Source: Bacteroidia bacterium (GTDB lineage Bacteria; Bacteroidota; Bacteroidia; Flavobacteriales_D; JAUILH01). From it: DNA of 64,000 nt. Numbering within the stretch: the first letter of the stretch is position 1; every line of letters starts with the position of its first letter. The notes under the pieces are model-generated. The model did no database searches. It worked only from the letters and a program-made list of their open reading frames with translations, and was not told the DNA's origin. The stretch lies in the NCBI GenBank assembly GCA_030433115.1, contig JAUILH010000004.1:5516-69515 (forward strand), in the 5' to 3' direction. The translations under genes were made by a program, and so were the position numbers. Below are positions 1 to 64,000 of this stretch, in pieces.

Positions 1-377
1 CCGATCACGGACACCTTGTAATCATGATTTAATTTGCTTGAGCCTTTAACATATAAGACAATCGGACCATCAATACATTGTCCAAGGTTGACGGGGAATC
101 GATCGTCATAAAATAGGACAACGTCAATGTTGTGTTTTTCTGTGAACTCAAGCTCGTATTTTGAACGGTCTAGCGCTTCTGCTCGATTCTTGAATACCTT
201 ATTGGCAAAGACTTCTCCCACATGTTTAACATGCTTGAGATCAGATTTTGAAGCATTAAATATATTTTCCGAGCTTCCAAAATGTGCAATCAAAGATCTG
301 GCTGTTTTGGCTCCAATGCCCTTAATCATGCTTAGAGCGACTGCATATTGCTTTTCGTCGATTTTGATAGTCTTCAC
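1..377 (-). CDS. dprA: DNA-processing protein DprA, N-terminal part (runs off window edge)
   Basis: Not in ORF track. Manual translation from GTG 377 gives MKTIKIDEKQYAVALSMIKGIGAKTARSLIAHFGSSENIF...FYDDRFPVNLGQCIDGPIVLYVKG...KVSVIG, the typical DprA N-terminus leading into the Rossmann domain. Confidence 0.88.
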   Translation of the reverse strand, partial: MKTIKIDEKQYAVALSMIKGIGAKTARSLIAHFGSSENIFNASKSDLKHVKHVGEVFANKVFKNRAEALDRSKYELEFTEKHNIDVVLFYDDRFPVNLGQCIDGPIVLYVKGSSKLNHDYKVSVI

Positions 378-435
378 GATTACTTAATAAATAAAAAAGG
401 TTACCTTAATCCGTTGCAATTTTAAGCTCTCAGAT

Positions 436-2793
436 ATGAAACTATTTACGTTCTGCCTCTTTTTTTCTGTTTTTTCCAGTCTTGCTCAAAACGTGATAAT
501 TTCCGGAAACATCTACGATTACACCACACTTGAATCTCTGCCAACAGCCGGAATCATTCTTGAAAATGCAGGAGGAATTCGCTCAGACTTTGAAGGGCAT
601 TTTGAAGGTGAGTTTCCTGCAGGGACCTATAAAATGAAAGTGAAACTCCCGGGTTATGTGAGCAAAGATTCAACCATTAAGTTAAGCGGTAAGCTCGTAA
701 AATTCAATGTCTATTTAAAGGATGATCAGCTGCAGGATTTAGTAGTGGCGGCAGGAAAGTTTGAGCAAAGTATAGAAGAAGTCAGTGTCTCTATGAACGT
801 GATTAAACCTGCCCTCATCGAAAATAAGGCGACTATTGATTGTGAACAAATCATTGAACAGGTACCCGGTCTAACGGTTCAGGATGGCCAGGTGAGCATT
901 CGCGGAGGTAGTGGATTTGCCTATGGTGCAGGGAGTAGAGTGCTGGTATTGGTGGATGAGTTGCCCTTTTTGTCTGCAGACGCCGGAGACGTTAAATGGA
1001 ATGCTCTGCCTATTGAAAATATTGAGCAAATAGAAATCATCAAGGGGGCTTCATCGGTTCTTTATGGATCATCTGCGCTGAATGGTATTATTAATATTCG
1101 AACAAAATATCCGAGAGAAGAACCGGAAACCAGGGTAAACTTGCACCATGGCTACTACGCTGATCCCAAACGAAAAGAATTGAAATGGTGGAGCAGTAAT
1201 CCATACTATTATGGTGGAAACTTCTACCATATGAGAAAATTGAGCAAAAATGCAGATTTGGTTTTGGGAGGTAATTTCCTTTCATCTATAGGTTACAGAC
1301 AGGGGGAAGATGAGGACAGGATTCGATTTAACGCCAATACGCGCTTCCGTTCCCGAAGAGTGGAGAACCTCTCTTATGGACTCAATACAAACATTCAGCT
1401 GGCCAGGACCGGTGTATTCGTACTATGGGAAACAGATTCGAGTGGATATGTGCCTGCAGGGGGAGCGGATCCAAATGACCCCAATACCACTTTGACTTTT
1501 CAGGACGGTTGGCGTCTCAATTTTGATCCATACGTGAGCTACACAGATGCCAAGAATAATCAACACAACATTAGAACCAGATGGTATAGGACAGACAATC
1601 AGAACAATCAAGGAAGAGGGGCAACAGCCGATTTATATTATGGAGAGTATCAATTTCAAAAATACTACGACTCTCTGCAATTGAATTTAACAACCGGCGT
1701 CAGCTCTTATGCGAATGTTGTTAATTCCGATTTTTATGGCAATCACAAGGGGAAAAATTTTGGCGCATTTGTTCAACTTGATAAAAAATGGAAAAAATTT
1801 AACTTTAATGCCGGTATGCGGGTTGAGTATTTCAAAGTAGATACGGCCGAGACACGTTATCAAATTGGTGAAACAGAGCTGCCAATAGTACCTGTTTTTA
1901 GATCAGGTGTAACCTATAAGCTTTTCGAGCATTCTATTTTAAGAGCAAGCTGGGGACAAGGCTTTAGGTTCCCGAGTATTGCTGAGAAATTTGCGGCAAC
2001 GAACATTGGAACTGTGTCCATTTTTCCAAATACCTCCTTGCAGCCAGAACAAGGTTGGAGTGCGGAGCTGGGCTTCAAGCAGGGCGTTAAAGTGGGAAAG
2101 TGGGCTGGTTACATTGATGTGGCTGCGTTTATAACTCAGTATTCTAATATGATAGAGTTTGTATTTGAAGAGTTTATTCCGGAGGGGGTGGTTCCTCAGT
2201 TATCAGATCCTGATGGGGAGAATTATTTATATGACTTGATTGGTTTTCAAGCTCAAAATTCTGAAGAAGCCCGAATCACTGGAATCGATATGTCAATTAC
2301 TGGAAAGGGGCAACTAACAGACGACTTAAGCATGACCATTTTTGGTGGGTATACCTACATGAATCCAATTACGCTCAATACGGATAGCGCTTATTTAGCT
2401 ACTTTTTCGGACAGTACCACTACTCTGAAATACAGATACAGACATTTGATTAAAGGCGACATCCAGTTCGATTATAAAAAATGGTCTTTTGGGGTGAGTT
2501 CTCGCTATAATAGCTTCATGGAGAACATTGATGAGACCTTCAATAATTTGGTAATTGACTTCAACGGCTTTCCGCTCTCATTGGGAGATCAGGTATTGCC
2601 AGGTTTGCCCGCTTACCGAGCAGCCAACAATCAGGGAGATTTGGTGTTTGATGCCAGAACCAGTTATTCAGTTAATGAACAATTTAAGTTTGCTTTTTTG
2701 GTCAACAATGTCGCGAACAGAGAATATACTGGTCGACCTGGAAATATCAGAGAACCAAGAACTTTCATCGGACAAATAACCCTCAATTTCTAA
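436..2793 (+). CDS. TonB-dependent outer membrane receptor
   Basis: Signal peptide, carboxypeptidase-regulatory-like N-domain, plug motifs (IRGGSG, IEQIEIIKGASSVLYGSSALNGIINI) and a beta-barrel ending in PRTF...TLNF. Confidence 0.93.
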   Translation: MKLFTFCLFFSVFSSLAQNVIISGNIYDYTTLESLPTAGIILENAGGIRSDFEGHFEGEFPAGTYKMKVKLPGYVSKDSTIKLSGKLVKFNVYLKDDQLQDLVVAAGKFEQSIEEVSVSMNVIKPALIENKATIDCEQIIEQVPGLTVQDGQVSIRGGSGFAYGAGSRVLVLVDELPFLSADAGDVKWNALPIENIEQIEIIKGASSVLYGSSALNGIINIRTKYPREEPETRVNLHHGYYADPKRKELKWWSSNPYYYGGNFYHMRKLSKNADLVLGGNFLSSIGYRQGEDEDRIRFNANTRFRSRRVENLSYGLNTNIQLARTGVFVLWETDSSGYVPAGGADPNDPNTTLTFQDGWRLNFDPYVSYTDAKNNQHNIRTRWYRTDNQNNQGRGATADLYYGEYQFQKYYDSLQLNLTTGVSSYANVVNSDFYGNHKGKNFGAFVQLDKKWKKFNFNAGMRVEYFKVDTAETRYQIGETELPIVPVFRSGVTYKLFEHSILRASWGQGFRFPSIAEKFAATNIGTVSIFPNTSLQPEQGWSAELGFKQGVKVGKWAGYIDVAAFITQYSNMIEFVFEEFIPEGVVPQLSDPDGENYLYDLIGFQAQNSEEARITGIDMSITGKGQLTDDLSMTIFGGYTYMNPITLNTDSAYLATFSDSTTTLKYRYRHLIKGDIQFDYKKWSFGVSSRYNSFMENIDETFNNLVIDFNGFPLSLGDQVLPGLPAYRAANNQGDLVFDARTSYSVNEQFKFAFLVNNVANREYTGRPGNIREPRTFIGQITLNF

Positions 2794-4118
2794 TGTTGAC
2801 CTGGCGCGGAAACATATGTGTGTTACTTGTTTTAGCGTCAATGAAACCTTGTCAGGCTCAACAAGCACTTCCAGATATACGGTATGTACAAACGCAACAA
2901 TTGAAAGTTGGTACCAAAATGGCTATTCCCGAGATTTGGTTCGGAGTGTCTCGTTACAGCATGATGGTAAGAACCGAGTCCTCTGATCTCAAACAATTAC
3001 CTCATAATGCCATTGATAGTTTAAAAGTGGTGTACCGTTTTCTTAAGTTTTATCCCCGTTTGAAAGTTGAAATTGGTGTCCATACTGATTGCAGGGGCTC
3101 CGATAAATACAGTGTCAGACTCTCGGGCAGACGCGCTCAAACTTTGGCGGATTCTCTAGTTAGTTGGGGTATCCGAAGAGAGCGGGTAAAGTTCAAAGGA
3201 TATGAAAAAAGTGAGCCTATCATACCTTGTGATGACATAAGCAAAATGAGTGATGTGAAAGATCAGGAAGCCGCTCATCATGTGAACCGAAGAATTGAAC
3301 TAAAGATCCTTGGAACGGATTACCTCACACCAAGCTACTTATACGAAGGTTATAATGGACACAGAGCTATCAACGAGGGGGATGATTTGACTTTCGGAGA
3401 TCAGTTCAAAGTTGTGTTTCCATCTATTTATGATCGAAAAACAATTGAATGGGAAGGCTTGTTAAATAAAATGGAAACATGTGCTACCTGTGCCTATGAA
3501 ATCGTCTGTCCTGAGTCGATTTCTGAAAAAGGAGATTGGAAATTGAGACAATTTAGACGCTTGGTTTATCTGGAGAAAATGAATACGGAAAAGTGCCGTG
3601 TTTCGGTCTCCCCAGACATTGAAGATAGTTTCTTGCTAGTTAAAGTGTCAAATGAACCTTATACCGAACCGTTTCTCATGTTTAAAGGCCAACGAGACAG
3701 CAGATCAATCTTTAAGGATGATACCTTGAAGACTGGTGATGAATTTATTCTTGCCATAGAATATGATTACGATAAAGCCGATATCAGACCAAGATCAAAG
3801 ATCATACTGACCTGGCTTGGAGAGAAGCTGACCGCTTTGGATACGTTTAAAATTATAATTGAGTCTCACACGGACTGCAGGGGCAACGACTATTACAATA
3901 ATCGCTTGTCGCATAGACGCGCTCAATCTGTAACAGAATACTTGTTGGATCAATTTGATTTCCCGGATAATTCAATTCTGCCAAAAGGGATGGGCGAAGA
4001 AGATCCTCTGTCTGAAACATCATGTGAAGAGATTAATCGTCTTCCCTCGGTTGAAGAGAGGGAGAAGATTCATCAAATGAATCGGCGAACTGTGGTGAAA
4101 GTGAAGTTGGCTGAGTAA
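2793..4118 (+). CDS. OmpA-family peptidoglycan-binding protein with two OmpA-C domains
   Basis: Two copies of HTDCRG...LSxRRAQ...G.....P...NRR; signal peptide; start coupled to upstream stop (TAATG). Confidence 0.85.
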   Translation: MLTWRGNICVLLVLASMKPCQAQQALPDIRYVQTQQLKVGTKMAIPEIWFGVSRYSMMVRTESSDLKQLPHNAIDSLKVVYRFLKFYPRLKVEIGVHTDCRGSDKYSVRLSGRRAQTLADSLVSWGIRRERVKFKGYEKSEPIIPCDDISKMSDVKDQEAAHHVNRRIELKILGTDYLTPSYLYEGYNGHRAINEGDDLTFGDQFKVVFPSIYDRKTIEWEGLLNKMETCATCAYEIVCPESISEKGDWKLRQFRRLVYLEKMNTEKCRVSVSPDIEDSFLLVKVSNEPYTEPFLMFKGQRDSRSIFKDDTLKTGDEFILAIEYDYDKADIRPRSKIILTWLGEKLTALDTFKIIIESHTDCRGNDYYNNRLSHRRAQSVTEYLLDQFDFPDNSILPKGMGEEDPLSETSCEEINRLPSVEEREKIHQMNRRTVVKVKLAE

Positions 4119-4133
4119 AAACAACTTCAGAAA

Positions 4134-4160
4134 CAACCTGCCAGCACATTTGTTCGTCAA
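4134..4160 (+). promoter_or_regulatory. Possible ECF-sigma promoter (AAC-N17-CGTC)
   Basis: caacc at 4134 and cgtc at 4155, just upstream of the ATG at 4169; motif match only. Confidence 0.35.
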
Positions 4161-4168
4161 TGAGTTAG

Positions 4169-5818
4169 ATGACCAGAATAAGCTCAGTCATATTATTGTC
4201 TGCCATAACTCTGTTCTCATTTGGACAGAATCAGGATTCCCATTGGATTTTTGGAGACATGGCTTGGTTGGATTTTTCCTCCGGGACTCCGGTTAATCAG
4301 GGCTTAGGTCCTTTTTTTATTAATGAAGGAGGCAGTTCTATCGCGAATCAAAATGGTGATTTGTTATTTACCACAGATGGCGAACATGTCTATGATAGAA
4401 ATGGAAACTTAATGCCATCAAGCGGCAGTATTAAAGGCCATTCAAGTTCAACACAATGTGCTTTGATTGTCCCTATGCCAGGAGATCGTTACGATCAATT
4501 CTTCTACATTTTTACGGTTTCGGCAGAGGCAGGGAACTATACACCTATGCATACTGGTTTGGAATATGTGATGGTGGATATGAGCCTTAATATGGGGCTG
4601 GGAGATATCGTTGGACCAAGTACTCAGTTAGTTCCAAATACCGGTGAGAAATTACACGCCACATGGCATTCCAATAAAAGGGACGTCTGGGTGCTAACGC
4701 ACAGTATGGATTCTGATGAATATCATGCATTTTTAATCACTTGTGATGGGATAACAACTCATGAAATCAGTGCCACCGGGTTGGTTCATTCCAACACGCC
4801 ATTTGGTGAAGGCTGTATTGGTAGTTTGAAACTGTCACCAGACGGTTCTAAGGTAGCTTGTTCATACAATGAATTAGCCCCAAATGGATTTAATTTTATC
4901 AATCATCTTGAAGTGGGAGAGTTTAATACAAGTACCGGAGCAGTGACAATAATCGAAGATGTAGTCAAAGATTTTAATGCTGCAACACAAGGTTATGGTG
5001 TTGAATTTTCTCCCGATAACAGCAAAGTGTATTGGACAATATCTAATAACGGAGCTACGCTATTTCAATACGATTTATCTAATCCTCCATTATCGACTAC
5101 CGAATATGTGGTGAGTAGTAATAATGCAACAGGTCTTCAGTTAGCCCCAAATGGAAAAATTTATGCAACAGGTTTTCTCGGTACTAGTGATGTTGCTGTA
5201 ATTGGTATTCCAAATGTTGCCGGAGTGGGTTGCAGTTACTCGGGGCAGGGAGTTGTACTTACAGGTAAGTGTAGGTTTGGTTTGCCCAATCAATGGATGT
5301 TTCCATATCCTACCCCCGATTACAATTTGGACACTCTAAATTTGTCGTTTTGCCAGAATGGAGAACTTGAACTCAACGCGCCGCAAAGTATGCCAGAAAA
5401 TCTTGTCTGGAGTAATGGTAAGTCAAACTCAAGCATATATGTTAATGATACCGGTCTGTATTGGGTAACACCACGATTTTGTAATGAAGATACAACCTTT
5501 TTTAAGGTGGAGCCTGATGAGTTTTGCGTTTGTGAACTCTTTATTCCTAATTCATTTACACCAGATGGAGATGGAATAAATGATGAGTTTAAGGTTAACA
5601 GTTGGTGTGACCTGAAAGATTACCAATTGCAAATTTTTGATCGATGGGGCCAATTGGTGTTCGAATCTAAGAACCAATCGGAATCCTGGAACGGACAAGT
5701 AAGAGGGAAATACGCTTCTAGTGATGTATATGTTTGGAGGGCTGTTTGGACGGATCCATATACAAACGGTCCCAAATCCAACCATATCGAAATAGGACAC
5801 ATTACGCTTCTAAGGTAA
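4169..5818 (+). CDS. T9SS type B (gliding-motility-associated CTD) secreted protein with beta-propeller-like N-terminus
   Basis: Signal peptide; C-terminal FIPNSFTPDGDGINDEF...IFDRWGQLVF...WNG...GHITLLR. Confidence 0.9.
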   Translation: MTRISSVILLSAITLFSFGQNQDSHWIFGDMAWLDFSSGTPVNQGLGPFFINEGGSSIANQNGDLLFTTDGEHVYDRNGNLMPSSGSIKGHSSSTQCALIVPMPGDRYDQFFYIFTVSAEAGNYTPMHTGLEYVMVDMSLNMGLGDIVGPSTQLVPNTGEKLHATWHSNKRDVWVLTHSMDSDEYHAFLITCDGITTHEISATGLVHSNTPFGEGCIGSLKLSPDGSKVACSYNELAPNGFNFINHLEVGEFNTSTGAVTIIEDVVKDFNAATQGYGVEFSPDNSKVYWTISNNGATLFQYDLSNPPLSTTEYVVSSNNATGLQLAPNGKIYATGFLGTSDVAVIGIPNVAGVGCSYSGQGVVLTGKCRFGLPNQWMFPYPTPDYNLDTLNLSFCQNGELELNAPQSMPENLVWSNGKSNSSIYVNDTGLYWVTPRFCNEDTTFFKVEPDEFCVCELFIPNSFTPDGDGINDEFKVNSWCDLKDYQLQIFDRWGQLVFESKNQSESWNGQVRGKYASSDVYVWRAVWTDPYTNGPKSNHIEIGHITLLR

Positions 5819-5979
5819 ACTTGAATATCATATTGAAGGCGGAATTCAATACAAGTTATTGTGTTGCTATTGAGAAGTTTAGTTCGGTTTTTTATAAGCT
5901 GAACATTGTATTTATAACGGTTTATTGTTTTACTAATTTCTTTGGTTTGGAGACCTTCGCATCATAAAATGATGTGATT

Positions 5980-7050
5980 ATGAAGAATACAGTAATTATA
6001 GGTTCGGGTTCCTGCATTCCCAATAATGAAGTGGATAATCTGGAATTCGTTGAAAACCCATTTTATTTTGAAGATGGCAGAAGAATTCAGGACGACAATC
6101 ATGTGGTGATTGAAAAGTTCAAAGAAATTACAGGAATTCAATCGAGACGCTATGTTGAAGATGAACAGTCCAACTCCAAAATTGCCTATATAGCAGGGAG
6201 TAGAGCGATTAGAAACGCAGACATTGATCCGGAAACAATTGACATGATCATTGTGGCACACAATTTTGGAGATGTCATCAAAGGATCACATCAAACCGAT
6301 ATTATTCCAAGTTTGGCCTCAAGAGTAAAGCACCAATTGGGGATAGAAAACCCAAATTGTGTTCCTCACGACATAGTTTTTGGATGTCCGGGATGGGTCC
6401 AGGCTGTCATTCATGCTCATTTATTCATGAAGGCAGAAGCCGCAAAAAGATGTTTGGTCATAGGTTCTGAAGTGTTGTCGCGAATTCTCGATCCTTTTGA
6501 CAGAGATACCATGATTTTTGCTGATGGCGCTGGTGCAGTTGTTCTGGAATCCAAGGAAGAATCGAGTCCAAGAGGTATTCTGTCGCATGCAACCTTATCA
6601 CACACAAAAGAGGAATTAAATTACCTCAAATTGGATAAAAGTTACAACCGATTTTCCGATGATGATAACCGCTATGTGAAAATGCAAGGCAGAAAAATCT
6701 ATGAATACGCCTTAACAAAAGTGCCGGCAGCCATGAAGGATTGTCTGGAGAAAAGCGGTTTATTTCATACTGATTTGGATAAAATATTGCTGCATCAGGC
6801 AAATGAAAAAATGGATGAAGCCATCGTAAAAAGATTTTACAGAAAATTTGGTGTGCGAGAAGTGCCTGAAAATATTTTGCCAATGACAATCGAGCGTCTT
6901 GGGAATAGCTCTGTGGCCACCATTCCCACTATGTATGATTTAATCGTGAGAGGTAAACTGGAAGGTCATAATATACAAGCAGGAGATCAGATTTTGATGG
7001 CGTCTGTTGGGGCAGGTATGAATATTAATGCCATTGTCTACCAGGCTTAA
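5980..7050 (+). CDS. 3-oxoacyl-ACP synthase III (FabH-like)
   Basis: Cys-His-Asn triad in FGCPGW, LLHQAN and LGNSS; FADGAGAVV; SVGAGM. Confidence 0.9.
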   Translation: MKNTVIIGSGSCIPNNEVDNLEFVENPFYFEDGRRIQDDNHVVIEKFKEITGIQSRRYVEDEQSNSKIAYIAGSRAIRNADIDPETIDMIIVAHNFGDVIKGSHQTDIIPSLASRVKHQLGIENPNCVPHDIVFGCPGWVQAVIHAHLFMKAEAAKRCLVIGSEVLSRILDPFDRDTMIFADGAGAVVLESKEESSPRGILSHATLSHTKEELNYLKLDKSYNRFSDDDNRYVKMQGRKIYEYALTKVPAAMKDCLEKSGLFHTDLDKILLHQANEKMDEAIVKRFYRKFGVREVPENILPMTIERLGNSSVATIPTMYDLIVRGKLEGHNIQAGDQILMASVGAGMNINAIVYQA

Positions 7051-7076
7051 TTGACCTAAAAATGTAACTTAGGGGC

Positions 7077-7790
7077 ATGAGAACATTGGGTGTGATTCCT
7101 GCTCGATATGAGTCTTCAAGATTTCCGGGAAAACCTTTGGTAGACATCAGAGGGAAGTCCATGGTCCAGAGAGTTTACGAACAAGCTAGTTTGTCTATTT
7201 TGGATGAGGTAGTTGTCGCCACAGATGACGACCGCATTTTTCAGCACTGCGAAGAAAAAGGGCTGAATGTCGTCATGACGGCTAAAGATCACCAAAGCGG
7301 TACCGACAGATGCGCGGAGGTAGCTAAAAATTATCCGGCTCAAGTAGTGGTGAATGTGCAGGGCGATGAACCTTTCATTGATCCCTCACAAATCAATGAC
7401 CTCATAAACCTCTTCGACGATGAATCTTGTGATATCGGTACTTTAGTGAAGCCATTGGAACAAGGTCATCAAGATATTGAAGATCCTAACAAGGTCAAAG
7501 TGGTTCTGGCCGTGAATCGTGCTATGTACTTCAGTCGTTCTGCTATTCCATACAAAAGAAACCATGATGCGGCGGTGCCATATTACAAGCACATTGGTTT
7601 GTATGCCTATAAATCGAGGGTGTTGAGTGAAATTGCTCTATTGAGTCCGAGTAAATTAGAGCAAATAGAGTCTTTGGAACAGCTCAGGTGGTTAGAGAAT
7701 GGGTATGTCATCAAGGTAAAAGAGACGACCTTGGAAACGCCAAATGTAGACACGCCAGAAGACCTTAAAAAGCTGCTGGAAACACTTTAG
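7077..7790 (+). CDS. kdsB: 3-deoxy-manno-octulosonate cytidylyltransferase
   Basis: IPARYESSRFPGKPL, SGTDR, VNVQGDEP, KHIGLYAY, ESLEQLRWLENG, VDTPEDL. Confidence 0.96.
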   Translation: MRTLGVIPARYESSRFPGKPLVDIRGKSMVQRVYEQASLSILDEVVVATDDDRIFQHCEEKGLNVVMTAKDHQSGTDRCAEVAKNYPAQVVVNVQGDEPFIDPSQINDLINLFDDESCDIGTLVKPLEQGHQDIEDPNKVKVVLAVNRAMYFSRSAIPYKRNHDAAVPYYKHIGLYAYKSRVLSEIALLSPSKLEQIESLEQLRWLENGYVIKVKETTLETPNVDTPEDLKKLLETL

Positions 7791-7821
7791 ATTGTCCAAT
7801 TAAATCCTATCTTTGTGGAAA

Positions 7822-8874
7822 GTGGAATTAGCTGCTCACATAAAAGATTTGTTGTTAGAACACGATTGTGTGGTTGTGCCTGAATTCGGTGGCTTTATAG
7901 CCAATTATGAACCAGCACAACTCAATAAGGAAACACACGTCATTCAGCCCCCGTCAAAGCGCGTTTCTTTCAACAAAAAATTGACCTCAAATGATGGTTT
8001 GCTTTTGCAATCAATTCAACAAAACAATGACTTGAATTATACGGATGCCCTTTCATTTGTGAGAGAAACAGTTCTGAACTGGAACAACGTGCTCAACAAT
8101 AATGGCAGGGTGCAGTTACCAGGTGTTGGCGTAATTTTTAAGGATAAAGATGCCAATTACCGATTTAACCGAGATGCCAAATCGAGTATGTCATTGTTTA
8201 GTTATGGTTTGCAAACTGTGGCCCTGAAGCCAATAATAGTTGAAGAGGAAGTAGAAGAGCCCAGGGTAGTAGCTATCGAGTCAGGGAAGGAGGCTGTTAA
8301 AACGTCCGGAAGATCTAAATGGAAGTATGCGGTGGCTGTAGCTATTTTGTTGCCGGTTGCTTTCTATTCTTATTGGATTCCGGTTCAGTCTGGCGCAACT
8401 GACAGAGGCTTTGTAACCGCTGCTGACTTCAATCCGTTTTCATCCGAGAAAGCCAATCACTCAGAGGTGGCGCGCTATGAAAAACGACCGGTGTCGGATG
8501 CGCTTGAGTCTGTTGAAATGCCAAAACTAGAACCAATTTCTAAGGAGTTGGCTATTGGAGACAGAACTTTCAAAGTGGCATCCACTGAGGCAACATCCAC
8601 TAAAGTAGTTTTACCCGAAACGGAGTCTGTTGAAGTAATTACCACAACTAACTCTGGAAATTACCATGTAATTGCAGGTTGTTTTTCCAAAATTGAAAAT
8701 GCTGAAAATCAAGTAGCAGCGTTCAAAGAAGCTGGCTACAACAGTTATATATTGGATGTAGTCGGTGGCTTGCACAGAGTGTGTGTACAATCATTGAATA
8801 GTAGCCTTGAAGCTGGTAAGGTTAAGAGAGCCGTTCTCAACTTGGGTAAGAGTGCCTGGATTCTAAAACGCTAG
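7822..8874 (+). CDS. HU-CCDC81-like domain / TM / SPOR-domain protein
   Basis: N-terminal LLLEHDCVVVPEFGGF...SFN..L..NDGLL, one TM helix, C-terminal SPOR (YHVIAGCFSKIENA). The listed TTG lies inside a TATCTTTG promoter (7808-7815), so GTG 7822 is the likelier start. Confidence 0.85.
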   Translation: MELAAHIKDLLLEHDCVVVPEFGGFIANYEPAQLNKETHVIQPPSKRVSFNKKLTSNDGLLLQSIQQNNDLNYTDALSFVRETVLNWNNVLNNNGRVQLPGVGVIFKDKDANYRFNRDAKSSMSLFSYGLQTVALKPIIVEEEVEEPRVVAIESGKEAVKTSGRSKWKYAVAVAILLPVAFYSYWIPVQSGATDRGFVTAADFNPFSSEKANHSEVARYEKRPVSDALESVEMPKLEPISKELAIGDRTFKVASTEATSTKVVLPETESVEVITTTNSGNYHVIAGCFSKIENAENQVAAFKEAGYNSYILDVVGGLHRVCVQSLNSSLEAGKVKRAVLNLGKSAWILKR

Positions 8875-8891
8875 GATTTTGTGGTCCATGT

Positions 8892-9203
8892 TTGGTGATG
8901 AATTCGCCTGGTGATACACATAAAACTTTTACAAATCTTTTATCAGTTCTATTAATTGTTTCATGCGTCTTAGTTAAGATTATAAATAGCCGCTATGGAG
9001 ATGGTTATGATGGAACCTTCGCTTCCTCAGCAGTTGTTCCCTTGTATGTGCCCGCCCATTATTGTCTTTCAATGATTATTTTGATTACGACCATAACGGG
9101 ACTTGTTGCTAAGTCTGATAAAAAAATCCTGAACCCATACGCTACAATAAGACTTCTGCTGTTGCTTTTAGTCTTGCTTGCCCCGATAATATTTCTGCTC
9201 TAA
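8892..9203 (+). CDS. Small hypothetical membrane protein (about 3 TM)
   Basis: Fills the intergenic gap and has hydrophobic segments; no recognisable motif. Confidence 0.45.
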   Translation: MVMNSPGDTHKTFTNLLSVLLIVSCVLVKIINSRYGDGYDGTFASSAVVPLYVPAHYCLSMIILITTITGLVAKSDKKILNPYATIRLLLLLLVLLAPIIFLL

Positions 9204-9217
9204 TTTCTCCAGAAACA

Positions 9218-9760
9218 CTAGGACTGTTTTCTTTCCCGGCTGTTCTTATACATTCTCACAGCAATGGTTAGGGCTATTCCAAAACACAAAAAACCTACTA
9301 CGCCCCAAATCCAATTCATACCATCTTTCATCACCACAGTAAATACAATGGCAACCAGGAAAATGGTCGCTACTTCATTCCATAACCTCAATTTGAATGA
9401 GCCATACTTAATGATGTCTTTTTTAAACTGCACCAACATGCGTTGAATAGAAATGTGGTAGAGAATTAAACCGAAAACCAGTCCCAATTTCACGTGCATA
9501 AAAGGCATTTTAAGTAAATCCGGTCTCAATACAATCATCCAGGTTCCAAAAATGGCTGTGAGAATCATGGCGGGCCAACCAATGATGTACCATAATCTTT
9601 TCTCCATTAAGGTGTATTGCTTTTTGAGAATTGATCTTTCAGGTTCTTCCTTGTCTTCCGCTTCCGCGTGATAAATGAACAGGCGTACTATGTAGAACAA
9701 AGCCGCGAACCAGGAAACCACAAATATGATATGTAATGAGAGTATCGCCGTGTAACTCAT
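9218..9760 (-). CDS. hemJ: Protoporphyrinogen IX oxidase HemJ (CopD family)
   Basis: LHIIFVVSWFAALFYIVRLFIYH, MEKRL, KLGLV, RLWNEVAT. Confidence 0.88.
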   Translation of the reverse strand: MSYTAILSLHIIFVVSWFAALFYIVRLFIYHAEAEDKEEPERSILKKQYTLMEKRLWYIIGWPAMILTAIFGTWMIVLRPDLLKMPFMHVKLGLVFGLILYHISIQRMLVQFKKDIIKYGSFKLRLWNEVATIFLVAIVFTVVMKDGMNWIWGVVGFLCFGIALTIAVRMYKNSRERKQS

Positions 9761-9844
9761 GGCACAAAAGTAGACTTTAAACCATTATTATTGTCAGAAG
9801 CATGTCAAGGTGATTATCTTTGTCACAAAATAAAACTGAAAAGG

Positions 9845-10369
9845 ATGAAATCCACGAAAGCCAGTGAAACCTTGTCTATTTCCACACATTTTGTGTTGCC
9901 TAACGACACCAACATGCTCAACAATCTATTTGGGGGGACTTTAATGGCCTGGATGGATGAGATCGCAAGTATTTCTGCACACAGGCATTGTAGACGTGTG
10001 GTAGTGACAGCTTCCGTAAACAACGTGTCTTTTCGTTCTCCTATTTCCTTAGGCGCAATGGTTACTTTGGAGGCTAAAGTGTCAAGAGCATTTACAAGTT
10101 CCATGGAAGTTATTGTAGATGTATTTGTAGAACACCCTTCTACCGGAGAAAGAACCAAGTCCAATCAAGCTATTTTCAATTTTGTGGCGGTGGACCAGGC
10201 AGGCAGACCGATTGAAGTGCCGGCACTGGTTCCTGAAACTGAGAACGAAGAGTTGAGGTTTCAAGCAGCTTTGAGAAGAAAGCAATTAAGTTTGGTGTTG
10301 GCAGGAAAAATGAAACCAGAGCAAGCTACCGAGCTCAAAGCTTTGTTTGTGAGTGCTGGTGAAGAATGA
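9845..10369 (+). CDS. Acyl-CoA thioesterase (hotdog fold)
   Basis: VLPNDTNMLNNLFGGTLMAWMD, VVTASV, FVAVD; TATCTTTG promoter at 9815-9822 supports ATG 9845. Confidence 0.92.
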   Translation: MKSTKASETLSISTHFVLPNDTNMLNNLFGGTLMAWMDEIASISAHRHCRRVVVTASVNNVSFRSPISLGAMVTLEAKVSRAFTSSMEVIVDVFVEHPSTGERTKSNQAIFNFVAVDQAGRPIEVPALVPETENEELRFQAALRRKQLSLVLAGKMKPEQATELKALFVSAGEE

Positions 10370-11315
10370 GGTCCAAACCTTTAACAATTTCTTGGATTTG
10401 AATATTCAGCATCACGTGTGTTGAGGTTTTCTTGTTGCCCAACTTACTCAGCGTACGTTCACCCTCTGGCTCAATAATCTTTGATTGAGGATGGGGTTTG
10501 TATGGCGACATGCCAAACTTAGGAGTGGTTTGTCCCCACAAGGAAATAATCGGTTTGTCGAAAGCGCTGGCTATATGCATCATGCCCGTGTCATTGCTAA
10601 TAATACATTGCGCATGTTTCATAATGTATGCTGAATCAAAAACGCTGAGCTGTCCGCATAGATTCTTTACATGGCTAAATTGATTAGAAAGGTCGTCTCC
10701 AACCACTTTGTCTTCCGGACCGCCAATTAAATAAACCGGGTAATCATAAACCTTGAACAAATCAAGCCATTTACTGGCAGGAAAACGTTTGCCTTCATGC
10801 TGACCACCAATCGCACATACAATATAACTGTCATCATTGATAAGGCCATCCTTTAACTTGAAATCCGGTGGAAAAAAGAAATCAAGCCCTTGTTCATCTT
10901 GTTTCAAATTAAAGTGAGACAGGGTTTCCATATACCGATCCACCACATGAAGATTGGGAAGCCTATCTATGCCCAATTGACACAACAACCACTTTTGAAT
11001 GTTCAATTTTCTAAAAGTAAATGACTGTGTTTTTAAAGTGGATTTAACCCGTTTTGTTCGGATGTTATGGTGCAAGTCAATGACGTAATCAAAAGAATGT
11101 GCTTTTAATGATGGTAAGACCTCATTCACCGATTTTTCAAAGGTGTGTATCTGATCAATATGAGGGTTGTGTTCCAGCAGATAAGCATACTTTTGCTTAC
11201 ACATAAAATGCAGTTCGCATGACATTTGCTTCAGTTGCCTCACCACAGGACTGCATAAAACGATATCACCTATTGAGCTAAATCTTAAAACAAGTATCTT
11301 TATCGGCTGTTTCAT
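10335..11315 (-). CDS. Glycosyltransferase family 9 (heptosyltransferase-like)
   Basis: ILVLRFSSIGDIVL, IDLH, ISNDTGMMHIASAFDKP. Confidence 0.92.
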   Translation of the reverse strand: MKQPIKILVLRFSSIGDIVLCSPVVRQLKQMSCELHFMCKQKYAYLLEHNPHIDQIHTFEKSVNEVLPSLKAHSFDYVIDLHHNIRTKRVKSTLKTQSFTFRKLNIQKWLLCQLGIDRLPNLHVVDRYMETLSHFNLKQDEQGLDFFFPPDFKLKDGLINDDSYIVCAIGGQHEGKRFPASKWLDLFKVYDYPVYLIGGPEDKVVGDDLSNQFSHVKNLCGQLSVFDSAYIMKHAQCIISNDTGMMHIASAFDKPIISLWGQTTPKFGMSPYKPHPQSKIIEPEGERTLSKLGNKKTSTHVMLNIQIQEIVKGLDLILHQHSQTKL

Positions 11316-11354
11316 TTCCCAGCTCAAAGGAAACTAATTTTTAACAAACGGAAA

Positions 11355-12131
11355 ATGCTGATAGATACACACGCGCATATTTATGTCGACCAGTTCAAGG
11401 AGGATTTGCCAGAAATTGTCGAAAGGGCTAAATCTGCAGGACTTGAGAAAATCTTAATGCCCAACATTGATGTTTACAGTATAGAGGCCATGAAGCAAGT
11501 AGAGCAGCAATACCCTAATTTTTGCTTCTCTATGATGGGGCTTCACCCATGTTCGGTTAAAAGGGAATCGTATAAGGCAGATCTTAGCAAGATTAAAACT
11601 GATCTGGAAGCAGGGGGGTATGTAGCAGTTGGAGAAATTGGTATTGATCTTTATTGGGATAAAACCACTTTGGATATTCAGCAAGAAGCCTTTAAGGAGC
11701 AGATTCAGTGGTCAATTAATCATGACTTACCTTTTGCCATTCATGCCAGAGATGCTTTTCAGGAAATTTTTGAGGTGATGGATGATTTTGATGCAAAAAA
11801 AATCAAAGGTGTATTCCATTGTTTTAATGGTGGGGTGGAGGAAGTTGAAAAAATCAATGCGGCTTATCCAAATTTTATGTTTGGTCTGGGCGGGGTCAGT
11901 ACATTCAAAAATGCTGGAATGGATGTGTCTATCCCGTTAATTCCAAATGAGAAAATTGTGTTGGAAACAGATGCGCCTTACCTGGCTCCGGTCCCTTTCA
12001 GAGGGAAACGAAATGAACCATCATACGTTTATCATATCGCGCAGCGCGTAGCAGATATCAAAGAAATGTCACTCGATAGGCTTTCTATTATCACTACGAA
12101 CAATGCGAAGACATTATTTGATCTAAATTGA
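11355..12131 (+). CDS. tatD: TatD family hydrolase
   Basis: IDTHAH, GLHP, AVGEIGID, IHAR, VFHCF, LETDAPYLAP..RGKRNEP. Confidence 0.94.
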   Translation: MLIDTHAHIYVDQFKEDLPEIVERAKSAGLEKILMPNIDVYSIEAMKQVEQQYPNFCFSMMGLHPCSVKRESYKADLSKIKTDLEAGGYVAVGEIGIDLYWDKTTLDIQQEAFKEQIQWSINHDLPFAIHARDAFQEIFEVMDDFDAKKIKGVFHCFNGGVEEVEKINAAYPNFMFGLGGVSTFKNAGMDVSIPLIPNEKIVLETDAPYLAPVPFRGKRNEPSYVYHIAQRVADIKEMSLDRLSIITTNNAKTLFDLN

Positions 12132-12140
12132 TACTTTACC

Positions 12141-13148
12141 ATGGCGTCATCGATACTTATAATATATACAGGCGGTACTATTGGCATGCAGCAAGATGCC
12201 GAAACCGGTGCTTTGAGACCTTTTGATTTTGAGCACCTCCTGGCGGAAATTCCTGAGTTGAGAAAGTTTAATTACTCTATTGACTCTCACTCTTTTAAAA
12301 GACCTATTGATTCGTCCAATATGAATCCCAAAACCTGGGCCAAATTGGCGAAATTAATAGAGTCAAATTATGAGGCTTACGATGGTTTCGTGGTGCTTCA
12401 TGGTTCTGATACCATGGCTTATACCGCTTCAGCGTTGAGTTTTATGCTACAGAATTTGGGAAAACCGGTCATTCTCACAGGGTCTCAATTGCCAATTGGG
12501 GTAATTAGAACCGATGGAAAGGAGAATCTGATTACATCCATAGAAATTGCTGCTGCAAAAGAGGATGGACTGCCTGTGGTGCCGGAAGTGGCCGTTTATT
12601 TTGAGTATCAGTTGTACCGGGGCAATCGAACGACCAAAATTTCTGCTTCACATTTTGAAGCATTTTTATCACCAAATTATCCAGTAATTGCTGAGGCGGG
12701 AATAGATATCGCATACAATCATCGGTTCATCAGATCTGTATCAGAAGGCGGGTTAAAGTTGTCAACGGATTTCTGCAATGAGGTGGGCGTACTTAAACTC
12801 TATCCGGGAATTCATCAAAGCTATGTGCAATCTGTACTGAAGGTGCCTGAACTCAAAGCAGTCATCATAGAATCTTATGGGGCGGGCAACATGCCAACTG
12901 ATAGTTGGTTGTTGAACGATATCAAAGAGGCAGTTGACTCTGGTAAAAAAGTCATTAACATCACGCAATGCCTCAAGGGAACGGTTAAGCAGGGCTCATA
13001 TGAAACCAGTAAGAAGCTCGACAAATTGGGGGTGATTAGCGGTCGTGACATGACCGTTGAATCTGCCATTACTAAAACCATGTATTTGTTGGGTTCTGGA
13101 ACTTCTGATTTTGAAACAGAATTTTCAGTGTCTCTCTGTGGTGAGTAG
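12141..13148 (+). CDS. ansA: Type I L-asparaginase
   Basis: IYTGGTIGM, IDSSNM, HGSDTMAYTASALSF, LTGSQLP. Confidence 0.94.
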   Translation: MASSILIIYTGGTIGMQQDAETGALRPFDFEHLLAEIPELRKFNYSIDSHSFKRPIDSSNMNPKTWAKLAKLIESNYEAYDGFVVLHGSDTMAYTASALSFMLQNLGKPVILTGSQLPIGVIRTDGKENLITSIEIAAAKEDGLPVVPEVAVYFEYQLYRGNRTTKISASHFEAFLSPNYPVIAEAGIDIAYNHRFIRSVSEGGLKLSTDFCNEVGVLKLYPGIHQSYVQSVLKVPELKAVIIESYGAGNMPTDSWLLNDIKEAVDSGKKVINITQCLKGTVKQGSYETSKKLDKLGVISGRDMTVESAITKTMYLLGSGTSDFETEFSVSLCGE

Positions 13149-13195
13149 TCGTTCCACTATCCACCCTTGAATCTCATTCACCAATAATCCGCAAC

Positions 13196-13306
13196 CAGAC
13201 TCCTTCGTCGTTCCTCCTCTGAGGACGGTTGCTGGCTGTCTGCACCCAATGGCAATTCCCCTGCCTACCTAACCTACACCAACTCAGAGCGCAGCTAAGG
13301 AGTCTG
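13196..13306. repeat. Inverted pair of REP-like elements
   Basis: cagactccttcgtcgttcctcctctgag (13196-13223) and ctcagagcgcagctaaggagtctg (13283-13306) have complementary ends: cagactcctt/aaggagtctg and ctctgag/ctcagag. Confidence 0.6.
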
Positions 13307-13559
13307 CTCCTTGATGACGTCTATTCTACCCATTAAAATTCAATTTTAACAACATTAGTTTATGGAAATCCAACTTTCTCCTCATCTCATAATCACAACA
13401 GAAAAATCAAGCTTTCGGGGCTTTCAGTCAATAGAATCTCAGAAGCATAATAAGAAAGTTATTTACGAGTTCTCTATTATAGATTTTTTTGTAATTTGGC
13501 ACCCCATAGAGAAGAGCTATGTTGAAGCAAACAAACAGAATTCTTCGCTATCCGTGAGA

Positions 13560-13646
13560 GGAGAGGTGCTAGAGTGGTTGAATAGGCTACCCTGGAAAGG
13601 TAGTATACTCGCAAGGGTATCGAGGGTTCGAATCCCTCTCTCTCCG
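13560..13646 (+). tRNA. tRNA-Ser (GGA)
   Basis: Acceptor stem GGAGAGG/TCTCTCC, anticodon arm CTACC-CTGGAAA-GGTAG, long variable arm, T-arm GAGGG-TTCGAAT-CCCTC, discriminator G; CCA not encoded. Confidence 0.97.
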
Positions 13647-13709
13647 CTTAAAAACAAGGAAAATAAATTTTATAACAAATAGAAACGTTTGCAAACCAAT
13701 TAATCAATC

Positions 13710-14576
13710 ATGAAAAGAATACTGACTTCAATTGCAGTTGCAGGATTTTTAACTTTAGGAGGCGCACAAGCTTCAACAGTTAACGACTTTGAATTAAGTT
13801 CGACTGAAAGTTCGACTGAAACGCACGTAGTAATGGCCGATCAAATGCCATCATCCGATCTACTAGCTCAGGATGGAGGAGACGCAGAAGCTTCCGACGA
13901 AAAAGCCGGAGAGGAACCTAAAGAAGAGAAAAAGCAAGAAATCAACCAGATGCAAACTTTAAAGCAAAAGTTCATCGAAGGTGGTGCTTTGTTTATGGCC
14001 ATTGTATTGTTAGCCTTGATTCTTGGTTTGGCATTGTGTATCGAAAGAATCGTATACTTGAACATGGCAACAACCAACACAGACAAGTTATTGGAAGATG
14101 TAGAGTCTGCCTTGGCTTCAGGTGGTGTTGAAGCTGCTAAAGAAGTATGTAGAAATACCAGAGGTCCTGTAGCATCTATTTTCTATCAGGGATTGGACAG
14201 AGCCGATGAAGGTATTGAGCAGGCAGAGAAGTCTGTTATCGCCTACGGTGGTGTGCAAATGGGATTGTTGGAAAAAGGACTGCCATGGATTGCCTTGTTT
14301 ATCGCCTTGGCACCAATGCTTGGGTTCATGGGAACAGTAATCGGTATGATTGATGCCTTCGATACAATCGTTGAGCAGAAAGATATTAAAGTAGACCAGG
14401 TAGCGAAAGGTATTAAAGTAGCCCTTTTGACAACTGTATTTGGTTTGATCGTTGCGATTATCCTTCAGATCTTCTATAACTACATTGTGAGTAAAATTGA
14501 TGGTCTGGTTAACCAAATGGAAGATGCTTCTATTAGCTTGGTTGACATGCTTGTAAAGCACAAAGAAGGGAAATAA
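13710..14576 (+). CDS. exbB: MotA/TolQ/ExbB proton channel protein
   Basis: APMLGFMGTVIGMI.AF and GIKVALLTTVFGLIVAI; N-terminal signal-like segment. Confidence 0.92.
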   Translation: MKRILTSIAVAGFLTLGGAQASTVNDFELSSTESSTETHVVMADQMPSSDLLAQDGGDAEASDEKAGEEPKEEKKQEINQMQTLKQKFIEGGALFMAIVLLALILGLALCIERIVYLNMATTNTDKLLEDVESALASGGVEAAKEVCRNTRGPVASIFYQGLDRADEGIEQAEKSVIAYGGVQMGLLEKGLPWIALFIALAPMLGFMGTVIGMIDAFDTIVEQKDIKVDQVAKGIKVALLTTVFGLIVAIILQIFYNYIVSKIDGLVNQMEDASISLVDMLVKHKEGK

Positions 14577-14610
14577 TAAGCCCGATTATTAATTAAAAAA
14601 ACTAAGTATT

Positions 14611-15525
14611 ATGTCAGAAATACTTGAATATATATTACAGATTTTCACCTTCGGGCTTGATCCAATTGCATCAGTTGCGTTCTATTTGGCACTGATCGTG
14701 ATTCCCGGTCTGGTTTGGTTCCTTGGGAAGCAAAATGCCGAGAAAGGTCAGAAAATCATTTCATTGACTTTTAAGATCGTGACTGCTGTCATATTTGTGA
14801 CAGGTTTCGTATTGATCTATTTAATCACTTCAAGTGCAACCAAATATGAAGTCTTTGAGACGCAAGAAGGTGGTGAAGTCAAGAAAATGCAAGTCAACGG
14901 AGAAGATGTTGTTGGAATCTATGCAGTGCAAAGTGATGAGAAGATTTTGGTTGAAGGTGACGTGCTATTGAAGTCTGCAGAGGAATCTCCTGAGGCTGTT
15001 GAGCAAAGAAAACAATCTGATCCTGATGCCATAGTTCGTCTAGATGAAAACGGAAATGAGCAAATCTTCGAACCAATGGAAGAGGAAGTTTTGCCATTGC
15101 CTAAAGACATCATCAAAGTGGAACTGAAAAGTGGAGATATTGTGATGGTTCAGGATGGAAAGTACTACAACGAAGGTATGATTGAGTCTTCAGTTGGCTT
15201 CTCCATTTTAATTGTCCTGATCTGTTTTGGTTTGATGCTGGGATTCGGAATCAGTAAATTGATTGAACAACCTAAGCAAGCTGTGAAGCCATTGATCATG
15301 TTCGGTGCCTTGGTATTGATCATTGCATTGTCATACGGAATTGAAGGGTCTTTCTTTACAAATGTATCTGATGACCCTGATTTCATGGAAGCATTCGGTG
15401 GTGAGGTAACAGCTGGTGATGAAAAAGATTCAGGGGGAAGCATCATTGCCGCCTTCATCTTAATTACCATTGCTACAACCCTGGCTGTTGGATGGAGTAT
15501 TTATAACCTAATCACTAAACGTTAA
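14611..15525 (+). CDS. Multi-pass membrane protein in the exbB-exbD operon
   Basis: About 5 TM segments and an acidic soluble insert; located between exbB and exbD. Confidence 0.8.
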   Translation: MSEILEYILQIFTFGLDPIASVAFYLALIVIPGLVWFLGKQNAEKGQKIISLTFKIVTAVIFVTGFVLIYLITSSATKYEVFETQEGGEVKKMQVNGEDVVGIYAVQSDEKILVEGDVLLKSAEESPEAVEQRKQSDPDAIVRLDENGNEQIFEPMEEEVLPLPKDIIKVELKSGDIVMVQDGKYYNEGMIESSVGFSILIVLICFGLMLGFGISKLIEQPKQAVKPLIMFGALVLIIALSYGIEGSFFTNVSDDPDFMEAFGGEVTAGDEKDSGGSIIAAFILITIATTLAVGWSIYNLITKR

Positions 15526-15529
15526 TATT

Positions 15530-16348
15530 ATGGGAAGAAGAGAATTGCCCGAAATTAATGCTGGATCTATGGCGGATATCGCCTTCCTACTTCTGGTATT
15601 CTTCCTTGTTACTACAACTATTAACATCCCGGAATCCGGGGTGAAAGCTAGCGTACCTGAGAAACCACAGGAACAACTTGATAAAGAGGATCAACCTATC
15701 ATTATAACAAAGGTTTATGACCGAGATATCTTGATGATTATCGCAAATAAAGAAAACCGACTGTTGATTGAGGATAGAGAGTACGGTCCTGAAGAAGTAG
15801 ATCAGATCTACGATCATGTTATCAAGTTTTATGGATCTCATACCACCAACGAAAGACCAATGCCGGAAAATGACATTGAAGGTGATGGTGAGCAGGATTT
15901 CCCGATTCGTTGGAAAGTAACTCAGGATTCAATTGATTCTCAGGTGCAATACTGGGAAGAACAGAGAACAACTGTTGTAAACTATGGTGGAGAAACCAAG
16001 TTCTTCGACTTCATGATTGAAAGATGGAAATTTAAAGAGGAGATTTTGAAAGAGGTGGGTGAGTATTACGAATTGCCAGATGCTTCTTCCATCAAGTTTG
16101 AAACGGATGAGGAAACTACCTATGGCTTCTATCTATCTGTATTGGATATGATTTATGCGGCAAGAACTAAAGTGCAAAACGATTTCTGTCAGGAAAGATG
16201 GCAGTTGGATTATGCCCAGATCGTGGCTGCGGCTAAAAGTGATAAAGCTACTGAAGCTGATAAGAAAAGAAAGAAAATCGTTGAGACCTTATATCCTTCC
16301 AAGAAATTGCAGGATAAAGCGGCCAAACTCGATGACGTAGAACTATAA
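15530..16348 (+). CDS. exbD: ExbD/TolR family protein (long form)
   Basis: EINAGSMADIAFLLLVFFLVTTTI with the conserved TM Asp. Confidence 0.9.
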   Translation: MGRRELPEINAGSMADIAFLLLVFFLVTTTINIPESGVKASVPEKPQEQLDKEDQPIIITKVYDRDILMIIANKENRLLIEDREYGPEEVDQIYDHVIKFYGSHTTNERPMPENDIEGDGEQDFPIRWKVTQDSIDSQVQYWEEQRTTVVNYGGETKFFDFMIERWKFKEEILKEVGEYYELPDASSIKFETDEETTYGFYLSVLDMIYAARTKVQNDFCQERWQLDYAQIVAAAKSDKATEADKKRKKIVETLYPSKKLQDKAAKLDDVEL

Positions 16349-16358
16349 TATTTAGAAG

Positions 16359-16811
16359 ATGTCTAAATTTAGTAAGAAGAAAAAAAGAGGAACACCAGGT
16401 ATATCTACGGCGTCATTGCCAGATATTGTATTCATGCTTTTATTCTTTTTCATGACAGTAACTGTTGTAAAAGAGAATCCAGCTAAAGTATTGTATACAA
16501 AACCTACAACAAAGTTCTACGACAAGATTGAGGACAGAAATACCATTGCCTATTTGTACGTTGGTACGGACGATAAAGGAAATATCCGATATGAAATCAA
16601 TGGTCAGGTCTATGATAAGTTGACTTCCTTCAGAGATGAGATCATTGCCAATAAAGAATATGTTCTTAAGAAGGCAAAAGGAAAAGAACCTATCTATACT
16701 TTAAAGATTGATAAGGACAATGTGGACGTTCAGATTGTTGCTAAAGTGAGAAAAGCACTTCAGGAAGCAGAAATTCAAACGATCCTTTACTCTTCAGATA
16801 AGCGGGAGTAA
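16359..16811 (+). CDS. exbD: ExbD/TolR family protein (short form)
   Basis: ISTASLPDIVFMLLFFFMTVT with the conserved TM Asp. Confidence 0.9.
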   Translation: MSKFSKKKKRGTPGISTASLPDIVFMLLFFFMTVTVVKENPAKVLYTKPTTKFYDKIEDRNTIAYLYVGTDDKGNIRYEINGQVYDKLTSFRDEIIANKEYVLKKAKGKEPIYTLKIDKDNVDVQIVAKVRKALQEAEIQTILYSSDKRE

Positions 16812-17782
16812 GTAAATTGCTTCCTTAGAAAGAAAATGATCACGCCCGTTATTGCAATGCCAATGGCGGGCGTTTTTTCTATCCAGTCGGGAATAGAAGA
16901 TGGATTATTTTGCTGCCAGTAAAGTAATATCACTCCGCTGGTATTATAGGCAGCATGTACAATCATGCTGGCCAATAAAGAACCCGTTCCAACAAATACC
17001 CAGCCCAAAAGAACGCCCATGGCAAACCGGGTGAGAAAACCATCCCACTCCATGTGCATCACTGCAAACATCAAGGCACTAATGATAATAGCCAACCATT
17101 TTTTATGATACACGTAAGTGGTCTCTTCAGAAGTTTCCTGATTGGTGGCGTCCTCATCAATAAGATTTCCAAATCCATCCTTGTCTAGCTTCTTCGAATT
17201 GGTTAATTGGAGTAAGTACTGCAATACGCCGCCTCTGTAAAATAACTCTTCGCAAATGCCAGGTAGAATGCCAATGACCAATATGTTGATCAGTAAACTA
17301 CTTTGTCCACCAGACATAATGATACTCTGAATGGTATGATAATGCTTATTGGCCTGGTCAGCTTGATCCCTTAAACCAAGCGCTTCAATGATCTCCAGAT
17401 TCCAGAAATTGAGGGCAAAAGAGGCAAAAATCGCCGAAATGCCCAATAATGCGAAAACTGGTCCCAAAAATGGCGTGATGCCTACATGAACTTTCGAAAA
17501 CCGGATACTTTCCCTCTCCGTAAGTTGGAAAAAGGACAATGCAGCAAGGGCAAAGACCCCCAGTTGATTCAAAGCAGTTGATAACTGATGGGCATGCCTG
17601 TAGTCAGAGAACTTCTCCGGTCCCACGTTTGAGAGTTTCTGATTGGCCAAATCCACATCAAAAACCATTGAAGCCAGTTGTATACTAAGTGTGCCAAAAA
17701 TGATGAGTCCAACCAAACAAAAACTAAACAAAAAAAGCAGTTTATAGCCCGGACTTAGCTCATCAAAAATGGGTGTCTTCAT
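16787..17782 (-). CDS. CPBP family intramembrane metalloprotease
   Basis: EELFYRG, FAVMH and VHAAYN motifs, multi-TM; ATG 17782 avoids overlap with dusB. Confidence 0.9.
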   Translation of the reverse strand: MKTPIFDELSPGYKLLFLFSFCLVGLIIFGTLSIQLASMVFDVDLANQKLSNVGPEKFSDYRHAHQLSTALNQLGVFALAALSFFQLTERESIRFSKVHVGITPFLGPVFALLGISAIFASFALNFWNLEIIEALGLRDQADQANKHYHTIQSIIMSGGQSSLLINILVIGILPGICEELFYRGGVLQYLLQLTNSKKLDKDGFGNLIDEDATNQETSEETTYVYHKKWLAIIISALMFAVMHMEWDGFLTRFAMGVLLGWVFVGTGSLLASMIVHAAYNTSGVILLYWQQNNPSSIPDWIEKTPAIGIAITGVIIFFLRKQFTYSRLSEE

Positions 17783-17804
17783 ATTCTTACTACTTTTGCA
17801 GAAG

Positions 17805-18791
17805 GTGACAAAGATAGCAAATATAGAACTCGGGGATTTTCCGCTCTTGTTGGCGCCAATGGAAGACGTATCCGATCCGCCATTTCGTGCCTTATGCAAA
17901 AAGTATGGTGCCGATTTAATGTATACAGAATTTATTTCTTCTGAAGGTTTGATTCGTGATGCAGCAAAAAGTGTTCAGAAGTTAGACATATTTGAATATG
18001 AAAGACCTGTGGGCATTCAAATTTTTGGGAGCAATATCGAGTCTATGATAGAGGCCACGAAAGTGACTGCGAAAGCGAATCCAGACATCATTGACATCAA
18101 TTATGGTTGTCCGGTGAAAAAGGTAGCCTGCAAAGGTGCAGGTGCTGGTATTCTTCAAGACATTCCTAAAATGGTATCTATGACTAAGGAAGTTGTTAAT
18201 GCAACGGACTTGCCTGTAACGGTTAAAACCAGATTGGGCTGGGATGATGACACAAAGTACATTGTTGAAGTGGCCGAAAGGCTTCAGGATGTCGGCATCA
18301 AAGCCATATCAATTCACGGAAGAACCAGAAAACAAATGTATAAAGGGGAAGCTGATTGGACACTCATTGCTGAAGTGAAGAACAACTCTAGAATCCAAAT
18401 CCCCGTGTTTGGCAACGGTGATGTAGATTCACCCGAGAAAGCGGTTGAATATAAAAATAAATATGGTGTAGATGGTATCATGATTGGTCGTGCCAGCATT
18501 GGTTATCCTTGGATTTTCAGAGAGATCAAACATTTTGTGAAAACCGGGGAGCATCTGCAAAAACCAGATATTCATGAGCGCGTCTCAGCAGCCAGAGAGC
18601 ACTTGGAAATGTCTGTTAAATGGAAAGGAGAACGCCTTGGCCTGGTTGAAATGAAGCGCCATTATACCAACTATTTCAAAGGGATTCCACATTTTAAAGA
18701 TTACAGGTTAAAATTGGTGACCTCTATGGACCTGGAAGAAGTGAGAGATGCATTGGATGAGATTCCTGAAAGATTTGCCGTTGAGTTTTAG
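17805..18791 (+). CDS. dusB: tRNA dihydrouridine synthase B
   Basis: LAPMEDVSD, DINYGCP, TVKTRLGWD, IHGRTR, GNGDV, GIMIGR; GTG 17805 follows TACTTTTG (17791-17798). Confidence 0.94.
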   Translation: MTKIANIELGDFPLLLAPMEDVSDPPFRALCKKYGADLMYTEFISSEGLIRDAAKSVQKLDIFEYERPVGIQIFGSNIESMIEATKVTAKANPDIIDINYGCPVKKVACKGAGAGILQDIPKMVSMTKEVVNATDLPVTVKTRLGWDDDTKYIVEVAERLQDVGIKAISIHGRTRKQMYKGEADWTLIAEVKNNSRIQIPVFGNGDVDSPEKAVEYKNKYGVDGIMIGRASIGYPWIFREIKHFVKTGEHLQKPDIHERVSAAREHLEMSVKWKGERLGLVEMKRHYTNYFKGIPHFKDYRLKLVTSMDLEEVRDALDEIPERFAVEF

Positions 18792-20011
18792 TGCTTAACC
18801 GGCTTTCTCAACAAATACCTAACGGGAATATAAGTGGTGATGATACCCACAAACAACACTGTTCCAAAAATCCAGAGTAAATCAAGCCAGACTATTTTTA
18901 CCGGGAAACTTTCCAGCTCAGCTTGCTCTCCCATACCCACCCAGCCAAATTGGAGCTGACCATAGGTGAAGATCAAGCCCAAACCAATGCCTATGCTCGC
19001 GCCGAGAAAATTAATTAATAGCCCTTCGGTAATGAAGATTTGCCTGATTGTAGTGTAATTTGCACCCAAGGCATGAAGTGTAGCAATGTCTCTCTTTTTG
19101 TCCAACACGAGCATAGTCAATGACGCAATCATATTAAAAGTGGCCAACAGGAAAATGAAACAGAGGATCAAAAAGGTCATCCATTTCTCCGTTCTGTGTG
19201 TGCTGAATAGCAGTTCGTTCTGATCAAATCTATTTTGGATTTCGAAACCATCCCCCAGAATATCTGTCAGTTTACCCTTAATTTTTTCGCTGTCGACCGA
19301 TTCTTCAAGTTGTAATTCTATACCGGTCACATCTCCATCATAGCCTAAAATGCCTGACGCGAAATTGAGCGTAGTGAAAAAGAACTTATCGTCATACTTG
19401 GGATTCTTGGATTTAAAAACACCGGCTAGAGGGATTTTCTGCTCTTGCAGCGCTGATTCCTTGCTTTTGCTGAGCTTTTCGCTGCCCTGTACTCCTAAAA
19501 CTTTGATGGTTTGTGGTCTCACAGTAGAAATGTAGGTGCGCAACTGTCCGGCCAAACCTACTCCCATAATGGTTTGAGGAAAGGTGTCGATTTCCAAAGT
19601 AAGCTCACCATCATACAAGTACTTCTTCAATCCGGCCATATCCAAAAAAGACGGTTCAATGCCTTTCATCTCGGCCAAAACCCAGTTGTCTTTCGTTGAT
19701 TTGAGAATGGCAATTTCTTCAATGAAATAAGAGGCATTTGCTACCTCTTCCAGAGCAAGTAATTCTTCTTTTTTGAGGGACTCTTTGGTCGTTTTTTTTC
19801 CGAGTTTTTTGGTAATCTTAATGTCGGAATCCAACCTTGAATATCGGTTTTCAACAAAATCTTCAATACCATTGAATCCAGAAAGGACGATCACCATTGC
19901 CATGGTGCTCACTGCAATTCCAAAAACAGAAATGCCCGAAATCAGGTTAATGACATTGTGTGTTTTCTTACTAAACACATACCTTTTCGCTATTCTGAAA
20001 GGAAGATTCAA
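18788..20011 (-). CDS. LolC/E-type (FtsX-like) ABC transporter permease
   Basis: IAKRYVFSKK, VIVLSGFNG, periplasmic domain, DKKRDIATLHALGA, IFITEG. Confidence 0.88.
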   Translation of the reverse strand: MNLPFRIAKRYVFSKKTHNVINLISGISVFGIAVSTMAMVIVLSGFNGIEDFVENRYSRLDSDIKITKKLGKKTTKESLKKEELLALEEVANASYFIEEIAILKSTKDNWVLAEMKGIEPSFLDMAGLKKYLYDGELTLEIDTFPQTIMGVGLAGQLRTYISTVRPQTIKVLGVQGSEKLSKSKESALQEQKIPLAGVFKSKNPKYDDKFFFTTLNFASGILGYDGDVTGIELQLEESVDSEKIKGKLTDILGDGFEIQNRFDQNELLFSTHRTEKWMTFLILCFIFLLATFNMIASLTMLVLDKKRDIATLHALGANYTTIRQIFITEGLLINFLGASIGIGLGLIFTYGQLQFGWVGMGEQAELESFPVKIVWLDLLWIFGTVLFVGIITTYIPVRYLLRKPVKH

Positions 20012-20012
20012 G

Positions 20013-20351
20013 CTACTGCTTTAGGAGTTTGTCAATGGTCTCTGCATAGTCCTGCGTGTCATCAAGGAAAAAAGCCAGTTCAGGAACTTTTCTGACTTGT
20101 TGAGAAATGGTTTTTCCCAAATCTCGTCTAATCATACCAGTTTGTGCCTTAATGTTTTCGAAAACTTCAAGCGGTTTTGCATGACCAAATACACTTAAGT
20201 AGACTTTGGCAAAACTCAAATCCGGACTCATTCTAACCACTGTAACACTTACCATTGCACCATTACAAAGTGTTCTGGATTCACGTTGGAATATGAGGCT
20301 CAATTCTTGCTTAATGAGGTTCGCTACTTTTTCTTGTCTGATACTTGCCAT
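20013..20351 (-). CDS. rbfA: 30S ribosome-binding factor A
   Basis: RQEKVANLI, VTVVRMSPDLSFAKVYLS, RKVPELAFFLD. Confidence 0.95.
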   Translation of the reverse strand: MASIRQEKVANLIKQELSLIFQRESRTLCNGAMVSVTVVRMSPDLSFAKVYLSVFGHAKPLEVFENIKAQTGMIRRDLGKTISQQVRKVPELAFFLDDTQDYAETIDKLLKQ

Positions 20352-20403
20352 CTTGCAAAGATAATCTTTTTACCTGCCAAGCATTATATCCTATATTTGC
20401 GGG

Positions 20404-22233
20404 ATGCGTGATTTTTTTAAAATACTGCGCTATACGAATAAGTACAGCAGACAAAGAATCCTGGTGATCTTCTACAATGTGCTATTCGTTATTTTTAACC
20501 TGTTATCTCTATTACTGTTTATTCCGTTTCTGAAGTTAATTTTTGTTCCGGAAGATGCAGAGGTGCCTCCCGTTCCAAACCCAGATGCTTCTTTCAAGGC
20601 ATATTGGGAAGCCAAATACAATTACGAGCTCTACGATTTCATGCAAGCAAATGGCAAAGTACAGGTGCTCGCGTACATATGTGTGACGATTCTGATTTGT
20701 TTTCTTCTTAAGAATTTATTCAGGTACCTGGCCATGTTTTATCTCGCAGACATCAGAAATGGTGTGGTCAGAGATATCAGAAATAACATCCATAAGAAGA
20801 TCGTGAATTTGGAATTGAGTTTCTTCTCAGAGGAGAAAAAAGGGGATTTAATGGCAAGAGCCATGAGTGATGTTCAGGAAATTGAAGTGTCTATTATAGG
20901 GATGTTGGAACTGCTTTTTAGAGAACCATTGGCAATTATCATCACTTTGTCCAGTTTATTCTTTATTTCTGCCAAATTCACCTTGTTTTCGCTGGTAATG
21001 CTGCCTCTGAGTGCGCTCATCATTTCAAGAATAGGAAAAAGTTTGAGAAGGAGTTCTAAACGTGCTCAGGATAAATTGGGGCAGTTAACGGCAGCTCTTG
21101 AAGAATCTTTGTCCGGAATACGAATCATCAAAGCATTTAATGCTGAGGAAATTGTCCATAACAAGTTTGAAACGATTAATGATGATCATAAAAAGGTGTT
21201 GACAAAAGCGTATAGAAAAAGAGATTTGGCGTCTCCATTGAATGAGGTAATGGGCTCATTTGTGATGATTGCTTTGGTATGGTTTGGAGGATCCATCGTT
21301 TTGAAAGGAGATAGTTTGTCGGGATCCACTTTCCTCGGCTTTATCATTGTGTTTTCTCAACTTCTTCGCCCCATTCAAGGTGTGGCTAACTCCATTTCTT
21401 TTGTAAACAAAGGTCTGGCATCCATAGAACGCATCAATAAGATCCTGGATGTAGAAAAAACGATCACAGACATTGATCAGGCAAAAGAATTTGGCAACTT
21501 GACTAGCAGTGTGGTTTATAAAAATGTCTATTTCCAATATCCCGGTAATGAAGACATGGTGCTCAAAAATGTCTCATTTACCCTCGAGAAAGGCAAGACC
21601 ATAGCGCTTGTTGGAGAATCTGGTGGAGGTAAATCAACCATCGCAGATCTCCTGCCCAGGTTTCACGATTGTACAAAAGGTCAAATAGAGTTAGACGGCA
21701 TTAATCTGAAGGATTACACTCAACAGAGCATCCGTTCTTCGATGGGGATTGTTACGCAACAGTCTATATTGTTTAATGATACAATCAAAAACAACATTGC
21801 TTTTGGGGAGACTCAAATTGACGATCAAGCCATCATTGAGGCAGCGAAAATTGCCAATGCTCACGAGTTTATTTCAGCCATGCCAAATGGATACGATACC
21901 AATATTGGTGATGCTGGAAATAAGCTGTCTGGTGGACAAAAACAAAGGTTGAGTATTGCTCGGGCAGTTCTGAAGAATCCGGACATTTTGATCTTGGATG
22001 AAGCCACCTCAGCATTGGATACGGAATCTGAAAAATTAGTGCAGGAAGCACTAATTAAGTTGATGGAGAACAGGACATCACTGGTAATCGCACACAGATT
22101 ATCTACCATCAAACATGCGGACGAAATTCTGGTACTCCAAAAAGGTGAAATTGTGGAGAGAGGTAAACATGACGAACTCTATGCCAGACAGGGTGTTTAC
22201 CGAAACCTCTGTGATTTGCAGTCTTTCAGCTAA
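20404..22233 (+). CDS. ABC exporter, fused TMD-NBD (MsbA-like)
   Basis: Six-TM domain; Walker A GESGGGKST, LSGGQKQR, ILDEATSALD, IAHRLST. Confidence 0.92.
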   Translation: MRDFFKILRYTNKYSRQRILVIFYNVLFVIFNLLSLLLFIPFLKLIFVPEDAEVPPVPNPDASFKAYWEAKYNYELYDFMQANGKVQVLAYICVTILICFLLKNLFRYLAMFYLADIRNGVVRDIRNNIHKKIVNLELSFFSEEKKGDLMARAMSDVQEIEVSIIGMLELLFREPLAIIITLSSLFFISAKFTLFSLVMLPLSALIISRIGKSLRRSSKRAQDKLGQLTAALEESLSGIRIIKAFNAEEIVHNKFETINDDHKKVLTKAYRKRDLASPLNEVMGSFVMIALVWFGGSIVLKGDSLSGSTFLGFIIVFSQLLRPIQGVANSISFVNKGLASIERINKILDVEKTITDIDQAKEFGNLTSSVVYKNVYFQYPGNEDMVLKNVSFTLEKGKTIALVGESGGGKSTIADLLPRFHDCTKGQIELDGINLKDYTQQSIRSSMGIVTQQSILFNDTIKNNIAFGETQIDDQAIIEAAKIANAHEFISAMPNGYDTNIGDAGNKLSGGQKQRLSIARAVLKNPDILILDEATSALDTESEKLVQEALIKLMENRTSLVIAHRLSTIKHADEILVLQKGEIVERGKHDELYARQGVYRNLCDLQSFS

Positions 22234-22350
22234 TGTCTTCAACAAGATAGTCTTAGCATGTCTTAGATGAACGGTTTGTGGGTCTCGACAAATTCCCGTA
22301 TTTTCGGGGACGAAACAATTAACCTTTTATTAATTACCTAAATTTTTTTT

Positions 22351-23319
22351 ATGATGAAACGTTTACTATTTGTGGCTTCCATGTTTGTTGCTGGAAGCTC
22401 TTTCGCTCAAGATTTTGAAGCGACTATCAAGCAAGCTTATCACCCAACAGTGAATACTGGTGAAAGAGTAGCTGATACTGTATTTACTTATTTAACTAGA
22501 GGAACTGCATTTTTCTCTTATGGTGCTCCAGGAGGAGGTAACGCGATTGGAAACGGTCACGCTGACCCAGGTACAGGAACAGCAGTTCAGGTTTTAGATG
22601 CTGTTGGAATGCACTATGATGGTGTAGCCAATGCCGCTGCAACTGAAATTTTAGTTTGGTTTGCTGAAGGTGTTGTAATGGGGGCTGGACCAGACAATAT
22701 CACAGGAGCTGTATATACTGTAAATACTGATAGTACTCCAAACGCAATGCTTGGGTCAGGAACCATTACTACTGCTGATGCTGATTTGGCCGGTGGATTG
22801 ACTTCAATTATGCTAACTGCACCAGCACCTTTGGCTGGTCAGGATTTTGCAGTCACTGTAGAGTGGGGTGCAGCTGATGATACTATCGGTATTGTTGGAA
22901 GCCAAGACGGTGATGGTGCCGGAGAAGAAAGAGTTTTAGGGAAATTCACTCCTGGTTTAGGTGGAGTTTGGCAGCATGGTGCGCCTTACCAAAACTTTGA
23001 TTTGGACGCCATGATATTCCCGGTTCTTGATATTGTTGCCGGACTTGAGGCTTATAGCAATGGATTGGCTATCGAGAATGTATATCCTAACCCAGCTTTA
23101 GAAACTGCTGTGATTCCTTTCAACCTTGATCAATCTGAAGTTGTTTCAGTAAGAGTGATGGATGTGACTGGAAAAGTAGTTTATACTGAGTCGTCTCAAA
23201 GAGGTTCAGGTCAGCACTTAGTTGAGTTGAATACTGGAGCACTAGAAGCCGGTAACTATTACTACACAATTAGCACAGCTAAAGCTAGCTTAACCAGCAA
23301 GTTTATTGTTACAAAGTAA
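22351..23319 (+). CDS. T9SS type A sorting domain secreted protein
   Basis: Signal peptide; C-terminal VYPNPA...VMDVTGKVV...LEAGNYYY...KFIVTK. Confidence 0.88.
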   Translation: MMKRLLFVASMFVAGSSFAQDFEATIKQAYHPTVNTGERVADTVFTYLTRGTAFFSYGAPGGGNAIGNGHADPGTGTAVQVLDAVGMHYDGVANAAATEILVWFAEGVVMGAGPDNITGAVYTVNTDSTPNAMLGSGTITTADADLAGGLTSIMLTAPAPLAGQDFAVTVEWGAADDTIGIVGSQDGDGAGEERVLGKFTPGLGGVWQHGAPYQNFDLDAMIFPVLDIVAGLEAYSNGLAIENVYPNPALETAVIPFNLDQSEVVSVRVMDVTGKVVYTESSQRGSGQHLVELNTGALEAGNYYYTISTAKASLTSKFIVTK

Positions 23320-23340
23320 TCAGTTAACGATATAAATTTA

Positions 23341-23373
23341 AAAAACCCTGATGAGTCATCATCAGGGTTTTTT
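23341..23373. terminator. Bidirectional intrinsic terminator
   Basis: aaaaaccctgatga-gtca-tcatcagggttttt between convergent genes. Confidence 0.9.
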
Positions 23374-23402
23374 ATTTTGAATACTTCCCATTATTAATCC
23401 GT

Positions 23403-24605
23403 CTAGTACAAGAAGTTGTTATAAGGGTAACGAACCTTGAAAATCTCCTTCACTTCCTCATACAACATGTCCCTGAATTCATCAAAGTTCTGTTTCTTGT
23501 AGGCAGAAATAAATACACACTTTTTATCATTTAATTGAGCCACCCACTGCTTTTTCATTTGTTCAAGTGTGTACTCTGTTTCAATCACATCTCCATCCTC
23601 ATCAATGTGCGTGCGCTCCTTGGAGTAATTGTCAATTTTATTGAATACCACAATGGTTGGTTTATCCGCCCCTTTTATATCGGCTAAGGTTTGGTTTACC
23701 ACTTCATAATGGTCTTCAAAATTGCGATGAGAAATGTCTACCACGTGCAGTAGAATATCCGATTCCCTCACTTCATCCAGAGTTGATTTAAAAGACTCAA
23801 CCAATTGATGAGGCAGTTTTCTGATGAATCCTACCGTGTCGCTTAGTAAGAAAGGTAAGTTGCCCAGTACAACCTTTCGAACTGTGGTATCCAGCGTTGC
23901 AAAAAGTTTGTTGTCAGCATATACCTCACTTTTACTCATAGCATTCATGATGGTAGATTTACCTACGTTGGTATAACCCACTAAAGCGACCCTTACAAGT
24001 TGACCTCTGTTGCCTCTTTGTTGGGCTTTTTGCTTGTCAATTTTTTCGAGCTTTTCTCTGAGTTTCGAGATTTTTTGTTGAATGATCCGCCTATCCGTTT
24101 CAATCTGCGTTTCACCCGGACCACGCATTCCAATTCCACCTTTCTGTCGTTCAAGGTGAGTCCACATTCTGGTCAATCGCGGCAGTAAATATTGATATTG
24201 GGCCAATTCAACCTGCGTGCGTGCATGGGATGTTTGAGCATGTCGTGCAAAGATGTCAAGAATCAAATTGTTTCTGTCCAAAATTTTGACTTTCAATAAG
24301 CGCTCAATATTTCTGAGTTGAGAAGGACTCAGTTCATCATCGAAAATCACGATATCAATGCACTGTTCATCCACAAAACGAATGATCTCGTCCATTTTTC
24401 CAGACCCCACAAAAGTCTTTGGATTAGGTTTGTCCAGTCTCTGAATGAACCGCTTTTTTGTGATGGCTCCGGCTGTCTTCGCTAAGAATTCAAGCTCGCT
24501 CAAGTAATCGTCTACATCTTCAGAAGTAACATCTTGCGTGATTAAACCCACCAAAACGGCAGTTTCTTCAACGTTTTTATCCGAAATTCTCTTTTTCTCA
24601 ATCAT
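23403..24605 (-). CDS. hflX: Ribosome-splitting GTPase HflX
   Basis: ILDIFARHA, GPGETQIETDRR, GYTNVGKST, FATLDTT, DTVGFI, NKID. Confidence 0.97.
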   Translation of the reverse strand: MIEKKRISDKNVEETAVLVGLITQDVTSEDVDDYLSELEFLAKTAGAITKKRFIQRLDKPNPKTFVGSGKMDEIIRFVDEQCIDIVIFDDELSPSQLRNIERLLKVKILDRNNLILDIFARHAQTSHARTQVELAQYQYLLPRLTRMWTHLERQKGGIGMRGPGETQIETDRRIIQQKISKLREKLEKIDKQKAQQRGNRGQLVRVALVGYTNVGKSTIMNAMSKSEVYADNKLFATLDTTVRKVVLGNLPFLLSDTVGFIRKLPHQLVESFKSTLDEVRESDILLHVVDISHRNFEDHYEVVNQTLADIKGADKPTIVVFNKIDNYSKERTHIDEDGDVIETEYTLEQMKKQWVAQLNDKKCVFISAYKKQNFDEFRDMLYEEVKEIFKVRYPYNNFLY

Positions 24606-24862
24606 TAATTCTCTTGAAATTTTTCAGCGTACTTTCCAACAGCTTCAATTTCCTCTTCTGTCAAATAATCAAATGGCGGCATATCTGATGTCCCATTTTT
24701 GATGAAGGACATGATTTGTTCTAAGTTGAGCATTGAATTTTGAAGATTTGCGGATTCCGCATCACCGGCATTACCTGCTTCTCCGTGACAAATAACACAT
24801 TCTCTCTTGTAAATGGTCTCTCCAAACTGCAGGTCTGTCCCTTGTGTAGTCTGTTCAACTAT
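24605..24862 (-). CDS. Second class I cytochrome c domain in the -1 frame of the upstream cytochrome c gene (no independent start)
   Basis: Not in ORF track. Manual translation gives IVEQTTQGTDLQFGETIYKRECVICHGEAGNAGDAESANLQNSMLNLEQIMSFIKNGTSDMPPFDYLTEEEIEAVGKYAEKFQEN*, with CxxCH and an axial Met; its TAA overlaps the hflX ATG. Confidence 0.85.
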   Translation of the reverse strand: MVEQTTQGTDLQFGETIYKRECVICHGEAGNAGDAESANLQNSMLNLEQIMSFIKNGTSDMPPFDYLTEEEIEAVGKYAEKFQEN

Positions 24863-25191
24863 TTTTTTGCTTTTTTTTTCAGCTCATTTCTCACATAGTC
24901 AACTACCAGTTTTACCTGGTCATCGTTCAATGCAGAAACTGGGCGCATCTCACCTCTTCCGTGTTTCACAGCATCAATCATGTCTTCTTCACTCAACAAT
25001 GAAGTTCTTAGATTTGCTGCTCCACTATTGCCTTCATCACCGTATTCTCCATGACATAAAAAGCAAGTCTTCTGATAAATGATTTCACCACTCTCTTTGC
25101 CATCCGGACCAACATATTCCTTCGGGTCTTCACATGAACTCAAGGAAACAACGCCAAATGCGACAGCTATGATGATTAATAAATGTCTCAT
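24859..25191 (-). CDS. Lipoprotein cytochrome c (class I), first domain
   Basis: Lipobox LSSC, CFLCH haem motif, GRGEMRP axial Met; ends in an A-rich KKKAKK* tract. Confidence 0.9.
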   Translation of the reverse strand: MRHLLIIIAVAFGVVSLSSCEDPKEYVGPDGKESGEIIYQKTCFLCHGEYGDEGNSGAANLRTSLLSEEDMIDAVKHGRGEMRPVSALNDDQVKLVVDYVRNELKKKAKK

Positions 25192-25195
25192 ACGA

Positions 25196-25642
25196 TTACA
25201 TATATCCGCTTACACCACTAAACTTAGACAAAAATGGCCATGGAATCATTAGCATGATAATGATAAATGCAATGCCATACCAAATCCAGATTTTTCTATG
25301 GCTTCCGGCGTCTCTTTTGCTCTGTTCAGCTCTTTTTCTTCCGATGGTAACAAGCACCACCGCAATTAACATGGCCAGCATATGTTCAATGGCAAAGAAC
25401 CTGGCTGTCGCATTGCCCATATTGTCCAGTTGTTTCATACCCAAATCTCCTCCGAAATAAAGTATAAATCCAACCAAAGCCTGAGTATGCAACAAAACCA
25501 TGGACAACAAATTGATTGTTTTGTCCTTAGCGCCATACCCGCCTTTGTTTTTCCACTTCTTAAATGCATTGACCAAAGCCAAAATAAGTGCCAGCAAAAC
25601 GAGCCATCTTAACCCTGAGTGCATGTGTTTCAAAAAATCCAT
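25196..25642 (-). CDS. Four-TM His-containing membrane protein (Bacteroidota cytochrome B-like family)
   Basis: HMHSGLRW, LLHTQ and FFAIEH in TM helices; 4 nt upstream of the cytochrome c gene. Confidence 0.7.
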   Translation of the reverse strand: MDFLKHMHSGLRWLVLLALILALVNAFKKWKNKGGYGAKDKTINLLSMVLLHTQALVGFILYFGGDLGMKQLDNMGNATARFFAIEHMLAMLIAVVLVTIGRKRAEQSKRDAGSHRKIWIWYGIAFIIIMLMIPWPFLSKFSGVSGYM

Positions 25643-25658
25643 TCTTGTAATTTGATGT

Positions 25659-25734
25659 CAAAAATAAGCAAAATGAGTCCACGATAAACCAAGTAAATTA
25701 CTTCTAGTTTATTACAACAATAATTTTATTTTTG
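25659..25734. promoter_or_regulatory. Divergent Bacteroidota housekeeping promoters (TAnnTTTG)
   Basis: TATTTTTG on minus (25666-25659) before the cytB-cytC-hflX unit and on plus (25727-25734) before the amidohydrolase. Confidence 0.65.
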
Positions 25735-25738
25735 TTAG

Positions 25739-28700
25739 ATGCGTTTAATGACGTTCATATTGTTAGCATGTATGCTCGTGCCTGGAGTGAAAACGGTGGC
25801 TCAGCCCACCTTTCCGGTAAACGGAACCGTTAACAAAAGAAGCAATCATTATATTTTCAATAACGCTTACATCCACCTCAATGAAAAGGATGTGATTTAC
25901 AAGGGGTACCTGGAAATCAAAAATGATCGAATAGTGAGTGTGGGCTCAGGAAAAGCACACAAAAAGGGGGCGGTTGAAATTGACCTGGAAGGCTTACATA
26001 TTTATCCATCATTTATCGATTTACATTCTGACTACGGCATTGCCAAATCAAAGCCTAAAGCGGCTAAACCCGGACCGCAAATCGAGAATTCTAAGCAGGG
26101 GGCATTTGCTTGGAATGAAGCCATTAAATCTGATGTGGAAGCCGCTAAAAAGTTCGTAAAAAATGAAGCGCAGGCTAAAGCCTACCGTCAATTGGGATTT
26201 GGAGCCGTACTCAGTCATCAGATGGATGGAATCTACAGAGGGACGGGTTGTGTGGTGAGCTTGTCAGATGAGAATGAGAATTTTGTGATGCTGAAACCAC
26301 AAGCATCTGCGCATTTGTCTTTTAATAAAGGCAGTAGTCGGCAATCCTATCCCTCGTCTCTCATGGGATCTATTGCCTTGTTGAGACAGACATATTTAGA
26401 TGCCGAATGGTATAAAAATCAGCAGGATAAGTTGGAAAGAAATTTGTCGCTTGAGGCTTTTTTGGCTCAACAAGACCTTCCACAGTTTTTTGATGCGGGC
26501 AATTATTTGAACGAACTCAGAGCCAATAGAGTGGGTGATGAATTTGGTAAAAACTACATCATTAAAGGCAGAGGTGATGAGTATTTGAGAATAGATGAAC
26601 TCACTAAAACAGACGCGAAATTCATTGTGCCCCTGCACTTTCCCAAACCCATCGATCCAACTGACCCAGATGAAACTATGCTCGTTACATTGAAGGAGTT
26701 AAAGCATTGGGAATTGGCACCGGGTAATCCGGCTCAGTTGGAACAAGCCAATCTCAATTTTGCCCTCACCTCATTTGGAATGACCAACAAAAAAGATTTT
26801 CTTAAAAATTTAAGGAAAGCAGTGAAACATGGTTTGTCGAAAGAAAAAGCATTGGCTGCGTTAACAACGCTTCCGGCTTCTTTTGTTGGCATGGAAGACG
26901 ATATAGGGAGCCTGAAAAAGGGGAGTTATGCCAATTTCATCATTGTGTCTGATGATATTTTCAATGATGACGCCAAGATTTATGAAAACTGGATACAGGG
27001 CAAACGGTTCGTCCAAAAAGAAATCCCGGAGTTTGATATTAGAGGAGAGTATGACCTTAAAGTGAGGAATACTATCTACAAGTTGAAGGTCACCGGAACG
27101 CCGGAAAAACCAAAGGCATCTTTCAAGTTGGATACAACCACAGTGAAGGTGAAGATCAAACAGGAAAGAAAACTAGTAGCCTTATCCTTCGATTTGAAGG
27201 ACTCCGTTGAGACTGGCTTGACACGTTTGTCAGGACAGATCCATTTCGACAGTGGTGTTTGGGATGGTACAGGGATCTACGGAGATGGGAGTCGCGGAAT
27301 CTGGCATGCGGTGAGAAGTGATCGATTCAAGCCCAAAGACAAAAAGATACAACAAGATAGCTTGCGATTAGGTAAAACCTGGTTCCCAAACCTGGCCTAT
27401 GGTTTGGATTCTTTGCCGCGCACACAGCCAATTCTGATCAAGAATGCCACTGTTTGGACCAATGAAGAAGCGGGCATTCTTAAAAACACTTCTATTCTAA
27501 TTCAAGATGGCAAAATCGTTGAAATTGGAGAAGGTATTTTAGATGCTCGAGATGCCATTATTATTGATGCAGAAGGGAAGCATGTTACCTCCGGGATCAT
27601 TGATGAACATTCACATATTGCCATTTCCGGAGGAGTGAATGAGGCAGGGGAGGCAATCGCAGCAGAAGTACGCCTGGGAGACGTTATTAATCCAGACGAC
27701 ATCAATATATACAGACAGTTAGCGGGAGGCGTAACCGTATCACAATTGCTACATGGTTCTGCCGATCCAATTGGAGGTCAGTCGGCATTGGTTAAGCTAA
27801 AATGGGGAGACGGTGCTGAGGACATGAAGTTTAAAAACGCTCCGGGTTTCATCAAATTCGCGTTGGGAGAAAATGTAAAACAATCGAATTGGGGAGATTA
27901 CAATGTAGTACGATTCCCGCAAACCAGAATGGGAGTTGAGCAGATATACTATGACGCTTTCATTAGAGCCAGAGAGTATGAAGCCTCATGGGACGCTTAT
28001 AATAAAGCCATCAATAAGAAAAGGAATAAAGAAAAACCCGTAAAACCAAGGAAGGATTTAGAGTTGGATGCGCTCCTGGAAATCCTGAAAAGTGAACGAT
28101 TCATTACCTGTCATTCCTACGTTCAAAGTGAAATTAACATGTTGATGCATGTTGCAGACTCTATGGGCTTCACCTTAAACACCTTTACGCACATTCTGGA
28201 AGGATATAAAGTGGCAGATAAAATGAAAGCCCATGGTGCTGGAGCATCTACTTTCTCTGATTGGTGGGCATATAAGTATGAAGTGAAAGATGCGATTCCT
28301 TACAATGCCGCATTACTCAATCAAATGGGAATTGTGACCGCCATTAATTCGGATGATGCCGAGATGGCAAGACGCTTAAATCAGGAGGCCGCTAAGGCTG
28401 TTAAGTATGGAAAAGCATCAGAAGAGGATGCCTGGAAAATGGTGACTCTTAACCCTGCCAAACTACTTCATATTGACGACAGAGTTGGCTCCATTAAAGT
28501 GGGTAAGGACGCTGATGTTGTTGTATGGAGCGATCATCCATTATCAATTTACACAAAGGTTGAAAAGACCATCATTGATGGAAAGATTTATTATGACAAT
28601 TCCACGGATCAACAAATGAGAAACCGAAACCGGGCGGAAAGAGAACGAATCTTAAAGAAAATGATGACCGCAATTGAAAATGGAGAAGCGGTGAGAAGCA

Positions 28701-28759
28701 GTCAATCTAAAAAGAAGCCGTCCTACAACTGCATAAAAGCCACTATGGACAATGAATAA
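25739..28759 (+). CDS. Exported double-domain amidohydrolase family protein
   Basis: Signal peptide; two amidohydrolase units (FIDLHSD and IIDEHSH), INSDDAE, VTLNPAKLL...GSIKVGKDAD. Confidence 0.9.
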   Translation: MRLMTFILLACMLVPGVKTVAQPTFPVNGTVNKRSNHYIFNNAYIHLNEKDVIYKGYLEIKNDRIVSVGSGKAHKKGAVEIDLEGLHIYPSFIDLHSDYGIAKSKPKAAKPGPQIENSKQGAFAWNEAIKSDVEAAKKFVKNEAQAKAYRQLGFGAVLSHQMDGIYRGTGCVVSLSDENENFVMLKPQASAHLSFNKGSSRQSYPSSLMGSIALLRQTYLDAEWYKNQQDKLERNLSLEAFLAQQDLPQFFDAGNYLNELRANRVGDEFGKNYIIKGRGDEYLRIDELTKTDAKFIVPLHFPKPIDPTDPDETMLVTLKELKHWELAPGNPAQLEQANLNFALTSFGMTNKKDFLKNLRKAVKHGLSKEKALAALTTLPASFVGMEDDIGSLKKGSYANFIIVSDDIFNDDAKIYENWIQGKRFVQKEIPEFDIRGEYDLKVRNTIYKLKVTGTPEKPKASFKLDTTTVKVKIKQERKLVALSFDLKDSVETGLTRLSGQIHFDSGVWDGTGIYGDGSRGIWHAVRSDRFKPKDKKIQQDSLRLGKTWFPNLAYGLDSLPRTQPILIKNATVWTNEEAGILKNTSILIQDGKIVEIGEGILDARDAIIIDAEGKHVTSGIIDEHSHIAISGGVNEAGEAIAAEVRLGDVINPDDINIYRQLAGGVTVSQLLHGSADPIGGQSALVKLKWGDGAEDMKFKNAPGFIKFALGENVKQSNWGDYNVVRFPQTRMGVEQIYYDAFIRAREYEASWDAYNKAINKKRNKEKPVKPRKDLELDALLEILKSERFITCHSYVQSEINMLMHVADSMGFTLNTFTHILEGYKVADKMKAHGAGASTFSDWWAYKYEVKDAIPYNAALLNQMGIVTAINSDDAEMARRLNQEAAKAVKYGKASEEDAWKMVTLNPAKLLHIDDRVGSIKVGKDADVVVWSDHPLSIYTKVEKTIIDGKIYYDNSTDQQMRNRNRAERERILKKMMTAIENGEAVRSSQSKKKPSYNCIKATMDNE

Positions 28760-30035
28760 CTTGCTGATAGTCATATTGATTTTGTTGTCTACACTGGGAA
28801 GCGCTCAGGATGGCAAACACATTCTTTATCTGAATGGTCACGCACATTTAGGAACTGGTAAAGCCATTGAAAAATCCGCCATTGCCGTGCAGGATGGTAA
28901 ATTTACTTTGGTGGCCAATGCCCTTCTCATCAAAATAGACAGTAGTAAGTATGATTCCATCGTTTACCTCAAAGGACAGCATATTTATCCCGGATTTATC
29001 GCGCCGAATTCGACCGTTGGTTTAACCGAAATTGATGCAGTAAGAGCCAGCAGAGATTTTATGGAAGTAGGCAACTTCAAACCCCATGTACGATCCTTAA
29101 TTGCTTACAATACCGATTCTGAGATTACCCCAACAGTGAGGTTTAATGGCATTTTATTGGGACAGATTACCCCACGTGGAGGTATAGTGGCAGGAACCTC
29201 TTCAATTGTAGCGTATGATGGCGATAATTGGGAAGAAGCTGTTGTGAAAAAAGATGATGGAGTCCATGTGAATTGGCCGAGAATGTATAAAAGATCCTGG
29301 TCATCCAGGTCCAATAACCAAAAAGATGAGAAGTATGCGGAAAAAGTGGAAACCTTAAAAACCTTCTTTAGAGAAGCGAAAAGTTACCACGAATTAAAAA
29401 ACGCAGACGAAAAAGACCTGCGTTTTGAGTCAATGAAAGCTGTGTTTGAAGGTGAGAAAACCGTATTTGTGAATGCAGACTACATCAAAGAAATAATTGA
29501 AATTGTTCATTTTAAGAAGGAATTGAAAATTGAAAAACTGGTGATTGTTGGTGGATATGATGCCTGGATGATTCCGGAAATGCTCAAAGACAATAATATC
29601 AGCATCATGCTAAGAAGATTGCACAGCCTACCTGCCAGAGAAGAGGATGATGTAGATTTACCTTACAAACTCCCTAAACTACTCGATGAAGCAGGCATTC
29701 CTTTTTGCCTTGAGAACTCAGGTGACATGGAAGCTATGGGAACCAGAAATTTACCTTTTTATGCGGGTACGGCAGTAGCGTATGGTCTCGACTATGAAAA
29801 AGCGGTAGCCTCAATTACACTTAACACCGCTAGAATATTAGGAATCGATAATCGATTGGGATCCATTGAAAAGGGGAAGGAGGCCACTTTTATCATCTCA
29901 AAAGGAGATGCACTGGACATGCGAACCAATCTTGTTGAACATGCTTTTGTTCAAGGACAAGCCATTGACTTATCCAACCGACAACTTGATTTGTACAAGA
30001 AATATATGGATAAGTACGACTTAGAGATGCGTTAG
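28752..30035 (+). CDS. Exported amidohydrolase family protein (lacks HxH)
   Basis: Signal peptide, IYPGFIAPNS and ITLNTARILG...GSIEKGKEA; overlaps upstream gene by 8 nt. Confidence 0.85.
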   Translation: MNNLLIVILILLSTLGSAQDGKHILYLNGHAHLGTGKAIEKSAIAVQDGKFTLVANALLIKIDSSKYDSIVYLKGQHIYPGFIAPNSTVGLTEIDAVRASRDFMEVGNFKPHVRSLIAYNTDSEITPTVRFNGILLGQITPRGGIVAGTSSIVAYDGDNWEEAVVKKDDGVHVNWPRMYKRSWSSRSNNQKDEKYAEKVETLKTFFREAKSYHELKNADEKDLRFESMKAVFEGEKTVFVNADYIKEIIEIVHFKKELKIEKLVIVGGYDAWMIPEMLKDNNISIMLRRLHSLPAREEDDVDLPYKLPKLLDEAGIPFCLENSGDMEAMGTRNLPFYAGTAVAYGLDYEKAVASITLNTARILGIDNRLGSIEKGKEATFIISKGDALDMRTNLVEHAFVQGQAIDLSNRQLDLYKKYMDKYDLEMR

Positions 30036-30109
30036 TCACATTGTGGTCCGAATATCATTGGATGGTTTTTCGATTAGATAAATTTGCTGTATTTTGCACT
30101 ATGCTTGCC

Positions 30110-32584
30110 ATGAAGCATATTATTACAGGACTGCTACTACTGTTAGGAATCGGTTTGCACGCTCAAGTTGCGGATTTTACGGTTAATCCCGCACAGGGCT
30201 GCAGCATCCCGCACACCACTTTTTTTACGGATCAGTCTACCAACCCGGATACTTGGGCCTGGGATTTTGGTGATGGCAATACATCTACACTACAAAATCC
30301 CGTTCACAACTACACGAGCACAGGAACTTTTACCGTGGTTCTAACCATCACAGATACCATTTTGGGAACAACATCTTCTCATTCGGAAACGGTCACAGTG
30401 GGAGACTTTGTTGCACCAACAATTACATGTCCGGCTACCCAGAATGTCTTTTTCGATAGTCAATGCAGATTCACACTGCCAGATTACACATCTATGGCAA
30501 CAGTAACAGACGTTTGTGACCCAAGCCCAACGTTGACACAATCACCGGCCATAGGGACTTTTATTTTTGGAAATACCAGTGTTACAATCACGGCAACAGA
30601 TGCTTCAGGAAATTCCTCAAACTGCTCGTTTAATGTCAATCCAACGGACAATACTCCACCTAGCATTACTTGTCCGGGAACTCAGAATGATTTCTTTGAC
30701 GGTAACTGTCAGTTTAGTTTACCAGATTACTCAACGATGGCTACTACGAGTGATAATTGCGCAACAACGGTCTCCGTGAGTCAAAGTCCGGCAGTTGGCA
30801 CCCTTGTCTCAGCCAATACAACGATTACCTTAATCGCCGATGATGGCAATGGAAATGTGGCTGTTTGTACGTTCAATCTTACATTGAGTGATACCATTTC
30901 TCCAAGTGTGACGTGCCCTGGTAATCAGACAGTATCTTTTGATGCGAATTGCGAATACAGCATGGCGGATTTTACCTCAATGGCCAGTGCAACGGATAAT
31001 TGTGGAGGGGTCACTCTAACGCAGTCTCCCACTTCAGGAACAACCATCACGAGCACTACCACGGTAACCATAACGGCAGAAGATGCTTCCGGCAATACCA
31101 GTACCTGTAACTTTGACGTGACGCCAGAGGACAACACGGAACCGAGTATCACATGTCCAGGCAATCAAACAGGTTTCCTGAATAGCAGCTGTGAGAATGC
31201 CTTGCCAGATTTTGCCTCTTTGACATCTGCCACAGATAATTGTGACCCAAATCCAAGCATTTCTCAATCTCCAGCGGTGGGATCAACGTACCAGGGAACT
31301 ACACCATTTTCTGTTACCATGTATGCCCAGGATGTATCTGGAAATATTGATTCCTGTACCTTTACTTTTACCCCTCAGGATACCATTTCACCCAGTATCA
31401 CCTGTCCGGGAAATATCAGCTCTTGCAATCCTGTCGTCAGTTTTGCACTGCCATCGGCTTCAGATAATTGCGGAACAGCACTCGTGACTCAAACAACTGG
31501 TTTGCCATCGGGCTCCAATTTCCCAGTTGGAATTACTACCAATACTTTTCAGGCAACAGATCTTTCCGGGAATACCAAAACCTGCTCATTTGATGTGGAG
31601 ATATATGACATTCCGGACGTCACAGTCACGGGTACAGATCCATTGTGTGCCGGAGACGCTAATGGAAGTGCAGACGCCACAGTGATAGGAGGTACGCCGA
31701 ACTATTTTTATGATTGGAGTAATGGTGCTTCTACTGAGGATTTGAGCGGCGTTTCAGCTGGAACCTATACGATAGTAGTAACTGATGACAATGGTTGCAA
31801 AGATTCTACCACAGTTACTTTAACAGATCCTCCGGGGGTTGAAGTATCAGGTTCGGTGACAAATGTTTCGTGCTTTGGTCAAAGCGATGGCGCAATTGAT
31901 GCCGCAGCAACTGGAGGTACGGGAACCTTAACTTACATGTGGTCTACTGGTTCAAGTAATGAGGATGTAACTGGCCTGACCGGGGCAAGTTATACTTTGG
32001 TAGTGACTGATGGTAATAATTGTACTGTGTCAACGGATTTCACAGTGTCTGAACCAGATTCTATCTCCGTGTCTTATACCGCTTCAGAGTTTTCTCATGG
32101 GCACAATGTTTCCGTCAATGGCGCGAGTGATGGAGAAATTGATGTGAGTTTTTCCGGGGGTACTGGTCCCTATACCTACCTCTGGAGCAACGGTAGTACA
32201 GATTTAAATCAGGAAGATTTGCCTGCGGGAACGTATGTTTTGACCATTACGGATAATAATGGTTGCGAGAAAGTAGTGACCATTGTTCTGACGGAACCTG
32301 TTCCTGTTCAGCCTGCCAACGCCTTTAGTCCTAACGGAGATGGTATGAATGATTATTTCGTGATTAAGAATATTGAAGATTTTCCTGGCAACAAACTTAG
32401 CGTCATGAATAGATGGGGAGATGTAGTTTACAAAATGGAACCCTACTCCAATAATTGGGATGGTTCGGCAAACAGAGGTTTGAAGCTATACGGCAAGCAA
32501 CTGCCTGAGGGCTCATATTTTTATATACTGGTATTGGAAAAAGGAACCAAGCCTATCAGAGGCTCAATTGTATTGAAGAGATGA
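30110..32584 (+). CDS. T9SS type B adhesin-like protein (PKD, HYR repeats, SprB repeats, CTD)
   Basis: WAWDFGDG (PKD), five D..P.(I/V)TCP HYR units, three WS(N/T)G...VTD.N.C SprB units, NAFSPNGDGMNDYF...NRWG CTD. Confidence 0.92.
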   Translation: MKHIITGLLLLLGIGLHAQVADFTVNPAQGCSIPHTTFFTDQSTNPDTWAWDFGDGNTSTLQNPVHNYTSTGTFTVVLTITDTILGTTSSHSETVTVGDFVAPTITCPATQNVFFDSQCRFTLPDYTSMATVTDVCDPSPTLTQSPAIGTFIFGNTSVTITATDASGNSSNCSFNVNPTDNTPPSITCPGTQNDFFDGNCQFSLPDYSTMATTSDNCATTVSVSQSPAVGTLVSANTTITLIADDGNGNVAVCTFNLTLSDTISPSVTCPGNQTVSFDANCEYSMADFTSMASATDNCGGVTLTQSPTSGTTITSTTTVTITAEDASGNTSTCNFDVTPEDNTEPSITCPGNQTGFLNSSCENALPDFASLTSATDNCDPNPSISQSPAVGSTYQGTTPFSVTMYAQDVSGNIDSCTFTFTPQDTISPSITCPGNISSCNPVVSFALPSASDNCGTALVTQTTGLPSGSNFPVGITTNTFQATDLSGNTKTCSFDVEIYDIPDVTVTGTDPLCAGDANGSADATVIGGTPNYFYDWSNGASTEDLSGVSAGTYTIVVTDDNGCKDSTTVTLTDPPGVEVSGSVTNVSCFGQSDGAIDAAATGGTGTLTYMWSTGSSNEDVTGLTGASYTLVVTDGNNCTVSTDFTVSEPDSISVSYTASEFSHGHNVSVNGASDGEIDVSFSGGTGPYTYLWSNGSTDLNQEDLPAGTYVLTITDNNGCEKVVTIVLTEPVPVQPANAFSPNGDGMNDYFVIKNIEDFPGNKLSVMNRWGDVVYKMEPYSNNWDGSANRGLKLYGKQLPEGSYFYILVLEKGTKPIRGSIVLKR
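30404..31600 (+). repeat. Five tandem HYR-type protein repeats (about 80 aa each)
   Basis: Units begin DFVAPTITCP, DNTPPSITCP, DTISPSVTCP, DNTEPSITCP and DTISPSITCP. Confidence 0.8.
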
Positions 32585-33585
32585 GAGCATTGATTGTCGT
32601 CATATTAGTGTTGGGATTGGGATCTGTTAAGGCTCAAAATCGCGTGAGCTATAGCCAGTATATGCACAACCATGCATTGTTCAACCCAGCTTACACGGAT
32701 TTATCTCACGATCTTGGAGCCATTGCTTTTGTCCGGCACCAATGGTATCAATTTGAAGGGGCTCCGGTGACTTATCATGGCAATGTATGGTACAATCTAA
32801 ATCAGCACGGCTTTCAACTGCAATTACTTAAAACCAAAATCACCGCTTTCAAACATTTTGAAGCTGGCTTGGCATACAATTACAAGTTGTTCCTAGGGAA
32901 TAATACGACCCTGGCTTTTGGTTTAAAAGCCAGCTACAATAGTCAGAGTGCTAACTATGGTGGACTCACTTATTTTGATGGTGGAGATCCGGCTTTGTCT
33001 GGTTCCGTAAAGAAAATCGGAGTGAATTTTGGAGCTGGTGCCTTCATTACGAACGACTATTGGCATGCCGGTGTTGGAGGTCCGTACTTATTTAATAATA
33101 GGCTGGTGACCAATACCGGTGGACTTTTTGATATTGCATACAATCACTTTTTCCTGACAGGCGGTTACAAAATGATTGATGAAATAGATTTCATGGCCTA
33201 TCCAACTGCTTTGATCAAGATTGTTAAAGGGGCCCCATTGTCTGCTTCAGTTGATTTCAACATGCTGTTTCAGGAGCGTATTTGGGCCTCAGTAGGATAT
33301 CGTTTAAACCACACAATGGTCTTGTCAGCTGGTGTCATTATATGGGATGATTTTAAAATCGTTTATTCATATGACCTGGGATTGGGCGGCGTGAATCGCT
33401 ATGGAGGCATGACTCATGAAATTTCCTTGGGTTATGGCATGTCACTATACAATAATTCTTTCCAAAAGCGAAAATACCTGAACAACAAGGGTGGCTTCAA
33501 ACGTTCTCACAGAAGAAAAGGCAAGAAAGCAGGTAAAGTGGACAACACAGTTCCGGATAGTGAATTGAAGAAAAGTAAGATTTAA
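32581..33585 (+). CDS. PorP/SprF family T9SS outer membrane protein
   Basis: YSQYM.N....NPAY, RHQW...EGAP, WASVGYR, YSYD, THEISLGY; directly follows a type B cargo gene. Confidence 0.92.
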   Translation: MRALIVVILVLGLGSVKAQNRVSYSQYMHNHALFNPAYTDLSHDLGAIAFVRHQWYQFEGAPVTYHGNVWYNLNQHGFQLQLLKTKITAFKHFEAGLAYNYKLFLGNNTTLAFGLKASYNSQSANYGGLTYFDGGDPALSGSVKKIGVNFGAGAFITNDYWHAGVGGPYLFNNRLVTNTGGLFDIAYNHFFLTGGYKMIDEIDFMAYPTALIKIVKGAPLSASVDFNMLFQERIWASVGYRLNHTMVLSAGVIIWDDFKIVYSYDLGLGGVNRYGGMTHEISLGYGMSLYNNSFQKRKYLNNKGGFKRSHRRKGKKAGKVDNTVPDSELKKSKI

Positions 33586-33693
33586 CGCTGAAATTGTATC
33601 CAAATAATCGGTGAACCCCCTCGTTCTATCAATTAAATCTACGCTTATCAACTTTGGCTCTATTTTGGTAAGTCTTAAAGAAAATTAGAAACC

Positions 33694-34344
33694 ATGATGA
33701 AATTAATGACAATAGCAGTTTTGAGTTTAAGCCTGACCAGTTTGACCGCTCAAGAGCCTAAAGCAGGTGTCTTTGAAAAATCAATCCGCCACCATCATAT
33801 AAGCGATCACATAGGAGACCAAATGTTTACTGTTGGTAGTGGGAAGGTGAGGTTCTCAAATTTGAGATTCGGGAAAGAGATAACCAGTGTTCCTGACAGT
33901 ATTAAAACTGCAGTGCCTGTGGTTATCAATGAAAACTATGTAATGGCCAACGGAGATTCCGCCAAACAAAAAGTGGTCATGTTCTATGCAGATGTGGAAA
34001 ACAAAAGACTTTATATCAATCCCGAGTACTTCACAAACCTACAAAAGTGTTATGCAGATGATGTTGTTGTTGGACCAATTGGAGGGGTTACTCAGGCATT
34101 TTTGGACCATGGGTTCTCTGGAAGTGACGTCATTGCGCTTTTGATGATGGCAGAAGTAGTGGGTACTTACCATCATTTGTACGCCAATGTTAGGCTTGTA
34201 AAAGAACAGGAAAAAGAGGGGCATTACAGAGCTCATTATAAAGCAACTCACCATTATTGCACCAATGATTGTTATGATGACGACTATCAATTCGATTTTG
34301 AAATGACCAAGTTGGGCTCAGATTATAGCATGAGTATCTTCTGA
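33694..34344 (+). CDS. Exported hypothetical protein
   Basis: Signal peptide ending LTA-Q; no recognised domain. Confidence 0.75.
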   Translation: MMKLMTIAVLSLSLTSLTAQEPKAGVFEKSIRHHHISDHIGDQMFTVGSGKVRFSNLRFGKEITSVPDSIKTAVPVVINENYVMANGDSAKQKVVMFYADVENKRLYINPEYFTNLQKCYADDVVVGPIGGVTQAFLDHGFSGSDVIALLMMAEVVGTYHHLYANVRLVKEQEKEGHYRAHYKATHHYCTNDCYDDDYQFDFEMTKLGSDYSMSIF

Positions 34345-34345
34345 A

Positions 34346-36397
34346 TTATGGATTTGGGTACGAAATCTCGTACAAAGTTTCTCGATTTGGTCTGACATAA
34401 ATCCGCTGTTCCGAAATGATGTTTTTCCCATCATTTTCATATACTACCCGATCATTTTCGGTGCCATCTTCTTTATAGATGCGTTCCAATGTTTTAAAAC
34501 CTTTTTTGTCGTAGTCGTAGCTTGTCAGACTAAAGTACCCACTGCCATACCTCTTAATCTCTTTTGATAATTGCCCGTCATTATAGGTGTACTCAATGGT
34601 ATCTCCTCCTATGTTTGTCACAGATTGTTTTGTGCTATCCGAATTGTAAAGCGTTGTGGAAACCGTGTCGATCGTATACCTGCCAAATCGAATGTGATCC
34701 AAACGTTTGTTGCTGTAGGTATTTCGATTTCCTAAAGATTTAGAACTCTTTCCGTCAAAGTTGAAGAGTACAATGCCATCGCTTGTGGTTTCCTTCAATC
34801 CAACTAATTCACCTTTCTGATTAAAAGTTTCTACTCTGGTAAGGTTTTGATGATAATGTGTTTCTGGAGGATTGTGCCCATAATAAACCGGTTTAGCATA
34901 GTCCAGATTCAGGGTTATGCTCGTTGTGCTTCCGTATTTTTCTTTTTTGACAGTATCTAATCTACTGATCATTTGAAATGTAGTAGAGGGCATGCCAAAA
35001 GGATCGTTGTTATGCTGCATGATGCCATAATCACCATCGTATATTTTTGTAATTCTGGTAAGATGACCGCCTTGATAGTACTCGTTCAATTGCCTGCCCT
35101 GATTGTCATAAGTGTAGTAGGTGTAGCTGTTTACGTAGTTTTTATAGGGATCTGGTTTTGGTTGAGGTGCTTGTCCCTCTATGTACACAGTAGTTATACC
35201 ATAAAGATGATTTGAGTGATTAGGATGCTTATGCTTAATTCGATCTAATTGCCCCTGATCATTATAGTAAAAGTACTTGATCCAATCCAGAGCTTCTTGT
35301 CCTTCAACCGGCATGGGTTCCTGACGAATTAATTTGCCAGTTTTGGAATAATAGTTTTTGGTATAATAGGTGAGTGCTTCCCGGTTATAATGTTCCGTCT
35401 TTTGAAGCAATCCATTTTTATAGATAAATCTTTTTTTGCTTTGAGGAGCTGATCTGCTATCCTCGAATTTGCTAGATATTAAGTCTCCCAGTTGGTTGTA
35501 AGAATAGAAATAGGTAAACTCGTCAAAATCGGTTCTGATCTTTTGTTTCGATGAATTGTAGGTATGGGTTTTGTACCAAACCGTTTTACCCAGGGAATCC
35601 AGATGTCCTTCTTTAGCCAACAAGCCTCTTGAATTATATTGGAATAGTTGAGTTCTTGATGATTTCATGTCTTCCGGAGATATGACTTCTGTGACTTCCT
35701 TTGTTTTTAAGCCATCAGAATTGTACGTATACCTGGTAATGGCATGGTATGAACGATATTGAGACTGGTACTCCTTTGTGCTCAATAGCCCCATAGAATT
35801 GTACCGTTTAGTTTCTGTATATTTTATTGAACTATCCTGATTGAGTTCTTGAAACTTAATGGGTCGATTGTGGTTATCTCGGGTAGTCTTAGTCCACCTT
35901 CCAATATTTAATTTAGTCTTGCGAAAACTGATTAATTCAATTTCAAAGCCATCTTCATTGTATGTGTATTCCGTCCAACCAGACATTTTTCCATTGTAGA
36001 ATGATTCGGTTTTTATGTGCAGAGTATCTCGGTACACATATTTTTGAATGGAGGTATCAGGTTTTCGCATAGGGTGGTCTATTGATAAACTTTGCAAACT
36101 AACTTGTCCGGGCCAAAAGCCATTCGGGTAGCTTATTCGAGTAATTTCAACTGGTTTTGCCCCATTGTATGAGGTCAACGTCTCCTGTGACTTGTATCCG
36201 TGTGCGCCAAAACGAATTTCCTTAACAACCTGTCCTTCTTTATTGTAATGAGTCTCTAAGTTCAAATAGCCTTTTCCGTCATTGAATAAAGTAGGTCCGT
36301 CTCCACGACTATATTCTTTAACAATCTTGTATACCTTGTTTTGAGCATTCCCAGAAAAGCCAATTAACAATACCAGACATGTCAAAATCGATTTCAT
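34346..36397 (-). CDS. Exported YD/RHS-like repeat protein
   Basis: Signal peptide; many YxY(N/D)xxG units (YTYNEDG, YTYNSDG, YSYNQLG, YYYNDQG, YTYDNQG, YDYDKKG). Confidence 0.78.
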   Translation of the reverse strand: MKSILTCLVLLIGFSGNAQNKVYKIVKEYSRGDGPTLFNDGKGYLNLETHYNKEGQVVKEIRFGAHGYKSQETLTSYNGAKPVEITRISYPNGFWPGQVSLQSLSIDHPMRKPDTSIQKYVYRDTLHIKTESFYNGKMSGWTEYTYNEDGFEIELISFRKTKLNIGRWTKTTRDNHNRPIKFQELNQDSSIKYTETKRYNSMGLLSTKEYQSQYRSYHAITRYTYNSDGLKTKEVTEVISPEDMKSSRTQLFQYNSRGLLAKEGHLDSLGKTVWYKTHTYNSSKQKIRTDFDEFTYFYSYNQLGDLISSKFEDSRSAPQSKKRFIYKNGLLQKTEHYNREALTYYTKNYYSKTGKLIRQEPMPVEGQEALDWIKYFYYNDQGQLDRIKHKHPNHSNHLYGITTVYIEGQAPQPKPDPYKNYVNSYTYYTYDNQGRQLNEYYQGGHLTRITKIYDGDYGIMQHNNDPFGMPSTTFQMISRLDTVKKEKYGSTTSITLNLDYAKPVYYGHNPPETHYHQNLTRVETFNQKGELVGLKETTSDGIVLFNFDGKSSKSLGNRNTYSNKRLDHIRFGRYTIDTVSTTLYNSDSTKQSVTNIGGDTIEYTYNDGQLSKEIKRYGSGYFSLTSYDYDKKGFKTLERIYKEDGTENDRVVYENDGKNIISEQRIYVRPNRETLYEISYPNP

Positions 36398-36609
36398 ATC
36401 ATTAAATTACTTTATTTCGGTGCAATGAGATCAATCTTAACAGGATGGTAACAATTGTCATTGACCGCAGAAGTGATTACACTCAACGATAAATTAAGTT
36501 CATTAGAGGCATAATTAGGTTTGAAACGGATTTATTCCGAATTTTAGGAACAGAAATTGTAATGAAGGCATGAAATCATGCTTCTCAGATGAGCGTTAAA
36601 ATAAATACT

Positions 36610-37275
36610 ATGATACAAAAGTTTACTTTGGCTATTGCCGCTATAGGAATATCGATGAGCGTTTCAGCTCAAAAAAAGATTGAAGTAGCAGAGACCAACC
36701 ACTCGTTTTCTACTGGAAATCAAAATGCCTTAACGGTGGTAGTTTTCGGTGCGGATGCGGATGATGTTGAAAAAGCCTGGAAAAAGCAATTGAAAGACAT
36801 TAAAGGAAAGGTGAAAGCCAAAAATGAAATTTTTGCGGATGATTGCAGAATCAAAAAAATGAGTGACAACACGTTTGATGTATACTCTGTTATTGAACCA
36901 ACAGATGATGGGGTTAAAGTCATCGCAGGATTTGACCTTGGTGGTGCATACTTGAGTTCTTCAGAGCACAAAAGTGAATTTCCATTTGTAAAAGACATGA
37001 TGTACAAGTTTGGCGTGAGTGAAACCAAAGCTGCAATTGGCAAAGTCATCAAAGAGGAAGAAAAGAAACTGGAGGAATTAACAGATGAAAAGGAAGATTT
37101 TGAAAAAGAAGTAGACGGTTTCAATAAAGACATTGAAGACTACAAGAAGAAAATTGCTGAAGCAGAGAAGAATATTGAGGATAAGAAAGAGGAGATTGAA
37201 AAGAAAAAGGAAGAAATCAAAACTCAGGAAGGCGTTGTTAAAGAAGTTCAAGAAAAACAAAAGGCTGTTAAATAA
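36610..37275 (+). CDS. Exported protein with C-terminal E/K coiled coil
   Basis: Signal peptide ending VSA-Q; long E/K-rich heptad tail. Confidence 0.8.
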   Translation: MIQKFTLAIAAIGISMSVSAQKKIEVAETNHSFSTGNQNALTVVVFGADADDVEKAWKKQLKDIKGKVKAKNEIFADDCRIKKMSDNTFDVYSVIEPTDDGVKVIAGFDLGGAYLSSSEHKSEFPFVKDMMYKFGVSETKAAIGKVIKEEEKKLEELTDEKEDFEKEVDGFNKDIEDYKKKIAEAEKNIEDKKEEIEKKKEEIKTQEGVVKEVQEKQKAVK

Positions 37276-37315
37276 TGATTGAATAGCCCTCGTTTTATAA
37301 AGCTTATTACATTTG

Positions 37316-37348
37316 ATCCCGTTCCGACTAGTCGGAACGGGATTTTTT
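37316..37348 (+). terminator. Perfect 28-bp palindrome plus T-tract (intrinsic terminator or REP-like)
   Basis: atcccgttccgactagtcggaacgggat followed by ttttt. Confidence 0.8.
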
Positions 37349-37406
37349 ATGCTCTGGCCGTAGCTTCAGCATAAGCGTTGCGCCTGCGATAAACTATGGC
37401 GAAAAT

Positions 37407-38348
37407 ATGATGTCACAAAGTCGATTAAAATATTTTGCATTGCTGCACATCACTGTGTTTATCTTCGGATTTACAGGGATTTTAGGTAAGCAGATTTCTA
37501 CAGATCAACCTCAATTGGATGCGATCAACGTGGTGCTATATAGAATGTTTATTGCGGCCATTGGTCTGTGGATTTATATGAAATTCATGAAGATCAGGTT
37601 CAAAGCGCCCTCAAAAGAATTGCTAAAAATGGTGGGGGTAGGAGCAATCATTGCCGGACATTGGATCACATTTTTTGCGTCAATTGAAGAGTCGAATGTA
37701 TCGGTTGCTTTGGCATGTATCTCTTCGGCTACTTTGTTCACCTCTATCCTGGAACCCCTTATCCTAAAACGCAAATTCGATCCTTCGGAATTGCTTATTG
37801 GCATTGCAACCATTGTCGGGATCTACATCATTACAGTGGCGACCAGCGATGACGGACTAGATTATACTTTAGGAATTGTGCTCAGTGTAGTCAGTGCTTT
37901 TCTGGCGGCTACGTTTGGTGTATTCAATGCAAAATTGGGTGTTGACAATGATCCGGAAGAAATTTCCGTTGTTGAGATGATCAGTGGCGGTTTTTTCACG
38001 CTCTTATTTGCATTGATATCTAACCATCATTTGCTCGGACCCTCAGAAATTTCGGATGGTAATTGGTTTAGATTGATTTTATTGGGACTCATTGCTACCT
38101 CCTTTGCTTTTGTGGCTACCGTTGCCATTATGCGAGTTTTAACACCCTTTACTGTGGCTTTATCTATTAATCTGGAGCCGATTTATGCCATCATTTTGGC
38201 TTTAATCCTATTCCCAAACTCGGAAAAAATGTCTCCATTGTTTTATGTTGGAGCAAGCATCATCATCGGTTCAATTGCAGTGAATGCGGTTCTCAAAAAA
38301 CGGAGACGGCAGAAAGCAAAGAAAATGGCTGCTCATTCGGAAATATAA
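37407..38348 (+). CDS. DMT/EamA family transporter
   Basis: About 10 TM; FGFTGILGK, HWITFF.SI, INLEPIYAIILA. Confidence 0.9.
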   Translation: MMSQSRLKYFALLHITVFIFGFTGILGKQISTDQPQLDAINVVLYRMFIAAIGLWIYMKFMKIRFKAPSKELLKMVGVGAIIAGHWITFFASIEESNVSVALACISSATLFTSILEPLILKRKFDPSELLIGIATIVGIYIITVATSDDGLDYTLGIVLSVVSAFLAATFGVFNAKLGVDNDPEEISVVEMISGGFFTLLFALISNHHLLGPSEISDGNWFRLILLGLIATSFAFVATVAIMRVLTPFTVALSINLEPIYAIILALILFPNSEKMSPLFYVGASIIIGSIAVNAVLKKRRRQKAKKMAAHSEI

Positions 38349-40714
38349 ATCCGCTTTACTCTGCTGGAAACAGAAGTCAGCGCCTCATATGCAATGGTGT
38401 CCATCATAGCGGCAAAATCCATAACAGATTGTTGTTCTCCAAAAATCTCAATGTCATCACCTTCTTCAATCGAAAGATCACCGATACTCAACATAGTCAT
38501 ATCCATACACACCTTTCCAATGATGGGCAGCTGTTGTCCGGTTTTGCAATGTATCAGTCGTCCTTTGCCATTGCTGAGCTGTCTTTTTAAACCATCTGCA
38601 TAGCCAATTGGAATGATACCGATTTGTCCATCTTTACTCAACTTATCAGTTAAACCGTAACTCACACCTTCACCTGCTTTAACCGTTTTTATCTGAGTAA
38701 TTTTGGTCTTAAGTGAAGACACTGGTTTTAAGTTTAAACCCGAATCCCCAGCTAAACCATATAAACCTAGCCCCAATCTCACCATGTTAAAATGTGCTTC
38801 CGGATAATGGCTAATGCCAGAAGAATTGCAGATGTGTCGTTGAATGGGGTAATTCAGTTTTTCGATTAATAGGTTGCTCCAAACCTTAAATTTCTCAATT
38901 TGCTTAAGCGTTGAATGTCTTTCTGAAGGATCATCTGCTGCCGCTAAATGTGAAAAGATACTGCTGACCTTCACTTCTGGTTGGGACAGAATTTGATTGC
39001 TCAATTCTTGTAAATCTTCTTCATCAAACCCCAGACGGTGCATGCCAGTATCAAGCTCCAAATGAATAGGATAGGCAGTAAGTTGTTTTTGGATAAGCAC
39101 ACGGATAAAATCATCTAATTGATTCAAACTATAAATCACCGGTTCCAATCGATGATCAATCAACTTAGAGAAATTGGCTCGGTCGGAATTCATCACCATC
39201 ACCGGAATCTCAATGCCCGCTTCACGGATTTTAATGCCTTCAACCGTGTAGGCCACCCCAAAATAATCGATCCTTTGATCTGCCAGATGTCTCAAAACCT
39301 CATGTTCACCTGCACCATATGCCATGGCCTTCACCATGCACATCAATTTGGTGTCTTTTTTAAGGAGCGATTTGTATGCCGTTAAATTATGTGTGAGGTG
39401 ATTTAGGTTGATTTCAAGGCGTGTATTGTGGGGCGTATTTTCAAAAATCTCCAGTAACCGCTCGAACCTGAATTTTCTGGCGCCTTTGATTAAAATCCAA
39501 GAGTTGGAAAAGGTGAGAGGATCTATGGTCGGAATGGCATCATCCAGACTGGAATAATGCTCCAAATGGCTGCCATTATATAGATGTTTGAAAGCCGCAA
39601 TATCGTCTCCAATTAGAATCAACCGATCTAAAGATGCTTGATTCAAAAAATCAAAAACCGCCTCATAAGTTGTCTCGGCACTTCCCCGGTCCCTTTGGAT
39701 ACTGCTCAGAATTACTGCTTTTTTCCCAGTTGCCATTTTGTTTAACTGGTTCAAAGCCATGCTCAAACCGCCAACGTCAGAGTTATAGGCGTCATTGATG
39801 ATCTTACTGTTGTTAATGCCATCAAGCAGTTCTAACCTAAGAGCAATGGGCGGCAAATCAGCCATGTGTTCAATGATGGTTGACCAGGGGCAATTGAATG
39901 CACGGGCCACTTTCATAATAGTCAGGCTATTTCGAATAGCTGCATCATCTGTAAATGGAATTTTGACGGTGCGTTTATCGGTTCCTTCAATTACATGGAT
40001 AACTGCAGTATTGTCTTCAATCTTAACACTTTCAACATGCAAAGTGTCATCTTCATAGGAGATGAGTTCTGAGTCTTTGAAAAGCAAACTTTTCTCCTTT
40101 TTCAATTGATTGAGATCCTCGAAATTTTCAAGATGAGAAGAGCCTATATGAGTTAAAACACCATGGGTTGGTTGAATAATCCTTTGGAGTGTCTGCATTT
40201 CGCCAGGTTTAGAAATGCCGGCTTCAAAAATGCCAAGCGTATGGTCTGGTCTGAGTTGCAAGATGGACAAAGGGACACCAACTTGAGAGTTATAACTTTT
40301 GGGGCTTCTACAGATGTTATAATTTTCTTTCAATACATGATACAACCATTCCTTGACAATGGTTTTTCCATTACTTCCTGTGATTCCTATAACGGGGATG
40401 TTGAATTGTTCACGATGGTGTTGCGCAATTTTTTGAAGTGCAGATAGCCCGTCATCCACCTGAATAAAATGGGCTTCCGGAAAGCGTTTGGTTTCAATAG
40501 ACTCACTGATGATAAAAGCACGTTGACCAGCATCATATAATTCATCTACAAAATCATTTGCATTGTGATTCCCCCCTTTGATAGCTATAAATAAAGCGCT
40601 TTCTTGACCGTGAAAGGACCTGCTGTCAATAAAAACAGAATGCACTGGATAACTGTTCTCATAATTCAGAATCTGTCCATCAACAATTTCAGCAATATTT
40701 TCGAGATCATACAT
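38333..40714 (-). CDS. alr: Bifunctional MurF-like ligase / alanine racemase
   Basis: IGITGSNGKTIVKE and SPKSYNSQVGVP (Mur ligase); MVKAMAYG, HLELDTGMHRLG, FSHLAAAD, VSYG and GKVCMD (Alr). Confidence 0.93.
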   Translation of the reverse strand: MYDLENIAEIVDGQILNYENSYPVHSVFIDSRSFHGQESALFIAIKGGNHNANDFVDELYDAGQRAFIISESIETKRFPEAHFIQVDDGLSALQKIAQHHREQFNIPVIGITGSNGKTIVKEWLYHVLKENYNICRSPKSYNSQVGVPLSILQLRPDHTLGIFEAGISKPGEMQTLQRIIQPTHGVLTHIGSSHLENFEDLNQLKKEKSLLFKDSELISYEDDTLHVESVKIEDNTAVIHVIEGTDKRTVKIPFTDDAAIRNSLTIMKVARAFNCPWSTIIEHMADLPPIALRLELLDGINNSKIINDAYNSDVGGLSMALNQLNKMATGKKAVILSSIQRDRGSAETTYEAVFDFLNQASLDRLILIGDDIAAFKHLYNGSHLEHYSSLDDAIPTIDPLTFSNSWILIKGARKFRFERLLEIFENTPHNTRLEINLNHLTHNLTAYKSLLKKDTKLMCMVKAMAYGAGEHEVLRHLADQRIDYFGVAYTVEGIKIREAGIEIPVMVMNSDRANFSKLIDHRLEPVIYSLNQLDDFIRVLIQKQLTAYPIHLELDTGMHRLGFDEEDLQELSNQILSQPEVKVSSIFSHLAAADDPSERHSTLKQIEKFKVWSNLLIEKLNYPIQRHICNSSGISHYPEAHFNMVRLGLGLYGLAGDSGLNLKPVSSLKTKITQIKTVKAGEGVSYGLTDKLSKDGQIGIIPIGYADGLKRQLSNGKGRLIHCKTGQQLPIIGKVCMDMTMLSIGDLSIEEGDDIEIFGEQQSVMDFAAMMDTIAYEALTSVSSRVKRIYISE

Positions 40715-40809
40715 CACTGGCCGCAAATTACGAAAAAGCCACGGTGCATGTTGTATGAAATGATTATTCGCGTCAGAAGACAAATAATTGATGCTTATTT
40801 TACCGCACT

Positions 40810-41247
40810 TTACTCTGCAATTACCCTGGTACCGGGCAAAGAATCATGCCACCCAATACCACTTTCTCCCAGAAATGAAAAGGCCTCAAATGGAATGAAT
40901 CTGGCAAAACTTCTGCCCAATATCTGCCCGGGAGAGGGCTTGCCTCCCTCCAAATCAACAACCCTTGTTTTAGTGATCATTTTTCCAACGGTTTTACCAG
41001 TAGTCACTTCCATTAAAAAATAATATACCAAATACATTAGGTAAGAGAGAATGTTGAGTTGCAAATCATCTTCCAGGATTTCTTCCTGACCAGTAAATCC
41101 CAACAAAAGACCCAGCAAAAATCCACCAACCAAAAAGATGATAACAAAGTCTATCAGCGAATTGGCAAGTCTTTGTCCTTTGCTGGCAATGTTCAGTTGC
41201 CTTTTTACCTCCTCTTCCTGGAAGTCAATTACTTCAGTTTCTGACAT
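40810..41247 (-). CDS. RDD family membrane protein
   Basis: ASKGQRLANSLID, GKTVGK, GWHD. Confidence 0.9.
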   Translation of the reverse strand: MSETEVIDFQEEEVKRQLNIASKGQRLANSLIDFVIIFLVGGFLLGLLLGFTGQEEILEDDLQLNILSYLMYLVYYFLMEVTTGKTVGKMITKTRVVDLEGGKPSPGQILGRSFARFIPFEAFSFLGESGIGWHDSLPGTRVIAE

Positions 41248-41843
41248 TATTTTTCGTTTAGTTTTTCAAACCTTTGAGCATCAATAAAAGCTTCTCTGGA
41301 TAACGGTTCGTAGATGTCTTTCTCTCCTAGTTCAACTACCTCATTGCCACCTGCTATTCTGTGAGAATAATTGGCCAATTTCCCTGTTTTCATGCAAATC
41401 GCATGAACTTTGGATACATATTCGGCAATGGCCATCATATTTGGCATTGGACCAAAAGGTTTTCCCTGAAAATCCATGTCAAGCCCGGCTACAATAACTC
41501 TGATGCCTGCATTGGCGAGCTCATTACATACGTCTGGTAAACCCATGTCAAAAAATTGCCCCTCATCAATTCCAATTACCTCTGCGCCATCAATTAATTT
41601 GAGAATATCATGCGCTTTATCCACCGGCTGGGATACAATCTCTCTTCCATCATGACTGACCACTTTGATTTCATGATATCGGGTGTCTACTTTGGGTTTG
41701 AAAATTTTTATTTTCTGCTGGGCATATTCTGCACGTTTCAGTCGTCTGATCAGTTCTTCTGTTTTGCCGGAAAACATGGAACCACAGACCACTTCAATCC
41801 AACCTACTTTTCTATGTCGTTTACCTGTGTCTTCAAGAAACAT
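41247..41843 (-). CDS. tdk: Thymidine kinase
   Basis: GSMFSGKTEELIRR, IGIDEGQFF, AGLDMDF.G.PFG, YEPLSR. Confidence 0.96.
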   Translation of the reverse strand: MFLEDTGKRHRKVGWIEVVCGSMFSGKTEELIRRLKRAEYAQQKIKIFKPKVDTRYHEIKVVSHDGREIVSQPVDKAHDILKLIDGAEVIGIDEGQFFDMGLPDVCNELANAGIRVIVAGLDMDFQGKPFGPMPNMMAIAEYVSKVHAICMKTGKLANYSHRIAGGNEVVELGEKDIYEPLSREAFIDAQRFEKLNEK

Positions 41844-41989
41844 AAGCGTGCATTTTGGGCAAAATATGTAGATAACTTACCCGTTATTATTATTTGAGGT
41901 GATGAAAAATGTATAATTTTATCCCCCGTTGAAAGCCTTCCAAATTTATGGGTTTTGATTGAGTGCTTTCGATAGAAATTACGAACATT

Positions 41990-42865
41990 ATGAGCAGTAA
42001 TCAACAATACAAAAGCATGCTTGAGTTGGCAAATGCCATTCAGGAGAAGATAGGTCAACTGGAAGCAGGATCGATCAGTGAAGAAGAATTGAATCTGACC
42101 CTTGAAGAAACCAGAACCCTCTATGATCGTTTGGTAGTCGTTCAATACAAGGCTTTTGAAAAAAGTGTGAAAGGGGAAGCACCTGTCGAAGATGCTGTGG
42201 CTCCTGTGGCTGAACCGAAACCTGAAAAAGTTGAAACACCTGCTGAGTCGGAACCAGAACCAGAACCGGAAAATGACCTGTTTGGAGGTTTTAAGTTCAC
42301 TTTAAACACGAAAGAGGACAAGGAAAACGAGCTGAAGTCTTCCCCAGGCAATACACAGAAGCCACCTAAAACCACTCCTAAAATAACTCCAGGAAAGCAG
42401 GAATCTATTCCAATGCCAGAGCAACCGCTGCCATTCAATAATCCTAACCCACCAAAGTCGGTTGAATCGGCTCCAGTTGAACCTGTAAAAGAAGAGGAAC
42501 CAGCTGCAGCTGCCGAAAACCAGATTAACATCATCGATCAGATTGATGAGGCACCAACACCTAAATCCTTAAACGATCAGCTGGCGGCTAATCAATCAGG
42601 AGATAACCTGGCAAAAAAACTGGCTATGCAGCCAATCGATAATTTGAAAACTTCCATAGGCATTAATCAAAAATTTCTCTTCATGAATGACTTATTCAAA
42701 GGAGAGCATATGGATTTTCATGCTGTGATTGATAGAATTGATGCTATGACAGAATCTGAGGAAGCCATGACATATTTGGTTCAGTTAAGGGAACAGTATA
42801 ATTGGGACATGGAAAGTGAATCTGCTTTGAATTTTACGGAACTGGTTGAACGCAGATTCCTGTGA
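41990..42865 (+). CDS. Conserved-looking hypothetical protein with Pro/Glu-rich linker
   Basis: C-terminal LKTSIGINQKFLFMNDLFKG...YNWD...FTELVERRF resembles a conserved Bacteroidota family. Confidence 0.8.
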   Translation: MSSNQQYKSMLELANAIQEKIGQLEAGSISEEELNLTLEETRTLYDRLVVVQYKAFEKSVKGEAPVEDAVAPVAEPKPEKVETPAESEPEPEPENDLFGGFKFTLNTKEDKENELKSSPGNTQKPPKTTPKITPGKQESIPMPEQPLPFNNPNPPKSVESAPVEPVKEEEPAAAAENQINIIDQIDEAPTPKSLNDQLAANQSGDNLAKKLAMQPIDNLKTSIGINQKFLFMNDLFKGEHMDFHAVIDRIDAMTESEEAMTYLVQLREQYNWDMESESALNFTELVERRFL

Positions 42866-44136
42866 TGAGAGCACTCCTCTTTCTGATTGCATATTTACCA
42901 CTTGTCGCTGTTGGGCAGCAAAAAAAAGCTCAAAAGTATGTGTACGATCTAGCATCACCAGAGTTTTATGGGAGAGGTTATACGCATGGAGGGGATAGCC
43001 TGGCTGCCAACTACATCAGATCTAAGTTTAAGACATTTGGACTCCAGACCTTTGATGATTCTTTCTATCAGTATTTCAAACTCAACGTCAATACTTTTCC
43101 GGGTACAATAAACCTAAGCATTGATAATAAGGATTTGGAAGCCGGAAAGGATTTCATTGTCGATCCGTATAGTGGCTCCGCAGATGGCGAGTTTGATCTG
43201 TTTTTAATCAATTCACAGAATGTCTTTTCCTTTGAATCATTCATTCAACAAAATGCGGAAGACATCCGTGACAATAAATGGGCGGTTATCATTCATCCGG
43301 GTGAGGAAGCTGATAATCCCGATTCATTGCTCAAATACCAGTCATTGAAGTATCAGTTGTCTCAAATCATGCCGGTATTTTATGTGAACGACAAAAAACT
43401 GACTTGGGGTGCGGCACGTGAGCATACCCGATTTCCAATTATTGAACTCAAAAGTGAATTGGTTCTTGAAGAAAATCGTGTGCAGTTATCAATCAAAAAC
43501 AAATTCATTGAGGCCTATCAATCCCAAAATGTCATTGGGTACATACCCGGCAGTAAAAAGTGCAAAGCCAAAAAACACTTCAAAGTCATCACTGCTCATT
43601 ACGATCATCTAGGAGAAATGGGGGACAAGGCTTATATTCCAGGGGCAAACGACAATGCCAGTGGGTGTGCCATGCTCCTTAGTTTGGCTCAATACTATGC
43701 AGAAAATCCACCCAAGGACTATTCAGTTGTGTTTATGGCTTTTGGTGGCGAAGAAGCGGGATTGGTTGGCTCAAAATATTACACTGAGAACCCTCTGTTT
43801 CCTTTGTCTAAGATCGATTTTTTGCTGAATTTGGATCTTCAGGGAACCGGAGAGGAAGGCATTACAGTGGTGAATGCCACGCTGCACCAAAAAGAATTTC
43901 AAACACTTTTAGAAATCAATAAGGGGCAGGATTATCTGAGTAAAATTAAGAAGCGCGGACCGGCTCAAAATAGCGACCATTATTTCTTTACTAAAAAAGG
44001 TGTTCCGGCATTCTTCATTTATACCATGGGTGGTATTTCAGCGTACCACGACATTTATGATAAAGCAGAAACCTTGCCTTTAACAGAGTTCAACGATTTG
44101 TTTAAGTTGTATATTGAGTTCCTCGAAAAGATTTAA
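42865..44136 (+). CDS. M28 family metallopeptidase, exported
   Basis: TAHYDHLG, GANDNASG, FGGEEAGLVGS, NLD, SDH, YH. Confidence 0.92.
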   Translation: MRALLFLIAYLPLVAVGQQKKAQKYVYDLASPEFYGRGYTHGGDSLAANYIRSKFKTFGLQTFDDSFYQYFKLNVNTFPGTINLSIDNKDLEAGKDFIVDPYSGSADGEFDLFLINSQNVFSFESFIQQNAEDIRDNKWAVIIHPGEEADNPDSLLKYQSLKYQLSQIMPVFYVNDKKLTWGAAREHTRFPIIELKSELVLEENRVQLSIKNKFIEAYQSQNVIGYIPGSKKCKAKKHFKVITAHYDHLGEMGDKAYIPGANDNASGCAMLLSLAQYYAENPPKDYSVVFMAFGGEEAGLVGSKYYTENPLFPLSKIDFLLNLDLQGTGEEGITVVNATLHQKEFQTLLEINKGQDYLSKIKKRGPAQNSDHYFFTKKGVPAFFIYTMGGISAYHDIYDKAETLPLTEFNDLFKLYIEFLEKI

Positions 44137-44137
44137 A

Positions 44138-45154
44138 ATGGTACGAATCATCTTCTATAAACTCAAAAAAATTGGTCGTTATGCGCTCATCTCCCTGTTG
44201 CTAAGTTTGGTGCTTTTCATTGGGAATTATAACCTGAGTTCACTATTCATTTGGTTCTGGTCGTTATCTCTTGGGGTTTTCGTTGGACTATTTGAAGAGT
44301 TTGTTGTGGGGCGATGGTTATTGAAGCGAGCTGCAATTTGGCAAGTTATAATTCGCGTATTGGTGATCAATGTATTTGCTTTTTCTATGTTGATGCTAAT
44401 AGCTTTTTGGGAATTGGGCGAACTGAATTTTAGTAAGATATTTGGAGCAGCTGCCAATGTGGAAGATCAACGCTATTTGAGAATGACTTACAACGCTTTT
44501 ATCATCTCAATTCTCCTGATTTTTTACTTTCAAATGGAAGCCTTTGTTGGCCGTAAAATGTTTGGAAACTACCTGCTGGGGAGGTATGCTTTGCCTAGAG
44601 AGGAGGAACGAATTTTTATGTTCATAGACATGCAGGATTCCACCACTCATGCTGAGCGAATGAGTAATGACCTATTCTACGAATTGGTGAACGATTGTTT
44701 TTATTTGGTGACAAGTCCCGTGCTTAAAACTAAGGCTGAAATCCTAAAATATGTGGGAGATGAGATCATTTTTACCTGGCCCATGAAGGACGGTTTAAAA
44801 AACAATAATTGTATCGAGATCATTGTAAGTTACCGTAGAATTCTGGAAAGCAAAAAAGCATACTTTGAAGAGAAATATGGATTTGTGCCCTTTTTTAAAG
44901 CTGGTGTGCATGGCGGAAAGTGCATTGGTGCGGAAGTGGGACACTTAAAGAAAGCCATAGATTTTAGCGGAGATGTGCTGAGCACGGCTGCCAGAATTCA
45001 AGGCGTGTGCAATGAGCACAAAGCCGAACTATTGGTGTCAAAATCTTTGTTTGAGAAACTTCCCAATAAGAATAAATACCAAATCGAATCTGTTGGTGGA
45101 CTTGACTTGAAAGGAAAAGAAGAATCTGTTGAGGTGATTAAGGTGATTTTGTAA
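44138..45154 (+). CDS. Membrane-anchored class III adenylate/guanylate cyclase domain protein
   Basis: Four N-terminal TM; FIDMQDST, KYVGDE, AGVHGG, GDVLSTAARIQ, LKGKE. Confidence 0.88.
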   Translation: MVRIIFYKLKKIGRYALISLLLSLVLFIGNYNLSSLFIWFWSLSLGVFVGLFEEFVVGRWLLKRAAIWQVIIRVLVINVFAFSMLMLIAFWELGELNFSKIFGAAANVEDQRYLRMTYNAFIISILLIFYFQMEAFVGRKMFGNYLLGRYALPREEERIFMFIDMQDSTTHAERMSNDLFYELVNDCFYLVTSPVLKTKAEILKYVGDEIIFTWPMKDGLKNNNCIEIIVSYRRILESKKAYFEEKYGFVPFFKAGVHGGKCIGAEVGHLKKAIDFSGDVLSTAARIQGVCNEHKAELLVSKSLFEKLPNKNKYQIESVGGLDLKGKEESVEVIKVIL

Positions 45155-45171
45155 TCAAACCCAGTTTTCTT

Positions 45172-46815
45172 TTATTTCGCTTCAGACATTTTCGATTGTT
45201 CTACTTTTTCAGGTGCGTTTAGCAGCTTTTTAGAGTCATCTTGATCATATAAATGCGGCATGAAGTAGCTACCTTTTTGGCCCTCTCTTTTCTCAACTTC
45301 AACGTCACGTTTTTCCGGGTGCTTCTGTAAATAAAGGTCATTTCTTTCTGCATAAACTGCCCATGACACTTCCTTGCCCTCAATGCCTCCGCTCACCACA
45401 AAACTCTGGTTGTTGTCGACTTTGGTTTTCACAAACAATGGCATGTATGCTCCAACTGGAGTTAATTGGTAACTCACATTGCGGTTAATGTCACTGAAGT
45501 ATTCCGGTAGTTGAATAGTCGCATTCCCGTTTGCATCAAATGTAGCAGTGCCTCTATAGACATTGAGTACTTCATTGGATTCAAGGCTAAAATGCTTAAG
45601 GACCTTGTTTTCCGGATCGGAAGGATGATCAATACTAAAAGTCTTCACACCAGTGGCCCCTAAGTCCCCGTTAGAAAAAACTCCATACGCGCCTGCAACT
45701 GCCCCAGCATATCGGTCTTCACCAACTACACCAAGATAACCTCTGCCTCCAACGCCCACACCATTGCCCAAAGGCGCAATGTTATCAAGGTTTTCGCCAT
45801 ATACTGCATTGCCTGTTGATTGACCTGTTTGACCAACGACTCCGTTAAATCCTATTCCGAGCACACCATGTCCGCCGTTAGTTCTTAGATTGCTTCCATA
45901 AACAGCAGATTCAGATGTGGCAGCAGCATCAACTTGTCCGGCAACGCCCCAGGCAGCACCGGTTGAATTTCCGGTAACAGCAGCAGCAATCGTAGATGTA
46001 CTGTTCGTAGAAGATTGGATTGGAGAAAAGGTGTTACCAGCATTGGTGTTGTTTGTAATGATTGACACACCTGTATTGCTATTTTCTACGCGCAAACCAG
46101 CACTGTTAGTTCCTGCAGTTGAGATGCTCACTTCTCCTGCATCCGCATCAATTGTTCGTCCCATTCCGGCACCCCCAAAATCATAGGCTTGATCAAGAGT
46201 ACCGCCTCCACCAGGCAATGTAATGGTGTTTCCTCCACTGATACTGATGTCGTTCCCAGATAATGATAGACTCTGAATTTCGTTTAATGGGTCCGCATCC
46301 GCATCATCTGTATTAATTGTGATCGTGTTGCCACTGCTTATTGAGATGTCATTGCTGCTGATAGACAGGCTCTGGATCTCGTTCAAAGGATCTGCATCTG
46401 CATCATCAGCATTGCTTACAGACTCGGCATGAAGGGCGTAAGGCACACTCAATAATTGGCTGGTACCCGTAATTGTATAACTTGTTCCTCCTGTAGGATC
46501 AATCTCGGACTTGATGAAGTAAGGTCCCGCACTCCAATCTATGGTACTCATATCTCCGGATACCAATACACCTCCACCAATTTGTAAAGACAATAACCCA
46601 TTGACATTGGTGCTGACAGCATGCGTTTCAACGTAAACCGGCGTTCCGGAAGTCGATCCTTGCAATATGCTGATCTGTGTGCCTACCGATTGATTGGTGA
46701 CCAGTGCATTACTGGAATTTCTTACAACTGATTGATAGCTGATTCTGTTGGGAGATTGTGCCCAGCTTGCACCAAACAATAGTGTTAATAGAAATGTGAT
46801 TGAAAGGATTTTCAT
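45172..46815 (-). CDS. Exported fibre-like surface protein
   Basis: Signal peptide; SYQSVVRN...IDWSAGPYF...QLLSVPYALHA N-domain; two 33-aa repeats; Gly-rich GVxG region; C-terminal FSIDHP.DPENK.L.H...LPEYF..IN...YQLTPVG. Confidence 0.75.
   Translation of the reverse strand: MKILSITFLLTLLFGASWAQSPNRISYQSVVRNSSNALVTNQSVGTQISILQGSTSGTPVYVETHAVSTNVNGLLSLQIGGGVLVSGDMSTIDWSAGPYFIKSEIDPTGGTSYTITGTSQLLSVPYALHAESVSNADDADADPLNEIQSLSISSNDISISSGNTITINTDDADADPLNEIQSLSLSGNDISISGGNTITLPGGGGTLDQAYDFGGAGMGRTIDADAGEVSISTAGTNSAGLRVENSNTGVSIITNNTNAGNTFSPIQSSTNSTSTIAAAVTGNSTGAAWGVAGQVDAAATSESAVYGSNLRTNGGHGVLGIGFNGVVGQTGQSTGNAVYGENLDNIAPLGNGVGVGGRGYLGVVGEDRYAGAVAGAYGVFSNGDLGATGVKTFSIDHPSDPENKVLKHFSLESNEVLNVYRGTATFDANGNATIQLPEYFSDINRNVSYQLTPVGAYMPLFVKTKVDNNQSFVVSGGIEGKEVSWAVYAERNDLYLQKHPEKRDVEVEKREGQKGSYFMPHLYDQDDSKKLLNAPEKVEQSKMSEAK
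46216..46407 (-). repeat. Tandem 99-nt (33-aa) intragenic repeat
   Basis: DDADADPLNEIQSLS(I/L)S(S/G)NDISIS(S/G)GNTIT occurs twice, starting at 46407 and 46308. Confidence 0.85.
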
Positions 46816-46818
46816 GAT

Positions 46819-47292
46819 TTATTGTTTTAGAATCTTAAACGTTTGATCGGCTTGACCTTTGTGGTAGATTGTGATAAAATAATTGGATTTAGCCAAACCT
46901 GTCATGTCGATAATGGTTTGACTGGACTGAATGTCTGATAGCTTGATTAATTTACCGTTGTTGTCTGTTAAATGGAATGATAGATTGGATAAATCACCGG
47001 CTTCTGTTTCAAGTACCAGGGCATCCGTAGTAGGATTGGGGTAGACAGAGAAAGAAAAAGTGTTTTGATCCTCTATTCCGTCAATGATGTAAATCTCGTA
47101 AGCGTGTTGTACGCCTTGTGCTTCTGTGTCTCCACTACCATGGGTGATATAAACAACCTGACCAACACTGTAGCTATTGGAACCACCAGAGCCGGAAGCA
47201 TTGCCGCCACTGCTATTAATGGATTCCTGTCCGTAGATGTGCCCGAATACACAGACAAATAGAGTAAAAAGTAAGCTGAATTTGAGGCGCAT
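46819..47292 (-). CDS. Small T9SS type A sorting domain protein
   Basis: Signal peptide, SSGG.ASGSGGS.SYSVGQV...QGVQH, then VYPNPT...LTDNNGK...FKILKQ CTD. Confidence 0.88.
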   Translation of the reverse strand: MRLKFSLLFTLFVCVFGHIYGQESINSSGGNASGSGGSNSYSVGQVVYITHGSGDTEAQGVQHAYEIYIIDGIEDQNTFSFSVYPNPTTDALVLETEAGDLSNLSFHLTDNNGKLIKLSDIQSSQTIIDMTGLAKSNYFITIYHKGQADQTFKILKQ

Positions 47293-47374
47293 AGTACAGG
47301 TAATTGAGTTCCTGTTTACAAAGTAGTGATTTTTTGGTCTTGGGAAAACATTTGAAAAATCTATTACATGATCC

Positions 47375-48547
47375 CTACTCAGGTGCAGTAAATTTAACGG
47401 GCAAAGTCATTGATTGACTGGTTGGTGTGCCGTTAACTGTGGCAGGGGACCATTTGGGCATGAGTTTGATACATCTGAGCACCTCAGCATCAAAATCTGG
47501 TTCCAGGCTTTTTACAATTACCGGATTAACCACCATGCCTTTGTCGTTAACGGTGAAACTTGCCACAACCTTACCGCTCACTTGTTTGGTTTTAGCAGAC
47601 TCCGGAACCCGCATTTTTGAATACAACCATTGGTAAATATCCTGACCAAATTCGGCCTCCGTAGTGATTTGTTCTTTCTGTTCGACTCCAGACTTATTGG
47701 ATGACCCAACATTATTTTCGTCTGTGGCATCTGCCTCCAAAAAATCTTCAGTATCGTCTTTATATTCTATAGTATCTGCCATGCCCGAATTGTTCTGTGG
47801 CTGGTATGCTGAAAATCCTTCTTCAGTCACATGATAAAGCATGGAGTCACATTCTAATAAAACGCCAGCTTCATTGTAAGGCGTAAAATAAAGTTGAATC
47901 TCATTACAAGGCAGGTTCCACAACTTAATGGTGTCTCCCGAGGAACTTAGAAGCATTTCAATTGAGGGTTCATTGCCATTGGTCATTGGGCATACCATGA
48001 ATGTTTGAGAGCCGTAGTCGCCATAAGTGGTGTCATCATTCTCAATCATCATTTTACCCTGATAATCCTCAAACATACTGGGAGGTAGACAGGCAATCAT
48101 GGTGCAGTTACTTTCCTCAACTTCCTCCGTGATAACAGTTTCAATGTCACCTCTTTTCTTATCTTTCTTAAGTTTTTCTTCAAGATCGGGAAGGTTGAAA
48201 ATTGCGATCAGAAAAGCGACTAATAGCAACCCGGAACCAATGATCATAAACCACATTAGGATGTTCCAGTTGCGTTCTTTTCTGCTTCTGTTTTTGCCGG
48301 TTCTTTGAGGTGTATAATCCCTGAGGTCTTCCGATTTAATCTGGCTGTCTATGGCAGAAAACTCAGCCTTAAGAATGCGGGGTGTGACAGCTTCAATGCC
48401 CAGAACCATGTCTCTATATTCGTTGAAAGCGGCCCTCAGTTCCGGATCCGTTTTCAGAGTTTCGTCCAGATGAAGGCGTTCTCGCGTACTCAATTCTCCA
48501 TTGAAGTATCGGTCAAATAAATCTATATGATCTTCATTAGCCTTCAC
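47375..48547 (-). CDS. Putative anti-sigma factor fused to a TonB C-terminal domain
   Basis: N-terminal DRYFNGELS.RE...DPEL, single TM, C-terminal SGKVVASFTVNDKG...DAEVLRCI..MPKWSPA..NG....MTLPVKF; overlaps the ECF sigma stop. Confidence 0.8.
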   Translation of the reverse strand: MKANEDHIDLFDRYFNGELSTRERLHLDETLKTDPELRAAFNEYRDMVLGIEAVTPRILKAEFSAIDSQIKSEDLRDYTPQRTGKNRSRKERNWNILMWFMIIGSGLLLVAFLIAIFNLPDLEEKLKKDKKRGDIETVITEEVEESNCTMIACLPPSMFEDYQGKMMIENDDTTYGDYGSQTFMVCPMTNGNEPSIEMLLSSSGDTIKLWNLPCNEIQLYFTPYNEAGVLLECDSMLYHVTEEGFSAYQPQNNSGMADTIEYKDDTEDFLEADATDENNVGSSNKSGVEQKEQITTEAEFGQDIYQWLYSKMRVPESAKTKQVSGKVVASFTVNDKGMVVNPVIVKSLEPDFDAEVLRCIKLMPKWSPATVNGTPTSQSMTLPVKFTAPE

Positions 48548-49079
48548 TCAATATCATAGATTTAAGTTTCTTCATGCACTTGTATTTTTGGGATTTGGCA
48601 TGATTCGCATTCGTATACCCCAGGTTTTTAGCGATTTCCGTCATCGACCGTTTCAGGTAGTAAAATTGCTGAAGAAGTGTTTTACACGGGTCTCCCATGG
48701 CGGCCAGTTGTTTTTCCAGTCTGTCTAACCTTTCATCATGCGCCTTTTTTCTTTCAACTGCTGTTTCGTCACTTTCAAGATAATCTTCAAAATCTGTAAT
48801 GGTTTTCAAGCCTTTTCTTTTTCTGGCTCTGCTATACCATATGTTTCTGGCAACCGAATAAATGAAAGTCTTTATGCTGGCTTTGAGCACAAAATCGGCC
48901 TGACGACTCTTGTTAATGAGCACTAAAATGGTGTCTTGAAAAACATCTCGGGCATCTTCTTCAGTCCCCTGATTGTTTTCAACCAAATACTTGACCATGC
49001 CAAAGTAGTTAACAAAAAGTGTTTGATACACTTTAGAATCTCCCTGTCTCAGGTTTTCTATGATGTCGTGGTTGTCCAA
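48537..49079 (-). CDS. ECF RNA polymerase sigma factor
   Basis: Region 2 (DARDVFQD, KTFIYSVARNIW) and region 4 (SMTEIAKNLGY...KYKCMKKLK); 180 aa. Confidence 0.92.
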   Translation of the reverse strand: MDNHDIIENLRQGDSKVYQTLFVNYFGMVKYLVENNQGTEEDARDVFQDTILVLINKSRQADFVLKASIKTFIYSVARNIWYSRARKRKGLKTITDFEDYLESDETAVERKKAHDERLDRLEKQLAAMGDPCKTLLQQFYYLKRSMTEIAKNLGYTNANHAKSQKYKCMKKLKSMILSEG

Positions 49080-49141
49080 AAAGGTTCCTTCTTTTCCTAG
49101 TTGATGTCAAAGATAGAAAAAGGTAAACCGCTGAGATGAAA

Positions 49142-49606
49142 TTATTGGTTGAATATGAATTTTAGGCTGAAACCATCTGCGGTATCGTAAAATTCAATAT
49201 CCATTCCGCTTCCCGCCCAGGCACCGTCACCCTGAGAAAGGTACCTTTTGTTGAGCAGTTTAGTTATTTTTTTACTGAGTTCATCGATTTTAGCGCTAGA
49301 TGTAAGATACCCTTCAACTGTGCACGCAAGCACCATGTCACCATCTTCTTCAAACTTGATTTCAGCATAGTTGTCCGGACTTAAAAAAACAACAGAGAAA
49401 ACATTGCCTACCTGATCATAAAACAAATTTTCAGGCTTTTTCTTTAGAAGTTTTGCTTTAGCTTGAGAGTAAGAGCTCATTGGCTTAACATTCAATGCCA
49501 TTTTTCCTTTTTTGGAAATACCAAGATCATCGATCATGTCATCTACCGACTGAGCTGAAATACCTTGAAAGAAAAATATCAATAATAGAATCCCGAAAGT
49601 TTTCAT
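49142..49606 (-). CDS. Exported hypothetical protein
   Basis: Signal peptide ending ISA-Q; no recognised domain. Confidence 0.75.
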   Translation of the reverse strand: MKTFGILLLIFFFQGISAQSVDDMIDDLGISKKGKMALNVKPMSSYSQAKAKLLKKKPENLFYDQVGNVFSVVFLSPDNYAEIKFEEDGDMVLACTVEGYLTSSAKIDELSKKITKLLNKRYLSQGDGAWAGSGMDIEFYDTADGFSLKFIFNQ

Positions 49607-49679
49607 GAGTTGAGGAGTTATAAAAATTGTGACACAATAATACGGAATTCTTGTTTTTCTATTTGATCAGGTATCAAGT

Positions 49680-51803
49680 CTATCTGCCACCAGAAAAGTT
49701 CTGTGTGCCCAAACAAGATGAAGTTGATTTTCTCAATGCCATGCCGCATCCCAGGTAGTTGAATTCTTTTGAGAGAATGTTTTTTCTGTGGCCCGGAGAA
49801 TCCATCCACATATCCACGAAAGCGTAGGCCACTTCCAGGTAGGTAGAACCGTAGTAGGATACTTTTGCAATGTTCTCGGCTTTCTGACCGTCACCCACGC
49901 CAAATCGAGCCATGCGCATGCCAGGGTCTCTTTTGCTCCCGTCTTTAGGATTGATATGGGAGTAGAAATTGTCACGAGCCATGTCTTCACTGTGCATGTC
50001 GGCTGCTTTTCTTAATGAGCTGCTGTGCTTGAATGGAGAACGGTTATGAGCCACTCTCTTTTCATTCGTAACATAAAAAATACACGCGTCCAAAAGTGCC
50101 TGGTCGAAATTGTTATCATCTATTTTTTCCTTGATTTGAGGTAGCTTCATGAAGGCTTGTCTACTGGTTGTTTTGTAGTCGCTATCACGCCATTTTTTTG
50201 ATGAATTTCCGGAACCGGATGTGTTCGACCAAGCTTCTAATTCGGGCGTATTTTGAGAAGCACCATTGGATTCGATTCCAGGTTCAGTCTGACTGCCTTC
50301 ATGATTTTCCCAATTGTCTACTGCATACTCATGCAGACGGTATTTCGCTAGGAAAAATTCTGTGTTTCCAGAGTATTCAGGAGCTTTTCTGGTCGAGCCA
50401 AACTCTTTTGGGTCCAATACATAGGATCTGCCTTCACCAAAGAGTAGGAATGTGTTTTTACGAATGTCCAGATGAACAAAAAAGTTTGCGGTACCACAGC
50501 TAGACTTATAAAAGCCATTGTTCTTACCGTCTTTATTCCCAAAAACGTGGCTGTCGATTTTTTGACCGTAGCTATTGAATTTTTCGAAATAAACGGACCA
50601 CCACAAGCCTTCAGAGCAATGAGCTCTGGTAGTATAAATCTCTCCGTTGGAAGGGTCAATTTGAAGTGATTCGCCATAATTGCCACCATTTTTCTTGTCT
50701 CTTGACTCCAACGCTTTTACCCATTTCAATTTGCCTGAAGAAGCATATTGAGCAATAAATGCCTGATTTCGGTTTCCATAAGTTTTCGACAATTTTTCAC
50801 TTTGGTTGATGCCAAAAGTAGATTTGGAAGAACAAGTTCCGAGCACCGTTACATTATGATTCGCATCTACGCTGATGGAAGCGATTTCCTCTGATTGAGA
50901 GCTTCTGATCAGGTTTGCCCAAATCATCTCTCCTGTACTGGCATCAAGGCAAGCTACCATAGCTTCAGTGTTGTAGAAGTAATCTTTGTCTTTTTTGATG
51001 GCAGCATAGTTTTTTTGCGAACCATCCTTGAAGTTCAAGCTGATCTCATAGTCGCCTGAAATACTTGTTCCAAGGTATAGTTTGTCTCCTTTCAATTGAA
51101 TAGAACCCGGTGTGTTGCCATTAGGCAGATATTTTCTGTAGATTTCCTCTCCGCTTGGACTGATCTTTGCCACATTGGCCGGATAGCTGATTAAGTAACT
51201 GTTCCCTTTCGAATCAACCACAAAGTCTCTGGTGCTGCTATAAAAACCACTTGTATACGAACGGGCCCAAATAAGCTGTCCTGTTTTGTCGTATTTGGCC
51301 AAAAAATCCACAGTACTTTCGCTTTCAATATAGTCAGTGTCGCTTGATAAATCCATGTCCTGCTTTCCTTTGTGAACTCCAAAGACATAGATGTTTCCTG
51401 ATGGGTCTAATTCAATTTTTTCTGCACTTAAGTAACCACCACCTTTTACCGGTGAGTCGAATGGTTTGATCCACTGCAGTCGTCCTGTGGGATCAAATTT
51501 TCCAAAAAAGTAGGTGGTACCAGATGCTTTTGAACCGCATGAATAGTGATTGCCATTCATGTTCAGAGCTTTTCTGAAAAAACCTACCGCAAAGATGTTT
51601 CCGGATTGGTCTAGTTCTATGTCCAGAAGTCCTTTGTCGTTGTCTTCAATTGTTTGTCTTTCCGTCTGGTCAGATGAAAAATTGAGGAATTCTAAGTTGG
51701 AACTTAAATTTGATTGTGCTACGCTTACCTCTGGGGTTAAGCCAATGAAGGAGCTAGTTAAACTGAGAGCTATAAACTGTTTGGAAATACTTGCGAATGT
51801 CAT
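49680..51803 (-). CDS. Exported beta-propeller plus CAP (SCP) domain protein
   Basis: Repeated D..GN(I/S)(F/Y) and AKYD..G.L.W blades; CAP motifs AADMHSEDM, AENIA, WMDSPGHRKNIL. Confidence 0.85.
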   Translation of the reverse strand: MTFASISKQFIALSLTSSFIGLTPEVSVAQSNLSSNLEFLNFSSDQTERQTIEDNDKGLLDIELDQSGNIFAVGFFRKALNMNGNHYSCGSKASGTTYFFGKFDPTGRLQWIKPFDSPVKGGGYLSAEKIELDPSGNIYVFGVHKGKQDMDLSSDTDYIESESTVDFLAKYDKTGQLIWARSYTSGFYSSTRDFVVDSKGNSYLISYPANVAKISPSGEEIYRKYLPNGNTPGSIQLKGDKLYLGTSISGDYEISLNFKDGSQKNYAAIKKDKDYFYNTEAMVACLDASTGEMIWANLIRSSQSEEIASISVDANHNVTVLGTCSSKSTFGINQSEKLSKTYGNRNQAFIAQYASSGKLKWVKALESRDKKNGGNYGESLQIDPSNGEIYTTRAHCSEGLWWSVYFEKFNSYGQKIDSHVFGNKDGKNNGFYKSSCGTANFFVHLDIRKNTFLLFGEGRSYVLDPKEFGSTRKAPEYSGNTEFFLAKYRLHEYAVDNWENHEGSQTEPGIESNGASQNTPELEAWSNTSGSGNSSKKWRDSDYKTTSRQAFMKLPQIKEKIDDNNFDQALLDACIFYVTNEKRVAHNRSPFKHSSSLRKAADMHSEDMARDNFYSHINPKDGSKRDPGMRMARFGVGDGQKAENIAKVSYYGSTYLEVAYAFVDMWMDSPGHRKNILSKEFNYLGCGMALRKSTSSCLGTQNFSGGR

Positions 51804-51845
51804 GTTAACTATATAAATGAATAATCAGATTTGCTTTGGTCAATA

Positions 51846-51870
51846 TTACGGCTCAGATAAGAGGTGGTTG
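51846..51870 (-). promoter_or_regulatory. Possible ECF-sigma promoter (AAC-N16-CGTAA) upstream of the CAP gene
   Basis: Minus strand reads caacc-acctcttatctgagc-cgtaa, about 40 nt before ATG 51803; motif match only. Confidence 0.35.
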
Positions 51871-51982
51871 TGGGTATATGTACTCAAATATTGGTTAAGA
51901 TACCTGAAATAGCTTGCTGAGAAGAGCGAATAATCAAAATTGGTGTGATTTTGGCTGCGGTTTATTTAATTTGCTGGTATTA

Positions 51983-53896
51983 ATGAGAATCACTTTCTCC
52001 ATACTATGTTGTCTCTTCCTTGTTATTTCAAGAGCACAGGAGGCGCCTGATTATATCTCCAGGATTGAAAGTTTCGAGTCCTATGAGATGCTTCAAGGCA
52101 ATCCCTTGTCTACTAAGTTTGGAGACGTAAAATCTTTAAAGGTAGCATATCAATATAAAGATGATGTTTTGTACTTCATGAACTCTACCAGATTTAAGTA
52201 CCATCTGGAATTTTGTGAGGAGGTCTTGAACTATTACAAGGGCAGTTTCAATTTCAATTACGACAATTACACCAAAACAGAAGGTCGTGATTATATTTTG
52301 GCAAATATCAACTTCTATTCCAGCGACAGCATATTCACCTTGGAATTCTCTATTGCGGATCAAATTAAAGTATCGGATATTGAAATGTTGTATGGCAAAT
52401 TGAAAACCCACTTTCTGCTCACAGATTCACTAAAGCTATTCCTGAATACCTCTCAATTGGAGAATAGATTTAAAAAGTCAGGATCTAAATTGCCTTCAAT
52501 AGGTGTTGACGAGATATATGCTGGACAAACCTTTCAATCAATACAGCCGGGGACTTCATATGGCATACTGAAGTTTGTGGATATTCAGGACGTGCATCAT
52601 CAAATTTGGTCAAATAACATCATTGTGATGAAGGGAACACCCAATGAATTATCATTGGTGCAAGGTGTTATTGCTAATGATATGCAAACCCCATTGAGTC
52701 ACATCTCCATATTATGTAAGAATAGAAAAACACCGTTTTCAGCACATAAAAACGCCTGGAATGATTCTCTGCTGAGGAGTTTGGAGGGACAGTATGTTCG
52801 TTTGACAGTGAATTCCTACAATTACCAAATAAAGCCTGTTCCGGAAGACTCTGCCAAGGCGTTTTTGGCCAAGCATTTGAAACCAAAGCTGAGCCATGAG
52901 TTGATGATTGATTTGGACCAACAAGACATCATTGATGGAAAAGACCTGGGATATGAAGACATCATTCAGGTGGGTGCGAAAGCCGCTAATTTTGGAGAGC
53001 TCATTAAAGCCAGTAAAAAGAAAGGAGCCAAATTCAAAACACCTGAAAATGCCTTTGCCATTCCTTTTTACTATTATATGGAACACCTTGAGCGCTCGGG
53101 AGCACAGGGCCTAATAGATAGCTTGTTGCATTTGGACTATGATGATCATTCAACTCAAGTGGACCTCTTGAAAGCAATCAGAAAGCGAATAAAGGCAACT
53201 GCTGTCGACTCAAATCTGGTTAAACTCATTGAAAATAGGTTAAAGATGCACCCTGAATACACCAGCTATCGATTCCGGTCGTCCACCAATGCAGAAGATA
53301 TTGAAGGATTTAATGGAGCAGGTTTATATACGTCCACGAGTGTAATCCCAGGACATGAGAAAAAAACGGTAGAGCGTGGACTCCGGAAAGTGTGGGCAGG
53401 TATCTGGAATGATCGGGCGTTTTTTGAGCGACTTTACTTTGGAATTGATCAAAAGAATGTAGCCATTGGTGTACTTGTCCATAGAGGATTTCCGGATGAG
53501 CTGGCAAATGGAGTGTCTATTACGCACAATATATACCGACCAGCCAATCTTGGATTTGTCATCAACGTTCAGAAAGGAGATATTCCGGTCGTGAACCCTC
53601 CTCTAGGAGTGGTATGTGATCAATTGATTTGTTACTCCGATACTGACAATACCTTCTACAACCCTAAAAGAATAGTGGAGTATATTTCCAAATCTTCCGA
53701 AAATGAAGGGGATCAGGTGTTGGATGACAAACAGGTTGTATTGCTTACTAAGGAACTGGCTAAAGTCAAAAAACACTTTTATAGAAAGGTCAATAAAAAT
53801 TGGTTGAAGTACGATTATCAGAGTTTTGTGCTTGACATTGAATTCAAACTGGATAAATCCGGGTATTTTTATATCAAACAGGCAAGACCATTTTAA
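51983..53896 (+). CDS. PEP-synthase/PPDK N-terminal (ATP-grasp) domain protein with phospho-His motif and signal peptide
   Basis: TPLSH, VGAKAANFGEL, FRSSTNAED...GAGLY, DIEFK...IKQARP; MRITFSILCCLFLVISRA-Q from ATG 51983. Confidence 0.85.
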   Translation: MRITFSILCCLFLVISRAQEAPDYISRIESFESYEMLQGNPLSTKFGDVKSLKVAYQYKDDVLYFMNSTRFKYHLEFCEEVLNYYKGSFNFNYDNYTKTEGRDYILANINFYSSDSIFTLEFSIADQIKVSDIEMLYGKLKTHFLLTDSLKLFLNTSQLENRFKKSGSKLPSIGVDEIYAGQTFQSIQPGTSYGILKFVDIQDVHHQIWSNNIIVMKGTPNELSLVQGVIANDMQTPLSHISILCKNRKTPFSAHKNAWNDSLLRSLEGQYVRLTVNSYNYQIKPVPEDSAKAFLAKHLKPKLSHELMIDLDQQDIIDGKDLGYEDIIQVGAKAANFGELIKASKKKGAKFKTPENAFAIPFYYYMEHLERSGAQGLIDSLLHLDYDDHSTQVDLLKAIRKRIKATAVDSNLVKLIENRLKMHPEYTSYRFRSSTNAEDIEGFNGAGLYTSTSVIPGHEKKTVERGLRKVWAGIWNDRAFFERLYFGIDQKNVAIGVLVHRGFPDELANGVSITHNIYRPANLGFVINVQKGDIPVVNPPLGVVCDQLICYSDTDNTFYNPKRIVEYISKSSENEGDQVLDDKQVVLLTKELAKVKKHFYRKVNKNWLKYDYQSFVLDIEFKLDKSGYFYIKQARPF

Positions 53897-53915
53897 AATC
53901 TGCTAACTTTGTAGC

Positions 53916-54263
53916 ATGACAGATCAGGATGTTAAACTGCCCAATTATCCAGCGTTTTTCGTGTTGTTGCTCACTTTTGTGCCCCTCATCATTATTGAAA
54001 TGAGTTCGGCGAGCTATGTGTTTTCAAGTGATTTTTATAACACTTTACGCGAAAATTTTGGCTTTTTCCTGTTCTTTCAACTAATCCTATATGGTTTCAC
54101 CTTTAGTCAATCCATCATTCAATATGATCAAATTCCCAGAACGCATCACGTGGGATTGGTTGTTTTGTTGTCCACATTTGGCTTCTCAATTATTGCGTTA
54201 ATCATCTCCTGGATGGGCTATTTTAATGCTGGGATGCATACCTTCATCTGGCTCAACGTATGA
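53916..54263 (+). CDS. Small hypothetical membrane protein (3 TM)
   Basis: Hydrophobic segments; TAACTTTG promoter at 53904-53911; ATGA overlap with the next gene. Confidence 0.7.
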   Translation: MTDQDVKLPNYPAFFVLLLTFVPLIIIEMSSASYVFSSDFYNTLRENFGFFLFFQLILYGFTFSQSIIQYDQIPRTHHVGLVVLLSTFGFSIIALIISWMGYFNAGMHTFIWLNV

Positions 54264-55210
54264 GACAGGTAATCTTTATCGATGAGGTACACCACCATTT
54301 GCACGAGCGTTTGGAAGAAATGGGATTCTCTTGTGAGAATTGTTACGCATTGTCTAAAGCATCACTTCAAGAAAAATTAACAGAGGCTAAAGGCATTGTG
54401 GTGAGAAGTCGTTTTAGAATGGATAGCCACCTTCTGGACCATGCACCTCATTTGGAATTCATAGCGCGTTCCGGAGCGGGTATGGAAAATATCGACCAGG
54501 ACTATTGTAAGAAGAGAGGGATTGTCTTGTTTAATGCGCCCGAGGGAAACAAAAATGCGGTGGCAGAGCATGCATTGGGAATGTTACTATCTCTATTCAA
54601 TCGACTAAGGAAAGGAGACTCAGAAATTCGTTCCGGAAAATGGGATAGAGAGGGGAATCGAGGATATGAATTGGAAGGAAAAACCATTGGTTTGATTGGT
54701 TTTGGCAATAACGGGAGTCAGTTTGCCAAAATTTTATCCGGATTTGACGTGCGAATTTTGGCATACGACAAATACAAAACTGGCTTTGGAACTTCCATGG
54801 TTGAAGAGGTTGATTTAGAAACCATTTTTAAAGAGGCAGACGTGCTAAGTTTCCATATTCCACAAACGGAAGAAACTTTGGGATGGTGCGATGAAACCTT
54901 ATTGGGCAAGTTTGAAAAACCAATTTATTTAATCAACCTGAGCAGGGGCAAAATTGTCAAGACCTCAGCATTGCTTGAGGCACTTAATTCCGGCCAGGTT
55001 CTGGGCGCTTGTTTGGATGTACTGGAATTTGAAAAAAGCTCTTTTGAGGATATGTTCGATCAGTCGAATATGCCGGATGCCTTTAAACAATTACTTGAAA
55101 ATGACAAGGTCATTCTATCTCCTCATGTTGGAGGATGGACACACGAATCCTACTTCAAGCTGTCAAAGGTGCTTGCAGATAAGATTGAAGCACATTATTC
55201 GGGACAGTAA
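54260..55210 (+). CDS. D-2-hydroxyacid dehydrogenase (phosphoglycerate dehydrogenase-like)
   Basis: RSGAGMENID, AVAEH, GLIGFGNNG, INLSRG, LDV, SPHVGG. Confidence 0.92.
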   Translation: MRQVIFIDEVHHHLHERLEEMGFSCENCYALSKASLQEKLTEAKGIVVRSRFRMDSHLLDHAPHLEFIARSGAGMENIDQDYCKKRGIVLFNAPEGNKNAVAEHALGMLLSLFNRLRKGDSEIRSGKWDREGNRGYELEGKTIGLIGFGNNGSQFAKILSGFDVRILAYDKYKTGFGTSMVEEVDLETIFKEADVLSFHIPQTEETLGWCDETLLGKFEKPIYLINLSRGKIVKTSALLEALNSGQVLGACLDVLEFEKSSFEDMFDQSNMPDAFKQLLENDKVILSPHVGGWTHESYFKLSKVLADKIEAHYSGQ

Positions 55211-55211
55211 C

Positions 55212-56483
55212 TTAGACTATATTTTCCATAACCATACGTGCCGTATTTCTGGTTCGCTGATCTACTAAAATCTTCTTATTGAGCGTGACTCTGTCAATGG
55301 TAGCCTCATCAAAATGACGAATGGTGACCAATTCCAGATTCTCGTTGTACAAGACTTTGTAATCCTCTTGAAGCGCCTCAATCAATGAAGGTATTTTCCG
55401 TTCATCCATATCTGCGCATACAGAAAAATTAAGTGCAGAGTTTTGCATCAAACGAATTTTAACCCGGTGCTCATTGAATAATTTAAAGATGTCCTGCAAG
55501 TTTTCTTCTACTACAAAAGAGAAGTCTTTGGTAGAAATGGACAGTAGGATTTGATTAATTTTAAAGATGAAACTGGGAACCAATGTGTCATAATCTTGAG
55601 ATTCCTGAATGACCGTGCCTTCTTCTTCCGGATTTAAGAATGATTTAGCATACAAAGGAATTTTTTTGTTCTCCAGTGGTTTTATCGTTTTTGGATGAAT
55701 GATGGATGCCCCATAGTAACTCAACTCTGTGGCTTCTCGATACGAAATCTTGTCCAATTTGATGGTGTTATCGAACCATTTTGGATCTGCATTCAAAACT
55801 CCCGGTACGTCCTTCCAAATAGTGACACTCTCAGCTTCTGTGCAATAAGCCAAAATGGAAGCCGTATAATCAGACCCTTCCCGACCAAGTGTCGTTGTTA
55901 ATCCCTCTGGCGTGCTTGCAATAAACCCTTGAGTCACTACAATTGTATGCTTATTCATCAAAGAAGTCATGGTTTTCTGAACCAAATTCTGGGTGGTTTG
56001 CCAATCCACACGACCATCTCTGTATACATTGTTGGTGCGGATCATTTTACGGGCGTCTTGCCAAACTGCCTTTTTGTTTTGACTCTGCAGATAGCGGGTA
56101 ATAATTTTGGTGCTTAGCAATTCACCTCTGCTTACCAAGCCGTCATAATCGTAGTCAAAAAAGTCATTGTGGCCACCTTCCAGATACGATTCAATATCGC
56201 CTTGCCATTGAGTAAAATCTGTGTAAATGGGGTCACTAAAATCCGGAAATAAGTCGCGAATAATGGCATTGTGGTAATCAATAATCTCCTGAAAGCATTC
56301 TTCAACCAAACTGTTGTTGTGATACCAGGCATTCAATAACATCTCAAATGCATTGGTTGTCTTTCCCATAGCAGACACAACTACCATCAATTGATCATTG
56401 GGGTAACGGTTGATCACACTGACCACATTTCTCACAGCATCCGCACTCTTAACAGAAGCACCACCAAACTTGAAAACCTTCAT
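55212..56483 (-). CDS. lysC: Aspartate kinase
   Basis: VFKFGGASV, VVSAMGKTT, TTLGREGSDYTA, WKDVPG...DP, ACT-like C-terminus. Confidence 0.93.
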   Translation of the reverse strand: MKVFKFGGASVKSADAVRNVVSVINRYPNDQLMVVVSAMGKTTNAFEMLLNAWYHNNSLVEECFQEIIDYHNAIIRDLFPDFSDPIYTDFTQWQGDIESYLEGGHNDFFDYDYDGLVSRGELLSTKIITRYLQSQNKKAVWQDARKMIRTNNVYRDGRVDWQTTQNLVQKTMTSLMNKHTIVVTQGFIASTPEGLTTTLGREGSDYTASILAYCTEAESVTIWKDVPGVLNADPKWFDNTIKLDKISYREATELSYYGASIIHPKTIKPLENKKIPLYAKSFLNPEEEGTVIQESQDYDTLVPSFIFKINQILLSISTKDFSFVVEENLQDIFKLFNEHRVKIRLMQNSALNFSVCADMDERKIPSLIEALQEDYKVLYNENLELVTIRHFDEATIDRVTLNKKILVDQRTRNTARMVMENIV

Positions 56484-56557
56484 AACAACGAATTTGCCAT
56501 AAAATTAGAGTTAAAAAGGACAAATGAGCCAGAAAAAAACGGTCACTTATTAACCGC

Positions 56558-57316
56558 TTACTTTGAAATAGCATTGGTGATTTCCACGAAGGTTTCCCAA
56601 GACAATTGTTCGGGGCGTTTGGCAAGAATTTCCGGATCAACTTTGTCTATCACTCCAAACTGTTTTAATGAGTTCCGCAATGTTTTTCGCCGTTGATTGA
56701 ACCCTGCTTTAACTACTTGTTTGAATTTTTTCGGATCGCAATCGAGTGTTTGATTAGTTTTCCTTTTCAATCGCAATACGCCAGATTTGACTTTTGGTGG
56801 GGGATCGAAAACATCCTCGTTGACTGTGAACAAATATTCCGCCTCATAAAATGCCTGAACCAACACACTCAAAATGCCATAAGTTTTGTTGCCCGGAGGC
56901 TCACAGATTCTCTCAGCAACTTCCTTTTGAAACATGCCAACCACTTCTGGGATTTTGTGTTTAAAATCGAGTACTTTAAAGATGATTTGAGAGGAAATGT
57001 TGTAAGGGAAATTGCCCACTACAGCTACCTGATCGTCGAAAAAGTCATCTAGATTGGCTTTCAAAAAATCCTGATGATGCACGGTGATATCAGGGTAGTA
57101 TTTATTGAGGTAGGTGATGGATTCAGTATCAACTTCCATCAACTCCAGGGCACAGTCGATTTTGGTTAAATATTTGGTAAGTGCGCCGGTTCCCGGACCA
57201 ATTTCCACCATCCGATTATAACCTTCATGAATGGTAATGCTATCTGCTATACGAACACAGACCTGTTCGTCCTTGAGAAAATGTTGCCCAAGGTGTTTTT
57301 TTGGTTTAACGTACAC
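56558..57316 (-). CDS. rsmA: 16S rRNA adenine dimethyltransferase RsmA/KsgA
   Basis: KKHLGQHFL, EIGPGTGALT, GNFPYNIS, MFQKEVAER, FDPPPKVKS, FNQRRKTLRN. Confidence 0.96.
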   Translation of the reverse strand: MYVKPKKHLGQHFLKDEQVCVRIADSITIHEGYNRMVEIGPGTGALTKYLTKIDCALELMEVDTESITYLNKYYPDITVHHQDFLKANLDDFFDDQVAVVGNFPYNISSQIIFKVLDFKHKIPEVVGMFQKEVAERICEPPGNKTYGILSVLVQAFYEAEYLFTVNEDVFDPPPKVKSGVLRLKRKTNQTLDCDPKKFKQVVKAGFNQRRKTLRNSLKQFGVIDKVDPEILAKRPEQLSWETFVEITNAISK

Positions 57317-57632
57317 CTTCGGCAGTTTGGTGATGAACAACTTCTAAAATGGTCCTGAAGGCTCCAAATTTACCTGAGTAGCGGTCTAGGTGGTCTTTCT
57401 GTAAGGCTTGTGCAAATTCTTCCTGGTAGCGGTTGTAATGGTCCCAACTTTCTGCCAAATATTGAATGCTGTATGCTTTACCGCCTTCTTCCTCACCATG
57501 AATTCTACAGATTTTATTGTCGACAAACATGCCTGTTTTCATGACATCAGGAATATGAACCGTTTTCATCCAATTGAGCCACTCGTCGTGTACATTCTCA
57601 TCAATACTAATGGTAACGTTGTATAAAATCAT
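57306..57632 (-). CDS. DUF4286 family protein
   Basis: MILYNVT..ID...HDEWL.WM...HIP, YSIQY, FRTILE; upstream of rsmA. Confidence 0.85.
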   Translation of the reverse strand: MILYNVTISIDENVHDEWLNWMKTVHIPDVMKTGMFVDNKICRIHGEEEGGKAYSIQYLAESWDHYNRYQEEFAQALQKDHLDRYSGKFGAFRTILEVVHHQTAEGVR

Positions 57633-57720
57633 GAAGCTAAATTAAGCAAATGCCAAGAATGGCAGAGAGATTGGAGCGGACTGTATAAAATTTCGTTTCT
57701 TTGGATCAAAGTTGGATTGC

Positions 57721-58845
57721 TTGAAAATTGCTGTTAACACAAGGTTTTTATTAGATGGAAAGCTAGAAGGCTTTGGTCGATTTACGGATGAAATATTCAA
57801 GCGATTAGTACTCAATCATCCCGAACATGAGTTCATTTTTTTGTTCGACAGGCCATTTCACGAGAAGTTTATCTATGCCAAAAATGTAACGCCGGTGGTA
57901 CTGAAACCTCAAGCGCGCCACCCCATCCTTTTTTACATCTGGTTTGAAATAAGTGTGAGGCGTTACTTAACGAAACATGAACCGGACATCTTCGTCTCAC
58001 CTGATGGATATTTGCCCTTAAGATGGAAAGGAAAGGAGCTTGGTGTGATTCATGACCTCAATTTTGAGCATTACCCCAAAGATTTGCCAAAATCTGCTCG
58101 ATGGTATTTGAGACGATTTTTTCCAAAGTTTGCAAAACGGGCAGATCGCATTGCCACAGTATCGGAATATAGTCGTTGGGACATCACTCAAAAATATAAG
58201 GTATCGAAAGACAAGATAGATGTGATTCACAATGCAGCAAGTGGTGATTTTAAGCCGGTTTCTGATGAAGTAAAAGTGTCTGTAAAAAAGACATGGACCA
58301 ACAACAAATCTTATTTCGTATACCTGGGTTCATTGCACCCTAGAAAGAATGTACACAGACTCATTCAAGCGTTTGACCATTTTAAATCAACTACAGAAAG
58401 TGATTATAAATTGGTGATAGTGGGCGATAAATATTGGTTTAACTCAGACATGAAAACAACATTTGAGCAGATGACCTATAAGGAAGATGTGGTTTTTACC
58501 GGACACCTGGATTTTGGGGAAATGGTTCAAGTATTGGCATCCGCTTTTTCCTTGGTTTATGTGAGCTACTTTGAAGGTTTTGGTATTCCGCTAATTGAAG
58601 CCATGAAGTGTAATGTGCCTGTGATCAGTGGAGACAGAACTTCATTGCCAGAAGTTGCAGGAGAAGCTGCAATCATGGTCGATCCTTTTTCGGTTGACGC
58701 AATCTCTGAAGGGATGCAGTTAATGTATCATGACTCCGAGCTCCGAGAAAGATTGATTCTGCGCGGACAAGAAAGACAAGCTCAGTTTTCCTGGGATAAA
58801 TCAGCTCAATTAATGTGGAATTCAATTGAAAAATGCCTTGAGTAA
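57721..58845 (+). CDS. Glycosyltransferase family 4 (GT-B)
   Basis: [38 protein letters not shown]. Confidence 0.93.
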
Positions 58846-59443
58846 ATTAGCATTATACCACGAAAAGAATGTTGTTGAAGCAGGTTGCGATGAGGCCGGA
58901 AGAGGCTGTTTGGCAGGTCCCGTTGTAGCTGCTGCCGTGATTTTGCCGCCCAAATTCAAACATCCTTTTCTGAATGATTCTAAACAGCTGACCGAAAAAC
59001 GGAGGGATGAATTGCGACCAATTATCGAATCTGAGGCTGTGGCGTGGGGTGTCTCAATCGTAAGTCATACCGAAATAGATGACATCAACATTCTAAAAGC
59101 CTCTTTCGTGGGTATGCATAGAGCGCTTGATCAATTAACCACTCGGCCAGAATCAATTTTGGTGGATGGCAATCGTTTCATCCCTTATCAGGACATTCCA
59201 TATCACTGTATGATCAAGGGAGATGGTCGTTTCATGTCTATTGCTGCCGCTTCTGTATTGGCAAAAACTCATAGGGATGAGCTCATGGTGAAATTGCATG
59301 AGGCACATCCCATGTATGATTGGCAGAAGAACAAAGGTTACCCCACTAAAGCTCATCGGGAGGCAATTAGACTGCATGGAATTAGTCCACATCACAGAAA
59401 AAGCTTTAGATTGCTGCCCGAACAAATGACACTAGATTTATGA
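58826..59443 (+). CDS. rnhB: Ribonuclease HII
   Basis: [29 protein letters not shown]...[16 protein letters not shown]; the start may be TTG 58838. Confidence 0.96.
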
Positions 59444-60195
59444 AATACCTAAGCGCATTCTCGATATGTATATTGTTGTTAGCATCTTGTGACGATACGA
59501 CGAAAGAACAAAGCGACTCGAAAGATACCAATGAGGAGAAAAACCCGGAGATAGAAACTGACACTAGTGAACAAGTGGTGGATCAAGGCGACTTGAGTGA
59601 ACATAGCACGGATATTCAATTGAAAGATCCATTCGGAACCTACTTTGAAGATTGGATGATGATTCAGAGTTACGATCAGTTGGTCAAAGAATTTGGTGCA
59701 GGCAATGTGACTTTAGATTCAACCTGGGAATACGAGGGCACAGAGCTTAAAATCAGTTCAAAGGTTTTTCTGGATACGGGTAGATTGGTGCGGTATGTTT
59801 GGTCTGATGATAGCAAGTCTCAATTCGAGATGATTGAAACCAACTTAACCCGATATGATGATACCCAGGAAAAAGTTGTTTGGAATGTGCCTATGAAAAC
59901 CCTCGCCGGAGTATCTATGAAAATGAGCTTAAAAGAACTGGAACAGCTCAATGAAGCGCCCATTACTTTCGCAGGTTTCGGATGGGATAATGGTGGTGTC
60001 ATCACTAGCTTTAACAATGGAAAATTAGCGGATGCACCGTTCTCAATCACCCTGGCTCCGATGGATTATTTAGACAATCAACATCCACTAATTGATGACA
60101 AATATGTGGGGGATGTGTTGTTTTCTACCGATGAGAATCCTGAAGTGTTGGAGGAGAATATCGTGGTCTATGGTTTTTATGTGACTAAGCAGTGA
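59440..60195 (+). CDS. Hypothetical lipoprotein
   Basis: Lipobox LASC followed by acidic DDTT; GFGWD motif. Confidence 0.8.
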
Positions 60196-60854
60196 GACCA
60201 TTTATTCTTTTGAGTTTACTTGTTGTAGTGGGACTTTCAGTGGGATGTGACCAGGCCAGCGAAAAACAAGCAGATAAAGTAAGGAATAGAAAGTATGAAG
60301 TTTCAGCTTTGTTCACATATGTTGAAAGAGCCAATCTTAAAAATTCTCCGGGTAATAAGTTGACTCATTTTGGTAAAGATGAGCTTGATCAAAGAACGGA
60401 CTTGCTCACCTCACAACTTGTTTGGAAAATCATGAGAGACAGTCTGCATGTTGAAGAGTCAGAGATCCAGGATTTTAAAATCCACTTTAAGGTCGAATTG
60501 GATAATGAAACAGGCTTATTGCGGTCAACATATTTGTGCAATGATGATACGCAAGGAAAGGACTTAATGAGTCAGTGGTTAGAAACAATTAAATTATTGG
60601 AAAGCATTATGATTGCAGAAAGGACTGCACCTGCATTGAACAAGATTGAATTGGCCATTGAAGAACTTCAAAAGGAATTGGAACAGGCTGAAAAACAAAC
60701 TGACTTCAATGACAAAGAACAAATGAAGGAATGGGCGAACAAAAGGCTTCAAATGATGGATTTAAATACCAAGCGAATGTCTCTTCTTATAAATGTTAAA
60801 ACCGTTTCGCCTAGCATGATTATTCTTGAAAAACCAGAGGCAAAGCGTCTCTAA
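60192..60854 (+). CDS. Hypothetical lipoprotein with coiled coil
   Basis: Lipobox SVGC; helical C-terminus; GTGA overlap with upstream gene. Confidence 0.72.
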   Translation: MRPFILLSLLVVVGLSVGCDQASEKQADKVRNRKYEVSALFTYVERANLKNSPGNKLTHFGKDELDQRTDLLTSQLVWKIMRDSLHVEESEIQDFKIHFKVELDNETGLLRSTYLCNDDTQGKDLMSQWLETIKLLESIMIAERTAPALNKIELAIEELQKELEQAEKQTDFNDKEQMKEWANKRLQMMDLNTKRMSLLINVKTVSPSMIILEKPEAKRL

Positions 60855-60943
60855 AATTGTGCTCCGACAAGTTAACACCCATCTGTTTATACATTTAAAC
60901 GGTTTCATCTGATGCCACCACTCATTGCGGTAATTTTGAGGTG

Positions 60944-63622
60944 ATGCGTTACGTTCGAATGGTCCTCATATTTTTACTTGTCCTTGCCGCAGGAGGGGCC
61001 ATTTATTTGGCGTACGACTATCTGTCTGACGTTCAGGAAAACAAATACAAGACAGAGGATGTACTGCCTGGAAACATCATCCTGGTATATCAAAGTGATA
61101 AAATGATGGACGATTGGCGTAGACTAAATGGAACCAGCGTTCTGTGGGAACAAACCAAGGTCAATCAAATTTTTCCACAAGCCCAGAATCAATTGAGTTT
61201 CATGGATAGTATTTTGATTCAGGACCCCAAGTTGGAGCAATTTCTTAACCAGCATACTGCCACTTTTTCCGTTCACTATTTCGATCAGGAAATAGAGCAC
61301 CTGTTCGCGCTTGAACTAAGTGTGAATGATGACAAAGATCAATTGATATCAGATCTGTTAAATGTGCTTCCCAATACTTATGAAGTAGGAGAAACAACCA
61401 TTTCAAATGTCAAGTTTAAAACCATTCAAGCCGACGGAGAAACCTGGTATTTGGGATTTAACCACAACATTCTTTTGATGTCCAAAAGTGACCATCTCCT
61501 GGAAAAAACATTCAAATCACCAGAGAAAAATAAGACTTTGGCTCAATTGGTGTCTATGAGGGGGACTGGCTTTGATGTGCAAGGCAATCTCTACTTAAAT
61601 TATTCTTTGTTGCATTTGTATTTGAAGAATAATTTGGAAAGATCTCCATTGACCAATCTTGGTCTGAAGGGCTGGTCTTTGAGTGATGTGAATATTGGTC
61701 CGCAGTCCATACAGCTAAGTGGATTACTGAAGTTTGATGAAGACAGTCAACTAGGCAAATTAAGCGACCTACCGGATCGAGATATGTTGATTCACCAGAG
61801 TTTACCTGGCGATATTTCCGCATTCCTGCGAGTAAGTTTACCTGATCATGAATCCAATGCCCAGGTGCTTAAAATGTCTCAAACCACTCAAGCATCATTC
61901 GAACAAGCCATTCTCGACTCGGATTTAAGGTTGAACAGTGACATTGGTCATCAATTGTTTTCATGGTTGGGCAATGAAGCGGCCATCGCCTGGGACCATG
62001 ATCAGAACAAATTTCTGGTCTTTTCTACCGACCCCAGTGTGAGTCGAATAGATGAATTGATTCAGTCTTACGCCAGCGCTTCCCTCAAATTTGAATCAAG
62101 AGATGAAGATACCTCCAGTTACAGAGGTTTTCATATCTGTAATGCGGCTCTCCAGGTTCAATACAGTGCTTTTGGTGGTGCTATCTTTAACATGCCGTCT
62201 GAAGTTTGGTTTGCCAGTAATCAGGAGAATGTCATCTTGGCTGAGTCGAAAGAAAGCCTCAAAAAGTTCATTAAGGGTGCTAAAACAAGTCCGTTGTCAG
62301 AACTCTATGTGGAAGAGATTGAGTCGCTGCTAGCAAGTAAGTCCTTTGGCTTTTTATTCGTTAATCCATCAAGTACGTCTGCCTTTCAAAGCTTCTTGAA
62401 AGAGTCTCAATTGGCGGATCTATTGGAAATCCAGGGTTTTTTGAATGAAATCGGTTTTGTCGGTGTACAACTTGCCAAAGCGAAGAATTCGATTTCCTTG
62501 AATGCCATCATTAATAGCCAACAAAATTTAGTAGCTGATAAGACCGACCTCTGGAATCTGGACATGCCATCAATGATTTCAGGTAAAATAGACCTCATAT
62601 TCAACCACAGAAGCAAAACATACAACTACTTGGTTCAAGATACTGCAAATATGCTTCATTTAGTATCTAATACAGGACAATTAGTTTGGTCAAGACAACT
62701 AGACGGCCCATATCTAGGTCGCGTACAGCAAATTGATATCTACGACAATAAGAAATTACAAATGGTATTGAATACCAGACATAGTGTATACGCAATTGAT
62801 ATTTTAGGTCGCGACCTTAAACACTTCCCGGTAGATTTACCATCATCTGCGAGTGGACCACTGGCCATTTTCGACTATGAACAAAAGCACGAATACAGAT
62901 TGATCATTCCTTCAGGAAAGAAACTTTTAAATTATAATACGGATGGAGAGCAAGTGGGTGGATGGAAATTTGAAGAGGCCGACAACCCAATCAGCTTGAG
63001 TCCAGTTCATGAAGTGATTGAGGGTAAAGACTTTATTTTATTTCCGGATGATTCAGGAAAGGTATACATCCTTAATCGACAAGGCGCCGAAATTGAGCTG
63101 GAAGAACCCATTAAAAACCAATTAAGTGCCTTCAATGGCAAGGCATTTTACATAGAAAAATCCAGTAGTCTAAACACGAGCAAAATCATTTATCTAGATA
63201 CCAATAACACGGTTTACATGCAGTATTTTGGTGGACAGTTGGATAGCATTAATGTGCTTGGGTCTGGTAATAACTATCAGCTCGAATTTGAGGATGTGGA
63301 CGGAGATAATTTTAAGGACTATGTGGTATATGGTGAAGGAAAAATCATGGCATATAGAAAAGACAAACAAAAACTATTTGTAGCCAGACGAAACGGATGT
63401 GACCAAAGCATTGTCCATAAATTCAAATCTAATTGGGTATTTGCTTTGTACGATTCTGAGAACCAGGAGATGTACCTGTTTGATAAACGGGGAGACGCCT
63501 TAAATGAAGACCCACTGTCGTCAACAAAAGCGGTAATTAGAGGAGATTTTAATGACGACGGAGAACTGGAACTGATTTACGGGACACCATCTAATGGACT
63601 AAAGTGCTCATTTCCGAGATAA
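60944..63622 (+). CDS. Large membrane-anchored protein (DUF3352-like N-part, beta-propeller C-part)
   Basis: N-terminal TM anchor; WLGNEAA; QIDIYDNKKLQ, FDYE...YR, DVDGD and DFNDDG repeats. Confidence 0.75.
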   Translation: MRYVRMVLIFLLVLAAGGAIYLAYDYLSDVQENKYKTEDVLPGNIILVYQSDKMMDDWRRLNGTSVLWEQTKVNQIFPQAQNQLSFMDSILIQDPKLEQFLNQHTATFSVHYFDQEIEHLFALELSVNDDKDQLISDLLNVLPNTYEVGETTISNVKFKTIQADGETWYLGFNHNILLMSKSDHLLEKTFKSPEKNKTLAQLVSMRGTGFDVQGNLYLNYSLLHLYLKNNLERSPLTNLGLKGWSLSDVNIGPQSIQLSGLLKFDEDSQLGKLSDLPDRDMLIHQSLPGDISAFLRVSLPDHESNAQVLKMSQTTQASFEQAILDSDLRLNSDIGHQLFSWLGNEAAIAWDHDQNKFLVFSTDPSVSRIDELIQSYASASLKFESRDEDTSSYRGFHICNAALQVQYSAFGGAIFNMPSEVWFASNQENVILAESKESLKKFIKGAKTSPLSELYVEEIESLLASKSFGFLFVNPSSTSAFQSFLKESQLADLLEIQGFLNEIGFVGVQLAKAKNSISLNAIINSQQNLVADKTDLWNLDMPSMISGKIDLIFNHRSKTYNYLVQDTANMLHLVSNTGQLVWSRQLDGPYLGRVQQIDIYDNKKLQMVLNTRHSVYAIDILGRDLKHFPVDLPSSASGPLAIFDYEQKHEYRLIIPSGKKLLNYNTDGEQVGGWKFEEADNPISLSPVHEVIEGKDFILFPDDSGKVYILNRQGAEIELEEPIKNQLSAFNGKAFYIEKSSSLNTSKIIYLDTNNTVYMQYFGGQLDSINVLGSGNNYQLEFEDVDGDNFKDYVVYGEGKIMAYRKDKQKLFVARRNGCDQSIVHKFKSNWVFALYDSENQEMYLFDKRGDALNEDPLSSTKAVIRGDFNDDGELELIYGTPSNGLKCSFPR

Positions 63623-63651
63623 ACGATTGCAATTTATTGAAAATCAATAAT

Positions 63652-63659
63652 TACCTTTG
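63652..63659 (+). promoter_or_regulatory. Bacteroidota -7 promoter element TACCTTTG
   Basis: Consensus TAnnTTTG ending 18 nt before ATG 63678. Confidence 0.6.
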
Positions 63660-63677
63660 CGACTTAAATCTGTTTGT

Positions 63678-64000
63678 ATGCGCCTGGTAGTTTCAATTTG
63701 TTTGCTATTTCTGATTAATCTGACTGTTTTTTCGCAGAATTTTTTAGGTGTTAATCAAAGTAATTATTCGGGAATTACACGATTTGAATTACAACCGGCT
63801 TCTATTGCCGATAACCGCCTGAAGTTTGACATGAACCTTTTAGGAACAAGTGTTGGATTCTATAACAACTTCTTAAGCATGAAAGCGGGCAGCATGCGTC
63901 AAATGATTTTCGAAGAAACTGATTCCGCTTTTTGGGATAACAATGTTAGCCAGAATTACAACGGAGACTCCAAGTCTATTTACATGAATTGGGACATTCA
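63678..64000 (+). CDS. DUF5723-like outer membrane protein, N-terminal part (runs off window edge)
   Basis: Not in ORF track. MRLVVSICLLFLINLTVFS-QNFLGVNQSNYSGITRFELQPASIADNRLKFDMNL... stays open to the window end. Confidence 0.75.
   Translation, partial: MRLVVSICLLFLINLTVFSQNFLGVNQSNYSGITRFELQPASIADNRLKFDMNLLGTSVGFYNNFLSMKAGSMRQMIFEETDSAFWDNNVSQNYNGDSKSIYMNWDI

Follow-up and report, generated by a model that had tools for sequence, protein, structure and literature searches.

Few cellular, non-mobile genes of bacteria are known to use programmed transcriptional slippage; examples are dnaX and certain genes for type III and type VI secretion. Runs of nine A or T residues are described as sites of efficient slippage by bacterial RNA polymerase, and such slippage is used by dnaX of Thermus thermophilus (PMC5009743, PMC1088944). 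The same two sources describe mxiE and spa13 of Shigella flexneri, for which the longer product requires transcriptional slippage.

The present study concerns a gene for a c-type cytochrome in the genome of an uncultured member of the Flavobacteriales, within a stretch of 64,000 nucleotides (hereafter, the window). As in the accounts of T. thermophilus dnaX (tau and gamma) in these sources, a 9-nt A run lies in a cellular, non-mobile gene, stops in the alternative frames are nearby and two product lengths are proposed; the genus also carries a conserved A10 run in its own dnaX. The direction differs: in T. thermophilus dnaX the long product comes from the templated frame and the short one from slippage, whereas at this locus unslipped reading yields the short product and a slip would add a whole further redox domain. 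In the manner described for mxiE and spa13, two out-of-frame open reading frames (ORFs) would be joined by an extra mRNA base at a homopolymer. Those genes belong to type III secretion and lie on an enterobacterial plasmid, whereas the gene considered here encodes a respiratory-type electron carrier whose extension duplicates its first domain.

In Escherichia coli dnaX, −1 ribosomal frameshifting needs an upstream Shine-Dalgarno-like element and a downstream stem-loop. The cytochrome locus resembles that system (A_AAA_AAG) in its in-phase, A-rich X_XXY_YYZ heptamer, which is followed at a short distance by a stop in one of the two frames, but differs in that no conserved downstream structure was found and in that the whole A9 run is conserved, beyond the heptamer. 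At the protein level, class I cytochromes c with two haems in a single frame (cytochrome c4-like proteins and CcoP, and for example the database protein P0029, 227 aa) combine tandem PF13442-type domains with a hydrophilic linker, which is the architecture predicted for the slipped product; P0029 shares 38% identity with the second domain (domain 2) of this locus. Those proteins are encoded in one frame, whereas here domain 2 is reached solely by a frame change and a mono-haem form is also proposed.

Results

Organization of the cytochrome locus

This genome (G000) was compared with two other species of the genus, represented by separate assemblies (G001 and G002), and with a sister genus (G003). 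All of these are metagenome-assembled genomes, and the arrangement described below is carried by only three species, all of them kin. The features of the locus are listed in Table 1.

Table 1. Features of the cytochrome locus, in window coordinates.
Feature	Position	Strand	Remarks
hflX GTPase gene	23403..24605	minus	ATG overlaps the −1-frame domain 2 stop (TAATG)
−1-frame stop TAA	24605-24607	minus	
−1-frame open stretch	24608..24883	minus	Hydrophilic linker and second class I cytochrome c domain; Pfam PF13442
Domain 2 likely distal Met (in DMPP)	24680-24682	minus	Ligand role from alignment and fold
Domain 2 haem-binding motif CVICH	24785..24799	minus	
0-frame ORF	24859..25191	minus	110-aa mono-haem lipoprotein cytochrome c, standard-decoding product; Pfam PF13442
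0-frame stop TAG	24859-24861	minus	
A7 tract before the stop	24862..24868	minus	This species only
A9 run	24871..24879	minus	AAA AAA AAA, Lys105-107; proposed slippage site
TGA closing the −1 frame	24884..24886	minus	Just upstream of A9
Domain 1 likely distal Met82	24946-24948	minus	Ligand role from alignment and fold
Domain 1 haem-binding motif CFLCH	25051..25065	minus	From translation
Putative signal peptide	25132..25191	minus	Lipobox LSSC, Cys20; read from translation
148-aa predicted membrane protein	25196..25642	minus	4 nt upstream of the cytochrome ATG

The 0-frame ORF ends with CTG AAA AAA AAA GCA AAA AAA TAG on the minus strand. This 3′ end and its A9-GC-A7 layout, which had been described in an initial annotation made from the sequence of the window, are confirmed. 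Domain 1 of the encoded protein matched Pfam PF13442 (Cytochrome_CBB3) with 45.7 bits (8e-12; curated cut-off, 27), and its residues C43, C46, H47 and M82 were all invariant in alignment A2; the lipobox Cys was likewise invariant in the alignment of the three species. The upstream 148-aa membrane protein, for which no Pfam or NCBIfam family was found above threshold, is syntenic in G001, G002 and G003, where homologous ends were seen upstream of the cytochrome, and it is probably in one operon with the cytochrome gene. On the downstream side, a TAATG-type overlap with hflX is also present in G002 and, involving the single cytochrome gene, in G003.

A paralogous haem domain in the −1 frame had been claimed in the initial annotation, and both halves indeed pass the PF13442 cut-off: domain 2 scored 52.0 bits (9e-14; cut-off, 27) and is 35% identical to domain 1. 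Residues C25, C28, H29 and M64 of domain 2 were invariant in 15 of 15 aligned sequences. When modelled with AlphaFold (pLDDT, 87.9), domain 2 adopted a cytochrome c6/c552-like fold (TM, 0.72–0.78), and by this model it looks intact, with a cytochrome c fold. From the trinucleotide content of the genome, the probability that a stop-free frame of 88 codons arises by chance is about 0.009; for the frames of 79–88 codons in the three species it is about 0.01–0.015 each.

Attachment of haem to c-type cytochromes requires export of the protein. The claim that domain 2 has neither a start codon nor an export signal agrees with the translation: no ATG, GTG or TTG was found upstream of the CxxCH motif in the −1 frame of G000 and G002, and no signal peptide was seen; in G001, a TTG of the same frame lies nine codons ahead of CxxCH, and in all three species domain 2 is without a hydrophobic N-terminus. 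Because it is without a start codon and an apparent export signal of its own, only the fused form could take domain 2 across the membrane for haem attachment. A terminator-like site was looked for between the two domains and none was found.

The zone within which the two frames can be joined had been estimated at about 21 nt, bounded by a TGA. The TGA is present, and frames 0 and −1 overlap across 22 nt (24862–24883). The shared zone is narrower in G001, where a TAA that takes in the first two A's of the run blocks the −1 frame and leaves just the last seven A's and the codon after them. The +1 frame likewise reaches a stop within 7–11 codons. In all three species, the A9 run holds an A_AAA_AAA heptamer in 0-frame phase. 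A second A_AAA_AAA stands directly before the 0-frame stop in G000 and had been put forward as a further slippery site; the A7 tract containing it is absent at the corresponding place in G001 and G002, and it is probably incidental.

Conservation across the genus

Comparison with relatives, a check suggested in the initial annotation, revealed that both the frame break and the A tract are conserved in three of three species of the genus. The A9 run is exact in each, with differing flanking sequence, and the 0-frame stop follows it 3, 3 and 1 codons later. Apart from the TTG of G001, the start-less CxxCH domain in the −1 frame is kept in all three, and the starts of the tandem domain matches are separated by 362, 308 and 347 nt in G000, G001 and G002, respectively, each of which is 2 mod 3. 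The −1 frame runs without a stop for 88, 88 and 79 codons and retains the CxxCH motif and the Met, and a 9-codon (27-nt) indel in the linker stays in frame. The linker sequence after A9 is not alignable among the three species, and the 91 nt following the run folded no better than shuffled sequences (z = 0.11, 0.25 and −1.06, for folds without pseudoknots).

For domain 1, dS between G000 and G002 was 2.85, and the other pairs were saturated and not computable. Domain 2 had a dN of 0.18 between G000 and G002 and dN/dS ratios of 0.31–0.42 in comparisons with G001, whose copy has diverged (34–39% identity to the other two); judged by these substitution rates, purifying selection acts on domain 2. 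The saturation of synonymous sites among the three species shows that the frame break is not recent, which contradicts the recent mutation that the initial annotation had kept as an alternative. The sister genus G003 has a single-domain cytochrome gene, not a di-haem one. A scan of the genome collection with the domain 1 alignment returned the two known relatives and one distant match, and nothing else.

A runs elsewhere in the genome

The A9 run, noted earlier as the longest homopolymer noticed, is the only homopolymer of at least 9 nt in the window, and 56 A/T runs of at least 9 nt are present in the whole genome. In the coding DNA of this genome, Lys-Lys-Lys is written AAAAAAAAA in 5 of 419 instances, as against 131 expected; A9 is strongly avoided and selected against in this coding DNA, and the avoidance is steepest at A9 itself.

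Eleven other A/T runs of at least 9 nt lie inside apparently intact ORFs, and the seven in the longest ORFs were used as controls. Four of the seven had orthologues in both G001 and G002, and three of these four runs were not conserved there. The matches of C201, one of the four, were just 54–55% identical and may be paralogues. Two controls (C166 and C246) had no match in the relatives, and for C217 a partial G001 match stopped short of the run. The fourth control with orthologues, the A10 run of dnaX, was conserved, and both other frames stop 2–4 codons after it. This run contains A_AAA_AAG, which is the heptamer of E. coli dnaX; it is kept in full even where the preceding codon has changed from GAA to CAA, and it is resolved in frame by all three assemblies.

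The earlier statement that no other gene is broken held within the window but failed elsewhere in the genome, where a gene for a HerA-like ATPase (C109) is also split at an A9. No orthologue of this split gene was found in G001–G003, the single match being weak (4.7e-4). Because of this case, gene breaks at A9 may also be plain mutations or errors in this genome. A further candidate break (C103:527-535) was rejected, as it proved to be the boundary between two neighbouring genes, of which the second has a start codon and a signal-like N-terminus of its own.

Database, sequencing-run and literature searches

In further assemblies, proteins ending 1–2 residues after KKK were found (P0154, with 7 members; P0155; and P0003, with 2 members). 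Together with the G002 protein itself (P0002), these make four database clusters, all of them short forms, and the fused form was not found in the protein databases searched. A comparison of domain 2 with proteins of at least 155 residues gave no fused form among 883 candidates, which is weak evidence. Domain 2 of the genus is absent from the protein databases searched, where the best match was about 50% identical, and a search of representative proteins with domain 2 was dominated by multi-haem repeat proteins, with no close relative. Five loci were obtained in a metagenome scan with the domain 2 alignment, all distant (35–48% identity).

The G000 assembly is a 264-contig draft with a depth of about 5. 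Contigs of two sequencing runs (X1 and X2; depth, about 5) bridge the A tract without gaps and without a length variant, although contigs drop rare length variants. Depths are equal in the two runs and their contigs are almost identical, so that both probably represent a single data set, possibly that of the source sample, and do not provide independent support. Contigs of two other runs (X3 and X4) do not reach the tract. In the literature, no paper tying cytochrome c genes to transcriptional slippage or poly-A frameshifting was found, although a cluster of this kind might be listed in the supplements to genome-wide screens for frameshifts.

Discussion

Taken on its sequence, this locus is, on balance, probably a single gene in which a conserved, programmed frameshift takes place at the RNA level, with slippage of RNA polymerase as the likeliest cause, and from which mono-haem and di-haem forms would be made. 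Standard decoding would yield the 110-aa lipid-anchored mono-haem cytochrome c, ending at the stop three codons after A9. In some transcripts, RNA polymerase would slip on the A9/T9 hybrid and insert one A, and ordinary translation of the resulting A10 transcript would pass through the Lys run into the former −1 frame, giving a lipoprotein of about 195 aa that carries both class I haem domains. Runs of other lengths in the mRNA would again lead to the short form, since the +1 frame, too, meets a stop within 7–11 codons. The initial annotation had proposed a frame change in the A tract with products of these sizes, and the proposal is supported by the conservation of A9 and of the break in three of three species and by the signs of purifying selection on domain 2. 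Assignment of the slip to RNA polymerase and not to the ribosome is inferred, as are the accumulation of both proteins and the ratio between them; slippage by the polymerase is favoured because the length of the run is conserved and no conserved downstream RNA structure is seen.

The same two products would result if the mRNA retained A9 and some ribosomes slipped back one base on A_AAA_AAA. Such programmed −1 ribosomal frameshifting draws support from the correct phase of the heptamer in all three species, from the A_AAA_AAG within the A10 of the genus dnaX and from the second heptamer right before the stop in G000. We nevertheless regard it as rather unlikely, given that the sequence after the run is unalignable and has no conserved or unusually stable structure, that nine A's are conserved where seven would suffice, that dnaX keeps its whole A10 despite the GAA to CAA change before it, and that avoidance in coding DNA is steepest for A9; a mixed mechanism, involving both polymerase and ribosome, may also operate. 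Translation of domain 2 as a separate gene from a non-canonical start codon is the least probable of the explanations considered here. The in-frame TTG of G001 would fit it, and A-rich leaders are described as favouring initiation in Bacteroidetes (PMC6847099), but G000 and G002 have no ATG, GTG or TTG before CxxCH, and none of the three species has the hydrophobic N-terminus that would be expected of an exported c-type cytochrome.

Changes at the DNA level would account for the break in other ways. Replication slippage could create subpopulations in which the tract is either A9, with the mono-haem product, or A10, with the di-haem product, and homopolymers of such length are described as hypermutable (PMC1088944); the second gene of this genome split at A9 is consistent with such phase variation. 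This is improbable, in that A9 was present in three of three DNA sequences, the four additional protein clusters all terminate directly behind KKK, searches for a fused form were negative (one of them being weak evidence) and the contigs of the two runs held no length variant, allowing for their loss of rare variants. Very improbable is a relic, in which a frameshift mutation cut an ancestral di-haem gene so that the mono-haem form alone is made and domain 2 is dead or dying: the G001 copy is much diverged and plain breaks at A9 may happen in this genome, but the break is older than the divergence of the three species, whose synonymous sites are saturated, and the frame has nevertheless stayed free of stops over 79–88 codons. 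In addition, neither CxxCH nor Met varies, dS greatly exceeds dN, the length difference in the linker is divisible by three, and the sister genus has a single-domain rather than a di-haem gene. An assembly or sequencing error, with a true A10 tract and an ordinary in-frame di-haem cytochrome, had also been named in the initial annotation. The shallow draft state of G000, the error-prone nature of homopolymers and the other gene broken at A9 would be compatible with such an error, which is slightly less probable still, since A9 recurs in three assemblies of different species, apparently from different projects and assemblers, further short calls come from other assemblies, and all three assemblies resolve the dnaX A10 in frame.

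If polymerase slippage at A9 is the mechanism, slippage would add a complete redox domain, and one gene would give two cytochromes of different haem number. Annotation pipelines detect the short form only, and di-haem carriers behind poly-A tracts would be missed in genome-based reconstruction of the respiratory chains of uncultured bacteria. Because A9 is avoided in coding DNA and the dnaX A10 is conserved, conserved long A runs may be a cheap marker of recoding sites in this lineage. We tentatively suggest, as a possibility somewhat short of an even chance, that slippage at A9 is a recurrent bacterial route to modular c-type cytochromes, in which one gene gives a short and a long carrier at a ratio set by RNA polymerase slippage, which in this genus would be a mono-haem and a di-haem lipoprotein. 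On this view domain 2 is the product of a duplication and was already held behind the slip site when the three species separated, as it has been ever since.

Structure of the cytochrome c gene and its −1-frame domain

The 110-aa cytochrome c ORF ends with CTG AAA AAA AAA GCA AAA AAA TAG, and the −1 frame encodes a hydrophilic linker followed by a second cytochrome c domain (domain 2) with CVICH and DMPP motifs. In the −1 frame, no ATG, GTG or TTG was found upstream of the domain-2 CxxCH, and its translation showed no hydrophobic N-terminus; the +1 frame reaches a stop after 7 codons. Re-reading of the sequence confirmed every checked detail of the layout in the initial annotation (ORF end, A9 and A7 tracts, −1 frame, lack of a start and of an export signal), and the A9, described there as the longest homopolymer noticed, is the sole run of at least nine in the 64-kb window. 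In a profile search, domain 1 (the haem domain of the 110-aa ORF) and domain 2 both passed Pfam PF13442 (8e-12 and 9e-14, respectively), and the two domains shared 35% identity. The model of domain 2 had a mean pLDDT of 87.9, and its top structural matches (TM 0.72–0.78) were small class I cytochromes (c552, c6 and SorU) and the mono-haem ActE subunit of alternative complex III. As proteins, the two are class I cytochromes c of an ordinary kind. A product of ~195 aa would result if the run gained one A or if the ribosome slipped by −1. Cytochromes of the c type need export to receive haem, and domain 2 has neither a start nor a signal of its own, so that it would work only when fused to domain 1.

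A membrane protein of 148 aa, with no Pfam or NCBIfam family, is encoded 4 bases upstream of the cytochrome ATG, and all 4 genomes of the family have its gene directly upstream of that for the cytochrome. Downstream is hflX. The hflX ATG overlaps the preceding cytochrome stop as TAATG, in the window and at loci L003 and L005; the overlap involves the −1-frame domain 2 in this genus and the single cytochrome gene in the sister genus, a pattern consistent with the gene having originally ended in domain 2. No terminator-like site was found between the two haem domains; the sole such site follows hflX.

Features of the cytochrome c locus and of long homopolymer runs elsewhere in the genome (positions without a contig name, C, are those of the window)
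Feature	Position	Strand	Remarks
Membrane protein, 148 aa	25196-25642	minus
Cytochrome c ORF, 110 aa	24859..25191	minus	0 frame; lipoprotein-type N-terminus (Cys20), CFLCH haem motif, conserved Met82
TGA closing −1 frame	24884-24886	minus
A9 run	24871-24879	minus
A7 tract	24862-24868	minus
0-frame stop TAG	24859-24861	minus
−1-frame stop TAA	24605-24607	minus	frame open from the TGA down to this TAA
TAATG overlap with hflX	24603-24607
dnaX, 572 aa	C98:2639-4357; locus L090:140-1858	minus	A10 at C98:3270-3279
HerA/DUF87-type ATPase, split	locus L076:112-1978	plus	A9 at C109:8624-8632
A18 run	C115:4467-4484

Conservation of the A9 and the frame break

The source genome (G000) is a draft of 264 contigs (4.38 Mb, 93.7% complete); all genomes compared are MAGs, and the three species with the arrangement are kin, two points that weaken the case. 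Domain-1 matches were obtained in 22 of the 41 genomes searched, and only three genomes, G000 and the congeneric G001 and G002, had a second match directly downstream. The second match was in the −1 frame in all three species, and the match-start offsets of 362, 308 and 347 nt all leave a remainder of 2 on division by 3. The ORF ends with CTG AAA AAA AAA GTC AAG GAA TAG in G002 (domain 1 82% identical) and with CTT AAA AAA AAA GAC TAA in G001 (71% identical). Thus, the A9 is exact in all three species, with the 0-frame stop 3, 3 and 1 codons past the run, and the sequence downstream of it is unalignable among them. G001 has a TAA that closes the −1 frame and is formed by the T before the run together with the run's first two A's; its frame overlap is confined to the last seven A's and the next codon. 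The initial annotation had proposed looking for the frame break and the A tract in relatives, and both are kept in all three species; of the two tracts with slippery heptamers that it pointed out, the A9 is conserved but the A7 before the stop is missing in both G001 and G002.

Gene order (membrane protein, cytochrome c, hflX) is unchanged in the sister genus (G003), whose cytochrome is a single 102-aa lipoprotein without a long A run and without a second domain. A domain-2 profile (E 1e-8 or better) matched 264 of 401 sampled genomes of the order, and two matches were obtained only in the three genomes of this genus, indicating that the second domain is a novelty of the genus. It would most simply have originated by tandem duplication, and its position downstream of the proposed slip site predates the divergence of the three species.

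Only short forms were among the matches in the protein collection, and no fused form was found there. The four matches beside the window's own protein, P0002 (from G002), P0154 (7 member sequences), P0155 and P0003 (2 members, 68% identical, from a fourth lineage), all terminate 1–3 residues past KKK. A G001-type fusion of ~190 aa was within the searched length range and was not found, nor was a fused form in a weak search among longer proteins. A representative-protein search with domain 2 gave nothing closer than ~50%, indicating that domain 2 was never called as a protein. An in-frame di-haem protein of the same domain type (P0029; 227 aa, 38% identical) exists elsewhere, making a two-domain product plausible.

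Avoidance of A9 and control runs

The G000 genome contains 56 A/T runs of at least nine, the longest homopolymer being an A18 run. Eleven of the 56 are within apparently intact ORFs; A9 is therefore not forbidden. In 2485 G000 ORFs of 200 aa or more, in which AAA accounts for 68% of Lys codons, Lys-Lys-Lys was encoded as AAAAAAAAA in 5 of 419 cases vs 131 expected, and as AAAAAAAAG in 15 vs 62 expected. A9 is strongly avoided in G000 coding DNA. Such avoidance, in the argument of Baranov et al. (PMC1088944), marks genomes with slippage-prone A9.

Seven of the eleven in-ORF runs, taken from the longest ORFs, served as controls; for four of them, G001 and G002 each had an orthologue. Three of these were not conserved, and at one of them G001 retains Lys-Lys-Lys but as AAG AAA AAG. 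The fourth, an A10 in dnaX (NCBIfam), is conserved in all three species, is located about two-thirds along the gene, contains A_AAA_AAG, and is followed 2–4 codons later by stops in both other frames. This is the textbook arrangement for tau/gamma recoding, predicted here in uncultured Flavobacteriales. The genus-wide comparison thus covered five long runs, of which two were conserved, the dnaX A10 and the cytochrome A9.

Candidate mechanisms

A programmed frameshift at the RNA level, by polymerase or ribosome, probably accounts for the arrangement. RNA polymerase slippage in the A9 would add one A and fuse domain 1 to domain 2; in bacteria, a run of nine A or T is known to slip efficiently, and Thermus thermophilus dnaX and Shigella mxiE and spa13 make use of such slippage (PMC5009743, PMC1088944). 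We somewhat favor this route, considering that nine A's are kept where the ribosome would need just a heptamer, that the dnaX A10 is kept in full even though the codon before it changed from Glu to Gln, that A9 is the pattern avoided most strongly in coding DNA, and that RNA structure 3′ of the run is neither conserved nor unusually stable in the three species (z 0.11, 0.25 and −1.06). Ribosomal −1 frameshifting on A_AAA_AAA is a less likely route, perhaps a contributing one. Phase variation at the DNA level is improbable, since the short state was seen in every DNA sequence (contigs only) and in all protein calls.

That domain 2 is a dead relic is very unlikely. Between the species, substitution at synonymous sites has reached saturation (domain 1 dS 2.85 for G000–G002, not computable for the other pairs), yet the domain-2 frame is open for 88, 88 and 79 codons with CxxCH and Met retained, and the chance of a stop-free frame this long is ~0.009–0.015 per genome. 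The linker differs in length by 9 codons, in frame. Domain 2 had a dN of 0.18 between G000 and G002 and a dN/dS of 0.31–0.42 against G001, although the strong divergence of the G001 domain weakens this case. A break at an A9 by itself proves nothing, because a HerA/DUF87-type ATPase of G000 is also split at one, into 480 codons in the 0 frame and 157 codons in the +1 frame, the latter continuing the ATPase with a Walker-B-like DEAH stretch; G001–G003 yielded no orthologue, and a mutation, an error or another switch could each explain the break. Depth was ~5 in the only sequencing runs holding the window, two that look like one data set and possibly the source, which leaves an assembly error in the cytochrome A9 a very small probability; the dnaX A10 was read correctly in all three assemblies, which argues against systematic loss of one A, and the contig names of G001 and G002 point to different assemblers. 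Least probable of all is separate initiation of domain 2: G002, like G000, has no start codon before the CxxCH, and G001 has one in-frame TTG there, without a signal sequence.

Significance of the proposed slippage site

The proposal that a frame change in the A tract gives mono-haem and di-haem forms thus gains support from the comparative evidence. At the sequence level, the run length, the conservation and the selected downstream frame are those of a programmed slippage site, and the candidate site would work like those of Thermus dnaX and Shigella mxiE and spa13. Experimentally, sites of this kind are defined by mRNA that is heterogeneous and by the presence of two products. In a literature search, with supplements of frameshift screens outside its scope, no publication on slippage or frameshifting in the expression of cytochrome c genes was found. 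The novelty lies in the gene family and in the predicted outcome, a lipid-anchored electron carrier for which the second haem domain would be optional.
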